DNA of 24,313 nt from Candidatus Moraniibacteriota bacterium. GTDB lineage: Bacteria > Patescibacteriota > Minisyncoccia > Moranbacterales > UBA1568. Numbering within the stretch: the first letter of the stretch is position 1; each line of letters starts with the position of its first letter. A model generated the notes under the pieces. That model worked only from the letters and a program-made list of their open reading frames with translations, did not search any database and was not told where the DNA came from. Below, piece after piece: positions 1 through 24,313 of the stretch. Both the position numbers and the translations under genes were made by a program. The stretch is taken from the NCBI GenBank assembly GCA_043739895.1, contig JAYUDH010000099.1, forward strand, positions 1-24,313, written 5' to 3'.

Positions 1-1
1 A

Positions 2-1606
2 TGGGGACTCGTTGCGGTCGTTACTGTTTGCTCACTCGCATGGTATGGGTTAGCCAGCCGTCAGGGAGAAGTGAGTTCCATTGGAAAAGAAACAGTACGT
101 TTGAACGCTCTGCCATCAGGAAATGTAGAACGGGCTGGGTTATCGAAAATTGTTGATCTGAAGAATGGGCAATCTTTTGATCTGGCTATCATGCCAGTCC
201 AGCAGACAATAGCTGGAAAGAAAGTATCTATGCTCGGCTACAACGGTTCCATCCCCGGGCCGACACTTCGCGTTGTTGAGGGGTCAGAGGTTACCATCAA
301 TTTGAAGAATGGAGGCACTATCGGAACATCACTCCATGCCCATGGTGTCCGCATGGACAATGCCTTCGATGGGGTCCCGGGTGTCACTCAGGAAGAGATT
401 GCTCCAGGTGAGACTTTTGCCTATAAGCTGAAGTTTCCTGATGCTGGTGTTTTTTGGTACCACCCGCATGTGAGGACAGACTATACCCTCGAATCAGGAT
501 TGTACGCTAATATTATTGTTACCCCGAAAGATAGTGCCTACTGGGCGCCAGTCAACCGGGAAATCCCACTCATGCTTGATGACATAGCCCTCGATGAGCA
601 GGGTCTACTGCCATTTGATGCCAAGGTGGCTGATCATACGCTCATGGGACGCTTCGGCAATGTGATGCTCGTGAATGGTGAGACTGATTACAGTCTCGAG
701 GCGAAGCAGGGTGAAGTAGTGCGTCTGTATCTCACGAATGCTGCCAATACACGGCTCTTCAACTTTACTCTTCCTGGAGTCAAGATGAAGCTGGTCGGTG
801 CCGATGTCGGAAGGTATGAGAAAGAAACGTTGGTTGATCAAGTCATGGTTGCTCCTGGAGAACGACGCGTGGTGGATGTTTTCTTTGAGAAATCAGGTCA
901 ATATACGATGAAGCATCAGACTCCCGAGAAGGAGTATACTCTTGGAAAAGTGAGTGTCTCTACAGAGACTTCTGCTCCCTCCTATGGCAAGGAATTTGCA
1001 ATTTTACGGACAAACTCAGAGGTTGTAAATGAGTTAGAAGGTCTAATGAGTACATATCTTTCAAAGACTCCCGATAAAAGTCTCAATCTCTCCCTTGATA
1101 TGACATCGGAAATGCGAAAGGGTATGCCGATGGGAATGCATTCAATGGGTGGTGGTGGAATGGCCATGTCGGACAAGGGTATGGGTATGGGTGATGATGG
1201 AGATGTCCTGGAATGGGAAGATACGATGGCTGGTATGAACGCTCAGTCGAATTCAAACATGATGAAGTGGAAGCTCGTTGATAAAACGAGTGGTAAAGTA
1301 AATATGGATATCAAAGATTGGAATTTCCAAGTCGGTGATAGGGTAAAGGTTCGTATCTTCAATGATCCACATTCGATGCATCCCATGCAACACCCGATTC
1401 ATTTTCATGGACAACGGCTCATGGTGCTCTCGACGAACGGCCTAAGAAATGATAATCCGGTGTGGGTAGATACGGCACTCGTAGCCAAGGGTGATACGGT
1501 CGATATTCTGCTCGATGTCACGAATCCGGGCACTTGGGTCGCGCACTGCCATATTCTCGAACATGCCGAGAGCGGTATGATGCTTCCATTTACCGTAAAA
1601 GAGTAG
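2..1606 (+). CDS. Multicopper oxidase (three-domain laccase/CueO-like), 5'-truncated
   Basis: All four Cu motifs are present: HAHG, WYHPH, HPIHFHG, HCHILEHAESGMM. A Met-rich loop (MPMGMHSMGGGGMAMSDKGMGM) resembles CueO/CopA. The frame is open from base 2 (WGLVAVVTVCSLAWYGL, a hydrophobic anchor), so the real start lies before the window, not at GTG 71. Confidence 0.95.
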   Translation, partial: WGLVAVVTVCSLAWYGLASRQGEVSSIGKETVRLNALPSGNVERAGLSKIVDLKNGQSFDLAIMPVQQTIAGKKVSMLGYNGSIPGPTLRVVEGSEVTINLKNGGTIGTSLHAHGVRMDNAFDGVPGVTQEEIAPGETFAYKLKFPDAGVFWYHPHVRTDYTLESGLYANIIVTPKDSAYWAPVNREIPLMLDDIALDEQGLLPFDAKVADHTLMGRFGNVMLVNGETDYSLEAKQGEVVRLYLTNAANTRLFNFTLPGVKMKLVGADVGRYEKETLVDQVMVAPGERRVVDVFFEKSGQYTMKHQTPEKEYTLGKVSVSTETSAPSYGKEFAILRTNSEVVNELEGLMSTYLSKTPDKSLNLSLDMTSEMRKGMPMGMHSMGGGGMAMSDKGMGMGDDGDVLEWEDTMAGMNAQSNSNMMKWKLVDKTSGKVNMDIKDWNFQVGDRVKVRIFNDPHSMHPMQHPIHFHGQRLMVLSTNGLRNDNPVWVDTALVAKGDTVDILLDVTNPGTWVAHCHILEHAESGMMLPFTVKE

Positions 1607-1644
1607 GGAAAGATGGAGAGTATTTGTACTAGGGTAAAGCTTCT

Positions 1645-2190
1645 ATGAAAAAAATGATATTTATTCTTGTCCTTGTATTTGCGCTCATGGAAGGAGTCTC
1701 ATGGATGGCGTTCCGTTCTGCTCCTGAGTCAGTCCAGCTAACGCCTGAAGTAGCCGATCAGGCAGATAAAGTTGAAATAACTCCTCGAGTAGAACCAAAG
1801 AAAGTTGAACTTGCTCCAATTTCCAATTTTTCGCCTTCAGCACCACCAACTAGAATGGGAGGTGGCGATGAAGGAAGCTTCCCGCCACCACGTACAGAGG
1901 TGGTCAATGGCAGAACAGAACGAACCATTCATATGGGGGTTAGGAAATATGTGTGGGAGCCAGCAACTATTACGGCAAAGAAAGGTGAACTGGTTAGGCT
2001 CATCATCCATAATGCCGACGTACAACACGGCTTGGTTATTCCCGATCTTGGTGTTATGAATAGAGATATCCCAGAGGATGGAGCCGTGATCGAATTCATG
2101 GCAAGCAAGAGAGGCGCTTTTGAATTTTTTTGTTCCTACTATTGTGGGGAGGGGCATATAGAGATGCGAGGCAAGATCATCATTGAGTAG
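1645..2190 (+). CDS. Membrane-anchored/exported cupredoxin with a CuA-type site
   Basis: N-terminal hydrophobic segment and Pro-rich linker, then DVQHG and CSYYCGEGHIEM (C-x3-C-x3-H-x2-M), the CuA pattern of COX2/NosZ. Confidence 0.85.
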   Translation: MKKMIFILVLVFALMEGVSWMAFRSAPESVQLTPEVADQADKVEITPRVEPKKVELAPISNFSPSAPPTRMGGGDEGSFPPPRTEVVNGRTERTIHMGVRKYVWEPATITAKKGELVRLIIHNADVQHGLVIPDLGVMNRDIPEDGAVIEFMASKRGAFEFFCSYYCGEGHIEMRGKIIIE

Positions 2191-2201
2191 TAGTCTATTT
2201 T

Positions 2202-2708
2202 ATGGATATCATTTCACATGGGTTGTACGGGGGAGTGGCTTTTGGGAGAAAAAATAGCGCCAGTTTTTGGTGGTCGTTTTTCTTTGGGGTAATGCCAGAC
2301 CTCTTTTCTTTCGGTCTTTTTACTGCTGGCACATGGATTGGGTTCTTTGATCATCCGGACTGGTCATCGGGGCGCCATCCTGATCCCAGCCAGATTCCTC
2401 AGTTCGTTCATGCCCTGTATAATGTTACTCATAGCCTCGTTATTTTTGCGCTGGTTTTTGGTGGAGTGTGGCTTATCCGGCGCAAGCCATTGTGGCTTAT
2501 GGCGGGGTGGGCACTTCATATCTTGGTCGATATCCCGACCCATTCAGCACAGTTTTTTCCGACACCGTTCCTCTGGCCAGTTTCTTCATTTTATGTCGAT
2601 GGACGCCCATGGAGCAGTCCCGAGATTTTTATCCCAAACGTTCTACTCATTGGTGGTCTGTATCTCTGGTTCTATGTCATTAAGGTACGGCAGAAAAAAC
2701 AGCAGTAA
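2202..2708 (+). CDS. YdjM-like inner-membrane metal-dependent hydrolase
   Basis: Motifs SH near the N-terminus, MPDL, THSL and LHILVDIPTH, with several TM segments; starts 11 nt after the cupredoxin gene. Confidence 0.75.
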   Translation: MDIISHGLYGGVAFGRKNSASFWWSFFFGVMPDLFSFGLFTAGTWIGFFDHPDWSSGRHPDPSQIPQFVHALYNVTHSLVIFALVFGGVWLIRRKPLWLMAGWALHILVDIPTHSAQFFPTPFLWPVSSFYVDGRPWSSPEIFIPNVLLIGGLYLWFYVIKVRQKKQQ

Positions 2709-2712
2709 GCTC

Positions 2713-2741
2713 TTTACAAAAGGTAAAAAAGGTGCTATAAT
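2713..2741 (+). promoter_or_regulatory. Sigma70 promoter for the 2805 gene
   Basis: TTTACA (2713-2718), 17-nt spacer, TATAAT (2736-2741), with an extended -10 TG at 2733-2734. Confidence 0.7.
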
Positions 2742-2754
2742 GGTTATACAAGTG

Positions 2755-2793
2755 AAAAAACGGGTGCTCGAACGGGTAGCCGTTTTTTCTTTT
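2755..2793 (+). promoter_or_regulatory. Terminator-like hairpin inside the 5' leader of the 2805 gene
   Basis: AAAAAACGG-G-TGCTC-gaac-GGGTA-G-CCGTTTTTT followed by CTTTT, lying between the -10 box and the ATG. Confidence 0.5.
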
Positions 2794-2804
2794 ATAGAGC
2801 CCTT

Positions 2805-3425
2805 ATGAAACAAAAAAAGATCTCAGTATCAAAACAAAAATCACCACTTCCTGTTTCGGTCGCTTCCATGCGGCTTTCGACAGATACTTTTTATGGTATC
2901 TTTCTTTCTCTTGCTTTTGTAGTGACTGGACTTCTCCTGGGGGCAAACAGGGGAGTGACGGCACTCGTTATACAGAGTCATATTCCGGAGGGGAATGTAC
3001 AACAAATGGCCTTTGAGCATCGAGTACGAAAACTGGTGACGGGCTATCCGATTGAAGTCATGAGTGGGCTCATTTCCGAACAGAATAAAATCACGGCCTC
3101 CTTCTTGGTGGGTATTGCGAAGAAAGAGAGTAACTGGGGCAAGCGCGTACCCCGAGCAGAGGACGGATCTGACTGTTATAACTATTGGGGGTATCGTGGG
3201 GCAGGGAGTCGCGGTATCGCTATGGGGCATGGTTGTTTTGGAAGTCCCGAAGAAGCGATAGGCGTTGTCGGGGGACGACTTGATACCTTTCGCCAGGAAT
3301 ATAAATTTACGACACCAGAAGAACTCATCGTATGGAAGTGTGGGTTTAGTTGCGATGGACATAGTAAACAGAGTGTGAAGAAATGGATTGCTGACGTTGG
3401 ATACTATTCCCGCAAGGTAGAGTAA
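2805..3425 (+). CDS. Membrane-anchored glucosaminidase/lysozyme-like putative peptidoglycan hydrolase
   Basis: N-terminal TM (FYGIFLSLAFVVTGLLLG). IAKKESNWG and YNYWG resemble the A-x-x-ES-x-W-G and N-x-F/W-G motifs of the glucosaminidase (PF01832-like) lysozyme fold. Confidence 0.55.
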   Translation: MKQKKISVSKQKSPLPVSVASMRLSTDTFYGIFLSLAFVVTGLLLGANRGVTALVIQSHIPEGNVQQMAFEHRVRKLVTGYPIEVMSGLISEQNKITASFLVGIAKKESNWGKRVPRAEDGSDCYNYWGYRGAGSRGIAMGHGCFGSPEEAIGVVGGRLDTFRQEYKFTTPEELIVWKCGFSCDGHSKQSVKKWIADVGYYSRKVE

Positions 3426-3445
3426 TCGCCTTATAAAAAATGAAC

Positions 3446-3476
3446 ATCGCCCGATGAATTGTCGGGCGATTTTTTT
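3446..3476 (+). terminator. Intrinsic terminator of the 2805 gene
   Basis: ATCGCCCGA-tgaattg-TCGGGCGAT followed by TTTTTT. Confidence 0.8.
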
Positions 3477-3518
3477 ATACAGAAAAGAAAGAGGAGAAAA
3501 GTAAGAGAAGGGGAGGAT

Positions 3519-3551
3519 AAAAAAACCACTCGCCAGAGGCGAGTGGTTTTT
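3519..3551 (-). terminator. Intrinsic terminator (bidirectional-type) downstream of the small minus-strand ORF
   Basis: AAAAACCACTCGCC-aga-GGCGAGTGGTTTTT, a 14-bp perfect stem with A7 on the left (U7 on the minus strand). Confidence 0.85.
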
Positions 3552-3567
3552 GGACGAGAGGTTCTTT

Positions 3568-3729
3568 TTACAAGAGACCAATTTGTCCCAAGAAGGTGAG
3601 ACTAATCACCGGCACGAGGGCGAGGAGAAAGGCCATGGCGACTTCCTCATTCTGACTCGATTCCTCGGCTACCTGTGCACAAGTAGTGCAGCTGTGAGAC
3701 TCAGTGGTCTCCATTTTTACTTCTTCCAT
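3568..3729 (-). CDS. Small 53-aa protein with CxxC and a C-terminal hydrophobic segment (absent from the ORF track)
   Basis: Hand translation: MEEVKMETTESHSCTTCAQVAEESSQNEEVAMAFLLALVPVISLTFLGQIGLL*. It sits between its own near-consensus promoter and a terminator. Confidence 0.75.
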   Translation of the reverse strand: MEEVKMETTESHSCTTCAQVAEESSQNEEVAMAFLLALVPVISLTFLGQIGLL

Positions 3730-3790
3730 ACGATTTGTATGTTACTGTTTATTTTTTGCCTGGCCTCCAGCAGGCTTTGTTAAAGGAGGA

Positions 3791-3851
3791 GTTGAGAAAG
3801 AAAAAACGGGCTGTAGACGTGGACGTCTTCACCCGTTTTTCATTTCTCAAC
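3791..3851 (-). promoter_or_regulatory. 61-nt imperfect hairpin starting at the predicted transcription start of the small-protein mRNA
   Basis: Minus strand GTTGAGAAA-TG-AAAAACGGG-TGA-AGACG-tcca-CGTCT-ACAG-CCCGTTTTT-TC-TTTCTCAAC. A second hairpin GCCTG...CAGGC lies at 3758-3775. Confidence 0.6.
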
Positions 3852-3857
3852 AAGTTC

Positions 3858-3886
3858 ATTATAGCGCAAAAAAAGAGAAAAGTCAA
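3858..3886 (-). promoter_or_regulatory. Sigma70 promoter for the small CxxC protein
   Basis: Minus strand TTGACT (3886-3881), 17-nt spacer, TATAAT (3863-3858). Confidence 0.75.
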
Positions 3887-3977
3887 GGGGATTTTATTGA
3901 TACAACGGAAAAGAAGAATGGTATGGAAAGAAATTTTATTTTCAGCTATACTGTAGGGGTCATTAACACCCCTCTCT

Positions 3978-4697
3978 ATGCAAAGAACATTCTTTTTTCT
4001 CACACTTCTTGCGGGGACGCTGATTCTTTCGGGCTGCACCACTGAAGAGGTGCGACAAGAAAAAGTAATCAAAGACGGACTCGATTTTTCGGCTTTAGAA
4101 AAGGGTGCTGCCCCAGCTCCTTCTGCTGGAACACTCCCACCATCTCAGTCACCATCTACTCCTCAGACTCAACCATTAAGTACCAAAAAAATGTACACAC
4201 AAGCACCAGCGATGTCGATTAACGTTGCTAAGAAGTATGTCGCCACTATCAAAACCACGAAGGGGACGATGGTTGCTACCCTCAATGCTAAGGAGACACC
4301 AGTGACGGTTAATAACTTTGTTTTTTTGGCCAAGGAAAAGTTTTATGACGGTACTATCTTTCATCGCACCATTCCTGGCTTCATGATCCAGGGAGGGGAT
4401 CCAGAGGGGACGGGGATGGGCGGCCCGGGGTATCAATTTGCTGACGAACCATTTGAAGGAAAGTATGAGCGAGGAACGCTTGCTATGGCCAATGCTGGTA
4501 CCGATACCAATGGAAGTCAGTTCTTTATCATGCACAAAGATTATCCTTTGCCGCCGAACTATGTCATTTTTGGGAAGGTGACAGAGGGGTTGGATATTAT
4601 TGATACCATTGCCACGGCTCCGACAAAGCCAGGAGGTGAAGGATCAAATCCAGTGACACCAGTTGTTGTGGAGAGCGTGACGATCAGTGAACAATAA
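3978..4697 (+). CDS. Cyclophilin-type peptidyl-prolyl isomerase, lipoprotein
   Basis: Lipobox LSGC at residues 17-20 and a P/S/T/Q linker; motifs FHRTIPGFMIQGGDP, GTLAMAN and NGSQFFI. Confidence 0.95.
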   Translation: MQRTFFFLTLLAGTLILSGCTTEEVRQEKVIKDGLDFSALEKGAAPAPSAGTLPPSQSPSTPQTQPLSTKKMYTQAPAMSINVAKKYVATIKTTKGTMVATLNAKETPVTVNNFVFLAKEKFYDGTIFHRTIPGFMIQGGDPEGTGMGGPGYQFADEPFEGKYERGTLAMANAGTDTNGSQFFIMHKDYPLPPNYVIFGKVTEGLDIIDTIATAPTKPGGEGSNPVTPVVVESVTISEQ

Positions 4698-4728
4698 AAA
4701 CAGCGGTGAGGTCAATGAAATAAAGCAT

Positions 4729-4766
4729 AAAAAATCTCCCTACCAAATGGTGGGGAGATTTTTTTT
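4729..4766. terminator. Bidirectional terminator between the cyclophilin and RND genes
   Basis: AAAAAATCTCCC-TACCA-aa-TGGTG-GGGAGATTTTTT between convergent genes. Confidence 0.85.
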
Positions 4767-7700
4767 AGGGTGTGTGAAAGTTGGCGCGGTAGTCGTCGGT
4801 CAGTGATGCCGGAGCGACTTCCTTTGGGGTAAACCATATCTTGTAGATGACTGGGATGAAGAAGAGTTTAGCGACGCCAGAGAAGGTAAGGCCGGCAATG
4901 ATGGCCCCTCCGAGCCCCTGCCAGATGGGGTCAGAAAGAGTGATTGGGATGAGACCGACGATGGTGGTAAGGGCGGTCAGGAGGATGGGTTCGAGACGAC
5001 TGGCTGCTCCTTCGCTAATAGCCTGGGTGAGCGGCAGGCCGCTGTCCATATTTTTGTTAATCTTGTCGACCATGATGATCGAGTTATTAACGACGATACC
5101 AAAGAGCGCCAGGATACCGATCAGTGCCGGGAAGGAGAGGGGAATACCAAAGAGCGAGAAGAGGATGAATACTCCCGAGATCGCGAGTGGCACCACCATA
5201 AGTACGATGAGCGCTTTGCGGAAGGAATTGAATTGAACCGCCATCGTGCCAAAGATGAGGATGGCTGAGAGGAGCATAGCCTTGAGTATCGACTGGACGG
5301 ATTTATTGTTCTCATCATTCACTCCACCGGTTTTCCAGCTGTAGCCTGTTGGTAAGTCGAGGGTGCCAGCAAATTTTTCGAGTTGAGCATTTATGGTACT
5401 GACAGAATAATCAGCCGAGACACCAGCAGAGATAGAGAGGGTGCGTTTGCCATCTTCACGGGTGACGAGTGTTGGATTGGGGGCAAGCGAAAGGTCGCCC
5501 AGGGATGAGAGTGGCAGGGAGCCCTTTCCGGTAGGAACCGCAATGAGCCCTAGGATTTCCGGATGCTCGAGTGCGGATGCTTCTCCTAAGCGAAGGATGA
5601 TATCGTAGGTATCATTTTTCAATCGGGCATCGTTTTTGATGGTATAGCCACTGCCTAAGGTGCGGAGGAGGAAGGCGGTATCATTGATCCCGAGGCCGTT
5701 TTCGGTGAGTTTCTCTTGGTAGGGAGTAAAGACGATTTTACTGGCTCCACTCGTGATAGAGGTAGAAACGTTAGTAATACCCGGCTCTGCTTTCAGATAC
5801 TCGCTTACTTTTTTTCCATAATCCTGGAGGGTCGAGAGGTCATCACCCAAGAGTTTGAGTTCGATATCACTCCCAGCAGGTGGGCCACTCGATGCTTGGC
5901 TGGCCACAAAGGTACCCTTGTTGTAGGTGGCATGCTTGGCGTTTATGTTTTTGATGATGTCGGTTGATGAAAGAGGGCGCTCTTTCTCGGGAGTAATGGC
6001 CAGCGTGAAAAGAAGTGAGTTGAAGTCTTTTTTGGTTGCACCGTTGTCGGTCGGGGGTACTGCGCCAATTTCTGCGGTGACGAAACGAGTGTGTTCTGTG
6101 GTACGGAGCTCGTCCAAGAGACGCTTGGCCTCGACAGTGCTTTCTGCCAGTGTAGTGTTTTTGGGGAGTTCAACGCTCACGTAGATAGTCTCCTGATCGC
6201 TTTCAGGAAAGAATTCATTGACGACGTACCCCAATGGGACGAGTGAGTAGGAAAGTACAGAGAAAATAATGAGGGCGGCGACCGTTTTACGTCTGGCACT
6301 TTTGGAGTCGAGGATACCAGCGATGAAGTGTTCATAGCGATGAGCGAGTGGGTCAAAGTTGAACAGCCCATCCCCTGAGAGGGCATGGATTTTTTTGAAG
6401 AATACAGCAAAGTGTGATGCTTCATACTCGGTTACTTTGTTTCGGAGAGCGTGGGATATTTTTCCGATAAGAAACAAGATGAGGGTAGCACCCAAAAAGA
6501 GTAATATCTTGTAGGGGCCGGCAGGGATGAGGATATAGAGGAGGATGCTGAGGCCCGCAAAGAGGAGGGTATAAAACAAGATAATAACCCGACGTGGAAA
6601 TGATCCCTTGAGGAGCATTGCCATGAGCGGGATGACGATGAGGAGCGCGACAGCAGCCGAGATGGCGAGAGATGACGAAACGACGATAGGGATTGGTTTG
6701 ATGAATTCGCCGATGATACCGGAGACCAAGAGGAGCGGAAGAAAGGCCCAGACCGTGGTGATGGTGGTCGTAAATATAACCACGCGGAAGTCACGCCAGA
6801 CGAGGAGAGCCACTTCATCGGGGGTGAACTTTCCAGTGCGTTCGTAGCTCGCCATGGCTGAAATGATGACGATAGCATTGTCGACCAAGATACCGAGCGC
6901 CAAGAGGAGTGAGAAGAGGGCAATAAAGTTGATTGAAATACCCGTGGCACTCATAACGAGGAATGTTCCGAGGAACGTCAGCGGAATAGCGAGTGCGGCA
7001 ATAACTGATTGGCGGAGACCAAAAAAAGTAAAGAGCACGACGAAGACCAAGAGGATAGTGATAGCAAAATCATGAAAGAGTTGGTCGAAGCTTTTTTTGA
7101 TTTCTTTGGCACCATCAAAGACTGGTTCAAAGAGAAACTGTGTGCCGTAGGTGGAGCGGAGTGTTTCTGCGGTAGAAAAAATACCAGCGACGACTTCGGC
7201 TGTATCAGCTGTGTCAGTTTTGAAGACAGAAAAAACAATCCCTCGTTCTGGAGCGGTGGTATGGTCAGCATAAAAACTTTCGGGAGCACTCCGTTTTGGT
7301 TCTGTTTTGAGTGTGACGATGTCACCCAAGGAAACAATGTCTCCCCCAATGGAAAGAGGAAGTGACCTTAGTGTCTGAACGGTGTCACCACTGGTTGACT
7401 GGGTCAATGCAAAAGAAGTCCCTTCGGTACTGAGGTTTCCTGCAGGGTGATTGCCGAGGGCTGACTCGATACTTTGGGCAACGGAAAGGGGACGGAGGTT
7501 TCGTTCAGCGAGGACTTCTGGTTTGAGAATGAGGCTTATTTCTTCTTCTTTTCGATACGAAACAGAGACTTTTTCTACACCAGAAAGATCCTTCAGACGC
7601 TCCTCGAGGAGGTCAGCAAAGCGTGTAAGTGAGGCATTATCGGTATCTCCCGAGAGGATGAAGTTGAGTACTGGTTGATTCTGAAAATCAAGTACCTGTA

Positions 7701-8133
7701 CTGTAGGTGTTTCAGTGTCGGTAGGAAGAGTTGTTACGGTATCAATGGCATTCTCGACATCACGCTTGGCTTTTTCTGGATCGGTACCGGATCCAAATTC
7801 AATGCTCAACGTCGAAATGTTTTCTTGTGAGACAGAGGATGACTTCTGCACACCAGACAATCCACTGACAGCATCTTCGAGGGGAATAGTGACCAGTTGT
7901 TCAATATCTTCTGGACCGGCACCTGGAAACAGTGTCGATACAAAGACGATTGGGATCTGGATGTTTGGGTTGAGTTCTCGTGGGAGAGTAAGAAACGTCG
8001 CGAGACCAGCTCCAGAGAGGGTTAATACCACCAGTACAATAGTACGGATGTTTTTGAAGTAGGAGGCGATGAACGTTTTTTTGAGACTGGGATCAAAGGT
8101 CAAACGATCGAGAAAGGATGATTCTTTTTGCAT
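4765..8133 (-). CDS. RND efflux permease (AcrB/AcrD/AcrF family)
   Basis: 1122 aa with two-fold repeat architecture; motifs GILVDNAIV (TM4), GIVVNNSIIMVD (TM10), RLEPILLTALTT (TM11) and P-x-I-x-x-P after TM1. Confidence 0.93.
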   Translation of the reverse strand: MQKESSFLDRLTFDPSLKKTFIASYFKNIRTIVLVVLTLSGAGLATFLTLPRELNPNIQIPIVFVSTLFPGAGPEDIEQLVTIPLEDAVSGLSGVQKSSSVSQENISTLSIEFGSGTDPEKAKRDVENAIDTVTTLPTDTETPTVQVLDFQNQPVLNFILSGDTDNASLTRFADLLEERLKDLSGVEKVSVSYRKEEEISLILKPEVLAERNLRPLSVAQSIESALGNHPAGNLSTEGTSFALTQSTSGDTVQTLRSLPLSIGGDIVSLGDIVTLKTEPKRSAPESFYADHTTAPERGIVFSVFKTDTADTAEVVAGIFSTAETLRSTYGTQFLFEPVFDGAKEIKKSFDQLFHDFAITILLVFVVLFTFFGLRQSVIAALAIPLTFLGTFLVMSATGISINFIALFSLLLALGILVDNAIVIISAMASYERTGKFTPDEVALLVWRDFRVVIFTTTITTVWAFLPLLLVSGIIGEFIKPIPIVVSSSLAISAAVALLIVIPLMAMLLKGSFPRRVIILFYTLLFAGLSILLYILIPAGPYKILLFLGATLILFLIGKISHALRNKVTEYEASHFAVFFKKIHALSGDGLFNFDPLAHRYEHFIAGILDSKSARRKTVAALIIFSVLSYSLVPLGYVVNEFFPESDQETIYVSVELPKNTTLAESTVEAKRLLDELRTTEHTRFVTAEIGAVPPTDNGATKKDFNSLLFTLAITPEKERPLSSTDIIKNINAKHATYNKGTFVASQASSGPPAGSDIELKLLGDDLSTLQDYGKKVSEYLKAEPGITNVSTSITSGASKIVFTPYQEKLTENGLGINDTAFLLRTLGSGYTIKNDARLKNDTYDIILRLGEASALEHPEILGLIAVPTGKGSLPLSSLGDLSLAPNPTLVTREDGKRTLSISAGVSADYSVSTINAQLEKFAGTLDLPTGYSWKTGGVNDENNKSVQSILKAMLLSAILIFGTMAVQFNSFRKALIVLMVVPLAISGVFILFSLFGIPLSFPALIGILALFGIVVNNSIIMVDKINKNMDSGLPLTQAISEGAASRLEPILLTALTTIVGLIPITLSDPIWQGLGGAIIAGLTFSGVAKLFFIPVIYKIWFTPKEVAPASLTDDYRANFHTP

Positions 8134-8158
8134 ACCAAGGTGTGAAAATTATGAAAGG

Positions 8159-9301
8159 CTATTGAACAGAAATGCGGTCGCCAGCGATAATCGATCGAGA
8201 TAGGATGACGCGATCAGTTTCTGTGAGGCCGGAAAGAACTTCTGCGTAGCTTCCATAGAGATTACCAACGGTCACAGTTTGAGATATGGCGATATTATCA
8301 CGTTCAATAAGGACAGAGGCTGTGCTTTCGTCTTGGAAGATGGCGTCGATAGGAACGAGAGCCAAAGTATTATTCTGGTGACGAAGCGGTAGGGAGAGTG
8401 TGAGATATTCGCCATTGGTTATTTTTTCGGCCATAGTTTCGGAGAGAGTAAAGAGCACCGAGAATAAACCGTTCTCGTTTTCGCTTTGAGAAAAGTACGT
8501 AGGGAGAAGAGCGATGGTTTTATTTCCAATCATGAGCGTTGTCTCTCTTGTCGGATCAAAGAGGCGGACGGTTTTAGGATCAAGAAAGGCTTCGAGGGTA
8601 GTTGCTCCACGAGGAGTAGATATAGTGGCCAATACTTGCCCGGTAGTAACGAGGTCGCCACGTTTTACTCGAATACTCTCCACCGTACCACTGGCAAAGA
8701 TTTTTGGCTTAAGAACAGCATCGCTGACGTTGGTCAGTTGTGCTGAAAGTCTACTTTGTTCGATGGCACTCTTTCTTGTGGCACGGTCTTTTTTGAGTTG
8801 CGCGAGGGCCAAGTCTTCCTCGGTGTTACTTAAGGTGTTGTCATTCTTTGTCTTTTTTTCTTCAAGAGCGGATATGTCTTTATCTATTTTAGCGAGCTCC
8901 GCTGCGAGACGAGCGCTTTCAGTAGCGATGTTTTTTTGAAGGGTGGTACTACTACTTCCGTAGTCATTGGTGAGCGTGAGCAGCGTTTGTCCAGTAGTAA
9001 CGAGGCGTCCTGGAGACGTCAAAATATTTGAAACAACACCAGGAGCAAGTGCAACAATATTGACGATGCTCTCTTTTTTTACTTTTGCTGGCACGGTGAT
9101 GAAGGCTGTGTCCTTGGCGAGATCAAAGACAGGGGTTTCTTTGGCTTCGGGGGCAGCCGTAGAAATTTCGGCATCCGGAGTACGGAGAAAACTTCCCAGA
9201 GCGATGGTTCCAAAAAGGAGAATAAGCAAAATAATAAAACTCGTTGCTGGTCGTTTGGTAATTTTCTCTATAAAACGTGAAAAAATGCCTGAAATACGCA
9301 T
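8159..9301 (-). CDS. RND periplasmic adaptor (membrane fusion protein)
   Basis: N-terminal TM, two lipoyl half-motifs (PGVVSNILTSPGRLVTTGQTL and SGTVESIRVKRGDLVTTGQVL) around a coiled hairpin, and C-terminal VPIDAI...EVLSGL. Start moved to ATG 9301 because the longer ORF overlaps the promoter. Confidence 0.88.
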   Translation of the reverse strand: MRISGIFSRFIEKITKRPATSFIILLILLFGTIALGSFLRTPDAEISTAAPEAKETPVFDLAKDTAFITVPAKVKKESIVNIVALAPGVVSNILTSPGRLVTTGQTLLTLTNDYGSSSTTLQKNIATESARLAAELAKIDKDISALEEKKTKNDNTLSNTEEDLALAQLKKDRATRKSAIEQSRLSAQLTNVSDAVLKPKIFASGTVESIRVKRGDLVTTGQVLATISTPRGATTLEAFLDPKTVRLFDPTRETTLMIGNKTIALLPTYFSQSENENGLFSVLFTLSETMAEKITNGEYLTLSLPLRHQNNTLALVPIDAIFQDESTASVLIERDNIAISQTVTVGNLYGSYAEVLSGLTETDRVILSRSIIAGDRISVQ

Positions 9302-9337
9302 AAAAAAAGAAAAAAATAAATTACAATGTGAAGAACT

Positions 9338-9366
9338 ATGATAGCGGAAAATTTTTATTTTGTCAA
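9338..9366 (-). promoter_or_regulatory. Sigma70 promoter for the RND operon
   Basis: Minus strand TTGACA (9366-9361), 17-nt spacer, TATCAT (9343-9338). Confidence 0.75.
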
Positions 9367-9398
9367 TCGAGAACACGTAAGAAAAAGGAGAAAAAACA

Positions 9399-9407
9399 TG
9401 ATACAAT
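9399..9407 (+). promoter_or_regulatory. Extended -10 for the protease gene (divergent from the RND promoter)
   Basis: TG-A-TACAAT; the same CATGATACAAT string recurs before the gene at 16188. Confidence 0.5.
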
Positions 9408-9414
9408 AGAAGCT

Positions 9415-10872
9415 ATGAAAGAGTATTTTTTTATGAGTGTGTTTTTTTTGAAAAGATTTTTTAATCGAGGTACACTTTTTTTTCTGGGTGTATTTTTTAT
9501 TGTGAGTTTCCCGTTGATCGCATCGGCAGAGACTGTTCTGTCTGAAGAAGCTCTGGCGGACTTAGTGAAGCCTTCAGTGGTACGTATTGCTGAACATGTT
9601 ACTGGTACCGCTAAGATTCCTCAGGTGAAAGTAGACATCCGCCGGCGCTATGTAGCACTCGTTCCGGAGCGGTTTACTGAGGTGCCTGTAGATGAGTATC
9701 TTTCGGGGAGTGGCTTTGTTATACATCCTGATGGCTATATCGCTACCAATGCCCATGTTGTATCACTTGAAACGATCAAGACTTCGCTGGCATCAGAAAG
9801 TGCTCTTTCGGCGATTTATGAGAATGCCCTGCTATTGAGTGATCAAGAAACGCAATCATTTTTAGATGATCAAGATGGACTGCAATTTACGAAAGAAATT
9901 GTGCGTTACATTATTGATCACAGTGAATTTGATTTGAAGCATGAGATTGCAGTCATGCGCCCCGGTTCTAAGGAAACAAAGATACAGGATCTCATAACCA
10001 CTGGATTTCAGGCCGAGGTTATCTCGGTTAATGAGCACTTTCTTGATGATGAGCGTGATGTTGCTCTATTAAAAATAGAGGAAAACAATCTCCCCGCCCT
10101 TTCTTTGGGCTCGGCTGAGGATTTTTCTGTAGGAAAGAAAGTGTTTATTTTTGGTTTTCCTGCTACAGCAGAGATTAATGAAAAGAATCCTTCAGAAGCA
10201 ACATTTACTCGTGGTATCGTGAGTGCTATCAAGCAAACGACCGATGGTCAGTTAAAAATTTTTCAAACCGATGCCAAAGTTTCCCAAGGGTCGAGTGGTG
10301 GACCACTGTTTAATGAGTATGGAGCGGTACTGGGGATGATTACGTTCCAAACGGACGAACTTACTCGTTCGGCTGGAGATAATTTTGCCTTTGCTCTTCC
10401 GGTAGAGATAGTAGCGAAACAGGCCGACGAAGCGCGTGTGATACCGGAGGAAGGCGAATATTCCCGTTCCTTTAAGCTCGGATTTGGAGCCTTTTTAGAG
10501 CGACACTGTGATAAGGCACTTGCCTCTTTTGAAGAGACAAAGAAAACGAATTCTCTTTTTCTTCCAGCTCACTTTGTCGCTTCTTATGTGCAAAAATGTC
10601 AAGAATGGCAGTCACAGGGACAGGCCCGCGATACGTATTGGGGAGAACTTCGTATGGGAGTAGGTGCTCTCAGTAGTCCCATCCTATATATCCTTGGAGG
10701 GGCATTCCTTGCTTTTGGTTTACTCGGAGGGATGATGTTTTGGTTGGTTCGTCAGTTGCGGTGTGAAGAACAGGAGATTATTTCACTTCAGAACCGCTTG
10801 CGAGCCGATGAGCAAGAACTACGTCGTCATGAAAAAAGTACCGAGGATTCAGTCGGCAAGGGAAAGGATTAA
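9415..10872 (+). CDS. Trypsin-like (S1C/HtrA-related) serine protease without PDZ, with a C-terminal membrane anchor
   Basis: Motifs GSGFVI, TNAHVV (His), DVALLKI (Asp) and QGSSGGPL (Ser); signal peptide ending ASA-E; C-terminal TM plus a charged coiled tail. Start is ATG 9415 or 9433. Confidence 0.88.
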   Translation: MKEYFFMSVFFLKRFFNRGTLFFLGVFFIVSFPLIASAETVLSEEALADLVKPSVVRIAEHVTGTAKIPQVKVDIRRRYVALVPERFTEVPVDEYLSGSGFVIHPDGYIATNAHVVSLETIKTSLASESALSAIYENALLLSDQETQSFLDDQDGLQFTKEIVRYIIDHSEFDLKHEIAVMRPGSKETKIQDLITTGFQAEVISVNEHFLDDERDVALLKIEENNLPALSLGSAEDFSVGKKVFIFGFPATAEINEKNPSEATFTRGIVSAIKQTTDGQLKIFQTDAKVSQGSSGGPLFNEYGAVLGMITFQTDELTRSAGDNFAFALPVEIVAKQADEARVIPEEGEYSRSFKLGFGAFLERHCDKALASFEETKKTNSLFLPAHFVASYVQKCQEWQSQGQARDTYWGELRMGVGALSSPILYILGGAFLAFGLLGGMMFWLVRQLRCEEQEIISLQNRLRADEQELRRHEKSTEDSVGKGKD

Positions 10873-10901
10873 AAAAGAAACACAGAGGATTTTGAAAAAG
10901 T

Positions 10902-12671
10902 ATGATTGGTTTTACTGATATTGTTTTTAGTCGCGAGTTTCGTCTCCCACTCTTTTTATTGGGACTTATGGTGGCTGGTTTTGTTTTTTCTGTGCCACTT
11001 CTTTTCACCGGCGCGATGCTGATCGGTCTCTGGCAATTGGCCACAGAGTCTTTTGAGCGGATACGACGAGGAAAGTGGAGTTTGGATTATCTCGCCCTGA
11101 TCACCCTTGTTACGGCTCTATTGATGAGAGAGTGGCTCTCTGGATCTGTTATTTCGCTCATGGTCGCAGTGAGCGCTGCACTCGAAAGTTATGGTACCAA
11201 GCACGCAGAAAAGACGCTTCAGGGACTTTTTGAAGCGTTACCAAAGACAGTGCTTTTGCGTCATGGTGAGCATGAAACCGAAGTATCGCTTCAGAGTATT
11301 TCTTCGGGAGATATTCTCCTCGTTCGACCGAATGAGATGCTTGCTTTCGATGGGTACCTCCTTTCAGGGAAGGCACTTTTGAATGAAGCGAATCTGACCG
11401 GGGAGATGGAACCGGTAGTGTACGAAACATCCCAGCTTTTAAAGAGCGGGAGTATTAATGTTGGCGAAGAGATGTTATTTGAAGTGCGGGGTGACTTCGA
11501 ACATTCGAGTTATCGAAAAATTCTCCGTCTCATCGAAGAGGGGAAGCGTCACCCGTCACCACTGACCCGACTCGCTGAACGATATAATATTTGGTTTTCT
11601 CTCTTTGCGTTAGCGCTCTCGTTTGGTGCGTATTTCCTCTTTCGAGATTGGGGACGCTTCCTCGCTGTCCTTGTTATTGCCACTCCTTGTCCACTTCTCA
11701 TTGCTGCTCCAATGAGTTTTATTGGTGGCTTAAACAAGGCGGCACGCAAGAATATTATTATAAAAAGTCCCTACGTACTGGAACTTTTGGCGAAAACAAA
11801 GGTATTTTTCTTTGATAAGACAGGTACGCTTACTTTAGGTGAGCCACGCCTCAAAAAGATTGCGCTTCTTGATGCAGGCCTTGATCGTGAGCAGGCGCTT
11901 GATCTGGCTGCCAGCTTGGAACGAAATTCCTTTCATCCCTTAGCGCGTTCCCTTGTGAAGGAGCAGCGAGAGACGTGCCACACAGAGGTTCCCGAAGCAT
12001 CACATGTCGAGGAAAAAATTGGGGAGGGTATTTTTGGTACTATTGATGGGAGTCATTTTGGAGTAGTAAAGTCTCCCGGAGTAGCACAAGGGCTGACGGT
12101 TGATTTGACTCATGAAGGAGTTTCTATCGCACGATTTTTTTTCGATGATGAATTGAAAAGTGATGTATCAGAAGTTTTTGATTATCTGAAGGAACGAGGA
12201 TATTTCTTTGGTATCCTTACTGGTGATAAAAAAGCCAATGCTGACCGTCTCTTTGAGGTATTTCACCTCCCAATTTATGCAGAGTCTACTCCTGATAAAA
12301 AGGTTGCTCTTGTGGAACGGTATCAGAAGGAGGGGAAACTCGTGGGAATGATTGGGGATGGTGTCAATGATGCTCCTGCTCTCGCTTTGGCTGATGTTGG
12401 GATTGTTTTTTCCGGCAATGAAAACAGCGCTTCTATTGAAGCCGCAGATGTCGCACTCTTGGGACGCGATGCTTGGAATATTCGTGACGCTATCCATATT
12501 GGGCGTCGTTCCTATCATGTAGCGCTTCAAAGTATTGCTATCGGTATCGGACTTTCTTCACTGGGAATGATCCTCGCTTTTTTTGGCTTCATTCCGGTTT
12601 TACCAGGAGCAATTCTGCAAGAGGTGATTGATGCGGTGGTTATTGTGAATGCTCTTCGTTCAACATATTAA
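10902..12671 (+). CDS. Heavy-metal P1B-type ATPase (P1B-5-like motifs), no N-terminal metal-binding domain
   Basis: Motifs LTGE, ATPCPL, DKTGTLT, HP, GDGVNDAPAL and QEVID in the last TM. Confidence 0.93.
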   Translation: MIGFTDIVFSREFRLPLFLLGLMVAGFVFSVPLLFTGAMLIGLWQLATESFERIRRGKWSLDYLALITLVTALLMREWLSGSVISLMVAVSAALESYGTKHAEKTLQGLFEALPKTVLLRHGEHETEVSLQSISSGDILLVRPNEMLAFDGYLLSGKALLNEANLTGEMEPVVYETSQLLKSGSINVGEEMLFEVRGDFEHSSYRKILRLIEEGKRHPSPLTRLAERYNIWFSLFALALSFGAYFLFRDWGRFLAVLVIATPCPLLIAAPMSFIGGLNKAARKNIIIKSPYVLELLAKTKVFFFDKTGTLTLGEPRLKKIALLDAGLDREQALDLAASLERNSFHPLARSLVKEQRETCHTEVPEASHVEEKIGEGIFGTIDGSHFGVVKSPGVAQGLTVDLTHEGVSIARFFFDDELKSDVSEVFDYLKERGYFFGILTGDKKANADRLFEVFHLPIYAESTPDKKVALVERYQKEGKLVGMIGDGVNDAPALALADVGIVFSGNENSASIEAADVALLGRDAWNIRDAIHIGRRSYHVALQSIAIGIGLSSLGMILAFFGFIPVLPGAILQEVIDAVVIVNALRSTY

Positions 12672-12756
12672 AGGGGAAAGAAAAATGCGATACTATAGAA
12701 GGTGTACAATATATACAAAACAGTAAATAAAAAAGAGAGGAAATAAAAGAATATAT

Positions 12757-14760
12757 ATGCAAATACAAAAATGGTTTTCTGATGGACATCCATTACGCTA
12801 TCACCTCGCAGCGCTTGGGTTGGCAGTGGTCGCCCTTGGTGCTGTGGTAACGACAACTATATTGGCTGATGATGGAGGGACGACGACACCTATCACAACA
12901 ACTACCACAGCGACGACAACTGTCACCGCCCCTCAATGTAGCTATTCCTACTCAGTCTGGGGAGCGTGTCAGTCCAATGGGTCGCAAAAAAGAGAAGTGC
13001 TCTCTCGCGCACCAAGTGGCTGTGAGGAATATACTCATCCAGTTGTGGAACAGCACTGTACGTATACTGCCCCAACTACTTCTGGTACGACGAGTGGAAC
13101 GACTAGTACAGGTACAGCAACCAATACTGAAACGATTACTAGTTGTTCTTATACATATGGGAACTGGAGCATTTGCCAGTCTGACGGCAAGCGATATCGT
13201 CCTATTGTGAGTACCGCCCCAAGTGGTTGTGTTACGAAGACGAGCCCTCAAATAGCTGAAAGCTGTACGTTTATCGCTGTTTCCAATACACAAACTACTG
13301 CTTCGTCACCCACTTCTTCTCAGACATCAACTACTACAACCTCGGCAAATCAATGTCTGTATACCTACACAAATTGGGGTACCTGTCAGAGTAACGGCAA
13401 GCGAACGCGGTTATCGATTGAAAAATCTCCTTCCGGCTGTGAGGAATATACTCACCCTATTCTGGAACAAAGTTGTGTGTATGATGGTTCATCCACGGTT
13501 TCTTCGGGGAGCGCTATCCCTGTTACTACTCAAAGTACTTCTGTCACGACTGATACCACACATCAAGGTGAGGTAACGAGTGGTGTTACGCCACCTTTTT
13601 CCTTTACCAATGTCGGTGAAGGAATGATTATTCGAGAAACGCTTTCTCTCCAGGGGTCTGTTTCGGGTGCACAGGGAGTGGAGTATTACCTCGTACCGGT
13701 TGGTTCAAACACCTACAAATATATTGGGAATGCCCGAGTAAATGAATCAGCGGTGTGGAGTCTCAATTTTCGCTCAGGAGACTTCCCTAATGGAGAGTTT
13801 TATCTGCGAGCCAAGATCAAAAATATGTATGGTGAGTATGGTAGTGGTCAACGGAAAATTTCCATCGCTAATGATGGTCAACCGACAGGCGAGGGGTCTA
13901 AAGTAGAAAAGGGTTTCACTTCTTTTGAAGTAACGAATACTGCCAAGGTGGAAGCATTGAAGCAGGCGGCGCAGGATCTCGGTGTTCCAAAAGATGAAAC
14001 GATAGCTTCTGCTACAACAGATCCCAATGCAGAGAAAAAGCATATCTTTGATTATTGTCAGGCCCATAGCGATAAGTGTTTTCCAGAACGAGATAGTGAT
14101 CATGATGGATTGAGTGATGTCGATGAAGTTCGCTACGGAACGAATCCGAAGTCGGCTGATAGCGATCTTGATGGTTTCCTTGATGGTGATGAGGTCAAGG
14201 GCGGATTTGATCCACTCAAGTATTCAGCAGGAGATCAGAGTGATCGTATTGTTTTTGAAAGTCCGAAAGTATCGGGAGAAATTAAAAAAGAAGTCTATAC
14301 GGTGAAAAATGTTTCTTTACAAGGAGCAGAGAGTAAAGAACAGAAAATCCATCTTTCTGGTAAAGGGTTACCAAACAGTTTTGTTACTATTTATGTGTAT
14401 AGTGACCCCATCGTACTGACAGTCAAGACGGACAGCGAAGGAAATTGGACCTATGAATTAGATAAGGAACTCGAAGACGGAAAGCATGAAGCTTATGTGG
14501 CGGTCACTGATAACACGGGAAAAATTACCGCGAAGAGCGAACCGCTTCTCTTTGTGAAGACCGCTCAAGCGGTGACGGTCATTCCTGAGGCAAACGCAGC
14601 AGAAGAAGCTCAGACTCTGCCTGTATCGGAAAACCGTGCTCAAAAAGATATCTTGCTTCTCGTGGCGATTATTATTGCCGCAGTGGCGGTTGCTCTAGCA
14701 ACTGTAGGCTTGATTAAACATCGACATGCTCTCGCAAAAGAAGGTCCATCGCAACCGTAA
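12757..14760 (+). CDS. Large membrane-anchored surface protein: 3 Cys-rich TSP1-like repeats, Thr/Ser linkers, Ig-like domains, TSP3-like Ca-binding repeat
   Basis: N-terminal signal/TM; repeats described in the next feature; DSDHDGLSDVDEVRYGTNPKSADSDLDGFLDGDEV; Ig-like GKGLPNSFVTIYV...GNWTYEL; C-terminal TM followed by KHRH. Confidence 0.85.
   Translation: MQIQKWFSDGHPLRYHLAALGLAVVALGAVVTTTILADDGGTTTPITTTTTATTTVTAPQCSYSYSVWGACQSNGSQKREVLSRAPSGCEEYTHPVVEQHCTYTAPTTSGTTSGTTSTGTATNTETITSCSYTYGNWSICQSDGKRYRPIVSTAPSGCVTKTSPQIAESCTFIAVSNTQTTASSPTSSQTSTTTTSANQCLYTYTNWGTCQSNGKRTRLSIEKSPSGCEEYTHPILEQSCVYDGSSTVSSGSAIPVTTQSTSVTTDTTHQGEVTSGVTPPFSFTNVGEGMIIRETLSLQGSVSGAQGVEYYLVPVGSNTYKYIGNARVNESAVWSLNFRSGDFPNGEFYLRAKIKNMYGEYGSGQRKISIANDGQPTGEGSKVEKGFTSFEVTNTAKVEALKQAAQDLGVPKDETIASATTDPNAEKKHIFDYCQAHSDKCFPERDSDHDGLSDVDEVRYGTNPKSADSDLDGFLDGDEVKGGFDPLKYSAGDQSDRIVFESPKVSGEIKKEVYTVKNVSLQGAESKEQKIHLSGKGLPNSFVTIYVYSDPIVLTVKTDSEGNWTYELDKELEDGKHEAYVAVTDNTGKITAKSEPLLFVKTAQAVTVIPEANAAEEAQTLPVSENRAQKDILLLVAIIIAAVAVALATVGLIKHRHALAKEGPSQP
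12937..13482 (+). repeat. Three 43-aa Cys-rich repeats at 12937-13065, 13144-13272 and 13354-13482
   Basis: Each is C-x9-C-x17-C-x11-C with consensus CxYxYxxWxxCQSNGKRxRxxxxxxPSGC...P..EQxCxY. Repeats 1 and 3 are also similar at DNA level (tgtgaggaatatactca). Confidence 0.9.
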
Positions 14761-14772
14761 CTACCCTGACTT

Positions 14773-16110
14773 ATGAAACATCTTTTTCAAAGCGGTATTG
14801 CCTTTATTCGAGAAAATCCTCGCATCCTGTATTCCTTTGTGCTCCTCATCTTTGTTCCGGCGGCATTTTTTTTCAATACCTATAGCTTGATCTCAGGTAT
14901 GGAAAAGGATATCGACCGCATCACTCAGCGTAAAGCAATACTGGCCGAAAAAATTATCAATGGGATTATGGTGGGGAGTATACAGAATGAGCAGGCTTTG
15001 CAGGGGGCGATCGATGGTGTGGTAGGGGATAAGAGTGAGATTCTTTCGCTGGCTGTTTTAACGACAAAGAATGATGCGAGTCATTTCGAAGTGATAGCAT
15101 CGAGTGAAAGAGAGACGCTCCATCAGACAACAGAAAATATTCAGTATCTTTTAGCCTGGAACAAGCCGGAAGGAATTGCCTTTCTTGACAGTAACGCGGG
15201 TGGTCGTTTCTGGCGTGTTACGAGGCTCCTGTCTGACGAATCAGGAGTAAAGGTAGGCTTGGTGACGATGGCTTTTTCTCTTCAGGATTCAGATGCGCTC
15301 ATGGAGCGGACGGTGAATCACTCGTACCTCATTCTTTTGATAACAGTATTAGTAGTGCTACTTCTGGTATCGAATCAGGCACGTCTCTTTGGATATGTTT
15401 TGACCTTGAATAAGTTGAAGGAAGTGGATGTGATGAAAGATAACCTGGTGTCAATGGCCAGCCATGAACTACGTTCCCCACTCACGGCTATTAAGGGATA
15501 TCTCGAGCTCCTTGATGATAAGCACCTCACCCTTGATGAAGAGGCGAAGAAGTACTTTGCAAATATCTCGTATGCCGTGAATCGTTTGAATACACTAGTA
15601 AGTGACATGCTCGAGGTCTCGCGACTTGAAGGAAATCGTGTCCCGCTTCACATAGTGAACTTTGATGTCAGTTCACTTATCGTTCAATCGACGGAGGAAC
15701 TACGATCACAGGCCATTCAAAAGGGTTTGGAACTCATGGTACTTGATTTAGCCAATGCGGAAGTAGAGGCCGATGAAGATCGGGTACAGGAGATCTTAGT
15801 GAATCTCATCGGGAATGCAATTAAGTACACTCCACAGGGTTCTGTGACAGTGAGCACTTCAGTGAAAGAAAAGGAATATCTCATTACGGTGGCTGATACT
15901 GGTCTGGGTATTTCCGCGGAAGATCAGAAAAAACTCTTTCAAAAATTTTCTCGTATTCAGAATACGCAGACCAAGTCGATTACCGGTACCGGGTTGGGGC
16001 TTTGGATTACCCTGGAATTGGCAGAGAAGATGGGCGGTACTATTTCCGTAGAAAGTATTGAGGGAGTAGGATCTCACTTTACCCTCCATCTGCCATTGGC
16101 AAAGAAATGA
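14773..16110 (+). CDS. Membrane sensor histidine kinase (HisKA + HATPase)
   Basis: Two TMs flanking an extracytoplasmic domain; H-box SHELRSPLTAIKGY, N-box NLIGNAIKYT, G1 DTGLGI, G2 GTGLGL. Confidence 0.95.
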   Translation: MKHLFQSGIAFIRENPRILYSFVLLIFVPAAFFFNTYSLISGMEKDIDRITQRKAILAEKIINGIMVGSIQNEQALQGAIDGVVGDKSEILSLAVLTTKNDASHFEVIASSERETLHQTTENIQYLLAWNKPEGIAFLDSNAGGRFWRVTRLLSDESGVKVGLVTMAFSLQDSDALMERTVNHSYLILLITVLVVLLLVSNQARLFGYVLTLNKLKEVDVMKDNLVSMASHELRSPLTAIKGYLELLDDKHLTLDEEAKKYFANISYAVNRLNTLVSDMLEVSRLEGNRVPLHIVNFDVSSLIVQSTEELRSQAIQKGLELMVLDLANAEVEADEDRVQEILVNLIGNAIKYTPQGSVTVSTSVKEKEYLITVADTGLGISAEDQKKLFQKFSRIQNTQTKSITGTGLGLWITLELAEKMGGTISVESIEGVGSHFTLHLPLAKK

Positions 16111-16123
16111 TGCTGTGTCTGGC

Positions 16124-16153
16124 TTTACAGGGCAAAAAAAATCATGATACAAT
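16124..16153 (+). promoter_or_regulatory. Sigma70 promoter for the 16188 gene
   Basis: TTTACA (16124-16129), 18-nt spacer, TG-A-TACAAT (-10 at 16148-16153). Confidence 0.5.
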
Positions 16154-16187
16154 CAGTTGTCCGATAGGGACGTTTCTCGGAGGAATC

Positions 16188-16541
16188 ATGAGTATCACAA
16201 ATATACTGCCTCAAACGGGGCTGTTTCTCGGTGAGATTGATGGGCAGTGGGCCAGGGAACTGCGCGAGACGCTCCACATGGACCTCGAGCTGTTCTGGGA
16301 TGCTGTGGGCGTTATTGCGGTCGATGGGTCGCGCTACGAAACGTGTCGAACGTTCCTGCCACGCGTGGTGGTGACTGCCATGGTCTATGTCCACCTCTAC
16401 AAACTGCCGCCGGTGTTTTTCGAACGGACTGAGCCGGCCCATGCCAACCGCATTCTCAATGCGCTGGAACAAGGACGGCGCTATCTGACGGACGACGTTC
16501 GTGCTCGATTCTTGGCTTGTCACTTCGTGCCAGCACCCTGA
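16188..16541 (+). CDS. Hypothetical protein, 117 aa, high GC
   Basis: GGAGG Shine-Dalgarno just before ATG 16188, an upstream promoter and a downstream terminator; no recognisable motif. Confidence 0.6.
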   Translation: MSITNILPQTGLFLGEIDGQWARELRETLHMDLELFWDAVGVIAVDGSRYETCRTFLPRVVVTAMVYVHLYKLPPVFFERTEPAHANRILNALEQGRRYLTDDVRARFLACHFVPAP

Positions 16542-16559
16542 GCAATTTCTTGCAACAAT

Positions 16560-16592
16560 AAGGTCTCGCGGTATTATCCGGAGACCTTTTTT
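16560..16592. terminator. Terminator between the 16188 gene and the convergent ABC permease
   Basis: AAGGTCTC-g-CGG-tattat-CCG-GAGACCTT followed by TTTT. Confidence 0.75.
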
Positions 16593-16616
16593 CTTGTCTA
16601 TTTTTGGTAGGCCTCT

Positions 16617-17813
16617 TTACTTGTAACGGAGGGCTTCGAGGGTGTCAATATGTGAGGCCTGGCGCGCTGGGAAGACCCCAGTCATAAAGCCGACAAAGGC
16701 ACCAAAAGCAGTTACGGTTAATACAAACCAGAGTGGGCTGTAGAAGAGGTCAACCGACTCCCCGCCAAAACGGGTAGCAATGAGATTGATAAAAAAGTTC
16801 AAGATCTCTCCTTCAATGTAGCCGAGGATAACCCCTCCCAAGGCCCCCAGGAAACCCATAAGGGTTGATTCCATGATGAACATGAGAGAGATACTCCCGC
16901 GTGAGGCGCCGATGGCCTTCATGATGCCTATCTCTTCGGTGCGTTCGAGCAAGGCAATAGTCATAGTGTTGAACATGCCGATAGCAGAAACGATGAGGGC
17001 GATCATGCCAAAAATCATGAGGACCACTTGAACAGCGCTAAAGACTTTGTTGGCCTGATCAATCGTTTCAGAAATGGATGAGGCGGCGAATCCTTGACCC
17101 TCTACTTCTTGACGGACTTGGTCGAGAACCTGAGTAGAGGCACACTTTACTTTGAGTTTGGTGTAGCTTTCGAGGGGAAAGCCGGAGAGTGAGTCTAAGG
17201 AGAGATAGACGGTATTTTCATCGCCCTCTGCGATGCCGGCAATCATGTATGAATCCTTAGGAGAGAAAGAGTTCTTGCGACTCACCTGGCCAGAGGCATC
17301 GTTCTGAAAAAGGCTCAGGGTAACAGTTTTTCCGAGCATTTCTTCTGGAGCGATACCAAAAACCTGGGCTACTGCCTTCGTAATAACAATTTTATTTGAC
17401 TCCTCTTTGGTAAAGAGACGTCCATAACTCACTTTAATTCCTTCAGAGGTGAGAAGTGCCGCTGATGAACTGACCGTATTGATATCAAGAGTGATCGTGT
17501 CAAATTTTCCTTGACCAGAAAGTTCGAGAACTGGTATGACATCGACAACGTTACGGATCGTTTTAAGATTCTCTACTACGCTATTATCAAGTGTTGCTGC
17601 AACCTCCGTTTTTCCGAGAGTGACATCAAGAGTAACAAGAGCATCGGAAGTAGTGATTTTTTGAAGGAGGGTGCGCTGGAGACCGTAGCCGAGAGACACG
17701 AGAAAAATAATGGCCGCAATACCAACACTCATACCGAGCACTGTAAGCAGCGTTCGCATGGTACGCGCCTTAAACATGCGCATGGAAAGTTTGAGGAGGT
17801 CAAGAAAGCGCAT
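16617..17813 (-). CDS. ABC transporter permease, MacB/FtsX family
   Basis: RTLLTVLGMSVGIAAII (TM1), a large periplasmic domain, and GMFNTMTIALLERTEEIGIMKAIGA followed by three C-terminal TMs. Confidence 0.93.
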   Translation of the reverse strand: MRFLDLLKLSMRMFKARTMRTLLTVLGMSVGIAAIIFLVSLGYGLQRTLLQKITTSDALVTLDVTLGKTEVAATLDNSVVENLKTIRNVVDVIPVLELSGQGKFDTITLDINTVSSSAALLTSEGIKVSYGRLFTKEESNKIVITKAVAQVFGIAPEEMLGKTVTLSLFQNDASGQVSRKNSFSPKDSYMIAGIAEGDENTVYLSLDSLSGFPLESYTKLKVKCASTQVLDQVRQEVEGQGFAASSISETIDQANKVFSAVQVVLMIFGMIALIVSAIGMFNTMTIALLERTEEIGIMKAIGASRGSISLMFIMESTLMGFLGALGGVILGYIEGEILNFFINLIATRFGGESVDLFYSPLWFVLTVTAFGAFVGFMTGVFPARQASHIDTLEALRYK

Positions 17814-17816
17814 ATT

Positions 17817-19121
17817 TTAGCTGTATTTGAGGAGCATAATAATTTCAATCTCTCGGACAATTTTCTCAGCGGTAGTCTTATGGATACCCACTCCGCCCGA
17901 AGAGACTCTCCCGTCAAATCGTTTCTGCATTTCTGTTTGGCCGATCTTGCTATCGAGCCGTAACTTGAGGGCTGCCTGGAGACGCAATTTTTGTTCTTGA
18001 TCCAGCTCCAGGTGGAAATTCGCGCTTAGGTACTCCTCAAGGGTGACTGCGCCTGTCTCTGGTGAGGCTTTCAGTTTCTGTGATTGTTCAAGAATAAGTT
18101 TGGTCCGTTCTGCAAAGGAGTGAGCACGCATTCTGTTCCAGCCGGCTCCACCATCATTTAAGTCGAGGTCGAGACGGTCTTTGAATATTTCGGTATCAAT
18201 ATTTTTGAACAGGAGTTCCTTCATAAAAGCTTCTGCCATACTGACTTGTTCCTCGCTCAGTTCTGAGAGGAGGTGGCTCAAGAGTTGTTTGGCTTTAAAG
18301 GGAACAAGGAGTACGTCAACCTGCTGAGGGAGAAGGCTTTTGAATGATGCCATAAGCATTTTGAGCTCGCTTGATTCCAGGCTTTCTGCTGGGACCATTT
18401 TTTCTTTGGCTTCAGCTGGTCGTTTCTCAGCGATTACCTCCTCTTTCACAATGCGCCCATCTTTCATATGAACAACCCGATCAGCGTAGATCAAATGCTC
18501 TGGGTTATGAGTCACCATGACAATGGTTTTTTTGTCGACAGTGTTGAGTTCCTTGAGTATTTTGAGTACGTTTTCAGCACTCTCGCTATCGAGGTTTCCC
18601 ACTGGTTCATCGGCTAAGATAATTTCGGGGTTATTGACGAGAGAGCGGGCGATGGCGACACGTTGCTTTTGTCCGCCAGAGAGTTGACTCGGAAATTTAT
18701 CGGCTTGTTCTACGATACCAAAGCGACGGAGGAGTTGGATGCCCGCCTGTTTTCGTTCGCTCGGTGCTTCGCCACGAAAGACTTTTGGCAAACAAACATT
18801 ATCCATGATATTGAGCGAGGAAATGAGGTAAAATGCCTGAAATACCATACCAATTTTGGTCTGATGAAGCTCCAGTTCCTCATTACGTGTCATTTTGGCG
18901 ATCGATGTCCCCTGGATGGAGACGTCGCCATAGGTTGGTGACTGTAATCCAGAAATCGAATACAGAAGAGTTGATTTTCCGCAGCCTGAAGGACCGAAGA
19001 TGATAACATATTCTTCGGGATAAATAGAGAGACTCGTTTCCTCAAGGGCACGCATCTCATTGGACTTCCCTTGATTGTAGATGACGCGCAACTTATCAAC
19101 GACGATGATTGGATCGCTCAT
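17817..19121 (-). CDS. ABC ATP-binding protein, LolD/MacB-type, with an approximately 200-aa C-terminal extension
   Basis: Walker [10 protein letters not shown], signature LSGGQKQR, Walker B ILADEP and H-loop VTH. Start is ATG 19121 (MSDPII) or 19166. Confidence 0.93.
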
Positions 19122-19251
19122 GGTGGTATTTGATTTTCCCCTGTAGGGTTGCTTCAAGCATAGCATATTTCATGATTCCTTTCTAAGGAGAATACTTTCA
19201 CTTCTTCCCTTTATTGGCTATGATGGATGAAGCGTCTTTACCTACCCTCCT

Positions 19252-19356
19252 ATGGAAAAATCACTTTCAACGGTTATTGTCTTGGCGATCATTCAGGTGA
19301 TTATTCTTACACTAGTTTTTCTCTACTTTTACCGATTGGCAGGGCACGGGGGATAA
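19252..19356 (+). CDS. Putative 34-aa single-pass membrane peptide (absent from the ORF track)
   Basis: Hand translation: MEKSLSTVIVLAIIQVIILTLVFLYFYRLAGHGG*. TATGAT at 19219-19224 lies upstream; the ORF ends 19 nt before the msrQ-like gene. Confidence 0.45.
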   Translation: MEKSLSTVIVLAIIQVIILTLVFLYFYRLAGHGG

Positions 19357-19375
19357 TTTTTTTTACACACTTCTT

Positions 19376-20086
19376 ATGCCACTCCTTCATATTGCTTTTT
19401 GGTGCCATGATTTTGCCAGTGCTTTTCTGGTGAAGTACCTCTTTGTCATAAAGAAAGTGATCCTCATTGCCGCTCACCTGAGTCTGCTTCTTGTATTGTT
19501 TCCGGAAATACGGAAAAGTATGGGATCTTTTGCGCTTATTCTTCTCGTGGGGTTTCTCTTTCTGAGTCCACTTTCAAAGATGCTCCGCATGCGCCTCCTC
19601 TTTCAGGTGATGAGTGTGCGGAGAGAAATAGGTATAGCGATGGCGTATGCGGCCTCTGTCCATGTTTTTGGCTACCTTCTGGATTCAGATTGGCTCTCCT
19701 TTTTTATGCACTCGTACCTTTCGGGGGATCTTTTTACAAGTAATGTGCGCTATGCACTGGGATTTTTTGCCTATCTTTTGACTCTGCCACTTCTTTTGAC
19801 TTCTAATACCTTATTGAATAGGTTTTTGGGTGGGAAAAACTGGAAACGCCTTCATCGTCTCGTGTACCCACTCTTTGCACTCGTTTTATTTCATAAGTTT
19901 CTGCGCCCTGGTACGGTAGGAATGGCCGACCTTGTAGCGCCGACCATGGTTTTATTATTCTATGTTGTACTCAAGGTACTGGCTTGGAAAAACTTTCTCC
20001 CGCCACTACAAAGGATGTTTGATCGGGTAGCGTGGCGCTACCGTGAATATGTCGCTACTCAAAAAAACCAGGCCATTTCTTCTTGA
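19376..20086 (+). CDS. Ferric-reductase-like transmembrane heme protein (MsrQ/YedZ family)
   Basis: RREIGIA, SVHVFGY, PLLLTSN and WKRLHRLVY...LFH follow the MsrQ motif order with heme-ligand His residues. Confidence 0.82.
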   Translation: MPLLHIAFWCHDFASAFLVKYLFVIKKVILIAAHLSLLLVLFPEIRKSMGSFALILLVGFLFLSPLSKMLRMRLLFQVMSVRREIGIAMAYAASVHVFGYLLDSDWLSFFMHSYLSGDLFTSNVRYALGFFAYLLTLPLLLTSNTLLNRFLGGKNWKRLHRLVYPLFALVLFHKFLRPGTVGMADLVAPTMVLLFYVVLKVLAWKNFLPPLQRMFDRVAWRYREYVATQKNQAISS

Positions 20087-20111
20087 AAAGGGGCTTTTTT
20101 TCTGGTACACT
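20083..20111 (+). promoter_or_regulatory. Sigma70 promoter for the DsbA-like gene
   Basis: TTGAAA (20083-20088), 17-nt spacer, TG-G-TACACT (-10 at 20106-20111). Confidence 0.6.
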
Positions 20112-20143
20112 GAGAGAGTTAACCTTTTATGGTGGGAATTTTT

Positions 20144-20986
20144 ATGGAAAATGAAATACGAACTGAAACAGCGCAATTAGAGACAGTAGTTCCTGAAACA
20201 AAGCCTATGCGTGAGGCAATGATGATTGCCAGTGCTATTCTTTTAGGGAGTCTGATCGTGGCCGGTGCTATCATCGCCTCCACGCCGAAGACAGTAACTC
20301 CTGTAGCGGCCACTCAGCAGACAGGCGCTGATAAGCCAGCGCAGAAAGAGAAGGTTTCAGTCACTATGGATTTGGTGAAGTCGCTGTTCACGGATAAGAA
20401 TATTTTCTTTGGAAATAAAGAAAGTAAGGTGTTATTTGTTGAGTTTAGTGATCCAAGCTGTCCGTATTGTCATGTAGCGGCCGGAAAAAATCCTGGTCTC
20501 AACAAGCAAATGGGAGGAAAGTTTATTATGGTTGGTGAGGGGGGATCATATGTTCCTCCAGTACCAGAAATGAAGAAACTAGTGGATGCTGGTAAGGCTG
20601 CCTTCGTTTGGCTCTATGCCAATGGTCACGGCAACGGTGAAATGGGTACGCAGGCACTGTACTGTGCCAAAGAGAAAGGAAGGTTCTGGGAAGTGCATGA
20701 TTTACTTATGAGTGGCGCTGGATACGCCATGATGAATACAACAGTGAAGAATGATACGGCAAAGGCAGGTGTGCTCGCTGACTTTTTAAAGAATGCTGTG
20801 ACCCCAGCCGATATGAAGAGTTGCTTAGAGAGCGGAAAATATAATAGTCGTTTGACGGAAGATATGGCCATAGCACAACAGTTTGGTTTTGGCGGTACGC
20901 CAAATTTCTTTGTGAATACGGAGAATTTCACTGGCGCCTATAACTGGAATGATATCAAGCCAACAGTAGAGAAGTTACTCAAGTAA
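20144..20986 (+). CDS. DsbA-family thioredoxin-fold oxidoreductase, membrane anchored
   Basis: N-terminal TM, EFSDPSCPYCH (CxxC), ALYCA and the cis-Pro loop GGTPNFFVN. Start is 20144 or 20129. Confidence 0.9.
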   Translation: MENEIRTETAQLETVVPETKPMREAMMIASAILLGSLIVAGAIIASTPKTVTPVAATQQTGADKPAQKEKVSVTMDLVKSLFTDKNIFFGNKESKVLFVEFSDPSCPYCHVAAGKNPGLNKQMGGKFIMVGEGGSYVPPVPEMKKLVDAGKAAFVWLYANGHGNGEMGTQALYCAKEKGRFWEVHDLLMSGAGYAMMNTTVKNDTAKAGVLADFLKNAVTPADMKSCLESGKYNSRLTEDMAIAQQFGFGGTPNFFVNTENFTGAYNWNDIKPTVEKLLK

Positions 20987-21001
20987 CAAAAAAAGTACTA
21001 G

Positions 21002-21034
21002 AATGAGGCCCCGATGAGCATCGGGGCCTCATTT
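21002..21034. terminator. Perfect inverted repeat after the dsbA-like gene (terminator or operator)
   Basis: AATGAGGCCCCGATG-ag-CATCGGGGCCTCATT with 15-bp arms and only a short T tail. Confidence 0.6.
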
Positions 21035-21042
21035 GCTATAAT
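21034..21042 (+). promoter_or_regulatory. Extended -10 promoter for xseAB
   Basis: TG-C-TATAAT, a perfect extended -10. Confidence 0.65.
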
Positions 21043-21101
21043 AGGGAGTAAGGAAGAGAGGGGAGGTGGAAAGTATTGATTGCTTTTGAAAACACAGGAC
21101 T

Positions 21102-22604
21102 ATGTCGTTATTGAATGAATTGAGGACCTGGCGAAATAATCAGGCACGTATTGAAGGGGTAGAAGGGTACCGAGTTCTATCGAATGCAGTTCTCGAGGCT
21201 TTGGTGGGGAATCTTCCTCAAAACAAAGAAGAGCTCCTGACAATTAAGGGTATTAAGGAAGCAAAATATGCTAAGTACGGAAAGGTTCTTCTCGCGATGA
21301 TGGAACAATCTTCACCAAAGCAGTCGGAAGAGATAGCGATTGAAGAGGTTTCTGTAGAGGAGCAAACACTTTCTGTGAGTCAATTTCTCGATGGCTTAAA
21401 TACCGAGCTCTCAGGAATGGCTGCCCGCATCCAGGGAGAAGTTTCCAGTGTTGATGTCCGTGATCGCGTGGTGTATTTTACTCTAAAGGATAGTCGCGAC
21501 GAAAGCACGCTCAATTGTCTTATTTTTCGCCATCAGTATGATCTTTCTGGTGTTGATCTTATTATCGGTGACGAAATCATTGTTGAAGGGAGTCCAGACA
21601 TTTATAAACCGAGTGGCCGTCTCAGTCTTAAGGTGGGGATGATTGAGTTGTTTGGGGAAGGGGCGCTTAAGAAAGCATATGATGCTCTCAGACAGAAGTT
21701 GGAGGTTGAAGGTCTATTTGCTCCAGAAAAAAAACGTCGGTTGCCGTCATTTCCTGAGCGCATCGCTCTTATTACCTCGGAACAGGGTGCGGCGATCGGA
21801 GATTTTACTATGAATCTTGGTGCCCAGGGACTGAAGGTTCATTTTTATCCAACCAGTGTGGAGGGGAAAAAAGCGGTACCTGAAATTCTACAAGCACTCC
21901 GTTACTTTGATGATCGGGCAGAGCAGTATGATATTCTGGTATTGATCCGCGGAGGAGGGAGTCTCGAAAGTCTCCAGGCTTTCAATAATGAAGTGCTTAT
22001 TCGTCAGGTTGCGAATCTCCGTATACCAACGCTGCTTGGTGTTGGCCATGAGAAAGATGTCACGTTGGCTGCGTTAGTGGCAGATGTTATGGTTTCGACT
22101 CCTACTGCTACTGCCCGGACCCTACGCGAGCCATGGGATGAAGCCAGGGGAGTGCTGCGTCATTTTGAACAACACCTCCCTGTTCTTTTGGAGAGAGAAC
22201 TCTCTGCTGTACGGAGCATGATGACGATACAAGGCGAAGCGCTCCTTATACAGTTGCATCGCGTTCTCGATATGGCTGATCTTTTGAAACAGCGACTCAG
22301 TGAGCGAATAGTGATGTTTCAAGGAGAAGTTCAGCACAGGGTGGCATATCTAGGGCAAGTAAAGAATACGTTGAAACAGTATTTTTTGTCACAGTGCGAA
22401 ACAAAGAAAAAAGAACTGGAATATGCTCTGGATCTCTTGCGACAGTATGATCCTAAACGGGTACTCAAACTCGGATACAGCTTGGTCCAAAGTGAGCAAA
22501 AAATCGTCAAGGATACCCGAGGGTTAAAGGTCGGTGATATACTAGCGATACAGCTCAGTCGAGGGAAAGTCGAGACCCGCATTGAAAAGATTACTGATCA
22601 TTAA
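21102..22604 (+). CDS. xseA: Exodeoxyribonuclease VII large subunit with an N-terminal HRDC domain
   Basis: OB-fold (LSVSQF...IQGEVS...YFTLKD), then RIALITS, GAAIGDF, RGGGS, GHEKD and STPTA. Residues 1-68 match the HRDC pattern. Confidence 0.95.
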   Translation: MSLLNELRTWRNNQARIEGVEGYRVLSNAVLEALVGNLPQNKEELLTIKGIKEAKYAKYGKVLLAMMEQSSPKQSEEIAIEEVSVEEQTLSVSQFLDGLNTELSGMAARIQGEVSSVDVRDRVVYFTLKDSRDESTLNCLIFRHQYDLSGVDLIIGDEIIVEGSPDIYKPSGRLSLKVGMIELFGEGALKKAYDALRQKLEVEGLFAPEKKRRLPSFPERIALITSEQGAAIGDFTMNLGAQGLKVHFYPTSVEGKKAVPEILQALRYFDDRAEQYDILVLIRGGGSLESLQAFNNEVLIRQVANLRIPTLLGVGHEKDVTLAALVADVMVSTPTATARTLREPWDEARGVLRHFEQHLPVLLERELSAVRSMMTIQGEALLIQLHRVLDMADLLKQRLSERIVMFQGEVQHRVAYLGQVKNTLKQYFLSQCETKKKELEYALDLLRQYDPKRVLKLGYSLVQSEQKIVKDTRGLKVGDILAIQLSRGKVETRIEKITDH

Positions 22605-22614
22605 AGATAACGGT

Positions 22615-22815
22615 ATGCCAAAAATGAACTTAAGCGAATCGCTCAAGAAGGTGCAGGCGATAATCACCTGGTTTGATTCACAGGAAGAGGTAGACGTCGA
22701 AAAGGCTCTGGAGAAAATTAAGGAGGGTACGGTGCTTATTAAAGAGAGTCGTACTCGTTTGAAAGAAATCGAGAATGAGTTTGAGGTAGTGAAGAGAGAT
22801 CTAGAGAAAGAGTAG
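22615..22815 (+). CDS. xseB: Exodeoxyribonuclease VII small subunit
   Basis: 66-aa helical hairpin (LSESLKKVQAII...VEKALEKIKEG...LKEIE) directly after xseA; start at ATG 22615. Confidence 0.88.
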   Translation: MPKMNLSESLKKVQAIITWFDSQEEVDVEKALEKIKEGTVLIKESRTRLKEIENEFEVVKRDLEKE

Positions 22816-22871
22816 TGGGTAAATATTAAAACCCCAATGACAAACATCAAAGGGGGTGGAGTGAGCGAGGT

Positions 22872-23017
22872 GAAAGAATTTTTTCTCACTGTTTCGTTGT
22901 CTGAAGCGGCGCTCTCGGTTCGAAAAAAGAGCTGTGTCCCGCCGTCGATTGGGGGCGATTTTTTTCGGTAACTGAGAGCGTCGGTGAGTGCGGAACAGTG
23001 AGCAAAAAATTACTTTC
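22872..23017 (+). ncRNA. Candidate structured RNA or palindromic repeat element (146-nt imperfect hairpin)
   Basis: Nested helices: GAAAG/CTTTC, AATTTTTT/AAAAAATT, CTCACTGTTTCG/CGGAACAGTGAG, CGGCGCTCTCGGTT/AACTGAGAGCGTCG and CGAAAAAA/TTTTTTCG. The three non-Watson-Crick pairs inside helices are all G-U on the + strand. Confidence 0.5.
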
Positions 23018-23055
23018 GGCGCAGTCAGTCTGTGTCAGATATCAAAGGAACTTTG

Positions 23056-23064
23056 TGATATAAT
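23056..23064 (+). promoter_or_regulatory. Extended -10 promoter for the oxidoreductase gene
   Basis: TG-A-TATAAT, 21 nt before ATG 23086. Confidence 0.65.
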
Positions 23065-23085
23065 GAAGACAAAAGAAAAATACAC

Positions 23086-24313
23086 ATGAAACGATTTTCA
23101 GGAGATATTTCTATTGTGCTCGGTGGCGCAGCTGGTCAGGGTGTACAGACTATTGAGGCACTTTTGGTGCAGGTCCTTAAGCGTGAGGGGTATCATGTTT
23201 TTGCTATTAAAGAATACATGTCGCGTATACGTGGCGGCAGTAACTCGACTGAAATTCGGGTGACGAACGTCAAGAGGCGGGCCTTTCTAAATCGTATTGA
23301 TATTCTATTTGCTCTCGACAAGGATGTCTTGCCACATTTGAAGGATCGCATCACAGAGGAGACAATTATCCTTGGGGAACGCGATAAGGTGCGAGGCTCA
23401 ACACCGTATCCTGTTATGAATATTCCCTTTACTCAGTTTGCGAATGAATTAGGAAATCCTCTCTACACCAGTACCGTGGCCGTAGGGGTGGCACTTGGTA
23501 TTCTCGGAGCTGATGAGGATATTTTTTCCGACTATCTACGGGAACATTTTTCCCGAAAAGGAGAAGAAGTGGTACAAAAGAACATTGAAGCAGCAAAAAA
23601 AGGCTATAATTTCGGGAAACATCTCGCCTATGATGCTGGTATTGAGGTTCATATGAAGCGTCATGAGGCAGTGAAAAAAGAAGTATTGACCGATGGTATT
23701 GAAGCAGTTGGTTTGGGTGCGCTCGCGGCCGGCTGTAATTATATTTCTTCCTACCCGATGTCTCCTGGTACAGGACTTCTTACTTTTTTAGCTGCCCATG
23801 GTGAAGCGTTCGGGGTGGTGGTGGATCAGGCAGAGGACGAGATCGCAGCGATTAATCAGGGACTGGGAGCCTGGTATGCGGGTGCCCGAGCCGTTGTTAC
23901 GACATCGGGGGGCGGTTTTGCACTGATGACTGAAGGGGTGAGTTTGGCAGGGATGATTGAAACGCCGATCGTTATTCATATCGGTCAGCGGCCTGGACCA
24001 GCAACAGGACTACCAACACGCACTGAGCAGGCCGATCTTAATCTTGTTTTGTACGCTGGCCACGGAGAATTCCCGCGCGCCATCTTTGCTCCGAGCACTC
24101 CTGAGGAGGCCTACTTGGTCACGCAACAGGCTTTTTATATTGCTGATCGTTATCAGGTACCCACTTTTATTCTTACTGATCAATACCTTGTTGATGCTAT
24201 CAGTAGCTTTCCTAAAGAAGCGCTGATACAGATACCGGTAAAGAATCATATTATAACAACTACTGTTGATTATAAGCGGTATGCGTTAACAAAGAATGGT
24301 ATTTCGCCACGTG
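23086..24313 (+). CDS. 2-oxoacid:acceptor (ferredoxin) oxidoreductase alpha subunit, KorA/PorA-like, 3'-truncated (absent from the ORF track)
   Basis: Hand translation begins MKRFSGDISIVLGGAAGQGVQT...YMSRIRGG, followed by YPMSPGT, EDEIAA, TTSGGGFALMTEG, QRPGPATGLPTRTEQADL and GHGEFPR; open to the window end (...YKRYALTKNGISPR). Confidence 0.95.
   Translation, partial: MKRFSGDISIVLGGAAGQGVQTIEALLVQVLKREGYHVFAIKEYMSRIRGGSNSTEIRVTNVKRRAFLNRIDILFALDKDVLPHLKDRITEETIILGERDKVRGSTPYPVMNIPFTQFANELGNPLYTSTVAVGVALGILGADEDIFSDYLREHFSRKGEEVVQKNIEAAKKGYNFGKHLAYDAGIEVHMKRHEAVKKEVLTDGIEAVGLGALAAGCNYISSYPMSPGTGLLTFLAAHGEAFGVVVDQAEDEIAAINQGLGAWYAGARAVVTTSGGGFALMTEGVSLAGMIETPIVIHIGQRPGPATGLPTRTEQADLNLVLYAGHGEFPRAIFAPSTPEEAYLVTQQAFYIADRYQVPTFILTDQYLVDAISSFPKEALIQIPVKNHIITTTVDYKRYALTKNGISPR

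Follow-up and report, generated by a model that had tools for sequence, protein, structure and literature searches.

An HRDC domain precedes the OB fold of the exonuclease VII large subunit in a large clade of Patescibacteria

The exonuclease VII (ExoVII) large subunit XseA encoded in the window, a stretch of 24,313 nucleotides from Candidatus Moraniibacteriota bacterium, begins with a genuine HRDC domain, and this HRDC-XseA architecture is a common form of XseA in a large clade of Patescibacteria. We consider it probable that the protein is a functional ExoVII large subunit, in which a RecQ-type HRDC domain of single origin, carried on a flexible acidic linker, provides a second, tethered binding site for single-stranded DNA (ssDNA) or junctions. 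ExoVII is a widespread DNA-repair nuclease, a bidirectional, Mg-independent ssDNA exonuclease. Its substrate selection and access have been given a structural basis only recently, with an autoinhibited XseA4-XseB24 assembly that is opened by DNA. HRDC-XseA is a natural variant of this enzyme with an extra, independently folded and predicted nucleic-acid-binding domain beside the OB fold, and its conservation across much of the candidate phyla radiation makes it a natural test case for how substrates are captured and the enzyme is activated. The architecture also revises the notion that every XseA starts with the OB fold; its practical value is modest.

We assigned the N-terminal domain by profile searches and by structure prediction. 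Residues 3-65 match positions 4-66 of the 68-position HRDC profile PF00570 with an E-value of 5.1e-17 (62 bits, cut-off 23.8; 66 bits in a search of the organism's own genome). The N-terminus also matches the last 66 positions of the NCBIfam RecQ models (40.5 bits versus a cut-off of 640) and, more weakly, the HRDC domain of the RNase D model (E 8e-5). The protein is not itself a RecQ helicase, as the superfamily-2 helicase core and the RecQ-C domain are missing from the xseA product. An AlphaFold2 (AF2) model of the full-length protein, calculated from a 150-row alignment, has a mean pLDDT of 92.6. Residues 1-70 form five helices in this model (pLDDT 92-98), residues 71-90 are disordered (pLDDT 53-61), and an OB barrel, an α/β catalytic domain, a very long helix (residues 334-448) and a small β domain (strands 461-493) are found downstream of the linker. 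A Foldseek search with the full-length model gives only XseA and OB-fold proteins, and the HRDC was thus modeled separately. Folded alone, it is predicted at a pLDDT of 92 with helices at residues 3-18, 22-25, 28-37, 42-46 and 53-70. Its top Foldseek match is the HRDC domain of E. coli RecQ (1wud), with a TM-score of 0.86 and an rmsd of 0.6 Å over 66 columns; TM-scores to other structures are 0.85 for BLM, 0.84 for D. radiodurans RecQ (DrRecQ), 0.82 for RNase D and 0.78 for WRN. Indeed, the profile match and the 1wud superposition bear out the preliminary description, which had placed an HRDC domain at the XseA N-terminus. The peptide it gave is exactly residues 3-67 of the open reading frame, and its interval 21102-21305 corresponds to codons 1-68. 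The acidic linker that it had proposed behind the HRDC is found as well, with 7 of the 23 residues between positions 68 and 90 being acidic.

Table 1. Coordinates of xseA, its domains, the neighboring xseB gene and upstream signals in the window.
Feature	Position	Strand	Basis
xseA (HRDC-linker-OB-catalytic-helical-C-terminal domain), 500 aa, stop included	21102..22604	+	ORF; Pfam, NCBIfam
HRDC, residues 3-65, five-helix bundle	21108..21296	+	PF00570 E 5e-17; AF2; Foldseek
Acidic disordered linker, about residues 68-90	21303..21371	+	pLDDT 53-61
OB-fold DNA-binding domain, residues 91-181	21372..21644	+	PF13742 E 2.4e-14; AF2 β strands
Catalytic domain, about residues 205-345, D234/R283/H316/D319	21714..22136	+	alignment to 8txr
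Long XseB-binding helix (residues 334-448) and β C-terminal domain	22137..22601	+	AF2; PF02601 to residue 492
Putative xseB, small subunit, 66 aa	22615..22815	+	PF02609 at cut-off; position beside xseA
GC-rich hairpin 21005-21030 and TATAAT 21037-21042	21005..21042	+	read from sequence; suggestion only

The HRDC stands ahead of an otherwise complete XseA, again as previously described. The OB fold is recognized by PF13742 (tRNA_anti_2) at residues 91-181 (E 2.4e-14) and forms a β-barrel in the AF2 model, and PF02601 (Exonuc_VII_L) covers residues 205-492 (E 3e-63, 214.5 bits versus 35.9). The xseA equivalog model TIGR00237 scores 302.3 bits against a cut-off of 180, with a match that starts only at residue 107. 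The sequence aligns to E. coli XseA in PDB entry 8txr with an E-value of 9.5e-42, and the full-length model retrieves E. coli ExoVII (8txr) by Foldseek with an E-value of 2e-29. In the 8txr alignment, Asp-234, Arg-283, His-316 and Asp-319 correspond to E. coli Asp-155, Arg-205, His-238 (an alanine in the 8txr mutant) and Asp-241, which are essential for nuclease activity (PMC3439923); the four residues are invariant in 20 relatives. The second aspartate of the RGGG(x)nGHxxDxxxxD motif (Asp-246 in E. coli) is replaced by Ala-324 (codon 22071-22073), and this alanine is invariant in the 20 Moranbacteria relatives aligned. The replacement is probably harmless, because E. coli Asp-246 is not essential and the D246A variant keeps its activity (PMC3439923). 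Judged by these residues, the nuclease core looks intact and the enzyme looks active. The start codon of the downstream reading frame is located 10 nt past the xseA stop, and its product reaches the PF02609 cut-off with 24.0 bits but scores 26.3 bits with TIGR01280, under the cut-off of 35. Low profile scores are usual for the short XseB proteins, and the weak score together with the position suggests that this reading frame is xseB.

We compared this arrangement to the E. coli XseA4-XseB24 complex (8txr; PMC10835039; PMC3439923). Both share the OB fold, the catalytic domain with its four equivalent residues, the long XseB-binding helix, the β C-terminal domain and an adjacent xseB gene. Our protein differs by about 90 extra N-terminal residues, which form the HRDC and the acidic linker, by a shorter helical region and by the alanine in place of Asp-246. 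E. coli XseA begins at the OB fold (8txr; PMC3439923; PMC10835039), in agreement with what the preliminary description had said of characterized XseA proteins. It had also named no characterized example of the fusion, and in the literature searched we found no paper that describes HRDC and ExoVII/XseA as a fusion; the paper reporting the ExoVII structure makes no mention of an HRDC domain (PMC10835039).

An 11-bp hairpin with a GAGC loop lies directly 3' of a DsbA-like gene and closes that gene, a perfect TATAAT read from the sequence is found between this hairpin and xseA, and an AGGA is located 4 nt 5' of the ATG at position 21102. A consensus promoter/terminator scan of the window picked up neither the hairpin nor the TATAAT. 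Together these putative signals are positioned ahead of the ATG at 21102, and the HRDC would therefore be translated as part of XseA. An internal start giving an HRDC-less isoform was considered and rejected, as Met-66 and Met-67 are not conserved. The neighbors of xseA encode a ferric-reductase-like membrane protein, the DsbA-like thioredoxin, a pyruvate:ferredoxin oxidoreductase, transporters and a histidine kinase. No mobile-element or defense context surrounds xseA in the window, which is a housekeeping stretch of a 734-kb genome (129 contigs, 88% complete). Elsewhere in the window, an AcrB-type RND transporter (positions 4765-8133, minus strand, 1121 aa, PF00873 E 2e-157) is adjoined by a HlyD-like adaptor (8159-9406, minus strand); this pair is unusual for a member of the candidate phyla radiation with a reduced genome of 0.7 Mb and presumably a single membrane.

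The fusion turned out to be far from unique. In a search of 5.8 billion proteins, we considered the closest 120 clusters at 90% identity, and all of them combine HRDC, OB fold and ExoVII_L except for four shorter or truncated entries, leaving more than 100 fused clusters. A second search, with residues 1-200 against 1.84 billion representatives at 50% identity, reached down to about 33% identity to the query. Architectures of its best 150 representatives were assigned with purpose-built HMMs for the HRDC, OB and catalytic parts: 107 carry the full HRDC-OB-catalytic architecture and 12 more are N-terminal fragments, giving at least 107 fully fused clusters overall. Source names of the fused proteins are Moranbacteria, Parcubacteria (group), Pacebacteria, Liptonbacteria, Minisyncoccota and Patescibacteria group, and all named fused records but one are from Patescibacteria. 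The remaining one, an HRDC-XseA labeled 'Planctomycetes bacterium' by NCBI (P0402), is 47-53% identical to Parcubacteria-labeled members by BLAST and likely represents a mis-binned contig or a transfer. In an evenly drawn census sample of 401 Patescibacteria genomes, XseA is present in 136 and fused to an HRDC in 11, which come from five families (f1, f14, f17, f63 and f32). Precomputed database annotation already tags HRDC-XseA proteins with both PF00570 and PF02601. HRDC-XseA is thus an architecture variant of a known enzyme, ordinary for its lineage and visible in automatic annotation.

We next asked how strongly the individual domains are constrained. Constraint was gauged by the mean pairwise identity per domain among 103 full-length fused representatives rather than by dN/dS, because the divergence would saturate dS; the closest relatives of our protein are about 62-76% identical at the amino acid level. 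The HRDC averages 39% identity and the OB fold 37%, next to 50% for the catalytic domain, 34% for the C-terminal domain, 13% for the helical region and 9% for the linker. The linker varies in length between 11 and 181 aa (median 26) and is composed of 23% Asp/Glu versus 10% Lys/Arg in the same 103 proteins. Since HRDC identity is close to that of the OB fold and linker identity is only 9%, these comparisons indicate that purifying selection acts on the HRDC as strongly as on the OB fold, as it would on a working domain, and that the linker apparently behaves as a tether.

A maximum likelihood tree of the OB and catalytic core (61 rows) places all fused XseA in one 17-row clade (97/84), which also holds 6 unfused rows and requires at least three changes of state between fused and unfused. 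In a tree of the HRDC domains themselves (49 rows and 74 columns, a short alignment that limits resolution within groups), all 23 HRDCs from XseA group together (97/94), separately from the 20 HRDCs on RecQ and the 6 on Pif1 of this phylum. Taken together, the two trees favor a single fusion within Patescibacteria, followed by secondary loss or transfer, over repeated capture from RecQ. The HRDC-XseA fusion is old. As six unfused XseA are nested in the fused clade, the HRDC appears to be dispensable in some lineages. An unfused XseA of family f4 (L027:942-2282, minus strand, genome G053) is the well-supported sister (100/99) to the fused XseA of f17, has no HRDC by Pfam and about 30 residues ahead of its OB fold; it is a candidate for recent HRDC loss.

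The XseA-borne HRDC is the sole HRDC in its own genome and in every fused genome sampled, 11 in total. The preliminary description had raised the question of whether the RecQ of this genome lacks an HRDC, but there is no RecQ over cut-off at all, neither in this genome nor in the other 10 fused genomes sampled. Five near-complete fused relatives likewise contain a single HRDC, located on XseA, and no RecQ over cut-off. Across the census, 62 of the 401 genomes are HRDC-positive, with exactly one HRDC each, carried by RecQ in about 45, by a PIF1-like helicase in 6 and by XseA in 11. Genome-reduced bacteria thus redistribute one HRDC module among RecQ, Pif1 and XseA, with one copy per genome in our sample. 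The PIF1-like helicases (515-558 aa; L062-L067 in genomes G169, G318, G186, G248, G218 and G370) resemble HRDC-XseA in carrying the sole HRDC of their genome on a DNA-metabolism enzyme, but their HRDC is inserted between the helicase core and a C-terminal Myb/HTH-like tail and belongs to a separate HRDC group. The Pif1 ortholog of our own genome (L068:666-2252) has no HRDC. It is 39% identical to the HRDC-containing Pif1 and keeps the tail, with a Lys-rich low-complexity stretch in place of the HRDC.

RecQ HRDCs (1wud; D. radiodurans 2rhf/2ma1; human BLM 2kv2/4cgz) share with the XseA domain the PF00570 family, the five-helix fold (TM 0.83-0.86), the aromatic residue at the position of E. coli RecQ (EcRecQ) Tyr-555 and the attachment to an enzyme by a flexible linker. 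In XseA, however, the domain is N-terminal rather than C-terminal and sits on a nuclease rather than a helicase, and the 'vPPY' motif of RecQ and Pif1 reads 'vE-x-Y/F' in the XseA-borne group. Tyr-23 falls on the tyrosine of 'NVPPYVVF' in 1wud in an ungapped alignment and thus corresponds to EcRecQ Tyr-555, whose replacement by alanine abolishes ssDNA binding by the EcRecQ HRDC (PMC4464074). Of 122 fused relatives, 119 have Tyr or Phe at this position and one more has Trp; Lys-49 and Lys-55 are near-invariant. The net charge of the HRDC is +2 in our protein, with a family median of +4 and positive values in 90% of its members. The HRDC of BLM and the third HRDC of D. radiodurans RecQ work mainly via protein contacts. 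As these two domains also keep an aromatic residue at the Tyr-555 position, the aromatic residue by itself does not discriminate between the two modes of action. The basic surface and the aromatic residue would support nucleic-acid binding in general and are silent on the class of substrate. The retargeting of ExoVII to forks, adducts or RNA/DNA hybrids that the preliminary description had proposed would go beyond what these features indicate, and the lack of an RNA response in E. coli ExoVII (PMC10835039) speaks against its RNA/hybrid part. Most likely, the HRDC would serve as an accessory module that binds ssDNA or junctions.

In E. coli ExoVII, the OB-fold N-termini of XseA are located in the central head of the autoinhibited XseA4-XseB24 complex (PMC10835039). 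DNA opens this complex into active XseA2-XseB12 halves, and RNA does not (PMC10835039). Based on the Tyr-555, lysine and charge features together with this head geometry and DNA-driven opening, we infer that the HRDCs may form extra ssDNA or junction sites around the head. The HRDC would then provide the enzyme with a second binding site for nucleic acids on a tether, most likely directed at ssDNA or single-strand/double-strand junctions, with two to four such domains surrounding the head of the complex. The tethered HRDCs would raise affinity and avidity for ssDNA tails and hold the enzyme at junctions, and they may possibly lower the DNA threshold for activation or help to trigger opening of the complex. 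The nuclease chemistry itself would be unchanged. As a point against this reading, the basic HRDC may be shielded by the acidic linker next to it. A wider scenario appears distinctly unlikely to us: in RecQ-less Patescibacteria, the HRDC would give ExoVII structure-specific recognition of forks, gaps, D-loops or blocked ends, the nuclease would cover part of the quality control of recombination intermediates or stalled forks that is done elsewhere by RecQ (with RecJ), and the tethered HRDCs would in addition sense DNA and thereby open the autoinhibited XseA/XseB assembly.

A tethered DNA-binding site has to be weighed against a role in protein contacts or regulation. Instead of binding DNA itself, the HRDC would then fold onto the OB/catalytic head or associate with a partner such as SSB, a topoisomerase or a helicase, and in this way control the opening of the tetramer or serve to recruit ExoVII. 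The BLM HRDC indeed packs against the RecA core and influences ATPase activity (PMC4464074), the autoinhibition of E. coli ExoVII stems from its quaternary structure (PMC10835039), and an acidic linker beside a basic domain is typical of self-masking arrangements. We nevertheless regard this interpretation as unlikely, because the HRDC is net basic in 90% of the family and retains the lysines as well as the aromatic residue associated with ssDNA binding, and because a linker of 11-181 aa without a conserved docking motif is hard to square with a fixed intramolecular contact. The absence of RecQ from the fused genomes could alternatively mean that the HRDC was salvaged from a lost RecQ, with ExoVII taking over RecQ-like recognition of forks and recombination intermediates. 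RecQ is found in 0 of 11 fused genomes versus 55 of 390 others, and no HRDC-positive genome in the sample carries more than one HRDC. Under independence, however, an overlap of only about 1.5 genomes is expected, so that the observed zero lacks statistical significance, and relatedness among the genomes violates independence; we thus do not claim that RecQ and HRDC-XseA exclude each other. Most Patescibacteria lack RecQ whether or not their XseA is fused, RecJ and an HRDC-less Pif1 are still present in the fused genomes tested, and the XseA-borne HRDCs stand apart from the RecQ HRDCs of the phylum (97/94) with no sign of recent capture, making a salvage origin decidedly improbable.

A role of the HRDC in targeting ExoVII to RNA or RNA/DNA hybrids is highly improbable in our view. 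RNase D and Rrp6 follow the same logic of a 3'-5' exonuclease with an HRDC accessory domain, their HRDCs superimpose on our model with TM-scores of 0.78-0.82, the domain matches the RNase D model (E 8e-5), and its own genome contains no RNase D-type exonuclease domain over cut-off. These enzymes differ from XseA, however, in having a DEDD exoribonuclease core without homology to the ExoVII catalytic domain, in carrying the HRDC on the C-terminal side and in acting on RNA. The best sequence and structure matches of our domain are the RecQ and BLM HRDCs, the catalytic core is unchanged, and neither a linear RNA oligonucleotide nor tRNA promoted dissociation of the E. coli ExoVII complex (PMC10835039). 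Finally, the fusion could be an artifact, in which an assembly or frame error joined two neighboring genes, or a neutral relic in decay. We found no point in favor of this reading, and it is refuted by the frame, which is unbroken in over 100 independent clusters drawn from many samples, by an HRDC as conserved as the OB fold and by the high-confidence folded model.

A different N-terminal extension of about 115 aa precedes the OB fold in XseA proteins of families f24 and f91 (L051:706-2397, minus strand; L053:722-2467, minus strand; L061:632-2335, plus strand). We considered a cryptic HRDC in this segment and rejected it, as there is no HRDC signal. The extension has no Pfam match over cut-off and gives weak HEAT-like leads (HEAT_2 E 0.0046; Atlas score 0.86). 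In Patescibacteria, the N-terminus of XseA seems to have gained additional domains repeatedly.
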